DNA from: Gammaproteobacteria bacterium | Lineage (GTDB): Bacteria > Pseudomonadota > Gammaproteobacteria > SURF-13 | Assembly (NCBI GenBank): GCA_043721815.1 | Contig: JAYSPZ010000164.1 | Coordinates: 1 to 24,138, forward strand | Direction of reading: 5' to 3' | DNA length: 24,138 nucleotides | In this document: piece after piece, positions 1-24,138 of the stretch | How the letters are laid out: each line of letters begins with the position of its first letter | Position numbering within the stretch: the stretch's first letter is position 1 | The notes under the pieces: generated by a model | What the model saw: only the letters and a program-made list of their open reading frames with translations | The model's database searches: none | What the model was told of the DNA's origin: nothing | Made by a program: the position numbers and the translations under genes

Positions 1-576
1 AACGAGCGCGACGGCGAAGATCCCACGGTAGAACGATTAATTGCACTTGCGCACGACCCCAAGGTAATCGCTATCGGCGAGACCGGACTCGACTACTTCC
101 GCAACGAGGGCGATCTGGAGTGGCAGCGCGAGCGCCTGCGTAGACACATTCAAGCCGCAAAGATCACCGGCAAGCCGCTGATTATCCACAGCCGCGAGGC
201 GAAAGAGGATACCTTGCGTATCCTCGATGAAGAGGGTGCCGCTGAAATCGGTGGTGTCATGCACTGCTTCACGGAGGACTGGGCAACGGCACAGCGTGCG
301 ATGGAGCTTAATTTTTACATTTCCTTTTCCGGCATCGTCACCTTCGGCAGCGCGAAAGAACTCAAAAAAGTCGCGGCGCAATTACCGCTGGAACGTCTCT
401 TGGTTGAAACCGATTCACCTTATCTCGCGCCCGTGCCGTTTCGCGGCAAGGCCAATCAACCCGCGTATGTACGTTACGTGGCCGAGTATATCGCCGAGCT
501 GCGTAACACCTCGGCCGAGACTATAGCCGCAGCCAGTACGCAAAACTTTTTCCGGCTATTCAAGCACGCCGTGTAA
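1..576 (+). CDS. tatD: TatD family hydrolase (YcfH-like), 5'-truncated by window edge
   Basis: Frame 1 is open from base 1 to TAA at 574-576: ...KVIAIGETGLDY...KPLIIHSRE...GVMHCFT...ISFSGIVTF...LLVETDSPYLAPVPFRGKANQP, all hallmark TatD motifs. The ORF track only picked up the last 120 aa. Confidence 0.93.
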   Translation, partial: NERDGEDPTVERLIALAHDPKVIAIGETGLDYFRNEGDLEWQRERLRRHIQAAKITGKPLIIHSREAKEDTLRILDEEGAAEIGGVMHCFTEDWATAQRAMELNFYISFSGIVTFGSAKELKKVAAQLPLERLLVETDSPYLAPVPFRGKANQPAYVRYVAEYIAELRNTSAETIAAASTQNFFRLFKHAV

Positions 577-578
577 GG

Positions 579-596
579 ACAGGCATGATTGCCTGT
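579..596. repeat. Short perfect hairpin directly after tatD stop (possible terminator or degenerate REP)
   Basis: ACAGGCA(579-585)-TGAT-TGCCTGT(590-596), imperfectly extendable to 571-607. It lies between convergent genes but has no U-tract. Confidence 0.35.
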
Positions 597-676
597 GCCC
601 CCACACCCAGGCCGCGCATATCACGCTGCCGCCGCTGTATGATGCGGCACCATCAGCATAGTGAATGGCTTATGTA

Positions 677-1246
677 CTATTCCTCGTGAGCATGCCCATC
701 CTTTATCTGCGCCTCTGGTACAGTCGCTGCCGCATTGGGATTGGGTGTCATTGTCATTGTTGGGTTCTCTGGCATATCTGCGCTATGGTTGTGCTTGTCG
801 AGTTTAGGCATGGACATGACCCCGATTCCATAACGGTATACAACTTCACCGCCGCGCCAGGCCGTGTAAGCTAATAGCACGGTACCCGCCAGCACTAAAA
901 TTACCAGGAAAGGTCTGATGGGGCGCCCAATGTGATGCCGCCACACTGACCAGGTGGCCAACAATAAGTAGAAGACAAAGGTAATAATCGCCCAATTTCG
1001 ATGTATCTTCATTGCGGCATGCGACGAGTCGTCATGTTTGACCGTGTTGAAGGCCCAAAATCCGAAGATGACGGTGATAACTGTAATTGCGGCACCCAAC
1101 CACAGTGTCCAGCGCGCGAGAATCGTAAATTCATCACGCCAACCAGACGGTTTCATAAGTACCGCAAGTACGTGAAAGATCGCTGAAACGCTTAATAGGG
1201 CCACCGTGAAATGGACAAAAACCGGATGCCAGTTAGGTAATATCAT
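677..1246 (-). CDS. DUF2231-family multi-TM membrane protein with His/Met-containing C-terminal tail
   Basis: N-terminal WHPVFVHFTVALL, four hydrophobic segments, His in MKIHRNWA, C-terminal GGEVVYRYGIGV (typical DUF2231 pattern). GGAG SD about 10 nt upstream. Confidence 0.8.
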   Translation of the reverse strand: MILPNWHPVFVHFTVALLSVSAIFHVLAVLMKPSGWRDEFTILARWTLWLGAAITVITVIFGFWAFNTVKHDDSSHAAMKIHRNWAIITFVFYLLLATWSVWRHHIGRPIRPFLVILVLAGTVLLAYTAWRGGEVVYRYGIGVMSMPKLDKHNHSADMPENPTMTMTPNPNAAATVPEAQIKDGHAHEE

Positions 1247-1399
1247 GGAACACAGACTCCTGTTGATTTTGATGCATTCAGGTCTGCTCAGTGCTGCGCT
1301 TTCGCACTAATTCTCAGGCGGGTACCCAAGCTGGCAAGTTCGATAGACTTTACCAGCCCGGGTTTTTCACCCGATCACTATCGAAACACTGGCGCAGAT

Positions 1400-1783
1400 T
1401 TACTTGCTGGGTTTAATGCTCACGATGCGATAAGCTTCGCCCAACTTCTCCAACTCAAAGTCCACCTTCATGCCCGTCTGAACACCCTGCAACATCGCGG
1501 CATCCTTAACCGGAAAATCCATACTCATAGCCGACCAGTTCAGGCTCTCGATGGGTCCGTGCGAGAGATTGACCTTAGCTGTTGTAGCGTCTATCGCGTT
1601 TACAGTCCCCTGTCCACGATGGGTGTTTTGCACCTGCTCCTTCATGTCGGACATATCGTGACCCTTCATCTCGCCCATGGGCTGATCCTTCATGCCGGAC
1701 ATGTCATGCATGTCAGCATATAAAGGCGTTATCGATACACCCAGCAATACGACTGTTGCAATGGCACTGTTTATTGTCTTCAT
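1400..1783 (-). CDS. cusF: CusF-like periplasmic Cu(I)/Ag(I)-binding protein with Met-rich N-terminal extension
   Basis: Signal peptide, then HGPIESLNWSAMSMDF, which is the CusF H-x7-W-x2-M-x-M metal site. Strong AGGAGG SD. Confidence 0.88.
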   Translation of the reverse strand: MKTINSAIATVVLLGVSITPLYADMHDMSGMKDQPMGEMKGHDMSDMKEQVQNTHRGQGTVNAIDATTAKVNLSHGPIESLNWSAMSMDFPVKDAAMLQGVQTGMKVDFELEKLGEAYRIVSIKPSK

Positions 1784-1864
1784 GTTGCCTCCTGAGGCTA
1801 ATGTTGGTTAAACCACACAAACGTTTTGTTTCTGAAAAATCACCCGCTACTTATTTCGGCCGTC

Positions 1865-2623
1865 TTAGAACATGACCCGCAAACCGGCAACCACCGCAAA
1901 GTCATTAGTACGCTCACCTTCACTGCGCGCGATGTCCGCAGTGCCGCCAAACTTGTTGGTCCAGGACACGCCGATATACGGCGCAAACTCGCGTTTGATT
2001 TCGTAGCGCAGGCGCAGGCCGAGTTCGATATCATTGATGCCGGAGCCGACACCGAATTCCTCGACTTTTTGCGCGGCGGCATTGACCTCCAGGCTCGGTT
2101 GCAAAATCAGACGTTGCGTGAATAGCAACTCATAACTGGCCTCAAGACGCGCGGAGAGATCACCGTCCTCGCTGATGAACAACGCCGGGGTCACCTCGAA
2201 CCAGTACGGTGCCAGCCCTTCAAAACCAATCACGGCAAAGGCGCGCCCACGATCCTGTTCGCCGTAAAGCCTGTCGTAACGCAAGCCTGCCTGAAAATCC
2301 CAGAAGGGTGCCACCAGGCGACTGTACAGTGCTTGTGCCTCCCATTCGCCGCCGCTATCGCCCGATTGGTTAGCCGCGCCATCTGTTCTTAACCACAGCC
2401 TGTTATAGTCACCGCCGATCCAGGCTTGTGCATCCCATTCCAGTGTGTCCGCACCCTGATTCCTGCGATATTCCAGTTCATCTACCAACACGCTGCTGAA
2501 CACCTGACGATCTTCCACCGGCTCAGGCCAGCCCGGCTCCGCCGCCATACCCGTTAGCGGCGTTGTCAGTGCAAATAAGCCAATGGCATACGCACGCAGG
2601 ATCTTGTTCACAGTGACTTTCAT
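1865..2623 (-). CDS. copB: Copper resistance protein B (outer membrane)
   Basis: EWDAQAWIGGDYNRLWL, LYSRLVAPFWDFQAG, GFEGLAPYWFEV, GLRLRYEIKREFAPYIGV and terminal VAGLRVMF. ATGA overlap with the copA stop. Confidence 0.95.
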   Translation of the reverse strand: MKVTVNKILRAYAIGLFALTTPLTGMAAEPGWPEPVEDRQVFSSVLVDELEYRRNQGADTLEWDAQAWIGGDYNRLWLRTDGAANQSGDSGGEWEAQALYSRLVAPFWDFQAGLRYDRLYGEQDRGRAFAVIGFEGLAPYWFEVTPALFISEDGDLSARLEASYELLFTQRLILQPSLEVNAAAQKVEEFGVGSGINDIELGLRLRYEIKREFAPYIGVSWTNKFGGTADIARSEGERTNDFAVVAGLRVMF

Positions 2624-4587
2624 GCGAATTCTCCCTTATCAGGCTGGGATACGGACACCACACGGAACATGCCCATCTCCATGTGTAGCAAAAGATGGCA
2701 GTGAAACGCCCAGTCGCCTGGCGCATCGGCAGTAATCAACAGCGACAGACGCTCACCCGGTTTCACGTTGATGGTGTGCTTGCGCGGCAAATAGTCACCG
2801 GCACCGTTTTCCAGTTCCATAAACATGCCGTGTAAGTGAATCGGATGTTCCATCATGGTGTCGTTGATTAATATCAAACGCAGTCGCTCGCCATACTGAA
2901 ACGCAATCGGCGCATTCGCCTCCGAATAAGTTTTACCGTCGAACGACCACATGAATCGCTCCATATTGCCGGTGAGATGCAACTCGATTTCACGCCCGGG
3001 CGGACGCTTGTCCTCCATCGGTTTTACGTTGCGCAAATCGGTATACACCAGCACGCGCGTGCCGGTATTTTCCAGACCGGTACCAGGCTCGTGGAGACGA
3101 CTGCGCGGCATCTCGGCGACCATCGAGTTGCCTGGGCCGTGCGTGTCGGGGCCGTGTTTGATTGCGGCGTTCTTGCCGGGCATATCCATACCCTTCATGT
3201 TCATGCCGGACATGTCGTGCTTCATATCACCCATGCCACTCATATCCATACCCTTCATGTTTGACATGTCGTGCTGCATGGTTCCACCGGAGGACTTGCC
3301 CATGTCTTTCATGCTCGTGTCCGGCATGCTGTGTTTCATCCCCCCCATGTCGTCCATCTTCATGCCCGGCATATCGTGCTGCATCGCGCCAGCGGGCACG
3401 CCTTTTTGCATATCACCCATCTTCATGCCCGACATATCGTGCTGCATGCCACCCATACCCATGTCGGACATAGTGCGTAGCGGGGCTGGCCGCCGTTCGG
3501 GAATCGGTGCCGTCAGTCCCTCACGCGCTGTCAGCGTACCGCGTGCATAACCGCTGCGATCCATGCTTTCGGCAAAGATGGTATAGGCACGCTCCTCTTG
3601 GGGTTCGACGATTACGTCATAGGTTTCCGCCACACCGATGCGGAATTCTTCCACGGTTACCGGTTGCACATTCTGGCCATCCGCCTGCACCACGGTCATC
3701 TTGAGACCGGGAATGCGCACATCGAAGTAGGTCATCGAAGAACCATTGATAAAGCGCAGACGCACGCGCTCACCACGCCGGAACAGGCCGCTCCAGTTAG
3801 ACACAGGTGCCAAGCCATTCATCAGATAGGTGTAGGTATAGCCGCTGACATCCGCCAAATCGCTTGGCGACATGCGCATTTGCGCCCACATCATGCGCTC
3901 GGCCATCGTGGTATCCCAGCCGTTCTTTTTTACGTCGCTGAGAAAGTCACCTACCGTGCGTTGCTGGAAGTTGTAGTAATTACTTTGTTTTTTTAACTTG
4001 GCCAGGACGTGATGCGGATTTTCAAACGTCCAATCCGACAACATGACTATGTACTCGCGGTCGTAGGAAAACGGCTCCGGTTCGACAGGATCAATAATCA
4101 TCGCCCCGTAGTGGCCCAACTGCTCCTGCATGCCACTGTGGCTGTGATACCAATAGGTGCCGCTCTGCTTAACCGGGAATTGATAAGTAAATGTCTCACC
4201 CGGTTTGATGCCCGCGAAACTCACACCCGGCACACCATCCATCACCGCTGGCAAAATGAGGCCATGCCAGTGTATAGACGAGTCTTCATCGAGATCGTTA
4301 GTCACGCGCAGGATGGCGTTTTGCCCTTCACGCAAGCGCACCAAAGGCCCGGGGATCGAGCCATTAACCGTGATCGCGTGCGCATCGCGCTCGCCAATGC
4401 GCAGCGCCGTTCTCTGGATGCGCAGGTCAAGTGCTTGCGCATCTTCCCCAACAGACGCGGCCTTGCGCAGCCCAGTGTATTCGGCGGCATACGCAGGTGC
4501 GAGACGCTCAAGGCCCGCCAACAGCCCCATCGCCGCCATGCTTTTTAAGAGATCACGCCTCGTAAACCCGGGGTTGTTACGATTCAT
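2620..4587 (-). CDS. copA: CopA-type multicopper oxidase (Tat-exported)
   Basis: Tat motif FTRRDLLK; four Cu motifs IHWHG, WYHSH, HPIHLHG, HCHLLLHMEMGM. Start moved from TTG 4629 to ATG 4587 because an AGAGGA SD sits 8 nt upstream of it and the Tat signal begins there. Confidence 0.96.
   Translation of the reverse strand: MNRNNPGFTRRDLLKSMAAMGLLAGLERLAPAYAAEYTGLRKAASVGEDAQALDLRIQRTALRIGERDAHAITVNGSIPGPLVRLREGQNAILRVTNDLDEDSSIHWHGLILPAVMDGVPGVSFAGIKPGETFTYQFPVKQSGTYWYHSHSGMQEQLGHYGAMIIDPVEPEPFSYDREYIVMLSDWTFENPHHVLAKLKKQSNYYNFQQRTVGDFLSDVKKNGWDTTMAERMMWAQMRMSPSDLADVSGYTYTYLMNGLAPVSNWSGLFRRGERVRLRFINGSSMTYFDVRIPGLKMTVVQADGQNVQPVTVEEFRIGVAETYDVIVEPQEERAYTIFAESMDRSGYARGTLTAREGLTAPIPERRPAPLRTMSDMGMGGMQHDMSGMKMGDMQKGVPAGAMQHDMPGMKMDDMGGMKHSMPDTSMKDMGKSSGGTMQHDMSNMKGMDMSGMGDMKHDMSGMNMKGMDMPGKNAAIKHGPDTHGPGNSMVAEMPRSRLHEPGTGLENTGTRVLVYTDLRNVKPMEDKRPPGREIELHLTGNMERFMWSFDGKTYSEANAPIAFQYGERLRLILINDTMMEHPIHLHGMFMELENGAGDYLPRKHTINVKPGERLSLLITADAPGDWAFHCHLLLHMEMGMFRVVSVSQPDKGEFA
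3181..3447 (-). repeat. In-frame Met/His-rich repeats (M[QK]HDM[SP]GM) inside copA
   Basis: Exact 21-nt repeat at 3181-3201 and 3241-3261; 31-nt repeat with one mismatch at 3354-3384 and 3417-3447. Confidence 0.9.
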
Positions 4588-4615
4588 AAGTATTTCCTCT
4601 AGTGGATCAACAAAT

Positions 4616-4649
4616 ATGACACCACGCAATACACGGCGCGTGGTGTCAT
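4616..4649. promoter_or_regulatory. 12-bp perfect inverted repeat upstream of copA SD
   Basis: ATGACACCACGC-N10-GCGTGGTGTCAT. On the minus-strand mRNA it is followed by AUUUGUUG and ends about 15 nt before the SD. Function is inferred only. Confidence 0.5.
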
Positions 4650-4804
4650 GTAGGTTTTCACGCAGTCCGCCCGCGATACCGAGGGCGGTTGGATGCTCGC
4701 ATACCGTCTATCATTGCTCAACCAGCCCAGTTATCTCCGGGCGGTATAACCGAGCAGCCTTCTTGGATAACGACATCAGCCTATGCCGTCAAAAAACAAT
4801 TTTA

Positions 4805-4853
4805 AGGAATCTCTGATTTATTCAGAGATTCCTGCGGCATAGGGATATGCCGC
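4805..4853. terminator. Two abutting perfect hairpins (possible terminator/attenuator between efflux and cop blocks)
   Basis: AGGAATCTCTGA-N5-TCAGAGATTCCT (4805-4833) and GCGGCATA-N4-TATGCCGC (4834-4853). On the minus strand they are followed by TAAAATTGTTTTTT, so the U-tract is not directly adjacent. Confidence 0.5.
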
Positions 4854-4872
4854 CATTAAGTCTCCAGGGCAT
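4822..4872 (-). CDS. Putative 16-aa leader peptide or gene remnant MPWRLNGGISLCRRNL
   Basis: AGGAAAGGAGAA directly precedes ATG at 4872; TGA at 4824-4822 lies in the 5' arm of the 12-bp hairpin. Confidence 0.3.
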   Translation of the reverse strand: MPWRLNGGISLCRRNL

Positions 4873-4900
4873 TTCTCCTTTCCTGAGACCAACTAAGGTC

Positions 4901-5347
4901 TTACCGCACTGTGTAGTTTTCTCGCATTGTCTTCAGAACCTTCTGCAATTTTTGGAAATTAGACTCCGTGCCGACTTTATCCTTAGCATCGCCACTGGCA
5001 TCCAAGCGTTCGGCTAAAGTTGCTACGAACTGACTATTGGTTTTAATTTTTGCCAGCTTGTCAGCAGGCAAGGCACCGGAACGGGCTGGTATTGCCGCTA
5101 CGAGATCACGGATAGCAAAGGCGTGAAGGTGCACTTCATTGAGCTTGCCGGTTTCGATAACCTTCGCTAGCTCCTCGCTTCGTTTATCTATTGATTGCCA
5201 AATAGCGTCAGTGGTGGTTGGAACCTCTACTTTGGTCTCGGGTTTTTCTGCCGCTTGCGCGGACGGGTTAAATAGCGCGCTGCCAACCAGCAGCGCGCCG
5301 AGTAGAGCGGTCTGGGGTTTAACAATTTTCATCAATGTCTTCTTCAT
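4901..5347 (-). CDS. Secreted alpha-helical protein of unknown function, coupled to the RND pump gene
   Basis: Signal peptide ending AQA-A, amphipathic helical pattern, EVHLHAF motif. ATGA overlap with the RND stop at 5344-5347. Confidence 0.8.
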   Translation of the reverse strand: MKKTLMKIVKPQTALLGALLVGSALFNPSAQAAEKPETKVEVPTTTDAIWQSIDKRSEELAKVIETGKLNEVHLHAFAIRDLVAAIPARSGALPADKLAKIKTNSQFVATLAERLDASGDAKDKVGTESNFQKLQKVLKTMRENYTVR

Positions 5348-8300
5348 GCTGCGGACTCCTCTGGATTAAGTTGCGGATTCGATTGCTGTGGGGCTTTAAC
5401 TTGCTGCGCAGCCAACTTGGCCTCACGACGCTCACGCCATTGCTCCATACGGTTATAGACGGTAGGCACCACAACCATATTCAATAAGGTGGCCGTCACC
5501 AGCCCGCCCAATACGACTTGTGCCAGGGGACGCTCCAGCTCTTTGCCGACCGGAGAACCCCACAGCAGTGGAATCAAACCTAGTGCGGCAGTGGCCGCCG
5601 TCATCAGCACCGGCACCAGACGATCCAGCGTGCCTTGCACCACGACTTCATGCAGCGGCTTGCCCTCGGCGCGCAACTGGCTGTAGTGGCTGACGAGGAT
5701 GATGCCGTTGCGCGTGGCGATGCCGAACAGGGTGATGAAGCCGATGATGGCGGCCACGCTCATGTTCGCACCCGCCAGATAAAGGCTGACGATGCCACCG
5801 ATCATCGCAAGCGGCAGGTTGAACATTACCAGCAGCGCTTCGCGGAAAGTGCCGAAGGCTTTATATAGCAATAGCAGCGCACCAAATATGGCCAGCAGGC
5901 CGAAGCTGAGCAGGGTGCGGTTCGCTGCCTGCTGGGACTGGAACTGGCCGCCATATTCAAAGTAGTAGCCAGGCGGCAGTTTGATCTCCTTGTTGATTGC
6001 CACCTGCGTATCGGCGATGACACTGCCGAGGTCGCGGCCCTGTACGTTGAAACCAACCACCAGCAGGCGCTGCACGCTCTCGCGACTGATCGCGTAAGGT
6101 TGATCCTCTACATTCACATCGGCGACTTGGCGCAAGGGAATCTTACCGTTGCCCTTCTCCAATACGGATGCATCCACCAGAATGTTGCGGATATCCTCTA
6201 CACTGTTGCGTTGCGAACTCTGTAGACGCACGTTGAGGTCGAAGGTGCGGTGCCCTTCCAGAATGCTGGAGACGTTTTCGCCGTTGAGGAACAGCTGGAT
6301 GTCCTGGGCCACGTCGCCCACGTTGATACCGTAGCGGGCGGCCTTTTCGCGGTCGATCTTGATGCTCACCTGGGGCACGTTGATCTGCTGCTCGACGTTG
6401 ATATCCACCGCGCCGGGTACCTTCTGGAGTATGCCACGCACCTGTTGGCCAAGTTGATATAGCTGCGGTAGTTTTTCGCCGAAAATTTTGATGGCAACCT
6501 GAGCACGCACCCCGGATTCCACCTCGTCGAAACGGTGCGCGATAAACTGGCCGATGTTGAACACGGCACCCGGTATATTGCCAAGATCCTTGCGGATGTT
6601 TTCCAATAGAACATTTGCGGATATATCGCGATTTTTTTCAAAATCCAGGCGCACGTCGAACTCACTGAAATTGGGCGGCTGTGCATCTTCGTCGAGTTCA
6701 CTGCGTCCGGCACGTTGCGAAATGGAGACAACTTGCGGATATTTCAACATGTCCCGGCGCACCAAGTCGCCGAGACGCATGGATTCCTCCAGCGAAGTGC
6801 CGGGCAAAGTCACCATGGAGACGATGAAGTTACCCTCCTGAAATTCGGGCAGGAACGAACGACCAAACAAGGGCAACAAGGACAGCGTCAGTGCCAAAGC
6901 TAGCACGGACATCCCTACCACCCACCAGAAGCGGCGCAGCGCCACGTTCAGCAGGCGCGAAAATTGGCGCTTCAGTCCAATCACGAAACGCGTTTCCTTT
7001 TCATGCCCTTCACCGCTGCCGTGGCCAGCAGTGTCGGCGGCGAGTTCCCGGCGACCCAGGGCGCGCAGCTTCACGTCCCGATCCAGGCGTTTTTCGTCCT
7101 TGCGCACTAGCAGGAAATAACAGAGCGCTGGCACCGTGGTCACCGCCACGACCAGCGATACGGTCACGGAGGCGATATAGGCGATGCCCAATGGGCTAAA
7201 AATGCGTCCAGCCAGATCTTCCAGGAAAAAGATCGGCAGAAAAATCAGGATAATGATGAACGTGGCATACACGACCGAATTGAGAATTTCCTGCACCGCG
7301 TCGAACACCACCTCCATCGGTGGCAGCGGACGCTCGGCGTTGCGGTTCAGGCGCAGCCGGCGCACCACGTTCTCTACCGTGATGATGCCGTTGTCCACCA
7401 CCTCGCCAATGGCGATGGCGAGGCCTCCGAGTGTCATGGCGTTGATGCCGATGTCGAAGGCGTACATCACTAAAATGCCGCCCACGAACGACACCGGCAT
7501 GGACAAAAAGGTGATGAAAGAGGCGCGCCAGTTCGCCAGGAATATGAACAACACGGCGATGACGATCAGCGCGCCTTCCAAGAGCGCAACATTCAGGTTG
7601 TGCACTGCTGTCTCGATGAAGTTGGCTTGGCGGAATACCTGAGCTTCCATCTTCACACCGGGCGGCAACTTCTGCTTAATCTCGGCCAGCGTCTTCTCCA
7701 CCTTCGCGGTGGTGGTGACGGTATCGGCCCCGTAGGCCTTGGACACCGTGCCGATCACCGCGTCTTTCAAGCCATAGGCACCATCACCGCGCTTGATCTC
7801 GCCACCGAAGACCACCTCGGCTACGTTGGCGATGGTGATGGGCACCTGGTCACGCACGGTTATCAGCGTGGTTTTGATGTCATCCAGCGAAGTGATCCGG
7901 CCTATGCCGCTGACGATGAATTCCTGTCCGGGTTGCTGCAGGAAGGCACCCGGAACATTGACATTGGCGTTGCGCAAAGCGTCGCGTACCTGTTCGATGC
8001 TGATGTTGTAGGCCAGCATGCGTTGCGGATCGAGGCGCACTTGGTATTGCTTGACCTCGCCGCCGATGGAGACCACAGAGGCAATGCCGCCCAGCGACAA
8101 AATGCGCGGGCGGATGTCCCAGTCGGACAAGGTGCGTAGTTCTTCCGGTGATACGCTATCGCTGGTCAGCGCGTATTTGACCAGCCAGCCCACTGCCGAA
8201 GTAACGGGTAGCATCACCGGGATGCTACCCGGTGGCAAACGGCCTTGCACATTCTGGATACGCTCGTTTACAAGCTGACGATCTAGATAGACATCCGTGC

Positions 8301-8598
8301 CCGAGTCAAACACTACCACGATGGTGGACAAGCCGACGGAGGTCTTGGAGCGAACGGCAGTCACGCCCGGCGTGCCATTGATTGCGCTTTCCAGCGGATA
8401 GGTGATGAGCGACTCCACGTCTTGCGGGGCCATGCCCGGTGCTTCGGTCTGCACCACGACCTGGGGCGGGGCAAATTCGGGGAATACATCGAGCGCCATG
8501 CGTTGCAGGGCAAAGCCACCCGCAATCATGAGCACTAAAGTGAACGCCAACACGATGAGACGGTTGTGCAGCGACCAGGCGATGAGCGTGTTAAACAT
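5344..8598 (-). CDS. CusA/CzcA-family heavy-metal RND efflux pump
   Basis: 1084 aa. DVFPEFAPPQVVVQTEAPG, TM4 GLAIAIGEVVDNGIITVEN, GRSFLPEFQEG, TM10/11 GIATRNGIILV...DRLVPVLMTA. TAATG overlap with the adaptor stop. Confidence 0.96.
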   Translation of the reverse strand: MFNTLIAWSLHNRLIVLAFTLVLMIAGGFALQRMALDVFPEFAPPQVVVQTEAPGMAPQDVESLITYPLESAINGTPGVTAVRSKTSVGLSTIVVVFDSGTDVYLDRQLVNERIQNVQGRLPPGSIPVMLPVTSAVGWLVKYALTSDSVSPEELRTLSDWDIRPRILSLGGIASVVSIGGEVKQYQVRLDPQRMLAYNISIEQVRDALRNANVNVPGAFLQQPGQEFIVSGIGRITSLDDIKTTLITVRDQVPITIANVAEVVFGGEIKRGDGAYGLKDAVIGTVSKAYGADTVTTTAKVEKTLAEIKQKLPPGVKMEAQVFRQANFIETAVHNLNVALLEGALIVIAVLFIFLANWRASFITFLSMPVSFVGGILVMYAFDIGINAMTLGGLAIAIGEVVDNGIITVENVVRRLRLNRNAERPLPPMEVVFDAVQEILNSVVYATFIIILIFLPIFFLEDLAGRIFSPLGIAYIASVTVSLVVAVTTVPALCYFLLVRKDEKRLDRDVKLRALGRRELAADTAGHGSGEGHEKETRFVIGLKRQFSRLLNVALRRFWWVVGMSVLALALTLSLLPLFGRSFLPEFQEGNFIVSMVTLPGTSLEESMRLGDLVRRDMLKYPQVVSISQRAGRSELDEDAQPPNFSEFDVRLDFEKNRDISANVLLENIRKDLGNIPGAVFNIGQFIAHRFDEVESGVRAQVAIKIFGEKLPQLYQLGQQVRGILQKVPGAVDINVEQQINVPQVSIKIDREKAARYGINVGDVAQDIQLFLNGENVSSILEGHRTFDLNVRLQSSQRNSVEDIRNILVDASVLEKGNGKIPLRQVADVNVEDQPYAISRESVQRLLVVGFNVQGRDLGSVIADTQVAINKEIKLPPGYYFEYGGQFQSQQAANRTLLSFGLLAIFGALLLLYKAFGTFREALLVMFNLPLAMIGGIVSLYLAGANMSVAAIIGFITLFGIATRNGIILVSHYSQLRAEGKPLHEVVVQGTLDRLVPVLMTAATAALGLIPLLWGSPVGKELERPLAQVVLGGLVTATLLNMVVVPTVYNRMEQWRERREAKLAAQQVKAPQQSNPQLNPEESAA

Positions 8599-9824
8599 TA
8601 GTGCTGATCTCCGGCTTCGGTGTGCTTGTTCCCATCGGTATGCTCTTCCGCCGCAAGCGGTTTTTTAGCCTGCGGGTCTGTCGAGACGGGTTTTTCCTGT
8701 TTCGTTTGCTTACTGCCAAAAGTCTTGATGCGCGCCGTGAAGTTGCCTATCCCATTAGTAAGCTGGCCTATCCAGCTAACTGGTTTTTCATCTTTCATCT
8801 GGCTATCAGGAGCGGTCGGCTTTTCCTCTTTTGCCGACTCGCCACTGCCGGTCAGCCACATCGTGTAAACCTGCCGGTTGCCTTGCGTCACGACTTCATC
8901 GCCAGGCACCAGGCCCTCGGTGATTTCACTGAATGCACCATCGCGCACGCCAACACTCACTTCCATGCGATTAAAGCTGTTGCCTTCCGCCACAAACACG
9001 AACTTCTCACCATTGGCTTCAACAATAGCGCTGTTGGGCACCGCCAGCGCCGCGTCGTTACGCTTCAGGATCACGCTGGCGCGCGCAAACATATTGGGCT
9101 TGAGCAGGCCCTGTTCATTCGCCAGTTCTATCCAGAGATTTACGGTGCGGCTAAGTGGATCAAGGTTGGTATCGATCAACGTGACCTTGCCGGTAAATAT
9201 CTCATTGGGATAACTGAGCACATGAACACGGGCCTCCTGCTCGACCTTGATCTTGCCCAGGTCTTCCTCAAATACCTTGGCTATGACAATGACTTGCGTG
9301 CGGTCACTGATATGAAAAAGTGAAGAATTGGGCTCCACCGCCTGGCCGACACTCACATTAAGCGCATCGATAAGGCCGCTCATGGGCGCAGTAATATTGA
9401 CGCTGGGCGGTGGATCGCCACTCAGGCGCGATTCCACCTTGGCGAGATTCTGCCCGGCCTTGACCGTATCCCCCAGCTTGGCGTACAAGGCCTTCACCTG
9501 GCCGCTAATGCGTAGGCCGACCTCAGCCTGGCGGTTGGGTAGCAACTGCACCTGACCGTTGAGGTTCAACTCCTGATTGATAGTGCGTACTTCAGCGGGC
9601 GCGGTTTGCAGGGCAATAGCCTGCTTCTGCTGATCGGTGAGTTGCACCGGGCCGCGTGCGCCACCACCGCCCACCTCGATTTCCTCGCCATGGCCAACGG
9701 CCTCGGGCAGCATGAATGGCAGGGTTAGTAGCAATAAAACGATTCCTGTAATAAATCGAAGAAATGCACTGTGGCTCACTCTGTTTCGAAATATGTAGCT
9801 ATTCAATGCGGTTATTCCTTTCAT
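8598..9824 (-). CDS. RND periplasmic adaptor (MFP), apparently lacking the alpha-helical hairpin
   Basis: N-terminal TM anchor; lipoyl halves RISGQVKALYAKLGDTVKAGQNLA and ITAPMSGLIDALNVSVGQAV; LDPLSRTV, LKPNMFA, VPNSAIV, GLVPGDEVVTQG. Confidence 0.92.
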   Translation of the reverse strand: MKGITALNSYIFRNRVSHSAFLRFITGIVLLLLTLPFMLPEAVGHGEEIEVGGGGARGPVQLTDQQKQAIALQTAPAEVRTINQELNLNGQVQLLPNRQAEVGLRISGQVKALYAKLGDTVKAGQNLAKVESRLSGDPPPSVNITAPMSGLIDALNVSVGQAVEPNSSLFHISDRTQVIVIAKVFEEDLGKIKVEQEARVHVLSYPNEIFTGKVTLIDTNLDPLSRTVNLWIELANEQGLLKPNMFARASVILKRNDAALAVPNSAIVEANGEKFVFVAEGNSFNRMEVSVGVRDGAFSEITEGLVPGDEVVTQGNRQVYTMWLTGSGESAKEEKPTAPDSQMKDEKPVSWIGQLTNGIGNFTARIKTFGSKQTKQEKPVSTDPQAKKPLAAEEHTDGNKHTEAGDQH

Positions 9825-11259
9825 AGGGGCGTGTGGCTGGCACGGTCATAGACATCGACTGATCTGGTAGCGTGGGAACCTGCTGGCCCCGTGTTACATC
9901 TAATTGCGCGTCCGAAGTAAAGGAATTCGACGGGCCTGGTGCCAGTCCGTCTCCGAAACTGCTCCCAACTCCAAAGGCCAGGCCCGTCAATGCTTGCAAA
10001 TACTGGTCAAGGACATTGAGATAAGCGATATGTGCATCGGTGTGCTGGCGCTGGGCCTGCACCACGGCAAAGATCGGGATTTGCCCAAGGCCATAGGCAG
10101 CCTGCGAATTACTGACGTTACTGTCGGCTAAAGGTAGTATGGTGTGTTCGTAGTCATGCAGGGCCACCTTCAGGCGTTCGCTCTCGGCGTAGGCGCTGGC
10201 GACCTGGTTGCTGATGCTGGCCGCAAGCGCTTCACTCCGCGCCGTAGCCTGGCTGCCCGCAACGATGGCTTCGGCGATGCGGCCCTGATTCTTATTGCGC
10301 AAGGGTAGGGGGATAGACAGGGTCACACCCAATGCACGCTCGGTGTCTTGCGGCGGTGCGCCGGTGATGGACAGGCGACTTTGCTCCACGCCTACGCCGA
10401 CCGTCCAGTCTTCCCAGGTCTGGGAACGCGCCAGTGCCTGAGCCGCACGGGCGCGTTCCAGGTTCAGGGCCTCGACCCGTAATTCGGGACGTTGGCTTAA
10501 GGCTTGTTGTTGCAACTTCTCCACACCGGGCAAGACCTGTGCCCTGGCCAACGAGTCATCCAAGGTCAATGCCTGCCCAGCGACCCTCCCCAGCAACTGG
10601 TTCAGCAGGCCCTGTTGTGTTGCCTGCTGGTTTTGCAGCAAGGTACGCTCCTGCTCCAAACGCGCCAGCTCTATGCGCGCCGTGAATACATCCAGTTCCG
10701 ACACCTCTGCCACCTTGAAGCGGTTGCGGGTGACCTTGACCAGCTTTTTATCCACCTTTATCAGACTGTCACGCTCCGCAATCTGGCGATTCAGGACGAT
10801 GATCCGGTAATACGTGGAGGCCACATTACCCGTCAGCCTGCGCTCGGCGATATTGATTTCAGCCATTGCCAAGTCAACATCCACCCGCGCCACGTCTTTC
10901 TCGCGGGCCAGCCACCCGGCTACGGGGAACTGCTGGGTGAAGCCCGCACTGACGGCGTATTCGCCGTTATTACCGAACAGAAAGTCGCTGCGCGTGGACA
11001 ATTCGAGGCGCGGATTAGCAGGCAATCCAGCCTGCGCCAGACGGGCATGTGCGGCATCCACGCTATAACGGGCTGCTTGCAAATCCTTGTTATTTTGCAG
11101 GGCCAGCGTAATGACTTCTTCCAGCCCGAAGCTTGTCGCGTTGCTCTGAGACTCGATCCCTTTTGCCATAAGGGCGGCGCTCACGGCGCTCAGCCAGCCG
11201 CCAGCGACAATAACGAGAACCAGACGCGACAAAGCGCGGTTGAGCATGAGTAATGACAT
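9799..11259 (-). CDS. TolC/CzcC-family outer-membrane efflux factor
   Basis: EVITLALQNNKDL, ALSQRPEL, LSIPLPLRNKNQGRI, two-repeat OEP pattern. Start chosen at ATG 11259 (GGGA upstream, signal peptide follows) rather than 11301. Confidence 0.93.
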   Translation of the reverse strand: MSLLMLNRALSRLVLVIVAGGWLSAVSAALMAKGIESQSNATSFGLEEVITLALQNNKDLQAARYSVDAAHARLAQAGLPANPRLELSTRSDFLFGNNGEYAVSAGFTQQFPVAGWLAREKDVARVDVDLAMAEINIAERRLTGNVASTYYRIIVLNRQIAERDSLIKVDKKLVKVTRNRFKVAEVSELDVFTARIELARLEQERTLLQNQQATQQGLLNQLLGRVAGQALTLDDSLARAQVLPGVEKLQQQALSQRPELRVEALNLERARAAQALARSQTWEDWTVGVGVEQSRLSITGAPPQDTERALGVTLSIPLPLRNKNQGRIAEAIVAGSQATARSEALAASISNQVASAYAESERLKVALHDYEHTILPLADSNVSNSQAAYGLGQIPIFAVVQAQRQHTDAHIAYLNVLDQYLQALTGLAFGVGSSFGDGLAPGPSNSFTSDAQLDVTRGQQVPTLPDQSMSMTVPATRPYERNNRIE

Positions 11260-11265
11260 GAAATA

Positions 11266-11385
11266 TATTCCCAAAATTAAACACCGTGCTGAATAACACA
11301 CGAGCCGGGAATACGGTTTGAGGTGAAACGGAGAAGCTTAAGGATGCCCCAAAACCGTAATACCCAGCCCGAAAAGGGCAGGGTA
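11266..11385 (-). promoter_or_regulatory. Structured intergenic leader with potential SD-masking hairpin
   Basis: 7-bp inverted repeat at 11307-11313 / 11266-11272 that includes the putative GGGA SD; competing 8-bp inverted repeat at 11352-11359 / 11312-11319; hairpin at 11361-11385. Confidence 0.5.
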
Positions 11386-11393
11386 GAAGGACA

Positions 11394-11867
11394 TCAGAGC
11401 GGTGGGGCGTGAGGCCAGAGGGAGTTGGCGATTAAAAAATGCCTGGATTTGCCGCCGGGAGGGTCAATGCCGAAATGGCGGACAACCAGTGCCGGCAAGA
11501 AAAGAACAGCAGAAATAACGGCAATAAACGGTACTAAAACATAGGCCAGATCATACAATGCCTGAAGATTGCTGGCCTGAGAAAATGCCGAGAGATTTTG
11601 CAGTAAGGTACAGCAAGCGTCCCCCGATTTTTTATCGCCCCCGCCATGTTGGACGTGCTCACCGGCTTGGTTGCTAACCGGGGTGGAACCTGCTCCAAAG
11701 TGTTGCTCCGGGGACTCACCGAACTGCATTACACTTATCGAGCAAACCGCCAGCGAAAATATCCAACTAGCCAATACCACCCAAGCAATACCGCGCAAAC
11801 TCACACCACCGAACCGCCGGAAAATGGAATTATGACGCATCGGTTGGTTTGGAACGGCTGGATACAC
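11394..11867 (-). CDS. DUF2946/CzcI-like upstream ORF; candidate metal-sensing ribosome arrest peptide
   Basis: N-terminal hydrophobic segment, His-containing linker, DACC, second hydrophobic stretch, C-terminal SLWPHAPPL*. First gene of the metal-efflux operon. Start uncertain (GTG 11867 or ATG 11840). Confidence 0.7.
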   Translation of the reverse strand: MYPAVPNQPMRHNSIFRRFGGVSLRGIAWVVLASWIFSLAVCSISVMQFGESPEQHFGAGSTPVSNQAGEHVQHGGGDKKSGDACCTLLQNLSAFSQASNLQALYDLAYVLVPFIAVISAVLFLPALVVRHFGIDPPGGKSRHFLIANSLWPHAPPL

Positions 11868-11990
11868 GTTATAACGACCCTGACTTATAATTGAGCGAAG
11901 TGTGCAGATTCGACACCTCCAGTTTCTAGTAGTTCACGCACCACGTCAATCACAGCGGGTAGTTGACACAGCTTTCTGCACTTATAATTT

Positions 11991-12018
11991 ACTTCGCATA
12001 ATGTATATTATGTTAAAT
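11991..12018 (+). other. dif: XerC/XerD dif recombination site
   Basis: ACTTCGCATAA-TGTATA-TTATGTTAAAT versus E. coli GGTGCGCATAA-TGTATA-TTATGTTAAAT: 25/28 identical with a perfect spacer and XerD arm; intergenic. Confidence 0.93.
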
Positions 12019-12143
12019 AATAGGTGTTAGGGAAGCTCTAGTCACGCACCCTTCATTTCATTGCACTTGCCTGTAGCCTGGCTCATCATGCGTTTAGTGG
12101 TATCGAGTGTCTTTTGTCGAAACAGACGCGGGAGGAACATATC

Positions 12144-12263
12144 ATGCTGGGGATCGAGGGTTATCTTATTCTTGTGCTTATCGCGGTGGGCATCGTGCTG
12201 GCGAATTTCATAATTAACAGGATCGGTAGAAAAAACAAGGAAAGCGACAATACCCAAGAATAA
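12144..12263 (+). CDS. Unannotated 39-aa single-pass membrane microprotein
   Basis: GGAGG SD at 12131-12135, 8 nt before ATG; MLGIEGYLILVLIAVGIVLANFIINRIGRKNKESDNTQE*, i.e. an approx. 20-aa TM helix followed by a basic stretch. Below the size of any ORF in the track. Confidence 0.7.
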   Translation: MLGIEGYLILVLIAVGIVLANFIINRIGRKNKESDNTQE

Positions 12264-12375
12264 TCCAAGGAAACACCGTTGTCCTGGGTGCCTCCTGCCG
12301 GGCAGCAGTTCAGTTTGAAAATTACGGCAGTGAGGTCGGGGGTTCATCCCCCTTCCCCCCTGTCGCTATCCTGAA

Positions 12376-13206
12376 TTAACAGGGATTATTAGGAGTGGGG
12401 ATACATGGCGGTGTCTGCGGCGGTGGCAGCCCTGTTGCAGGCGGCTGTACTATTGCAGGCGGCTGCGGCGTTCCGTCCGCCGGTGTTCCCTTGTTAAGGG
12501 CATCATTGGCGCCATCCGAGCTTCTGTCACTCACCGCGTCGCTGAATCTGGCCTCCTCCGGCAGGCCCGGTGGTGTGACGACCTCCGGGGCAGTGGTGAC
12601 CTCCTGAGCAACAATGATCTCCGGGGCAGTGTTGGCATCACGGACACGGGCGCTATTGGTCTGGGTACCTGCGTCGAGATTAAGCGACCCTGCCTTATTT
12701 AGAACAAAGCCGGAACCCCGCCAGAAACGGACCTTTAATACCCCACTCTCGTCCAGCGTCACTTCCAGGTCAGTGCCACGTACACCGATACTGGCAACCG
12801 GCGTATTGATCCGGTAGGCATCCGGTCTTTGCTTGGAGATAAACCCGGTGACCGTGCGTAACCCACCCTTGAGCAGCGTCATCACACTGGCATGGTTACC
12901 TTTATTAGCCGAATCAAACCGGTAATCGTCCACCCGCAGCTCCGTGTTAGGCTTGAGCGACAGCAAGGCATCGTCTATGAATTTAACCTGCGCACGCGAG
13001 TTGGCACCGGTTTTCAATACCTCGCCGCTGTAAAATTCGGATTTGCGCGCGAGCGCCCTGCTCTTGCCTTGAGACGTGATCGCGGATACCTCGCCGCTGG
13101 CGACGATCACCTGACCGACCAACACGGCGGCTTGCGTGACCGGGCTTAGCAACGCCAAACCTATCCAAAACAACCCCGCAGCGATACGACCTCTCTGGCT
13201 AAACAT
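12376..13206 (-). CDS. Secreted FecR-domain protein with Pro-rich C-terminal tail
   Basis: Signal peptide; VGQVIVASGEV...GEVLKTGANSRAQVKFIDDALLSLKPNTEL...LLKGGLR...INTPVASIGVRGT is the FecR beta-sandwich pattern. Confidence 0.88.
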   Translation of the reverse strand: MFSQRGRIAAGLFWIGLALLSPVTQAAVLVGQVIVASGEVSAITSQGKSRALARKSEFYSGEVLKTGANSRAQVKFIDDALLSLKPNTELRVDDYRFDSANKGNHASVMTLLKGGLRTVTGFISKQRPDAYRINTPVASIGVRGTDLEVTLDESGVLKVRFWRGSGFVLNKAGSLNLDAGTQTNSARVRDANTAPEIIVAQEVTTAPEVVTPPGLPEEARFSDAVSDRSSDGANDALNKGTPADGTPQPPAIVQPPATGLPPPQTPPCIPTPNNPC

Positions 13207-13241
13207 GGCGATAACCTCGATTCCTGATTTGGACTTTAGGG

Positions 13242-14549
13242 TTAATAAAAGTCATAACGTGCACCCACTGTCAGCAGCGTTCGATCGTAATCGAACAGGG
13301 AAATATTGGAATTATTATGATTGTATCTCGCCTCGGCATTAAAGGACCACGTCGCATCGGGTTGCCAGCGCCAGCCCAGCGCGGCCTGATAGAGATCGTC
13401 ACTGCGCGTTTGTGCAAAATCCGGGTGAGGAGCGTCATAATCCGTTTTTTGCGCGAAGAGTGTGATATAGGGTGTGTGGTGGGGTATGGGAGTCCAGCGC
13501 AAATCCAGGCTCACACCATAATAATCGCGTCCATTAAATTTGCCGTTGTCGCGCAGGGCATCATCATTGCCATAATAGGTGCCCAGATTGAGCAGCCCGC
13601 CATAAGCGGAAAACTGGTGCGCCCAGCCACCCCCGAATAACAAGGTATCCAGGCCCCGGGAAGATTGTCCCGAGTAGGTGATCCGCCCCACCTGGCCATA
13701 GGCGCTAATCCAGTCCTGCGCCGAAACCGGCCTGCTCCACTCCGGGCGAATCGCCTTAAAGTGGCTGAGCGTCCGGTCGGCTACGTCGTACTCATCATAC
13801 TGGAACGATAAACGAAACTGATTTTGTCCCTGCGCGAGTGATAAACCCGTTTTCAGGCCCAGCAACCGGGTGTTGAATGCCTTTTCCTGAAGATTATTGC
13901 GCTGGCTACCGGAGACCGAAAAAAACAGGGTGTGTGTCGGGCTTAACGGCTGTTCAACACTGGCACCAAAACCCGCCTCTATAAACTCGTCATCGCGCTC
14001 CCGGCTTGCATCGTCGAGCAGGATAATTTGCCCGCCGGGCAGTGTCACGCTGGTGTCTGAGGTGGCGCTATTTACGTTGGAGTCGTTGCCAAATTTCAAA
14101 TCCAGGTAGGCACGTTGCCGGGTTTTCTGCCCCGTGTCTCGCCCGTCCAGTTCCGCTAACAAACGCGCCGCGCCGCTGCCAATATCGGCTGGGGGATGGC
14201 CGGTCTGTAGCACAGCCAGCTCGCGGCGTGTCGAATCATAGTCACCCAGCGTCTGATAGGCCTGCGCCAGCTCCAGACGCGCACGCTGATTTTGCGGCTG
14301 CGCGATGAGTACGCGCTCCAGGGCAAACAGCGCCTGATCGGGCTGGTCGGCCTGGTTGGCTGCCATGCCCAATAGCAAATCAAATTCGGGATCACCGCCG
14401 TATTCGGCGCTTTGCGCTTGCAGTAACTCAAAGGCCTCGCCAGCCTTGCCGGACTGCAACAGCTCTCTGGCCCGGGTTTCCCAGTCCACGGCCTGGGCCA
14501 CTGAGCTGGCCAGCAACAGACTCGCGGCGATCCACTGCACTATCCGCAT
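13242..14549 (-). CDS. TPR + outer-membrane beta-barrel protein (Slam/DUF560-like)
   Basis: Signal peptide; N-terminal TPRs (FDLLLGMAA...ALFALERVL...RARLELAQAY); alternating beta-strand C-terminal domain starting GNDSNVN; terminal aromatic (ARYDFY). Confidence 0.8.
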   Translation of the reverse strand: MRIVQWIAASLLLASSVAQAVDWETRARELLQSGKAGEAFELLQAQSAEYGGDPEFDLLLGMAANQADQPDQALFALERVLIAQPQNQRARLELAQAYQTLGDYDSTRRELAVLQTGHPPADIGSGAARLLAELDGRDTGQKTRQRAYLDLKFGNDSNVNSATSDTSVTLPGGQIILLDDASRERDDEFIEAGFGASVEQPLSPTHTLFFSVSGSQRNNLQEKAFNTRLLGLKTGLSLAQGQNQFRLSFQYDEYDVADRTLSHFKAIRPEWSRPVSAQDWISAYGQVGRITYSGQSSRGLDTLLFGGGWAHQFSAYGGLLNLGTYYGNDDALRDNGKFNGRDYYGVSLDLRWTPIPHHTPYITLFAQKTDYDAPHPDFAQTRSDDLYQAALGWRWQPDATWSFNAEARYNHNNSNISLFDYDRTLLTVGARYDFY

Positions 14550-14673
14550 TATTTGTGCCCTCTACGACCTGTTTCGTTAACGTTTTTGATGAGCTATAGC
14601 CTGCACATATACCACCATATTACTCGATGCCGCCTTCATTGCAAGTGTATCGATGAGTCCACCCCCTACGGGC

Positions 14674-14705
14674 AAAAAAAAGGCCACCCGGTGAGGGGTG
14701 GCCTT
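14674..14705 (-). terminator. Rho-independent terminator downstream of the VOC-MTase-ligase operon
   Basis: Stem AAGGCCACCC(14680-14689) / GGGTGGCCTT(14696-14705), 6-nt loop, A-run at 14674-14681 giving a U-tract on the minus strand. Confidence 0.85.
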
Positions 14706-14740
14706 GGTATCCCTGAACTAGATGGAACGGGATTCTTTTT

Positions 14741-14898
14741 GTGCGCTGTGCACTTAAGTATTTATGTAGCGTGCGCTGTGCGCACGTATGACCGACATTG
14801 CAAACAATTTCGTGCGCACAGCGCACGCTACCAAACCCCATTAACAAAGGGGGGGGCCGTAGGCCGGGGGATTTGGGGTCGCGCACAGCGCAGGCTAC
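14741..14898. repeat. Cluster of GTAG-family REP elements including a perfect REP doublet (REPIN)
   Basis: GTAGCGTGCGCTGTGCGCACG (14766-14786) and its exact reverse complement (14811-14831), 24 nt apart; partial copies at 14741-14753 and 14881-14898. Each unit is GTAG plus the palindrome CGTGCGC-TGT-GCGCACG. Confidence 0.88.
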
Positions 14899-16274
14899 GG
14901 GCTGGCCTCGCATATAAATTCCTCAAATTTTCCGCTGCTGCTGCGGGGTATCTCGGTGGGAAAATAAGTAAATTTCAACTGGAACGGAAATCCGAGCCAC
15001 TCGCGGGTGAGTTCTCTCAACCCGGCTTCTTGCGTGATGGTCAACGGGGAGTCCGATACCAGACGCACCTCCATCATTTCACGATCACGCTGAATGATCT
15101 GAAATTGGCGTATCGGGGCCATGTCGCGGTAATAATAGGCACCCATCAGCGGCCAGTGGCGGCGGCCATCGGGCAATAGCAGCATATTGCGTTCACGTCC
15201 CACGATTCTTTTGAGCGCGGTCAGGCCACGGCCGCACGGGCACGCAGGGCCGACTTCGGCGTAGTCACCGATGCTATAGCGGATGAGCGGTGTGGCGAGA
15301 TTATGCAGGTCGGTAATGACAAGCTGCCCTATTTGTCCCGGCAGGCAAGACTCTCCCTGCTCATCGAGAATCTCGACGATCAGGCTTTCCGACATGACGT
15401 GATACAGGCCGCTCTGCGGACATTGCAGCGCGATGGTGCCCAGTTCCTGTGAACTGTAGGCATCGGCAATATCCACGTTCAGCAATGACCGCGTGGCTGC
15501 GCGCAATTCATCGCCCAATGTTTCGCCTATGGTTCGCACTTGACGCAACCGGGGCAATTTCATGCCGCCTTGCGCAAGCTGTTGCAGTAGCGCGGCGAGG
15601 TTGGTCGGATAGGTGAGCAGATAGTCCGGGTTAAGCTTGGTCAACCACTCGGCCTGCTGCACTATGTCGGTTGTAATCGTTAGCCCATGGGAAGGGCCGC
15701 TTGCGAATAACAGATTAACCGGCGATCCCCAATCCGACCGGGGGGGATTTTGCTCCGGCAAACGTGCGCGTATAACGGCCAATGTTCCACGAAAGTCGCG
15801 TTGCTGCCATAGGTGTTCACGCAGGACGGTGGCCAGCCAGAACAGTTGATTGATGGCCGTGCGCTGCACCACTACCGGCTCTCCGGTCGAACCTGACGAG
15901 CGGGTTTCACTCATCGGCATATGTGCCTTGGGTAACTGTTTGCAAAACAGGCCTTGGCCTGCGGATTGCAAATCGCGGCGGCTCAGGATGGGTAGTTTGC
16001 GCAGCCCTTGCGGAGTCGCCAGATCATCCGGCTGCAACCCTGCCGCTTGCAGCTTGCCATGAAAGTGGGGCGAAAATTTCTGCGCATGCCGGGCCAGCTT
16101 CACCAATTGCCGATGTTGATGCGCGGAAATCTCCTCGGGAGCCAACCACTGAGTTTCTTCCAGTTGATACAGCAAGGCCAGGAGCGGCGCGGTGTTTGCG
16201 CCCGCCAGCGGTGGCCATGTGATGCCCTCGATTCTGCTGCGCAGGGCCGGAAATGTCGCATGTCCTTTCATCAT
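14895..16274 (-). CDS. Phenylacetate-CoA ligase-like (PaaK/CapK family) adenylate-forming enzyme
   Basis: TRSSGSTGEP (A3 loop), YSSQELG (A5), LIRYSIGD (A7), VGRERN (A8), SSSGKF (A10 Lys). ATGA overlap with the methyltransferase stop. Confidence 0.88.
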   Translation of the reverse strand: MMKGHATFPALRSRIEGITWPPLAGANTAPLLALLYQLEETQWLAPEEISAHQHRQLVKLARHAQKFSPHFHGKLQAAGLQPDDLATPQGLRKLPILSRRDLQSAGQGLFCKQLPKAHMPMSETRSSGSTGEPVVVQRTAINQLFWLATVLREHLWQQRDFRGTLAVIRARLPEQNPPRSDWGSPVNLLFASGPSHGLTITTDIVQQAEWLTKLNPDYLLTYPTNLAALLQQLAQGGMKLPRLRQVRTIGETLGDELRAATRSLLNVDIADAYSSQELGTIALQCPQSGLYHVMSESLIVEILDEQGESCLPGQIGQLVITDLHNLATPLIRYSIGDYAEVGPACPCGRGLTALKRIVGRERNMLLLPDGRRHWPLMGAYYYRDMAPIRQFQIIQRDREMMEVRLVSDSPLTITQEAGLRELTREWLGFPFQLKFTYFPTEIPRSSSGKFEEFICEASP

Positions 16275-17101
16275 TCATCGCGCTCCAGAATAAGGGTGGG
16301 GCAACGCTCCGCAAGCTCATAAGACCCTTGTGTCAGGCCAGTTTCCCTGAAGTCCGGCGCGAGTATTGCCCGCACTTGCGCCAAGCTTGGGTAACTGTAG
16401 CGTGCCACCGAGCCAGCGTAGAAATCAATGGTGTTTATCGCTTCCAAAGCCCATCCGGTCGTCTCCGCAAGACTCTTCCTGTCCGGCAACAAGCGATTGA
16501 AGGCCGCGTGGGTATCTGCGACGTTGACGTGGACATCATGGGTCTCTGCGGCCAGCGCCATGGATAGACGCCATTTGAATGCGTGAAAGTTATCTATGCG
16601 TCTGTCGCGTGCCGCAGCGCACACCTCGGCGCATGTTTCTGTCTGCTCCGGGCTGGCGAAGAGTCTGATCAGTATCTTGCCACCGGGCTTGAGTACCTGT
16701 TTGCACTGATCCAACACGCCCCGGTACTGTGAAGGATACGACAGCAGCGTCAGGCTGCCATCTCCGATAATCGCATCGAAAGAATGCGCGGCGAAGGGCA
16801 TTTGCAACCAGTCGCCTTGCACGGCACTTCGCCCGCCATGATTGCCAGGCCAGACGGCAGCGACCATCGCGGCATTATGATCCAAGGCTATTAAATGCCC
16901 GGCCGGACTCGTGAGTTCCGGCGTAACACCGAGCAGCAAATAACTGCCGCCTCCCGGCGCAAGTGCCTGCTGAATGATGCCGACATCCTCGGGACACGGC
17001 CGCAATGGCGAGGCTAATCTATTCCATTTTTGAGCGAGATCGCTCCAGTGGTCTTTAGGTGGATTTTGCATTGAGGTGAGGGAGCCGGAAGTTAGGCCCA
17101 T
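16271..17101 (-). CDS. Class I SAM-dependent methyltransferase-like protein with atypical motif I
   Basis: LIALDH, QGDWLQMPFAAHSFDAIIGDG, VLKPGGKILIR; motif I reads LLLGVTPE. Start could be 17101 or 17071. Confidence 0.8.
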   Translation of the reverse strand: MGLTSGSLTSMQNPPKDHWSDLAQKWNRLASPLRPCPEDVGIIQQALAPGGGSYLLLGVTPELTSPAGHLIALDHNAAMVAAVWPGNHGGRSAVQGDWLQMPFAAHSFDAIIGDGSLTLLSYPSQYRGVLDQCKQVLKPGGKILIRLFASPEQTETCAEVCAAARDRRIDNFHAFKWRLSMALAAETHDVHVNVADTHAAFNRLLPDRKSLAETTGWALEAINTIDFYAGSVARYSYPSLAQVRAILAPDFRETGLTQGSYELAERCPTLILERDE

Positions 17102-17221
17102 TATAACGTGTGCCGTGAATGGTGGCCGGTAAAATTTAAGCGGCGCGGATTAACGGGGTGGGCATCACCCCTGACTATAGAGATTCAGGGAAGACATCCG
17201 GCGCGCACAAGCGAAATGGGT

Positions 17222-17734
17222 TTAGTAAAGCCCCTTTTCTTCAAGTGTCCTGAACAGGCGCTCGATATTTTTATCGCTGAGTGAGCCTCCGGTACGCTCG
17301 ATCAGCTCAATCCGTACGCCGGTGACCGGATCACGCTGTAAAAAGATTTGACGAATTCCTTCCCCGCACAAAATCGGCGTATCGAACTGGCCACCGGCGG
17401 CAGTTATCCGCATGACCGCCTCATCCATGTCCGCGACGGCATAGGCGATGTGACTAACGCCGGGGCCGGATTTATCCAGAAGGAGAGAGATTTGGGATCG
17501 AGGGCAAGTGCCTTGCACCAGCACTACAATGGCGCGCCCTGCCCTCATCACAGCGGACAGCATGCCCGAATGCTCACCCGAGGTGACGCGACGCTCCACC
17601 AGGGTAAATCCCAGGGTCATTTCGTACCATTGGATGGCGGCATCGAGACTCTCCACGGCTATGGAGATGTGATCGATATCCAGAATCAAATCGGCGAGTT
17701 GTGCCGTCGGCTGCTTAATGTCGTCCAAATTCAT
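17222..17734 (-). CDS. VOC/glyoxalase-superfamily protein resembling methylmalonyl-CoA epimerase
   Basis: IDHISIAV, LVQG, GPGVSHIAYAV, IELIER supply candidate metal ligands H/Q/H/E. Start set at ATG 17734; the longer track start runs through a degenerate REP. Confidence 0.85.
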   Translation of the reverse strand: MNLDDIKQPTAQLADLILDIDHISIAVESLDAAIQWYEMTLGFTLVERRVTSGEHSGMLSAVMRAGRAIVVLVQGTCPRSQISLLLDKSGPGVSHIAYAVADMDEAVMRITAAGGQFDTPILCGEGIRQIFLQRDPVTGVRIELIERTGGSLSDKNIERLFRTLEEKGLY

Positions 17735-17782
17735 GCTTGTATTTGCGACGCTAAATCTCGGTTGTTGATTAGGGGGCTGTAT

Positions 17783-17840
17783 GTAGTGTGTGTGGCTAAT
17801 GTAGCACATCCGGGTATTTCGTGCGCACAGCGCACACTAC
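17783..17840. repeat. Second REP doublet (one intact, one degenerate copy)
   Basis: CGTGCGCACAGCGCACACTAC (17820-17840) is 20/21 identical to 14811-14831. The left partner at 17783 begins GTAGTGTG and then diverges. Confidence 0.75.
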
Positions 17841-17857
17841 TCCCTATTTAATAGAGT

Positions 17858-17886
17858 GTGACCCCGCTCCTCTGTGCAGATACAAT
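17858..17886 (+). promoter_or_regulatory. Possible sigma70 promoter of the arabinose-donor operon
   Basis: GTGACC-N17-TACAAT, 32 nt upstream of GTG 17919, which has an AGGA SD. Confidence 0.4.
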
Positions 17887-17918
17887 GGTAGGCATTTATC
17901 AGCTAACAGGAAATAGCC

Positions 17919-19343
17919 GTGAGTTTGCCCCCATTAGCCATCGATCTCGATGGCACCTTATTAGACTCGGATCTATTGATCGAGTCCGGCCTCACTTTTA
18001 TGCGCGCGCGGCCAATGCATATATTTTATCCGCTGGGCTGGCTGGCATCCGGTAAGGCGCGTCTCAAAGAAAGCTTGGCGAGCGTTGCGGAGATTGATGT
18101 CACCTGCCTCCCCTACAATGCCCAGGTCATTGCCTTCATCAAGGCAGAGCGTGCGATGGGTAGGCAGATCATCCTGGTTACGGCCAGCCATCAAATCTAT
18201 GCCGACCAGATAGCCAGGCACTTACAGCTCTTTGATCGTGTTTTGGCTACGCAGGGTGATATTAATCTGAGCGCACACAATAAGCGCGACAAACTGGTCG
18301 GGGAATTTGGCACAGGCGGTTTTGACTATGTCGGCAATGCACACGACGACCTGCCGGTCTGGGCGGCTGCGCGCCATGCGTACCTTGTGAATCCGGCTCG
18401 CGGCGTTGAGGCGAAGGCCAGGTCGCAGGGGAATGTCGCGCAGGTCATGTCCACGCCGCGTAACCCATTCAGGTCGTGGGCAAAGGCGCTACGCTTTCAT
18501 CAGTGGACGAAAAACCTGTTGATCTTTGTGCCGCTCCTGGCCAGTCACCAACTAGGACAAGTGGACTTACTGCTGAACGGGCTGCTTGCCTTTGTCTTTT
18601 TCGGGCTGTGCGCCTCCAGTGCCTATCTGCTTAATGATCTGCTCGATCTGGTTGACGACAGACACCATGCCACGAAACGCCATCGCCCTTTCGCTTCCGG
18701 TCAGTTGTCGGTCAAGGCGGGTTTACTCGTCTGTCCACTCTTGCTCATTGCTGCCTTTGTCGGATCCGTGTACTTATTGCCCTTGCCATTCACTTTGGCT
18801 TTGGCAAGTTACTATCTCTTGACGCTCGCCTATTCCATTTCACTCAAGCGTTTGATCGTGGTGGATGTGATAACCCTGGCCCTGCTTTATACGCTGCGCA
18901 TCATCGCCGGCACCCTGGCCTTTGAGGTGTCGCTGACCTTCTGGATGCTGGCGTTTTCCATGTTCATTTTCTTGAGCATGGCACTGGTAAAACGCTACGC
19001 CGAGCTGCGCGAGGCCCGCAATAATGGTCGGGTGGAGAAGACCAGGGGACGGGGTTACTACCCGGACGATCTGGAAATGATCTCCTCGCTGGGGGCGGCC
19101 TCCGGTTATCTATCGGTCATGGTGCTGGCCCTCTATATTCAGGATCAGCAAACGGTTGCACTTTATCAACATCCTCAAGTGATCTGGCTGGCCTGCCCTC
19201 TTTTGCTGTTTTGGATCAGTAGAATCTGGCTGCTGACCCATCGTGGTCAAATGCACGATGATCCGATCGTGTTCGCCCTGCAAGATCGCGTGAGTCTGCT
19301 GCTGGGAGTCCTGTTTGGTGCAATCTTCTGGATTGCGATGTGA
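17919..19343 (+). CDS. HAD-like domain fused to UbiA-family polyprenyl-phosphate phosphoribosyltransferase
   Basis: N-terminal IDLDGTL, LVTAS, YVGNAHDD (HAD); C-terminal HQWTKNLLIF, YLLNDLLDLVDDRHHATKRHRPFASG, MHDDPIVFA (DPPR-synthase-type UbiA). Confidence 0.92.
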   Translation: MSLPPLAIDLDGTLLDSDLLIESGLTFMRARPMHIFYPLGWLASGKARLKESLASVAEIDVTCLPYNAQVIAFIKAERAMGRQIILVTASHQIYADQIARHLQLFDRVLATQGDINLSAHNKRDKLVGEFGTGGFDYVGNAHDDLPVWAAARHAYLVNPARGVEAKARSQGNVAQVMSTPRNPFRSWAKALRFHQWTKNLLIFVPLLASHQLGQVDLLLNGLLAFVFFGLCASSAYLLNDLLDLVDDRHHATKRHRPFASGQLSVKAGLLVCPLLLIAAFVGSVYLLPLPFTLALASYYLLTLAYSISLKRLIVVDVITLALLYTLRIIAGTLAFEVSLTFWMLAFSMFIFLSMALVKRYAELREARNNGRVEKTRGRGYYPDDLEMISSLGAASGYLSVMVLALYIQDQQTVALYQHPQVIWLACPLLLFWISRIWLLTHRGQMHDDPIVFALQDRVSLLLGVLFGAIFWIAM

Positions 19344-20662
19344 CTTCTGCGAAGCTTGGCTCCTGGGGGCGCTACCCCCCCTATATGCAAACGGCGCACC
19401 CCAGCCACTGGCGGGTCGATTTGAAAAAGGATGTCGCTCAATTGGTACGCGCCCACGGTACCACACTACCCTTCGGTAACGGACGCAGCTACGGTGACAG
19501 TTGTCTGGCATCGTCCGACCATGTTCTGCACATGCGTGGCGTGAATCGTTTCATCTCCGTCGATTGGAACGCGGGCGTGATCGTGGCCGAGGCGGGTGTC
19601 ACCCTGGAGGAGATACTGACGGTTGCAATTCCGCGCGGCTGGTTTTTACCCGTTACCCCCGGCACAAAATACGTTACGCTGGGCGGCGCCTTGGCCAATG
19701 ATGTGCACGGTAAAAATCATCACGTGCGCGGCACGTTTGGCTGCCACGTGCGACGCTTTAGCTTGGTGCGTTCCGACCGGCCTGCGGTCATTTGCTCCGC
19801 CGACGAAAACTCGGAACTCTTCGCAGCAACGATAGGCGGGCTTGGCCTTACCGGCATTATCGAATGGCTGGAATTGCAGCTCATCCCCATCCGATCCAGC
19901 CTGGTCGATACAACTACTATCCGCTTCGATTCCCTGAGTGAGTTTTTTGCGCTATCACGCGATCTCGATGCGCGTCATGAATACACGGTGGCCTGGGTGG
20001 ATTGCTTGGCTAAAGGTACTTCCGCAGGACGTGGGATATTTACGGTCGGCGATCATGCTGAACAAGGCCCTCTGGAAATCAGCACTCAGCGTAAGATCAC
20101 CCTGCCGTTCACGCCCCCCGTTTCAGCGATCAACCGATTCAGTCTGCGGCCGTTCAATTACGCCTATTACCACCTGCACAAGACCGGACGGCAACGCGCC
20201 TCGCTTGGCTACGATCCGTTTTTCTATCCCCTGGACGCCATACTCCAATGGAACCGCCTCTACGGACACCGGGGCTTGCAGCAATTTCAATGCGTGATCC
20301 CGGATAGACAGGCTGAGGCAGGGATACATGAATTACTACAGGCCATCGCACAGAGCGGCAGCGGATCGTTTCTTTCCGTATTAAAGCGCTGCGGCGACAT
20401 CACCTCACCGGGGCTGTTGTCGTTCCCGCTGCCGGGGGTTTCACTGGCGCTGGATTTTCCGCAACATCACGGCCTGGACAGAACCCTCTTCCCCCGCCTT
20501 GATGCCATCGTTCGTGAGGTCGGCGGGAGGTTATATCCCGCCAAGGACGCGCATATGTCCGGCGCGGATTTTCGGAACTTTTATCCAAACTGGGTTAAGC
20601 TCGATGCCCTGCGCGACCCCGCTCTCTGTTCACGTTTCTGGAATCGAGTCACCGCACCATGA
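19340..20662 (+). CDS. DprE1-like FAD-dependent polyprenylphosphoryl-ribose oxidase
   Basis: GNGRSYGDS, VTPGTKYVTLGGALANDVHGKNHH, TIGGLGLTGII, FLSVLK, GGRLYPAKD; overlaps neighbours by 4 nt. Confidence 0.92.
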   Translation: MTSAKLGSWGRYPPYMQTAHPSHWRVDLKKDVAQLVRAHGTTLPFGNGRSYGDSCLASSDHVLHMRGVNRFISVDWNAGVIVAEAGVTLEEILTVAIPRGWFLPVTPGTKYVTLGGALANDVHGKNHHVRGTFGCHVRRFSLVRSDRPAVICSADENSELFAATIGGLGLTGIIEWLELQLIPIRSSLVDTTTIRFDSLSEFFALSRDLDARHEYTVAWVDCLAKGTSAGRGIFTVGDHAEQGPLEISTQRKITLPFTPPVSAINRFSLRPFNYAYYHLHKTGRQRASLGYDPFFYPLDAILQWNRLYGHRGLQQFQCVIPDRQAEAGIHELLQAIAQSGSGSFLSVLKRCGDITSPGLLSFPLPGVSLALDFPQHHGLDRTLFPRLDAIVREVGGRLYPAKDAHMSGADFRNFYPNWVKLDALRDPALCSRFWNRVTAP

Positions 20663-21399
20663 AAAAAATAGTGATCGTCGGCGCGACATCCGCCATCGCA
20701 ACGGCTTGCGCACGACTCTGGGCGGCGGAACAGGCCGAGTTTTTTCTGGTCGGGCGCGATACGGAAAAACTGCGGCAAATCGCCAATGACCTGAATGCGC
20801 GTGGCGCGTCCGCCGCGCATACGCATACGCTCGATCTGAATCAATTTGATGCGCATCCTGCGATGCTTGAAACCTGCTTTTCCATCCTGGGACGAGTGGA
20901 CATTGCCTTGTTTGCCCACGGCACTCTGCCCGATCAAAAGGCGTGTGAAAACGATGTCGCCATTGCCTTGCGTGAATTTTCCACCAACGGACTAAGCGTC
21001 ATTGCCCTGCTGACCCTGCTGGCCAATCGTATGGAAGTCCAAGGCTCCGGCACGATTGCCGTGATCTCCTCCGTCGCCGGTGATCGTGGCCGCCCTTCCA
21101 ATTATCTTTACGGTACAGCCAAGGCAGCGGTTACTACTTTTTGTGCGGGGCTGCGGGCACGCCTGTTCAAATCCGGCGTGCATGTCCTGACGATCAAACC
21201 CGGCTTTGTGGATACGCCGATGACACAAGGCCTGCCATTACCCGGGTTATTGGTGGCATCTGCGGAACGTGTGGCAACAGACATTCATCGGGCGATCAGG
21301 CGTAAATCAAACTCCATCTACACACCTTATTTTTGGATCCCGATTATGTTTATGATTAAGGCAATCCCAAACGCCGTATTCAAAAAATTAAGGTTATGA
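20659..21399 (+). CDS. DprE2-like short-chain dehydrogenase/reductase
   Basis: IVGATSAIA, ISSVAGDRGRPSNYLYGTAKAA (YxxxK), IKPGFVDTPMT; directly follows the DprE1-like gene. Confidence 0.92.
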   Translation: MKKIVIVGATSAIATACARLWAAEQAEFFLVGRDTEKLRQIANDLNARGASAAHTHTLDLNQFDAHPAMLETCFSILGRVDIALFAHGTLPDQKACENDVAIALREFSTNGLSVIALLTLLANRMEVQGSGTIAVISSVAGDRGRPSNYLYGTAKAAVTTFCAGLRARLFKSGVHVLTIKPGFVDTPMTQGLPLPGLLVASAERVATDIHRAIRRKSNSIYTPYFWIPIMFMIKAIPNAVFKKLRL

Positions 21400-23753
21400 A
21401 CATTCAAATCGCCAAGGTGATGCGCGGGCTTCCGCAAATACTGCTTGCGGGTCTTTTGAGCATAACGGTGTTGGCCGTGTTTGTGCCACTGAATCCGATC
21501 CAGCCTGGATCCGGCCTGGATCCATCATGGCAATTCGCATTAAATCAGGCGGTGGCCCAAGGCCTGATATTCGGCAAAGACCTGATATTTACTTTTGGCC
21601 CTTACGCATCTATTTATACGCAAGCCTATCACCCGGCAACCGATCATCTGATGGTCTTCGGTGGCCTGTACCTGGCGATCTGCTATACATCGCTGCTTGT
21701 GTTTTGGACAAGGGCGGCACCGCTGTGCTGGCCCTTTACTTTTATCATGCTTCTTGCGGGCTATATATTTTCGCGGGACTCGCTGGTACTCCTGTACCCA
21801 CTGCTTCTTGCGATTGCTGTTTATCGAATCACCCTGCCGGGCGATCAGGGAAATACCATCCCTATCTCAGGAAAATTGGCAGTCTTTTTTTCGCTTCTTT
21901 TTACACCCCTGGGGTTGCTGCCGCTCGTAAAAGGTTCACTTATTCCGATTTCTGGCGTAGTGGCTGTTCTATGCTTCATGCTGTTTTGGCACAGAAAGAA
22001 CAGGACGCTCGCTTACTGGTCGCTATTGTCACCCTGCGCCGCAATGATATTTTTCTGGCTGCTCTCAGGGCAGCCGCTAAGCGGGCTTCCGTACTTCGCC
22101 TTGAACATGATTCCCGTCATCTCAGGTTACACGGAGGCGATGGCCTCCCCGGGAAATGCGCGAGAGGTAATCGCCTATATCACCGCCTCCGCCGGTATTT
22201 TGTATGTCATTGGTACGGCAAAAGGAGCGCCACCAAGCTCTCGCTTATTTCTATTTCTTTCCTTCGGCATTTTCCTGTTTACCGCATTCAAAGGCGGTTT
22301 TGTGCGGCATGATGGGCACGCTATAATAGCCGGGATTAGCATAGTCACCGCCGCAGTACTGCTCAATTTCGCTATCCGGCACAAATATCTAAATACGGTT
22401 TTATTGCTGTCAGTGCTTACATGGGCTTATATCGATAATGGACATGTAGGGTCGTCAACCGTGAGCATCCCGGCCAATATAAAAAGTGTTTACTTGAACG
22501 CCTTTGTCGGGCTAAAGATGCGTGTATTCGAGCACAATAAACTTTACGATAATTTTAATAACAGCGTTGCTGCCATAAGGAAAGATTTCCCCATTGCCCC
22601 CATGAACGGCACAGCGGATATTTACTCCTATAACCAATCATATCTATTGGCCTCCAAAAATAAATGGTCGCCTCGCCCTGTACCACAGAGCTATTCAGCC
22701 TATACCCCCCGCCTCGCCCAGCTTAACGCCTCGCACTTAACAGGCGAGCATGCCCCTGACAATATTATATTTAGAGTCGAACCTATCGATGGAAAATTAC
22801 CCTCACTGGAGGATGGCTTGAGCTGGCCTCTATTGCTGCATAATTATTCACCGAATAAACTGAAAAACGGCTATCTTTATTTAACTAAACGAGCACTACA
22901 AAATATCCCTGCCCCGAGGGTTGATGTATACAGAGAAACCCATAATCTGGGTGAAGAGATTACCCTGCCATCTTCATCAGAATACTTGTTTGCCGAGGTC
23001 GATATTCACCCAACGCTTATCGGGCGCTTGATTTCAATTTTGTACAAACCGCAACGGCTGAAGGCATTTATCGAGCTAAGTGACGGACGCAAAACAAGCT
23101 ATCTAATTATTTCCGTTATGGCCAAATCCGGGTTTTTGATTTCACCGCTGGTGGAAAATACGAAAGAGTTCGCCTTGCTTTTTGGTAATCCTGACCATTT
23201 GAGTGACAAGCGCGTGAAATCCCTGCGCATTTCACCTGACGGTCATAGTTCGATCTTCTGGAATTCCAAATACACCCTGAAGCTGAGCAAGCTTGAGATA
23301 CGAACCGATAGCGATATTACAAAGCTCATCAAGATCGATACACTTCAGGAAAAGATTTCAGAAGGTGCTGATAATTCACCTGCGGAAAACTGTGACGGTG
23401 CCATCGACACCGTGAATGGCATCACCCCTGCCCCATCGAGCATCAAGACAGCGAACTTCTTGTCGATAGCGGGTTGGTTAGCGGTCTCTGCCAAAGATGC
23501 GGTAGTGCCGGATACTGTTTTCGTCACGCTGACCGACCGGCAAGGGAATACATCCTATCTAAAAACCAGAAGCACACCGCGCACTGATGTAAAAGTGTAC
23601 TTTAAGCAGCCCGACATGCCCGATGTTGGCTACGAGATGTCTATGGATGTCTCAAAATTCAAGGGTGATTTTGTCATTGGGTTAGCCCGGGCATACAAGG
23701 GGAAGCTTGGGCACTGCCCACAATTCAATCTGCCCGTGCTCATTGAGCGATAG
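21396..23753 (+). CDS. Large polytopic membrane protein, candidate GT-C (arabinofuranosyl)transferase
   Basis: Many hydrophobic segments in the first approx. 345 aa, GLDPSW...FTFGP motif in the first loop, long soluble C-terminal region; coupled to the DprE2-like gene. Confidence 0.7.
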   Translation: MNIQIAKVMRGLPQILLAGLLSITVLAVFVPLNPIQPGSGLDPSWQFALNQAVAQGLIFGKDLIFTFGPYASIYTQAYHPATDHLMVFGGLYLAICYTSLLVFWTRAAPLCWPFTFIMLLAGYIFSRDSLVLLYPLLLAIAVYRITLPGDQGNTIPISGKLAVFFSLLFTPLGLLPLVKGSLIPISGVVAVLCFMLFWHRKNRTLAYWSLLSPCAAMIFFWLLSGQPLSGLPYFALNMIPVISGYTEAMASPGNAREVIAYITASAGILYVIGTAKGAPPSSRLFLFLSFGIFLFTAFKGGFVRHDGHAIIAGISIVTAAVLLNFAIRHKYLNTVLLLSVLTWAYIDNGHVGSSTVSIPANIKSVYLNAFVGLKMRVFEHNKLYDNFNNSVAAIRKDFPIAPMNGTADIYSYNQSYLLASKNKWSPRPVPQSYSAYTPRLAQLNASHLTGEHAPDNIIFRVEPIDGKLPSLEDGLSWPLLLHNYSPNKLKNGYLYLTKRALQNIPAPRVDVYRETHNLGEEITLPSSSEYLFAEVDIHPTLIGRLISILYKPQRLKAFIELSDGRKTSYLIISVMAKSGFLISPLVENTKEFALLFGNPDHLSDKRVKSLRISPDGHSSIFWNSKYTLKLSKLEIRTDSDITKLIKIDTLQEKISEGADNSPAENCDGAIDTVNGITPAPSSIKTANFLSIAGWLAVSAKDAVVPDTVFVTLTDRQGNTSYLKTRSTPRTDVKVYFKQPDMPDVGYEMSMDVSKFKGDFVIGLARAYKGKLGHCPQFNLPVLIER

Positions 23754-23764
23754 GGAGCAGCAAT

Positions 23765-24138
23765 GTGAACCCTGACAAAAAAATCGTTCTTCCCGGAGGT
23801 GCCGGCCTGGTCGGTCAAAATCTTGTCGCGTGTCTTAAGCGTCGGGGCTATAACAATCTGATTGTGCTTGACAAGCATCGCGCCAACCTAAAGATTCTTC
23901 GGCAATTCCACCCGGACATCGTGGCCGAATATGCCGACCTGGCCGAGCCTGGAGAGTGGGAAAAACACTTTGACGGTGCCGATGCCGTTATTATGCTTCA
24001 GGCACAGATCGGCGGCCCGAACCCTGAGCCTTTTATGCAAAACAATGTCACCTCGACCGATCTGATTCTGGAGGCTATCAAGCACTACGCTGTACCTTAT
24101 ACGGTGCATATCAGTTCCTCGGTAGTAAATTCCGTAGC
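23765..24138 (+). CDS. NAD-dependent epimerase/dehydratase, 3'-truncated by window edge
   Basis: Not in the ORF track. GGAG SD then GTG: MNPDKKIVLPGGAGLVGQNLV...LDK...YADL...NNV...HISSSVV, with a GxxGxxG Rossmann motif, open to the window end. Confidence 0.9.
   Translation, partial: MNPDKKIVLPGGAGLVGQNLVACLKRRGYNNLIVLDKHRANLKILRQFHPDIVAEYADLAEPGEWEKHFDGADAVIMLQAQIGGPNPEPFMQNNVTSTDLILEAIKHYAVPYTVHISSSVVNSV

What the first reader, a model, noticed from the sequence alone, without database searches (positions are those of the whole stretch)
9340..9510. Adaptor with no alpha-helical hairpin in a TolC-coupled metal pump
The two lipoyl half-motifs are joined by only about 12 residues (ESRLSGDPPPSV, approx. 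9399-9434), where CusB/CzcB/AcrA insert a coiled-coil hairpin of tens of residues that contacts the OMF. The reading frame is intact and a full-length OMF is co-encoded. The hairpin-less precedent I know is Borrelia BesA, a drug-efflux adaptor in a spirochaete. A proteobacterial metal pump built this way implies a different assembly mode.
Basis: partly seen in the sequence, partly recalled or inferred. Interest (0 to 1): 0.68.

Follow-up and report, generated by a model that had tools for sequence, protein, structure and literature searches.

The report
Hairpin-less adaptor of a metal efflux pump
The adaptor protein of this copper-cluster efflux pump really lacks the helical arm that normally reaches the outer-membrane channel, but this design is conserved and common in proteobacterial metal pumps, so it is an under-described known kind rather than a one-off.

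Summary
Observation confirmed. The adaptor (window 8598-9824, minus strand, 408 aa) joins its two lipoyl half-motifs by ESRLSGDPPPSV (9399-9434). There is no alpha-hairpin.

- **Structure:** BesA aligns across the junction without a gap. ZneB, MacA and CusB align only in two pieces that skip their hairpins. An AlphaFold2 model is all-beta there (pLDDT >90), and BesA is its best PDB match.
- **Not an error or private deletion:** 120 homologs (61-82% identical, about 325 aa) have the same junction length and an invariant SRLxG(D/N)PPP. The G(D/N)PPP loop recurs in many clusters only 30-45% identical.
- **Not unique:** 42 of 58 single-adaptor cluster representatives near this protein lack a hairpin.
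  - Legionella plasmids carry orthologs (54-58%) in the same cassette. The BesA paper already mentioned Legionella.
  - Xanthomonas copper-resistance plasmids carry a distant hairpin-less relative.
  - Equivalogs of IhpB are hairpin-less too. IhpB is the adaptor of the published Bradyrhizobium IhpABC metal exporter.
  - This scan has noted such adaptors on other DNA (46 notes).
- **Partners:** the OMF is canonical in length, with altered tip and gate residues. The RND lacks CusA's methionine triad. The same genome also holds a true CusBA.

Best reading: the OMF docks directly on the RND, clamped by a lipoyl ring. This is inferred, not shown. New member of a known kind; moderate interest.

The parts
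8598..9824 (-). Periplasmic adaptor (MFP), 408 aa, P0001. A database gene call starts 30 codons later, at 9734.
   Evidence: TIGR01730 scores 148 bits against a cut-off of 94.9. Pfam HlyD_D23 and HlyD_3 also match. BesA is the top Foldseek hit.
9693..9824 (-). Signal peptide region (aa 1-44). The mature protein is predicted to start at the invariant H45-G46.
   Evidence: Homologs end the signal with AFA followed by HG(G/E)(E/Q)IEV. The AF2 model has a helix at 18-33. Cleavage is inferred, not shown.
9429..9527 (-). First lipoyl half-motif (about aa 100-132).
   Evidence: Pfam Biotin_lipoyl_2 matches 105-129. AF2 strands at 99-103, 108-113 and 126-132.
9399..9434 (-). Junction ESRLSGDPPPSV (aa 131-142), which stands where the alpha-hairpin would be.
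   Evidence: S132, R133, L134, G136 and P138-P140 are invariant in the 46-sequence alignment, and the junction length is identical in 120 homologs. G(D/N)PPP recurs in distant clusters. It is a loop in the AF2 model.
9300..9404 (-). Second lipoyl half-motif (about aa 141-175).
   Evidence: Pfam HlyD_3 matches 144-243. AF2 strands at 141-145, 150-155 and 168-173.
8601..8849 (-). Private Lys/Glu/Pro-rich C-terminal tail of the adaptor (aa 326-408).
   Evidence: Homologs end near residue 325-335. pLDDT is below 50.
9799..11301 (-). TolC-family outer membrane factor, P0002. A database gene call starts at 11259.
   Evidence: Pfam OEP E 5e-44. The AF2 model has 66-70-residue tunnel helices. Foldseek TM-scores (normalised by target length) are 0.59-0.71 to OprM, TolC, CusC, SilC and other solved OMFs.
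5344..8598 (-). Heavy-metal-type RND permease, P0003.
   Evidence: TIGR00914 scores 861 bits against a cut-off of 701. Best PDB matches are ZneA and CusA. The CusA Met triad is replaced by S/F/E.
4901..5347 (-). Secreted 148-aa helical accessory protein, P0273, overlapping the RND stop codon.
   Evidence: It is conserved after the RND gene in a Legionella plasmid (45% identity) and in L016 (64%). An unnamed gene of similar size sits there in L015. No Pfam or NCBIfam family matches.
11394..11867 (-). 157-aa membrane protein P0274, with a Cys-Cys motif, heading the module.
   Evidence: 39% identical to the gene upstream of the OMF in L015. No family match.
677..4629 (-). Copper-handling context: multicopper oxidase (2620-4629), CopB (1865-2623), CusF (1400-1783), DUF2231 (677-1246).
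   Evidence: Pfam matches. The same DUF2231 plus multicopper oxidase pair lies next to the Legionella cassette.

Best explanation
This is the adaptor of a functional three-part heavy-metal efflux pump: OMF, adaptor and HME-type RND, plus two small conserved accessory proteins. It belongs to a large, conserved lineage of hairpin-less adaptors with BesA-like architecture.

The adaptor keeps the membrane-proximal, beta-barrel and lipoyl domains that grip the RND pump. Instead of a coiled-coil arm, a rigid and strictly conserved proline loop, SRLxG(D/N)PPP, caps the lipoyl domain.

The OMF tunnel is of normal length. The most likely assembly therefore has the tips of the OMF sitting directly on the docking domain of the RND trimer. 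A ring of six adaptor lipoyl domains would clamp and seal that joint through their proline loops. The pump would be several nanometres shorter than AcrAB-TolC.

The OMF family has lost TolC's R367-type gate residue and the D374 acidic ring. It may therefore need less prising open, as was proposed for BesC.

The substrate is probably a metal handled by the neighbouring copper genes. It is not bound through a CusA-type methionine triad.

Shown here: the architecture, its conservation, the gene linkage and the residue changes. Inferred: the docking geometry, the gating argument and the substrate.
For: - **Absence of the hairpin:**
- **Conservation:** the junction length is identical and the motif invariant in 120 homologs. 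G(D/N)PPP is kept in clusters only 30-45% identical.
- **Operon linkage:** OMF-adaptor-RND is kept in a Legionella plasmid, a Xanthomonas plasmid and metagenome contigs, with overlapping or closely abutting genes. The IhpB-type loci also carry an OMF-like frame upstream.
- **OMF:** canonical fold and normal tunnel helices of 66-70 residues. In the OMF family TolC G147 is an invariant Ala, L148 an invariant Glu, R367 is Ile/Val and D374 is Gln/Arg/Leu.
- **Envelope is not the cause:** the same genome also encodes adaptors with a CusB-like and a long helical insert, so a narrow envelope does not explain the absence.
- **Copper context:**
- **Different metal chemistry:** the RND lacks the Met triad, while a true CusA with the triad sits on another contig.
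- **Earlier models:** direct RND-OMF contact is what reviews say a hairpin-less system requires (PMC4446572). A weaker OMF gate was proposed for BesC (PMC4338810).
Against: - No structure or interaction data exist for any hairpin-less tripartite pump. Only monomers were modelled here.
- The membrane-proximal part of the adaptor model is of low confidence (pLDDT 47-76 for residues 251-310).
- The OMF tip changes are not shared by the OMFs next to IhpB-type and Xanthomonas hairpin-less adaptors. There is thus no general tip signature.
- The OMF-TolC residue equivalences rest on an alignment at about 16% identity, anchored on an invariant Tyr and Gly.
- The substrate is unknown.
Confidence: 0.6

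Rival explanations
1. A bridging element is supplied in trans. The conserved secreted 148-aa helical protein encoded right after the RND gene (4901-5347) would take the place of the missing hairpin between the adaptor ring and the OMF, making a four-component pump.
For: The gene overlaps the RND stop codon. It is conserved in the same position in a Legionella plasmid and in L016, and a gene of similar size sits there in L015. It has a signal peptide. Language-model features resemble four-helix-bundle proteins, a shape about as long as a hairpin.
Against: No interaction evidence exists. The IhpB-type and Xanthomonas hairpin-less systems have no obvious equivalent: Xanthomonas has an unrelated-looking 92-aa gene there. 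Its His-rich EVHLHAF segment and its resemblance to small metal-binding proteins fit a metallochaperone equally well.
Confidence: 0.1
2. The adaptor does not engage the OMF. The RND and adaptor would work as a two-part periplasmic or inner-membrane unit, and the OMF would act separately or be recruited only transiently.
For: The element known to hold the OMF in AcrAB-TolC-type pumps is missing. Reviews state that tip-to-tip models cannot accommodate such adaptors.
Against: The OMF gene is kept immediately upstream in every context examined, overlapping or closely abutting the adaptor gene. NCBIfam lists IhpA as a subunit of the IhpABC exporter. The strict invariance of the apical proline loop argues for a contact surface.
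Confidence: 0.12
3. The missing hairpin is a private deletion, an assembly error or a decaying gene.
For: The window comes from a fragmented metagenome-assembled genome (190 contigs, 76% complete). The adaptor also carries a private C-terminal tail.
Against: All 120 closest homologs, from many independent assemblies, have exactly the same junction. Finished Legionella plasmids carry orthologs. The frame is open and coupled to both neighbouring genes.
Confidence: 0.01

Closest known systems
BesA, adaptor of the Borrelia burgdorferi BesABC pump (PDB 4KKS/4KKT/4KKU; Greene et al. 2013, PMC3807786)
   Same: Both have the membrane-proximal, beta-barrel and lipoyl domains with a short loop in place of the hairpin. 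The sequence alignment crosses the junction without a gap. BesA is the best structural match (Foldseek E 6.5e-19, TM 0.62 normalised by BesA length). The partner OMF has weakened gate residues in both cases.
   Different: Identity is about 26%. BesA is lipid-anchored and serves a drug-type pump in a spirochaete. This protein has a cleavable-looking signal with no Cys, an N-terminal His, a conserved G(D/N)PPP loop and a heavy-metal-type RND partner.
IhpB of the Bradyrhizobium japonicum IhpABC divalent metal exporter (NCBIfam NF045680; Zhang and O'Brian 2023, seen only as a title cited in PMC10760861)
   Same: It is a proteobacterial metal RND adaptor in an OMF-adaptor-RND operon. Equivalogs found here lack the hairpin: anchor distance 18 residues against 21 here and about 96 in hairpin-bearing relatives.
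   Different: This protein scores only 105.6 bits against a cut-off of 450, so it is not an equivalog. The junction is of a different type (ESNxSL, no proline loop). It falls in a separate clade of the tree. I could not read the paper, so I do not know whether the missing hairpin was remarked on.
Adaptors of the TolC-adaptor-RND cassettes on Legionella plasmids (for example NZ_CP114577.1, WP_269565399.1)
   Same: They are orthologs: 54-58% identity over the whole core, the same junction (SRLVGNPPPSV), the same cassette including the 150-aa downstream protein, and neighbouring DUF2231, multicopper oxidase and copper ATPase genes.
   Different: They are annotated only generically, and I found no experimental work on them. 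The BesA paper mentions Legionella sequences in one sentence. They lack the private C-terminal tail.
CusB and CusCFBA of Escherichia coli
   Same: Both are adaptors of metal RND pumps in a copper context. CusB already has a shortened, folded-back helical domain (anchor distance 64 residues). CusF is present in the window cluster.
   Different: The CusB model NF007303 scores 43 bits against a cut-off of 390. No helical domain is present at all. The RND partner lacks the M573/M623/M672 triad. The genome holds a separate true CusBA.

Membership tests
RND periplasmic adaptor / membrane fusion protein (TIGR01730, Pfam HlyD_D23) | Whole-protein score above the curated cut-off | tested here: met
   TIGR01730 scores 148.3 bits against 94.9. 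HlyD_D23 scores 135.6 against 30.
RND periplasmic adaptor / membrane fusion protein (TIGR01730, Pfam HlyD_D23) | Split lipoyl domain, beta-barrel and membrane-proximal domain | tested here: met
   The AF2 model has the lipoyl and barrel domains at pLDDT above 90. The membrane-proximal part is less confident, but it aligns to the profiles up to position 312-321 and to ZneB and CusB.
RND periplasmic adaptor / membrane fusion protein (TIGR01730, Pfam HlyD_D23) | Alpha-helical hairpin between the lipoyl halves (typical, not universal) | tested here: not met
   A ten-residue loop joins the halves. The profiles match in two stretches that skip the hairpin positions.
RND periplasmic adaptor / membrane fusion protein (TIGR01730, Pfam HlyD_D23) | Encoded next to an RND permease | tested here: met
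   The stop codon overlaps the start of a TIGR00914 RND gene.
BesA-type hairpin-less adaptors | Short loop instead of the hairpin, with a gap-free alignment to BesA across the junction | tested here: met
   phmmer aligns query 82-283 to BesA 37-237 in one stretch. BesA is the top Foldseek hit.
BesA-type hairpin-less adaptors | Partner OMF with weakened periplasmic gates | tested here: inconclusive
   In the OMF family the equivalent of TolC R367 is Ile/Val and D374 is Gln/Arg/Leu. D371 is Ala in the window but Asp/Glu in 32 of 48 relatives. The Y362 and D153 equivalents are invariant. The alignment is at low identity.
BesA-type hairpin-less adaptors | N-terminal lipid anchor and a drug-type (HAE) RND partner, as in BesABC | tested here: not met
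   There is no Cys in or after the signal peptide. The partner is a CusA/CzcA-family RND.
CusB (NF007303) | Score above the cut-off of 390 bits, and a partner CusA with the Met triad | tested here: not met
   The score is 43 bits. The RND has S/F/E at CusA positions 573/623/672.
CzcB/NccB (TIGR00999) | Score above the cut-off of 319.3 bits | tested here: not met
   The score is 123.1 bits, and only profile positions 92-267 match.
IhpB (NF045680) | Equivalog score above 450 bits | tested here: not met
   The score is 105.6 bits, though in one stretch that spans the junction. True equivalogs score 461-545 bits and form a separate clade.

The most novel reading that the evidence does not exclude
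The G(D/N)PPP clade would be a distinct five-gene pump type. In it, the secreted 148-aa helical protein encoded after the RND gene is a structural subunit that replaces the adaptor hairpin at the OMF interface. Alternatively, the invariant N-terminal His of the mature adaptor forms a copper site that hands Cu(II) to a methionine-free HME pump. Either would be a new assembly or metal-delivery mechanism for tripartite pumps.
Probability: 0.1. Interest if true: 0.75.

Novelty: new member of a known kind. Interest (0 to 1): 0.4.

Why it matters
How a tripartite pump recruits and opens its outer-membrane channel without the adaptor hairpin has been open since the BesA structure in 2013. Reviews still present BesA as the only example and as the main challenge to tip-to-tip assembly models (PMC4446572).

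This work shows that the design is not a spirochaete oddity. It is a large, conserved lineage of proteobacterial metal-pump adaptors. Members sit on Legionella and Xanthomonas plasmids and in IhpABC, which a published title names as a Bradyrhizobium metal exporter.

That gives culturable systems, and a sharply conserved apical loop, with which to test the assembly question. For this particular window the result is a well-supported annotation, not a new kind of system.

Tried and rejected
- **Private deletion or assembly error:** rejected, because 120 homologs and finished plasmids share the junction.
- **A longer OMF tunnel compensating for the missing hairpin:** rejected. The model has ordinary helices of 66-70 residues and a TolC-like fold.
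- **A narrow envelope in this organism:** rejected. The same genome encodes adaptors with CusB-like and long hairpins.
- **A Cus-type Cu(I) pump:** not supported. The Met triad is absent, and a true CusBA lies elsewhere in the genome.
- **A general OMF-tip signature co-varying with hairpin loss:** not found. IhpB-type and Xanthomonas partner OMFs keep the tip-1 glycine.
- **A single origin of hairpin loss:** unresolved. The tree needs at least 4 changes, but well-supported branches force only 1, and the sample is biased towards relatives of the query.
- **Compositional island:** none. GC is 0.48-0.58 across the window.
- **Literature:**
  - The IhpABC paper (PMC10841971) is not held.
  - Searches for hairpin-less adaptors beyond BesA found nothing further.
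  - A search for the Legionella hel locus was swamped by 'HeLa'.
- **OMF against PDB sequences:** phmmer gave no hit. Only a family profile reached SilC, at E 9e-5.

Full report
**1. The observation**

The minus-strand ORF 8598-9824 encodes a 408-aa protein. The stretch lies between the two lipoyl half-motifs (GDTVKAGQNLAKVES and NITAPMSGLIDA).

- **Family:** TIGR01730 (RND adaptor) scores 148 bits against a cut-off of 94.9. It matches in two stretches that skip the hairpin positions, as does Pfam HlyD_D23.
- **Solved structures:** BesA aligns in one gap-free stretch (query 82-283 to BesA 37-237). ZneB, MacA and CusB align in two pieces that leave out about 80 of their own residues.
- **Model:** An AlphaFold2 model built on 46 homologs has pLDDT above 90 for residues 91-250. 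It shows strands 126-132 and 141-145 joined by a loop, with no helix. Foldseek ranks BesA chains first (E 6.5e-19, TM 0.62 normalised by BesA length). ZneB, MacA and CusB follow with large rmsd.

**2. Not a private deletion**

The 120 best homologs are 61-82% identical, mostly about 325 aa, and come from many assemblies. The named ones are Sulfuricella, Gallionellaceae and Burkholderiales genomes.

- All 120 have exactly the same number of residues between query positions 100 and 175.
- S132, R133, L134, G136, P138 and P139 are invariant in all 120. P140 is Pro in 119 of 120, and position 137 is Asp or Asn.

An exhaustive search of 1.84 billion cluster representatives found 61,671 relatives at E up to 0.001 and 299 at E up to 1e-30. 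I measured the distance between two anchor residues (Q125 and A146 of the query) in the best 150.

- 42 of 58 single-adaptor representatives have a distance of 18-22 residues, so no hairpin. Each representative stands for a different cluster at 50% identity.
- The rest have about 96 residues, so a hairpin of about 75 residues.
- Three representatives are fused double hairpin-less adaptors.

This sample is biased towards relatives of the query. The G(D/N)PPP loop recurs in most of the 21-residue type, even at 30-45% identity. The junction therefore defines a broad, old clade.

**3. Already-named relatives**

- **Legionella plasmids** carry orthologs (54-58% identity over the whole core, junction SRLVGNPPPSV). 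They sit in a TolC-adaptor-RND-150-aa-protein cassette next to DUF2231, multicopper oxidase and copper ATPase genes. The 150-aa protein is 45% identical to the window's 4901-5347 product. The BesA paper says hairpin-less sequences are 'evident rarely in proteobacteria (e.g. Legionella)' (PMC3807786).
- **Xanthomonas copper-resistance plasmids** carry a 32%-identical hairpin-less adaptor in a TolC-adaptor-CusA/CzcA operon.
- **IhpB:** NCBIfam NF045680 (IhpB, divalent metal exporter adaptor) matched the query in a single stretch across the junction. I found four equivalogs above its cut-off among 401 genomes of the phylum. All four have an anchor distance of 18, with the junction ESNQSL(S/T)xYE. 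A paper title names IhpABC as a divalent metal ion exporter of Bradyrhizobium japonicum (Zhang and O'Brian 2023, cited in PMC10760861). I could not read that paper.
- **Relatives of this genome:** about ten of 41 related genomes hold a match that spans the junction with no room for a hairpin. Only one holds a true ortholog, at 76% identity.
- **This scan** had 46 earlier notes on hairpin-less adaptors in other genomes. These are leads, not evidence.

**4. The partners**

*OMF (9799-11301).* It is a TolC-family protein (Pfam OEP) and is distant from solved ones. phmmer finds none. A family profile reaches SilC only at E 9e-5.

- Its AlphaFold2 model (mean pLDDT 77) has the canonical fold, with tunnel helices 127-196 and 339-404. 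These are of ordinary length.
- TM-scores (normalised by target length) are 0.59-0.71 to TolC, OprM, CusC, SilC and other solved OMFs. The tunnel is therefore not lengthened to make up for the missing hairpin.
- In an alignment with E. coli TolC, the OMF family has an invariant Ala and Glu at TolC G147 and L148. It has Ile/Val at R367 and Gln/Arg/Leu at D374.
- At D371 it has Asp/Glu in 32 of 48 members, but Ala in the window.
- The Y362 and D153 equivalents are invariant.
- This recalls the weakened gates reported for BesC. However, the OMFs next to IhpB-type and Xanthomonas adaptors keep the tip glycine.

*RND (5344-8598).* It belongs to the CusA/CzcA family (TIGR00914, 861 bits). Its best solved relatives are ZneA and CusA.

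- It has S/F/E at CusA M573/M623/M672 and lacks most of the transmembrane methionine pairs. Charged residues R83, E567, D617, R669 and E716 are kept.
- The same genome has a true CusBA on another contig. That RND is 62% identical to E. coli CusA and has the full Met triad, and its adaptor has a CusB-like helical insert.
- A third adaptor in the genome has a long hairpin.
- The absence of the hairpin is therefore a property of this pump type, not of the cell envelope. The substrate chemistry differs from Cus.

**5. Context**

Homologous contigs place the same module beside CusRS plus CusF, cupredoxins and copper P-type ATPases. The window has a multicopper oxidase, CopB, CusF and DUF2231 downstream.

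- **After the RND:** the secreted helical protein is also 64% identical in L016, and an unnamed gene of similar size sits there in L015.
- **Before the OMF:** the membrane protein is 39% identical in L015.

**6. Mechanism**

*Shown:* an intact, conserved adaptor without a hairpin; a strictly conserved apical proline loop; a normal-length OMF with altered gate positions; tight gene linkage.

*Inferred:* the OMF docks directly on the RND docking domain, and a ring of lipoyl domains clamps the joint through the proline loops. This gives a pump shorter than AcrAB-TolC. It is the 'direct contact' geometry that reviews say a hairpin-less system requires (PMC4446572).

*Rivals:*
- a bridging subunit supplied in trans by the 148-aa protein;
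- no stable OMF engagement;
- artefact, which is refuted.

**7. Novelty**

The kind (a hairpin-less adaptor) is known from BesA, and proteobacterial examples were mentioned in 2013. IhpABC is named as an exporter in a published title. What is new here:
- the size and conservation of the proteobacterial metal-pump lineage;
- its G(D/N)PPP signature;
- the accompanying accessory genes;
- the OMF residue changes.

None of these turned up in the papers I could search. For this window the fair class is a new member of a known kind, with moderate interest.

Noticed in passing
window 9690-9824 (adaptor aa 1-46): In 44 of the 45 aligned homologs the signal peptide ends in a small-x-Ala site (mostly AFA) followed by HG(G/E)(E/Q)IEV-GGGARGPVQL. 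H45 and G46 are invariant. The mature adaptor would therefore begin with His, which could form an N-terminal copper site. This is untested.
   Followed up: partly
window 8601-8849 (adaptor aa 326-408): This adaptor alone carries an 83-aa Lys/Glu/Pro/Thr-rich tail with three EKP-like repeats and terminal His residues. It fills what is a gap of 2-3 nt between the adaptor and RND genes in homologs (L015, L016). It is disordered in the model.
   Followed up: partly
window 4901-5347 (-): A secreted 148-aa helical protein with no family assignment overlaps the RND stop codon. It is conserved in that position in a Legionella plasmid and in L016. Language-model features resemble cytochrome b562, PsbQ, DUF6746 and SmbP four-helix proteins.
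   Followed up: partly
window 11394-11867 (-): A 157-aa membrane protein with a Cys-Cys motif and a C-terminal WP(H/N)APP heads the module. It is 39% identical to the gene upstream of the OMF in L015.
   Followed up: partly
L021 (G000 contig C6) and L020 (G000 contig C52): The same genome holds a canonical CusBA. Its RND is 62% identical to E. coli CusA with the full Met triad, and its adaptor has a CusB-like helical insert. It also holds a drug-type RND whose adaptor has a long hairpin.
   Followed up: yes
proteins P0124, P0125, P0170 and many representatives of 700-770 aa: Many close representatives are fused double adaptors, with two complete adaptor units in one chain. Three of them are made of two hairpin-less units.
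   Followed up: no
G000 as a whole; relatives G001-G019: Only one of 19 same-family genomes searched has an ortholog of this adaptor (76% identity). The best matches are in other families and on Legionella plasmids. This points to patchy, probably horizontal, distribution, yet the window shows no GC anomaly.
   Followed up: partly

What the first reader, a model, noticed from the sequence alone, without database searches (positions are those of the whole stretch)
11259..11394. Mutually exclusive RNA pairings that expose or hide the SD of the OMF gene
On the mRNA, UAUUCCC (11313-11307) can pair with GGGAAUA (11272-11266), which contains the only SD-like sequence before ATG 11259; a CGUG/CACG pair inside the loop extends it. 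The overlapping AAACCGUA (11319-11312) can instead pair with upstream UACGGUUU (11359-11352). A third hairpin (11385-11361) begins 9 nt after the uORF stop, near the footprint of a ribosome stalled on HAPP. This is the kind of SD-masking switch described for the R. capsulatus cutF-cutO junction.
Basis: partly seen in the sequence, partly recalled or inferred. Interest (0 to 1): 0.7.

Follow-up and report, generated by a model that had tools for sequence, protein, structure and literature searches.

The report
Leader RNA switch before copper pump gene
The 134-base gap between a small copper-sensor-like membrane protein gene and the first gene of a copper efflux pump is a conserved, folded RNA leader with two competing shapes. 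It probably lets ribosomes finishing the sensor gene control the pump, a variant of a known mechanism that is shown here only by computation.

Summary
They do not form the switch as written. The "alternative" helix (11359-11352 with 11319-11312) overlaps the anti-SD by only 2-3 nt, and folding predicts that it coexists with a still-masked SD.

The real competitor for the anti-SD is the 3' arm of the post-stop hairpin (11370-11363), which pairs with 11309-11302. Its energy is -29.9 kcal/mol and z is -4.2.

The leader is therefore a four-segment element: 1:2 plus 3:4 when OFF, 2:3 when ON.

- In 14 related loci, both conformers keep their pairing (84% and 92% of cells; slid controls reach at most 56%).
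- The gap is better conserved than the flanking genes.
- Covariation is not significant, and SD masking is no stronger than in shuffled leaders.
- In this window the hairpin starts 9 nt after the stop, at the edge of a terminating ribosome's reach.

The upstream protein is a divergent CutF/CruR-like (sub-threshold DUF2946) protein ending in xAPPx-stop. Best reading: a ribosome-actuated relay, a new variant of the CutF type. A CruR-like Rho mechanism is a serious rival.

The scan's earlier notes on this same window raised the arrest-peptide idea.

The parts
11394..11840 (-). Upstream ORF of 148 aa from ATG 11840 (a GTG at 11867 is also possible). It has an N-terminal membrane or signal segment, a His-rich stretch, a vicinal Cys pair, a second hydrophobic segment, and a C-terminus ...LWPHAPPL followed by UGA at 11396-11394.
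   Evidence: Every one of about 24 loci and 20 of 20 retrieved representatives of the 33 clusters carry xAPP or xAPS at or within 17 residues of the C-terminus. The Pfam DUF2946 match is sub-threshold.
11361..11385 (-). Hairpin 1, made of segments 1 and 2. The 5' arm is 11385-11376, the loop 11375-11371 and the 3' arm 11370-11361. It has 9 bp with a U11380-U11366 mismatch, and about -15.7 kcal/mol.
   Evidence: A hairpin starts 1-4 nt after the stop in most loci of clades A-D, with different sequences in each clade.
11301..11371 (-). Composite ON helix (segments 2:3) of 22 bp. The proximal half pairs 11371-11361 with 11310-11301. An apical mini-hairpin spans 11339-11326.
   Evidence: One search gives -29.9 kcal/mol, z -4.23, and 0 of 200 shuffles as stable. 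One search lists the pairs. One search finds 91.9% of cells paired in 14 homologues, against at most 56% for slid controls.
11307..11314 (-). Anti-SD (G)UAUUCCC, the nucleotides shared by the OFF and ON conformers.
11281..11306 (-). Inner hairpin of the SD mask, including CGUG/CACG. Its 5' strand GGCUCG (11306-11301) is taken by the ON helix. It is followed by a U-rich tract at 11281-11273.
   Evidence: flags it as terminator-like, but the count is not above shuffles.
11265..11273 (-). SD region, with GGGAAUA at 11272-11266 and core GGGA at 11272-11269. It is the 3' strand of the mask (segment 4).
   Evidence: The mask hairpin 11314-11265 has -16.7 kcal/mol and z -2.58.
11257..11259 (-). ATG start of the outer-membrane factor gene (OEP family, 486 aa, ending at 9799).
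11300..11470 (-). Stretch of the mRNA strand where C exceeds G. It covers the 3' end of the upstream ORF and most of the leader. The segment 11346-11307 has 16 C and 3 G.
   Evidence: The plus-strand GC skew reaches +0.42.

Best explanation
The 134-nt leader is a cis-acting, four-segment RNA switch. It couples translation of the CutF/CruR-like upstream ORF to expression of the cusC-like pump gene.

Segment 1 is 11385-11376 and segment 2 is 11370-11347. Segment 3 is 11323-11301 and contains the anti-SD. Segment 4 is 11273-11265 and contains the SD.

On a free transcript, 1:2 (hairpin 1) forms first. The anti-SD pairs with the SD, which is the OFF state.

When a ribosome at the very end of the upstream ORF holds segment 1 open, the freed 3' arm extends the existing distal helix into the anti-SD. 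The distal helix acts like a toehold. The result is the 22-bp 2:3 helix, which releases the SD and also removes the 5' strand of the inner hairpin. This is the ON state.

Shown: the pairings exist, their energies are balanced, both conformers and the leader are conserved, and the gene context is as described.

Inferred: that a ribosome is the actuator, that the xAPP C-terminus causes a pause, that copper is the signal, and whether a pause means ON or OFF.
For: (1) The ON helix is strongly non-random: -29.9 kcal/mol, z -4.2, 0 of 200 shuffles. The SD-mask hairpin has z -2.6.

(2) The energies are balanced like those of a switch. On a transcript ending at 11300, ON (-29.9) is about equal to hairpin 1 plus the distal helix (-28.3). 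Once segment 4 exists, OFF wins at -41 to -43. If the 5' arm is held single-stranded, ON wins by about 11 kcal/mol.

(3) Masking the 5' arm flips the anti-SD's partner from the SD side to the hairpin-1 side in about 10 of the 14 clade-A leaders; L012 needs a longer mask and L020 reverts at the longest. In the window the SD-to-AUG opening cost falls from 7.2 to 3.6 kcal/mol.

(4) Across 14 clade-A leaders, OFF pairs are kept in 83.7% of cells and ON pairs in 91.9%, against at most 56% for slid controls. Most variable pairs change only on one side while remaining paired.

(5) The leader is more conserved (63-85% identity to the window) than the adjacent coding DNA (51-82% and 54-59%). It stays with the upstream ORF even where the downstream gene differs, in L012, L006, L020 and L026.

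(6) In the sequence-divergent clade B, the RNAalifold consensus is the analogous 2:3 helix, made by the 3' arm of the post-stop hairpin. L004 shows the full OFF-to-ON flip.

(7) A hairpin starting 1-4 nt after the stop occurs in most loci of four clades, with unrelated sequences.

(8) The copper cluster (cusCBA-like genes, multicopper oxidase, CopB, CusF) shows no regulator domain in the seven ORFs scanned or the two pump ORFs scanned earlier.

(9) There is precedent in CutF (PMC9973294; 10.1101/2025.02.05.636593).
Against: No significant covariation was found. Shuffle controls reach the observed values, and only 1-3 compensatory pairs exist, so the conservation could partly reflect sequence constraint.

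The native SD opening cost of 7.2 kcal/mol is ordinary for shuffled leaders (6.6 +/- 1.8; 47 of 150 are at least as high). The drop on masking is only marginal for the window, with 10 of 150 shuffles at least as large.

In L003, L005 and L017 the ON state is already favoured at equilibrium. L006 never flips. SD exposure in the ON state is only partial.

The geometry in this window is marginal. Hairpin 1 starts at +9, and the flip needs nucleotides up to about +12 held open. A ribosome with the stop codon in its A site covers about +9 or +10 (textbook toeprint distances). A ribosome arrested on Pro-Pro reaches only about +3.

In L030 the hairpin follows the stop although APP lies 4 codons upstream, and no relay is predicted there.

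L006, L020 and L026 keep GGGAAUAC with no start codon after it.

There are no expression data.
Confidence: 0.4

Rival explanations
1. CruR-like or mgtL-like transcription attenuation. The same alternative structures and the ribosome's position at the ORF end decide whether Rho, loading on the C-rich leader, or a weak intrinsic terminator (inner hairpin plus U tract) stops RNA polymerase before the pump gene. SD masking would then be secondary.
For: A stretch with more C than G covers the ORF's 3' end and the leader. The plus-strand skew reaches +0.42, and 11346-11307 has 16 C and 3 G. CruR shows the same signature, and there Rho termination was demonstrated and the gap is 162 bp (PMC9426467). 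The inner hairpin followed by UUUAAUUUU, or UUAGUUUUUU in other clade-A loci, is flagged as terminator-like. The ON helix sequesters both that hairpin's 5' strand and much of the C-rich tract.
Against: The C-rich single-stranded stretch in the OFF state is only about 23-40 nt, which is short for a rut site. The terminator-like count is not above shuffles (1 found, mean 1.3), the stem is weak, and the U tract is interrupted. Clade B has no comparable hairpin plus U tract. No transcript-end data exist.
Confidence: 0.25
2. A static structured spacer. The long helix and the hairpins act as a processing or stability element, for example an RNase III site or 3'/5' protective hairpins. This would uncouple the abundance of the upstream-ORF and pump mRNA segments, with no ribosome-driven switching.
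For: A 22-bp imperfect duplex is the size of an RNase III substrate. The cutF-cutO stem-loop was first described as affecting mRNA stability (PMC8456105). A hairpin directly after a stop codon is a common 3' stabiliser. In some homologues one conformer dominates at equilibrium.
Against: This does not explain why two mutually exclusive conformers are both conserved and nearly isoenergetic. It also does not explain why the shared strand is exactly the anti-SD.
Confidence: 0.15
3. DNA-level element. The conserved gap would hold an internal promoter or operator for the pump genes, and the RNA pairings would be incidental.
For: The gap is more conserved than the coding DNA, and no regulator gene was recognised in the ORFs scanned.
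Against: No sigma-70-like promoter lies on the coding strand inside the gap. The substitutions are predominantly pair-preserving in two overlapping helices. The ON helix has z -4.2. The element travels with the upstream ORF rather than with the pump gene.
Confidence: 0.07
4. One reading: 11359-11352 with 11319-11312 competes with 11313-11307 with 11272-11266, and that alone exposes or hides the SD.
For: Both helices exist. The 8-bp helix is predicted with probability about 0.75.
Against: The overlap is only 2-3 nt. The predicted structure holds both helices at once, with the SD core still paired at U11311-A11268 through G11306-U11273. The probabilities are 0.76 for the helix and 0.72 for the mask at the same time. 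In 10 of 14 homologues one pair of that helix is broken (column pair 45:89).
Confidence: 0.05

Closest known systems
R. capsulatus cutF-cutO leader (CutF, DUF2946; PMC9973294, PMC8456105, bioRxiv 10.1101/2025.02.05.636593)
   Same: A small exported Cys-motif protein with C-terminal prolines is encoded directly upstream of a copper-detoxification gene. An anti-SD/SD stem hides the downstream ribosome-binding site. Regulation is in cis through the ribosome translating the upstream ORF. An outer-membrane efflux (OEP) gene is the commonest downstream neighbour of CutF-like genes in that survey.
   Different: The cutF-cutO gap is 40 bp, with one stem-loop that the stalled ribosome melts directly. 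Here the gap is 134 nt, the SD lies about 120 nt from the stop, and a second hairpin plus a 22-bp alternative helix would have to relay the signal. CutF ends PPPRL, whereas this protein ends HAPPL. This protein has a second hydrophobic segment and misses the Pfam DUF2946 threshold.
B. pertussis CruR-bfrG (DUF2946 uORF with RAPP; PMC9426467)
   Same: A copper-responsive upstream ORF with an xAPP motif lies a few residues from the C-terminus. The gap is long and structured (162 bp). C exceeds G from the ORF's 3' end into the gap.
   Different: The CruR output is Rho-dependent termination, and copper relieves the arrest. The motif is RAPP, whereas here Arg is replaced by His, Asn or Gln. No SD-masking relay has been described for CruR. 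It controls an uptake system, while this locus controls an efflux system.
Four-segment translational attenuators (ermC, cat leaders) and leader-ORF-controlled alternative stem-loops (Salmonella mgtL-mgtA, mgtP-mgtC); from my own knowledge, not checked in papers here
   Same: Pairing of 1:2 plus 3:4 against 2:3, with the regulated gene's SD or a terminator in segment 4, and the ribosome's position on a leader ORF choosing the fold. The mgtL and mgtP leaders also use proline codons.
   Different: Those leader peptides are 8-19 residues long and the stall site lies inside segment 1. Here the leader protein is a 148-aa membrane protein, and segment 1 lies after the stop codon, so only a terminating or termination-paused ribosome could act.
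RAPP/RAGP arrest peptides of the secretion monitors (SecM, ApdA, ApdP; PMC10951233, PMC12992588)
   Same: A C-terminal xAPP motif in a small membrane-targeted protein encoded upstream of a regulated gene. The second hydrophobic segment lies about 26-28 residues before the motif, a spacing suited to force-sensitive release.
   Different: Arg is reported to tolerate few substitutions (PMC12992588). HAPP, NAPP and QAPP are untested. The regulated gene is a metal pump rather than part of the Sec/YidC machinery.

Membership tests
CutF-type SD-masking control (cutF-cutO) | The upstream protein belongs to DUF2946/CutF-like: signal peptide, Cys metal motif, and PP within the last 15 residues. | tested here: inconclusive
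   A signal or TM segment, a CC pair and APP at -4 to -2 are present. Pfam DUF2946 gives E 0.13 and 13.4 bits against a cutoff of 23.7. Of 16 members, 12 match weakly (best E 0.021), and a distant relative gives 0.0019.
CutF-type SD-masking control (cutF-cutO) | A stem-loop pairs the downstream gene's SD with an anti-SD. | tested here: met
   It is conserved in clade A, with 90.5% of cells paired. It is a prediction only, and the opening cost is not above shuffles.
CutF-type SD-masking control (cutF-cutO) | The gap is short enough (40 bp; most are under 100 nt) for the stalled ribosome to melt the SD stem directly. | tested here: not met
   The gap is 134 nt, and the mask's 5' strand starts 80 nt after the stop.
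CutF-type SD-masking control (cutF-cutO) | Copper-dependent, cis-acting, translation-dependent induction. | not testable with these tools
   No RNA runs hold this DNA.
CruR-type Rho attenuation | An arrest-competent RAPP motif close to the C-terminus. | tested here: not met
   The motif is HAPP here and NAPP, HAPP or QAPP in relatives. Arg is never present at that position.
CruR-type Rho attenuation | A C>G bubble (rut) from the ORF's 3' end into the gap. | tested here: met
CruR-type Rho attenuation | Rho-dependent termination between the ORF and the downstream gene. | not testable with these tools
   This needs bicyclomycin treatment or in vitro transcription.
Four-segment translational attenuator (ermC type) | Mutually exclusive 1:2 plus 3:4 against 2:3 pairing, with the SD in segment 4. 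| tested here: met
   (computational).
Four-segment translational attenuator (ermC type) | The ribosome stall site lies inside segment 1 of a short leader peptide. | tested here: not met
   Segment 1 lies 9-18 nt after the stop of a 148-codon ORF.
Any curated RNA family (Rfam 15) | A match to a covariance model. | tested here: not met
   One search gives only a chance-level hit on the opposite strand (flpD, 16 bits against a threshold of 40).

The most novel reading that the evidence does not exclude
A long-range RNA relay actuated by a ribosome. A termination-proximal pause on a conserved xAPPx-stop tail of a membrane-inserted, Cys-motif copper sensor opens a post-stop hairpin. The freed arm then invades the anti-SD about 60 nt downstream, using a pre-formed toehold helix. 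This switches on translation, and possibly read-through, of a cusCBA-type pump in a copper island where no transcription factor was recognised in the ORFs scanned. It would extend the CutF principle from direct melting to signal transmission over more than 100 nt.
Probability: 0.3. Interest if true: 0.65.

Novelty: new variant of a known kind. Interest (0 to 1): 0.5.

Why it matters
Upstream ORFs of the CutF/CruR type are a recently recognised way for bacteria to sense periplasmic metals without a transcription factor. Only two have been dissected, and the survey paper left open how those with long intergenic gaps work. This leader offers a concrete and testable architecture for such a case: four named segments, with coordinates and predicted compensatory mutants. 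It lies upstream of the commonest class of downstream gene, the RND outer-membrane factor. It also shows that a rare, divergent branch of the family (33 clusters among 1.84 billion representatives) keeps an xAPP tail in which Arg is replaced. That bears on which RAPP-like motifs can pause ribosomes.

Tried and rejected
- RNA-seq support: no RNA holder is listed for this DNA.
- Rfam: no family matches.
- Covariation statistics: the shuffle controls are not exceeded for the OFF, ON or clade-B hairpin structures. The set is too small and too similar.
- Exceptional SD masking: rejected. The native opening cost is ordinary compared with shuffles.
- Intrinsic terminator at hairpin 1: no U tract follows it in any clade.
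- Internal sigma-70 promoter in the gap: none on the coding strand.
- Repeat or REP element: the leader and hairpin 1 are single-copy in the window and in the 1.1-Mb assembly.
- Read-through or fusion of the upstream ORF with the pump gene: the frames differ and the gap lengths vary out of frame.
- Alternative upstream start (GTG 11301) for the pump gene: not conserved. The ATG and first codons are conserved in all pump-linked loci.
- Generality of the relay: clade D (L030) keeps only the post-stop hairpin.
- More homologues: order-level searches of 20, 401 and 103 genomes added only 4 new loci.
Full report
**What is there.** On the minus strand the window carries a copper cluster. In order it holds:
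- a 148-aa ORF (11840-11394);
- a 134-nt gap;
- an outer-membrane factor gene (ATG 11259, Pfam OEP);
- a CusB-type adaptor and an RND pump;
- further on, a multicopper oxidase, CopB and CusF.

No regulator domain appears in the seven ORFs scanned or the two pump ORFs scanned earlier.

**The observation.** The ATG at 11259 is the real start. In 17 homologous loci an ATG with near-identical first codons aligns with it, and the gap length varies out of frame between 105 and 134 nt. The unconstrained fold of 11420-11240 contains the post-stop hairpin and the SD-masking hairpin, at -48.4 kcal/mol and z -2.0. In shuffles, a perfect 7-nt anti-SD appears with P = 0.025 and an inverted repeat of 8 nt or more with P about 0.047.

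The helix 11359-11352 with 11319-11312 shares only 11313-11312 with the anti-SD, or 11314 as well if a G-U pair is counted. Folding places hairpin 1, this helix and a mask trimmed by 3 bp in one structure, with the SD core GGGA still paired. The probabilities are 0.76 and 0.72 at the same time. This helix alone therefore cannot expose the SD.

**What competes instead.** When the 5' arm of hairpin 1 is held single-stranded, the MFE changes. This is a 22-bp composite helix spanning 11371-11347 with 11323-11301. On its own it folds at -29.9 kcal/mol, with z -4.23 and none of 200 shuffles as stable. It takes the whole anti-SD and also the 5' strand of the inner hairpin.

The leader is thus a four-segment element: 1:2 plus 3:4 (OFF) against 2:3 (ON).

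**Energies.** Hairpin 1 is worth -15.7 and the mask hairpin -16.7 kcal/mol (z -2.58).
- On a transcript ending at 11300, ON (-29.9) and hairpin 1 plus the distal helix (-28.3) are nearly equal.
- With segment 4 present, OFF wins at -41 to -43.
- With segment 1 blocked, ON wins by about 11 kcal/mol.
- The cost of opening SD to AUG falls from 7.2 to 3.6 kcal/mol.

**Conservation.** The upstream protein has few relatives: 14 by word-indexed search, and 33 clusters among 1.84 billion representatives. I recovered about 24 loci in four clades.

In clade A (14 leaders):
- The gap is more conserved than either flanking gene: 63-85% against 51-82% and 54-59%.
- OFF pairs are kept in 83.7% of cells and ON pairs in 91.9%, against at most 56% for slid controls. 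Most changes are one-sided and pair-preserving, and one is a clean compensatory change in the mask, in L014.

In clade B, which shares only 34-43% gap identity, the consensus fold is the analogous 2:3 helix formed by the 3' arm of a post-stop hairpin of different sequence. A hairpin starting 1-4 nt after the stop is present in most loci of the four clades. The leader follows the upstream ORF even where the downstream gene differs.

**Weaknesses.**
- Covariation is not significant.
- SD masking is no stronger than in shuffled leaders: 47 of 150 are at least as high. The masking-dependent drop is marginal for the window, at 10 of 150.
- Equilibrium predictions differ among homologues.
- In this window hairpin 1 starts at +9, and the flip needs about +12 held open. 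By textbook toeprint distances, a ribosome on the stop codon covers about +9 or +10, and one arrested on Pro-Pro about +3. Most other clade-A loci need only +3 to +10, within a terminating ribosome's reach.
- In L030 the hairpin tracks the stop codon, not the APP motif. If a ribosome is the actuator, it is therefore one at or next to the stop.
- Whether pausing means ON or OFF cannot be decided.

**Context and rivals.** The protein is a divergent CutF/CruR relative. Its DUF2946 match is sub-threshold. It has a CC motif and a second hydrophobic segment. An xAPP or xAPS tail is present in every locus and in all 20 retrieved cluster representatives, but never with Arg.

CutF uses a 40-bp gap and one stem-loop (PMC8456105, PMC9973294). 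CruR uses Rho with a C>G bubble and a 162-bp gap (PMC9426467). This leader also has a C>G bubble and a weak terminator-like inner hairpin. A transcription-attenuation output is therefore a serious rival or a companion mechanism. A static processing element and a DNA operator are less likely.

**Verdict.** This is a real, conserved, structured leader. The best model is a ribosome-actuated relay, a new variant of the CutF kind, and it remains unproven.

Noticed in passing
L006:2909-3140, L020:545-780, L026 (minus strand, after the ORF stop): Three loci keep the whole leader, including GGGAAUAC, but have no start codon after it. About 45 nt further on lies a second UAUUCCC copy, followed by a different gene (a lipoprotein-like ORF starting about 223 nt after the stop) with its own AGGAG. 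This may be an extended relay, or a remnant left after the gene was replaced.
   Followed up: partly
L012:604-1500: The leader is 78% identical to the window's, but the downstream ORF is a 78-aa protein that keeps the pump gene's first residues (MSxxWLNR). A 177-aa ORF follows, and only then the OEP gene.
   Followed up: no
L028:1384-2150 and L029: A distant homologue of the upstream protein (ending LWPQAPPH or LWPQAPPR) lies 272 nt upstream of a Tat-signal multicopper oxidase. This is the CopL/CutF-type context, and a 5-bp hairpin starts at +1 after the stop.
   Followed up: partly
L030:1501-2110: In a relative ending WPHAPPHAAV, a strong 13-bp hairpin starts 1 nt after the stop. The hairpin therefore tracks the stop codon, not the APP motif, which lies 4 codons upstream.
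   Followed up: partly
window 11250-11259 (minus strand) and equivalents: The first codons of the pump gene (ATG TCA TTA C..) are nearly invariant across clades A and B, although the leaders have diverged to 34-43% identity. This could reflect the signal-peptide N-region or an RNA or translation-initiation constraint.
   Followed up: no
window 4616-4649 (minus strand): A perfect 12-bp hairpin (AUGACACCACGC ... GCGUGGUGUCAU) sits about 28 nt upstream of the likely ATG (4587) of the multicopper oxidase, in the cluster's second long gap. A 148-aa ORF with no Pfam match (4901-5347) precedes that gap.
   Followed up: no
It is almost certainly a chance match to an AT-rich palindrome-like sequence.
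   Followed up: no
window 11388-11395 with 11343-11350 (minus strand): In this window only, GAUGUCCU, which overlaps the stop codon, can pair with GGGGCAUC to form an 8-bp helix enclosing hairpin 1. L019 and L012 instead have a 4-bp outer helix using the 6-nt insertion specific to this subclade. A terminating ribosome would melt these outer helices.
   Followed up: partly

What the first reader, a model, noticed from the sequence alone, without database searches (positions are those of the whole stretch)
11394..11867. Candidate metal-sensing ribosome-arrest peptide heading the efflux operon
Layout: N-terminal membrane-targeting segment, His-containing spacer (EQHF...EHVQH), vicinal Cys pair (DACC, 11610-11615), second hydrophobic stretch, and PHAPPL* at the extreme C-terminus (HAPP at 11400-11411). 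RAPP-like motifs cause arrest in ApdA/ApdP. The DUF2946-type uORFs CruR (Bordetella) and CutF (Rhodobacter) combine Cys motifs with Pro-rich ends to control the next gene in response to copper. Here a CC/HAPP variant sits before an apparently divalent-metal RND pump in a cluster with no regulator gene, suggesting co-translational metal sensing for efflux.
Basis: partly seen in the sequence, partly recalled or inferred. Interest (0 to 1): 0.85.

Follow-up and report, generated by a model that had tools for sequence, protein, structure and literature searches.

The report
Metal-sensing stalling leader before efflux pump
A small conserved gene at the head of a heavy-metal efflux operon encodes a membrane-targeted Cys/His peptide ending in a ribosome-stalling type motif (His/Asn-Ala-Pro-Pro), so it is most likely a built-in translational metal sensor of an already described kind (CutF/CruR-like), here in a new and untested subfamily.

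Summary
The ORF at 11394-11867 (-) is real and conserved.

Across 34 cluster representatives, which average 21% column identity, only five positions are invariant: Cys42, the second Cys of the CC pair, and Ala-Pro-Pro at the C-terminus.
- The motif is [N/H/Q]APP and is followed by one residue and the stop in 40 of 47 sequences.
- It lies 65±1 residues after CC in 38 of 45 sequences.
- The A-P-P codons vary synonymously, so selection acts on the peptide.

Wherever the contig extends past the gene, it is followed after a 94-134 nt spacer by an outer-membrane-factor gene, with adaptor and RND pump genes where the contig reaches.

It scores below the Pfam DUF2946 cut-off. A global profile-profile alignment puts CC on CxxC and NAPP on RAPP, with a roughly 17-residue hydrophobic insertion.

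HAPP and QAPP are experimentally shown arrest motifs; NAPP is not reported in the two arrest-peptide papers I searched. CutF-like leaders before RND pumps are already described in surveys, and this scan has met similar leaders in other genomes.

The output mechanism is open: predicted masking of the pump's ribosome-binding site is no stronger than in shuffled controls. The "divalent" pump call is unresolved, and the context is copper.

Verdict: a plausible arrest-type metal-sensing leader and a new variant of a known kind, with no experimental test yet.

The parts
11394..11867 (-). Leader ORF. It is 157 aa from GTG 11867. An alternative start is ATG 11840, giving 148 aa. The stop is TGA at 11394-11396.
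   Evidence: Homologues align over residues 4-12, which favours the longer form, but a 97%-identical database entry is called from the ATG.
11718..11798 (-). N-terminal hydrophobic segment (about residues 24-50) preceded by Arg residues. It is a signal-anchor or signal-peptide-like targeting segment and contains the invariant Cys42 (11742-11744).
   Evidence: Alignment A3. The AF2 helix spans 24-50 with pLDDT 75-88. No lipobox was seen by inspection of A3. No signal-peptide predictor was available.
11619..11717 (-). His-containing spacer of variable sequence and length (residues 51-83), predicted to be disordered.
   Evidence: One search shows poor conservation, His enrichment and length variation. 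In one search, mean pLDDT is 50-59 in the 10-residue blocks covering residues 51-100.
11610..11615 (-). Vicinal Cys pair (C85, C86), in the context D-x-C-C-x-x-L.
   Evidence: C86 is invariant and C85 is at least 90% conserved. The pair aligns with the CxxC of DUF2946 in global hhalign.
11484..11558 (-). Second hydrophobic, TM-like segment (about residues 104-128). Its most hydrophobic 15-residue stretch ends about 28 residues before APP (family median).
   Evidence: median best 15-residue Kyte-Doolittle mean is 2.6, and the median distance from the end of that stretch to the Ala of APP is 28; helix 84-133.
11454..11462 (-). Conserved Pro-Pro-Gly (P136, P137, G138), a second diprolyl site 18 codons before APP.
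   Evidence: P136 is nearly invariant, and by my count of A3 PP is kept in roughly three-quarters of the 34 sequences. That PPG is a strong EF-P-dependent pause motif is from my own knowledge and was not tested.
11397..11417 (-). C-terminal W-P-H-A-P-P-L. The candidate arrest motif HAPP is at 11400-11411. The predicted stall has Pro155 (11403-11405) in the P site and Pro156 in the A site.
   Evidence: A154, P155 and P156 are invariant. The motif statistics are, and the synonymous codon variation. The stall position is inferred from toeprints of (R/Q/H)APP peptides (PMC10987492).
11260..11393 (-). 134-nt spacer between the leader and the OMF gene.
   Evidence: Spacer length is 94-134 nt in 16 loci. 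Identity of the window to its group-A relatives is 65% here, against 52% in the middle of the uORF and 51% at the OMF 5' end.
11362..11384 (-). Hairpin P1 close to the stop codon (ACCCUGCCC / GGGCUGGGU).
   Evidence: In 14 of 17 loci the predicted fold of the first 42 nt starts pairing 1-4 nt after the stop, with unrelated arm sequences, and 12 of these reach -11 kcal/mol or lower. The statistics are modest (mean z -1.1).
11312..11359 (-). Helix P2 (UACGGUUUUGGGG ... CCUCAAACCGUA) with a C/U-rich loop.
   Evidence: One search gives the group-A consensus. One search shows the same helix across groups A and B, with changes on both sides at 5 of 6 pairs.
11266..11313 (-). Helix P3. UAUUCCC (11307-11313) can pair with GGGAAUA (11266-11272), which is the Shine-Dalgarno region of the OMF gene.
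   Evidence: The predicted occlusion is not stronger than in shuffled spacers, so its role is unproven.
11923..11949 (-). Candidate promoter of the leader: TTGACG (11944-11949), 15 nt, then TAGAAA (11923-11928).
   Evidence: TTGAC is invariant and the following block is conserved in 7 loci. This rests on sequence conservation only. The generic scan picked a different site.
9799..11259 (-). Outer-membrane factor gene (start ATG 11259).
   Evidence: Pfam OEP, E 5e-44. The start was chosen from conserved N-termini in 13 loci.
8598..9824 (-). Periplasmic adaptor (CusB/CzcB type).
5344..8598 (-). Heavy-metal efflux RND pump (CusA/CzcA family).
   Evidence: TIGR00914, 861 bits. PDB hits are ZneA and CusA.

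Best explanation
The ORF is a cis-acting leader of the CutF/CruR type that senses metal while it is being made.

Proposed sequence of events (all inferred; no step has been shown experimentally for this family):
1. The N-terminal hydrophobic segment takes the translating ribosome to the membrane.
2. Cys42, the His-rich loop and the CC pair emerge on the periplasmic side while the last ~65 residues are still in the translocon and ribosomal tunnel.
3. The ribosome pauses with ...H-A-P in the P site and Pro-tRNA in the A site, one sense codon before the stop.
4. The length of the pause is set by the pull on the nascent chain. That pull comes from membrane insertion of the second hydrophobic segment, whose most hydrophobic stretch ends about 28 residues from the pause site, and from folding or oxidation of the Cys loop.
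5. Binding of a thiophilic metal, most likely copper, changes that pull and lengthens the pause. This is the CutF polarity, which is what one expects for an efflux pump.
6. The paused ribosome sits with its front edge at the foot of the stop-adjacent hairpin. It alters what happens in the conserved spacer, so that the OMF-adaptor-RND genes are expressed. The spacer event could be refolding that frees the OMF ribosome-binding site, or protection from Rho.

What is shown in silico: the conserved peptide islands and ruler, the gene order, and spacer conservation.
For: - Only C42, C86 and A-P-P are invariant across 34 cluster representatives that average 21% column identity.
- [N/H/Q]APP is followed by exactly one residue and the stop in 40 of 47 sequences. 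It lies 65±1 residues after CC in 38 of 45, although the N-terminal part varies in length. This parallels the conserved 45-residue CxxC-RAPP ruler of CruR, where lengthening the spacing by 5 residues strongly reduced copper control (PMC9426467). I measured 43-47 in 23 of 24 true DUF2946 proteins.
- The A, P and P codons use 3, 4 and 3 synonymous codons in 16 loci, so the constraint is on the peptide.
- An OMF gene follows after a 94-134 nt spacer wherever the contig extends, including members only 24-27% identical.
- The spacer is better conserved than the flanking coding DNA.
- Remote similarity to DUF2946: 10-11 members match at E 0.002-0.2. Global hhalign (probability 63%, E 1e-5) puts CC on CxxC and NAPP on RAPP.
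- HAPP and QAPP arrest translation in vitro, with the third motif residue in the P site (PMC10987492).
- CutF and CruR show that such leaders can couple copper to downstream expression.
- AF2 gives no confident globular fold (pLDDT 64, pTM 0.34).
- None of the 21 larger ORFs scanned with Pfam in the window matches a transcription-regulator family.
Against: - There is no experimental evidence of any kind, and no RNA data exist for this DNA.
- Arg, the first residue of RAPP, is replaced. Asn, the commonest residue here, does not appear as NAPP in the two arrest-peptide papers I searched.
- A few members end in NAPS.
- Predicted occlusion of the OMF SD is not above shuffled controls (mean 4.54 versus 5.00 kcal/mol; 6 of 16 loci above their shuffle mean).
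- Masking the ribosome-covered bases lowers occlusion clearly in only about a third of the 13 loci tested.
- The stop-adjacent hairpin has only modest z-scores.
- The spacer is not clearly C-rich and G-poor, as a Rho site would be.
- A hydrophobic second segment and helical prediction fit a stable two-helix membrane protein equally well.
- The MAG is 76% complete, so an unlinked regulator cannot be excluded.
Confidence: 0.55

Rival explanations
1. The ORF encodes a stable small membrane protein that acts after translation. It would have two helices and a periplasmic Cys/His loop. It could be a metal-binding accessory, chaperone or CzcI-like periplasmic regulator of the pump. The conserved W-P-N/H-A-P-P tail would then be a cytoplasmic interaction or stability signal, not an arrest site.
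For: - AF2 predicts two long helices (24-50 and 84-133) with pLDDT up to 86-88.
- The second segment is as hydrophobic as a TM helix in most members.
- CzcI, encoded before czcCBA, is discussed as a metal-sensing regulator that lacks the proline motif (PMC9973294).
- A fixed-length TM helix could by itself explain part of the constant CC-to-APP distance.
- This reading does not exclude a co-translational role as well.
Against: - Conservation is confined to three Cys and the last residues; the rest, including the second hydrophobic segment in distant members, drifts freely.
- The xAPP motif is held exactly one codon from the stop in 40 of 47 sequences, which is the geometry of known arrest leaders.
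- The spacer that follows is conserved.
- RAPP-like motifs are reported to be generally avoided in proteomes and enriched at C-termini of small exported leaders (PMC12992588).
Confidence: 0.25
2. It is an arrest leader with CruR-like polarity and output. The ribosome pauses by default and shields the spacer from Rho, and metal binding releases the pause and causes termination. Alternatively, the leader reports membrane-insertion (Sec/YidC) capacity rather than metal.
For: - The spacer is long, as in cruR-bfrG (162 nt), where Rho acts (PMC9426467).
- SD masking is not above chance.
- Arrest peptides with a TM segment typically monitor insertion machinery (PMC10987492).
Against: - Switching an efflux pump off when metal rises makes little physiological sense.
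- The spacer shows no marked C-over-G bias (C 0.24-0.28, G 0.17-0.28).
- The downstream genes are metal efflux genes in a copper context, not sec or yidC.
Confidence: 0.12
3. It is a spurious or decaying ORF with no function, and the motif is a chance feature.
For: No Pfam or NCBIfam family reaches its cut-off.
Against: - 33 cluster representatives have an intact frame, invariant residues and conserved gene order.
- There is synonymous variation under amino-acid invariance.
Confidence: 0.02

Closest known systems
CruR (Bp2923, Pfam DUF2946) of Bordetella pertussis (PMC9426467)
   Same: - A small exported-type leader that is the first gene of a copper-related operon.
- A semi-conserved Cys at the end of the N-terminal hydrophobic segment.
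- A Cys motif, then a fixed-length linker, then an xAPP motif a few residues before the stop.
- A long spacer before the next gene.
- A global profile alignment pairs the motifs.
   Different: - CC instead of CxxC.
- [N/H/Q]APP instead of RAPP.
- A ruler of 65 residues instead of 45, the extra length being a hydrophobic stretch.
- One residue rather than three after the motif.
- The downstream genes are an efflux pump, not a TonB-dependent importer, so the opposite polarity is expected.
- The Pfam score is below the cut-off (12.7 versus 23.7 bits).
CutF of Rhodobacter capsulatus and 'CutF-like' proteins (PMC9973294; bioRxiv 10.1101/2025.02.05.636593)
   Same: - It meets most of the operational criteria: a small protein, PP within the last 15 residues, a Cys/His motif, and a same-strand downstream gene.
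- OEP/RND genes are the commonest neighbours of CutF-like genes.
- The expected polarity is metal leading to stall leading to expression.
   Different: - CutF uses CxxxC and PPP, depends on EF-P, and has a short spacer whose stem-loop shields the cutO SD.
- Here the spacer is 94-134 nt and SD shielding is not above chance.
- I could not establish whether this subfamily is in their lists.
RAPP-like arrest peptides: ApdA, ApdP, SecM and the RQH family (PMC10951233, PMC7897499, PMC10987492, PMC12992588)
   Same: - A C-terminal X-A-P-P core after an N-terminal localisation signal.
- HAPP and QAPP variants have been shown to arrest translation, with the third motif residue in the P site.
   Different: - Those peptides monitor Sec/YidC and precede secA, secDF or yidC.
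- They have no Cys/His metal motif.
- Asn at the first position does not appear in the two papers I searched.
CzcI of Cupriavidus metallidurans
   Same: A small protein encoded directly before a czcCBA-type RND operon and proposed to be metal-sensing (as cited in PMC9973294).
   Different: CzcI lacks the C-terminal proline motif, according to that paper. No sequence comparison was made here.

Membership tests
Pfam DUF2946 (PF11162) | HMM score at or above the gathering cut-off (23.7 bits) | tested here: not met
   The window protein scores 12.7 bits, E 0.22. The best family member reaches E 0.0016, and 10-11 members give sub-threshold matches.
Pfam DUF2946 (PF11162) | Conserved CxxC motif | tested here: not met
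   The family has vicinal CC. In global hhalign, CC aligns with CxxC with a two-residue gap.
Pfam DUF2946 (PF11162) | C-terminal RAPP motif | tested here: not met
   APP is invariant, but the first residue is N in 31, H in 15 and Q in 1, never R.
Pfam DUF2946 (PF11162) | CxxC-to-RAPP spacing of about 45 residues | tested here: not met
   The spacing here is 65±1 in 38 of 45 sequences. It is 43-47 in 23 of 24 true DUF2946 proteins taken from genomes.
Pfam DUF2946 (PF11162) | Homology detectable by profile-profile comparison | tested here: inconclusive
   hhalign global gives probability 63% and E 1e-5 over 128 columns. Local mode aligns only the N-terminal hydrophobic segment (probability 60%).
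Pfam DUF2946 (PF11162) | First gene of an operon for copper homeostasis | tested here: met
   It heads the OMF-adaptor-RND genes. CopA, CopB and CusF lie downstream in the window, and YHS and CopK lie next to a distant member.
CutF-like proteins (operational definition of Ozturk et al. 2023) | [quoted passage not shown] | tested here: met
   It is 148 aa from ATG 11840 (157 aa from GTG, which makes it borderline). PP is at positions -3 and -2 from the end.
CutF-like proteins (operational definition of Ozturk et al. 2023) | N-terminal signal peptide | tested here: inconclusive
   There is a positively charged n-region and a hydrophobic stretch of about 18 residues. No signal-peptide predictor was available, and it may be an uncleaved anchor.
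CutF-like proteins (operational definition of Ozturk et al. 2023) | [quoted passage not shown] | tested here: met
   The spacer is 134 nt. CC, C42 and the His-containing loop are present.
RAPP-like (RQH) arrest peptides | (R/Q/H)-(A/G/D)-(P/G/S)-(P/G) motif near the C-terminus of a small protein with a localisation signal | tested here: met
   The window protein has HAPP. However, two thirds of the family have N at position 1, outside the published set.
RAPP-like (RQH) arrest peptides | Encoded upstream of secA, secDF or yidC | tested here: not met
   The downstream genes are OMF, adaptor and RND pump.
RAPP-like (RQH) arrest peptides | Demonstrated ribosome stalling (toeprint or peptidyl-tRNA) | not testable with these tools
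   This needs PURE translation or toeprinting. No RNA or ribosome-profiling run holds this DNA.

The most novel reading that the evidence does not exclude
This family is a force-gated, two-segment arrest leader with a new arrest core (Asn/His-Ala-Pro-Pro). The 20-residue extension of the DUF2946 ruler would be a membrane-inserting segment placed about 28 residues from the peptidyl-transferase centre. Periplasmic metal binding to C42, CC and His would control whether that segment inserts and pulls the chain out of arrest. That would be a mechanical, transmembrane metal sensor distinct from both CruR and CutF. It would read out through the stop-adjacent hairpin and conserved spacer rather than through simple SD unmasking.
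Probability: 0.2. Interest if true: 0.65.

Novelty: new variant of a known kind. Interest (0 to 1): 0.4.

Why it matters
If the reading holds, it adds a distinct branch to the metal-sensing leader peptides, with three notable features.
- The arrest core's first residue is usually Asn, which does not appear in the two arrest-peptide papers I searched.
- The sensor-to-arrest ruler is 65 residues rather than 45.
- A membrane-inserting segment lies between the sensor and the arrest site.

This would give a natural system for asking how events outside the membrane are transmitted to the peptidyl-transferase centre. It would also explain how RND metal pumps in these sediment bacteria are induced without an adjacent regulator gene.

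Practically, it would help annotation. The gene has no Pfam or NCBIfam name and is easily dismissed as hypothetical.

The principle itself is already published, so the gain is incremental unless the mechanics prove different.

Tried and rejected
- Rfam scan of 11000-12400 gave no relevant family; the only hit was a weak sRNA match at 11991-12018.
I repeated it with A1.
- A word-based homologue search with a true DUF2946 protein returned only the query itself. I collected DUF2946 proteins by genome search instead.
- No DUF2946 match was found in the window's own 76%-complete genome.
- SD masking: the opening energy of the OMF SD (2.2-11 kcal/mol) is not higher than with shuffled upstream spacers. 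The observed mean is 4.54 against 5.00 for shuffles, and 6 of 16 loci are above their shuffle mean. I therefore do not claim SD sequestration as evidence.
- Ribosome-footprint masking lowers SD occlusion by more than 1.4 kcal/mol in the window, L003, L004 and L007, by about 1 in L001, and hardly at all in L005, L006, L008 and L010-L014. This is inconsistent.
- Intrinsic terminator: one weak terminator-like site inside P3, not above the shuffle expectation (1 found against 1.6 expected). Rejected as an attenuator.
- Rho site: the spacer has no marked C-over-G bias.
- The stop-adjacent hairpin recurs, but its mean z-score is only -1.1.
- RNA evidence: only DNA runs from sediment metagenomes hold the sequence, so I did not lay reads.
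- The supplements of PMC9973294 held as text do not contain the motif or the related genus names.
- A lipobox at C42 was rejected, because position -1 is mostly V, L, F or T.
Full report
**1. The observation**

The ORF on the minus strand at 11394-11867 is present as described. It is 157 codons from GTG 11867, or 148 from ATG 11840. By direct count from the sequence:
- CC (C85, C86) is at 11610-11615.
- H-A-P-P is at 11400-11411, followed by Leu and TGA.
- EQHF and EHVQH lie in the spacer between the N-terminal hydrophobic segment and CC.

The relatives' N-termini align with the window's residues 4-12. That favours the GTG start, but a 97%-identical database protein is called from the ATG.

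**2. It is a real, conserved gene with very few conserved residues**

A word-indexed search found 14 homologues at 43-97% identity, none with a Pfam domain. A full HMM search of 1.84 billion cluster representatives with their alignment found only 33 proteins at E ≤ 0.001, all 124-217 aa. This is a small, rare family.

In the alignment of the window protein with these 33 (A3, mean column identity 21%):
- The only invariant columns are C42, C86, A154, P155 and P156.
- C85 and P136 are at least 90% conserved.

Statistics over A1 and A3 together:
- The residue before APP is N in 31 sequences, H in 15 and Q in 1.
- Exactly one residue follows APP before the stop in 40 of 47.
- The distance from CC to the motif is 64-66 residues in 38 of 45 (range 59-70), although the region before CC varies in length.
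- The most hydrophobic 15-residue stretch between CC and APP ends a median of 28 residues before APP.

Three close relatives (two database proteins and locus L009) end in NAPS.

In 16 loci, Ala uses GCC, GCT and GCG. The first Pro uses all four codons and the second Pro uses three. The constraint is therefore on the peptide, not on the RNA.

**3. Context**

Downstream on the same strand lie:
- an OMF gene (Pfam OEP, E 5e-44),
- a CusB/CzcB-type adaptor,
- a CusA/CzcA-family RND pump,
- an unnamed 148-aa secreted protein,
- then CopA multicopper oxidase, CopB, CusF and a DUF2231 membrane protein.

None of the 21 larger ORFs I scanned with Pfam in the 24-kb window matches a transcription-regulator family. 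The other genes are a FecR-domain protein, a TPR/beta-barrel protein and unrelated metabolic genes. The genome is a 76%-complete MAG of 1.1 Mb, so an unlinked regulator cannot be excluded.

The order leader, spacer, OMF (adaptor and pump where the contig reaches) recurs in every locus long enough to show it:
- L001/L002, L003 and L005, where the called genes give leader, OMF, adaptor and RND pump.
- L004, L006-L008 and L010-L014, where an OMF-like ORF follows after a 105-134 nt spacer.
- Distant members at 24-27% identity: L047, next to YHS and CopK proteins, with OMF, adaptor and the start of a further gene; L049 with an OEP gene; and L050, where a long unannotated gene follows.

The spacer is 94-134 nt in 16 loci.

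Among 61 related genomes the family was found in 3, and not in the three (incomplete) genomes of the same genus that were searched. The distribution is patchy.

**4. Pump specificity**

- The best PDB match is ZneA (E 7e-153), just ahead of CusA (1.5e-142).
- In TM4 the pump reads A-I-G...D-N-G...V-E-N. It aligns to CusA's A-V-G...D-A-A...I-E-N rather than ZneA's D-F-G...D-G-A...M-E-N.
- By my reading of the alignment, and taking the CusA positions M573, M623 and M672 from memory, the CusA Met triad does not appear to be kept, and acidic residues sit nearby.

The surrounding genes are copper genes. I call it a heavy-metal RND pump in a copper context, specificity open.

**5. Relation to DUF2946, CruR and CutF**

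The Pfam DUF2946 model matches the window protein over profile positions 2-101 of 117, but at 12.7 bits against a cut-off of 23.7. Eleven of 15 close members and 10 of 34 broad members give the same sub-threshold match, with a best E of 0.0016.

I collected 24 genuine DUF2946 proteins from genome searches. All end in RAPP with 1-9 further residues, and 23 of 24 have a CxxC-RAPP spacing of 43-47.

hhalign of A3 against their alignment gave two results:
- In global mode, probability 63% and E 1e-5 over 128 columns. D-x-C-C-x-x-L lies on C-x-x-C-x-L-L and NAPPR lies on RAPP, with a gap of about 17 residues in the hydrophobic stretch.
- In local mode only the N-terminal hydrophobic segments align.

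A language-model look-up also lists DUF2946 clusters among near neighbours, which is a lead only.

My reading is a distant relative or convergent look-alike of DUF2946. It fails the family's defining tests (HMM, CxxC, RAPP, 45-residue ruler) but shares its architecture.

**6. What is known**

- **CruR.** CxxC and RAPP are needed. The 45-residue spacing is conserved in more than 2000 proteins. Adding 5 residues strongly reduced copper control. Output is Rho-dependent termination in a 162-nt spacer, and copper relieves the arrest (PMC9426467).
- **CutF.** CxxxC and PPP are needed. Export is required. [quoted passage not shown]
- **Survey.** Ozturk et al. surveyed 5,334 CutF-like proteins. OEP/RND genes were the commonest downstream neighbours, and SilD and CusD are named.
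- **RQH arrest peptides.** Fujiwara et al. showed that HAPP and QAPP variants of the RAPP core arrest translation in PURE systems. The H or Q contributes to arrest, and the stall has the third motif residue in the P site (PMC10987492).
- **Proteome bias.** RAPP-like motifs are avoided in proteomes and enriched at the C-termini of small exported proteins (PMC12992588).
- NAPP does not occur in either paper's text.

The principle is therefore published. This scan has also met similar leaders in other genomes, including HAPP-ending ones before RND pumps.

**7. The spacer**

- For the window against its group-A relatives, the spacer is 65% identical. The middle of the uORF is 52%, the first 300 nt of the OMF gene 51%, and the last 60 nt of the uORF 76%.
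- The group-A consensus fold has three elements: a hairpin close to the stop (P1, 11362-11384), a longer helix with a C/U-rich loop (P2, 11312-11359), and a helix whose base pairs UAUUCCC with the SD GGGAAUA (P3, 11266-11313).
- P2 recurs in the divergent Gallionella-like group, with changes on both sides at 5 of 6 pairs.
- In 14 of 17 loci the predicted fold of the first 42 nt starts pairing 1-4 nt after the stop. Twelve of these reach -11 kcal/mol or lower. The arm sequences are unrelated (CCGCCC/GGGCGG, CCUUCCC/GGGAAGG, CGCAC/GUGCG, UCCCG/CGGGA). The mean z-score is only -1.1.

With Pro155 in the P site, the front edge of the ribosome (about +12 to +16) would lie 1-5 nt past the stop. In most loci that is at the foot of P1. 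This is geometry inferred and general knowledge.

The controls were negative or weak:
- The energy needed to open the SD is not larger than with shuffled upstream spacers (4.54 against 5.00 kcal/mol; 6 of 16 loci above their shuffle mean).
- Masking the bases a stalled or terminating ribosome would cover lowers it clearly in only about a third of the loci.
- The single terminator-like site is within chance.
- There is no clear C-over-G bias for Rho.
- No Rfam family matches.

So the spacer is under selection, and P1 and P2 are probably real structures. Which step they control is not shown.

**8. Structure**

AF2 with the family alignment gives pLDDT 64 and pTM 0.34. It predicts helices at 24-50 and 84-133 and a short helix at 143-148, with a disordered His loop. 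This fits both a nascent-chain sensor and a small two-helix membrane protein, so I did not run fold searches on so poor a model.

**9. Explanation and odds**

- **Best (0.55):** a cis-acting, membrane-targeted leader whose translation pauses at [N/H]A-P/P. The pause length depends on metal binding to the periplasmic Cys/His loop and on insertion of the second hydrophobic segment. It controls expression of the OMF-adaptor-RND genes through the conserved spacer, and CutF-like polarity is expected. Every mechanistic step is inferred from analogy and geometry. The conservation pattern, ruler, gene order and spacer conservation are shown in silico.
- **Rival 1 (0.25):** a stable small membrane metal-binding protein.
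- **Rival 2 (0.12):** an arrest leader with CruR-like polarity and Rho output, or one that monitors insertion machinery.
- **Rival 3 (0.02):** a spurious ORF.

**10. Novelty**

This is a new variant of a known kind. The differences from CruR and CutF are concrete:
- vicinal CC,
- an N/H/Q first residue,
- a 65-residue ruler with a TM-like insertion,
- one residue before the stop,
- a conserved spacer of about 130 nt in the window's closest relatives (94-134 nt across the 16 loci).

None of these is tested, and the general idea is in the literature.

**11. Other points**

- A conserved promoter-like block, TTGACG-15 nt-TAGA(A/G)A, lies about 55-80 nt upstream of the start in 7 loci.
- A conserved PPG lies 18 codons before APP.
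- In L001, a second RND operon is headed by a different Cys/Met-rich leader ending in a PPP motif.

Noticed in passing
L001:1661-2044 (+): On the same metagenome contig, a second OEP-CusB-RND operon is headed by an unrelated 127-aa ORF. This ORF has a signal-peptide-like start and many Cys and Met residues, and it carries N-P-P-P ten residues before the stop. Two pumps on one contig therefore each have their own CutF-like leader.
   Followed up: partly
window 4901-5347 (-): A 148-aa secreted-looking protein rich in Ala, Lys and Glu lies directly after the RND gene and has no Pfam or NCBIfam match. A 154-aa gene occupies the same position in L001 and L002, so it may be a conserved accessory of this pump type.
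   Followed up: no
window 5344-8598 (-): The RND pump combines a CusA-like first TM4 position (A-I-G, not D-F-G) with apparent loss of the CusA Met triad. Its closest solved structure is ZneA. Metal specificity cannot be read from the sequence.
   Followed up: partly
window 8598-9824 (-): The adaptor protein carries a C-terminal tail of about 100 residues rich in Lys, Glu and Pro, ending in a His/Asp-rich stretch. This could be a metal-binding extension.
   Followed up: no
L009:1879-1911 (+); proteins P0008 and P0010: A subgroup of close relatives ends in N-A-P-S-H instead of N-A-P-P-R. This may be a natural weakened or altered arrest core and would be useful as a comparison.
   Followed up: partly
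window 11923-11949 (-): An invariant TTGAC is followed by a conserved block ending in TAGA(A/G)A upstream of the leader in seven loci. It is a probable promoter, and no palindromic operator is evident.
   Followed up: partly
window 11454-11462 (-): A conserved Pro-Pro-Gly lies 18 codons upstream of the APP motif. It could be a second, EF-P-sensitive pause site.
   Followed up: no
whole family: The family is rare and patchy. There are 33 clusters at 50% identity in 1.84 billion proteins, and it was found in 3 of 61 related genomes. It occurs in Sulfuricaulis/Sulfurifustaceae-like and Gallionella-like MAGs from sediments, which fits carriage on mobile metal-resistance clusters.
   Followed up: partly
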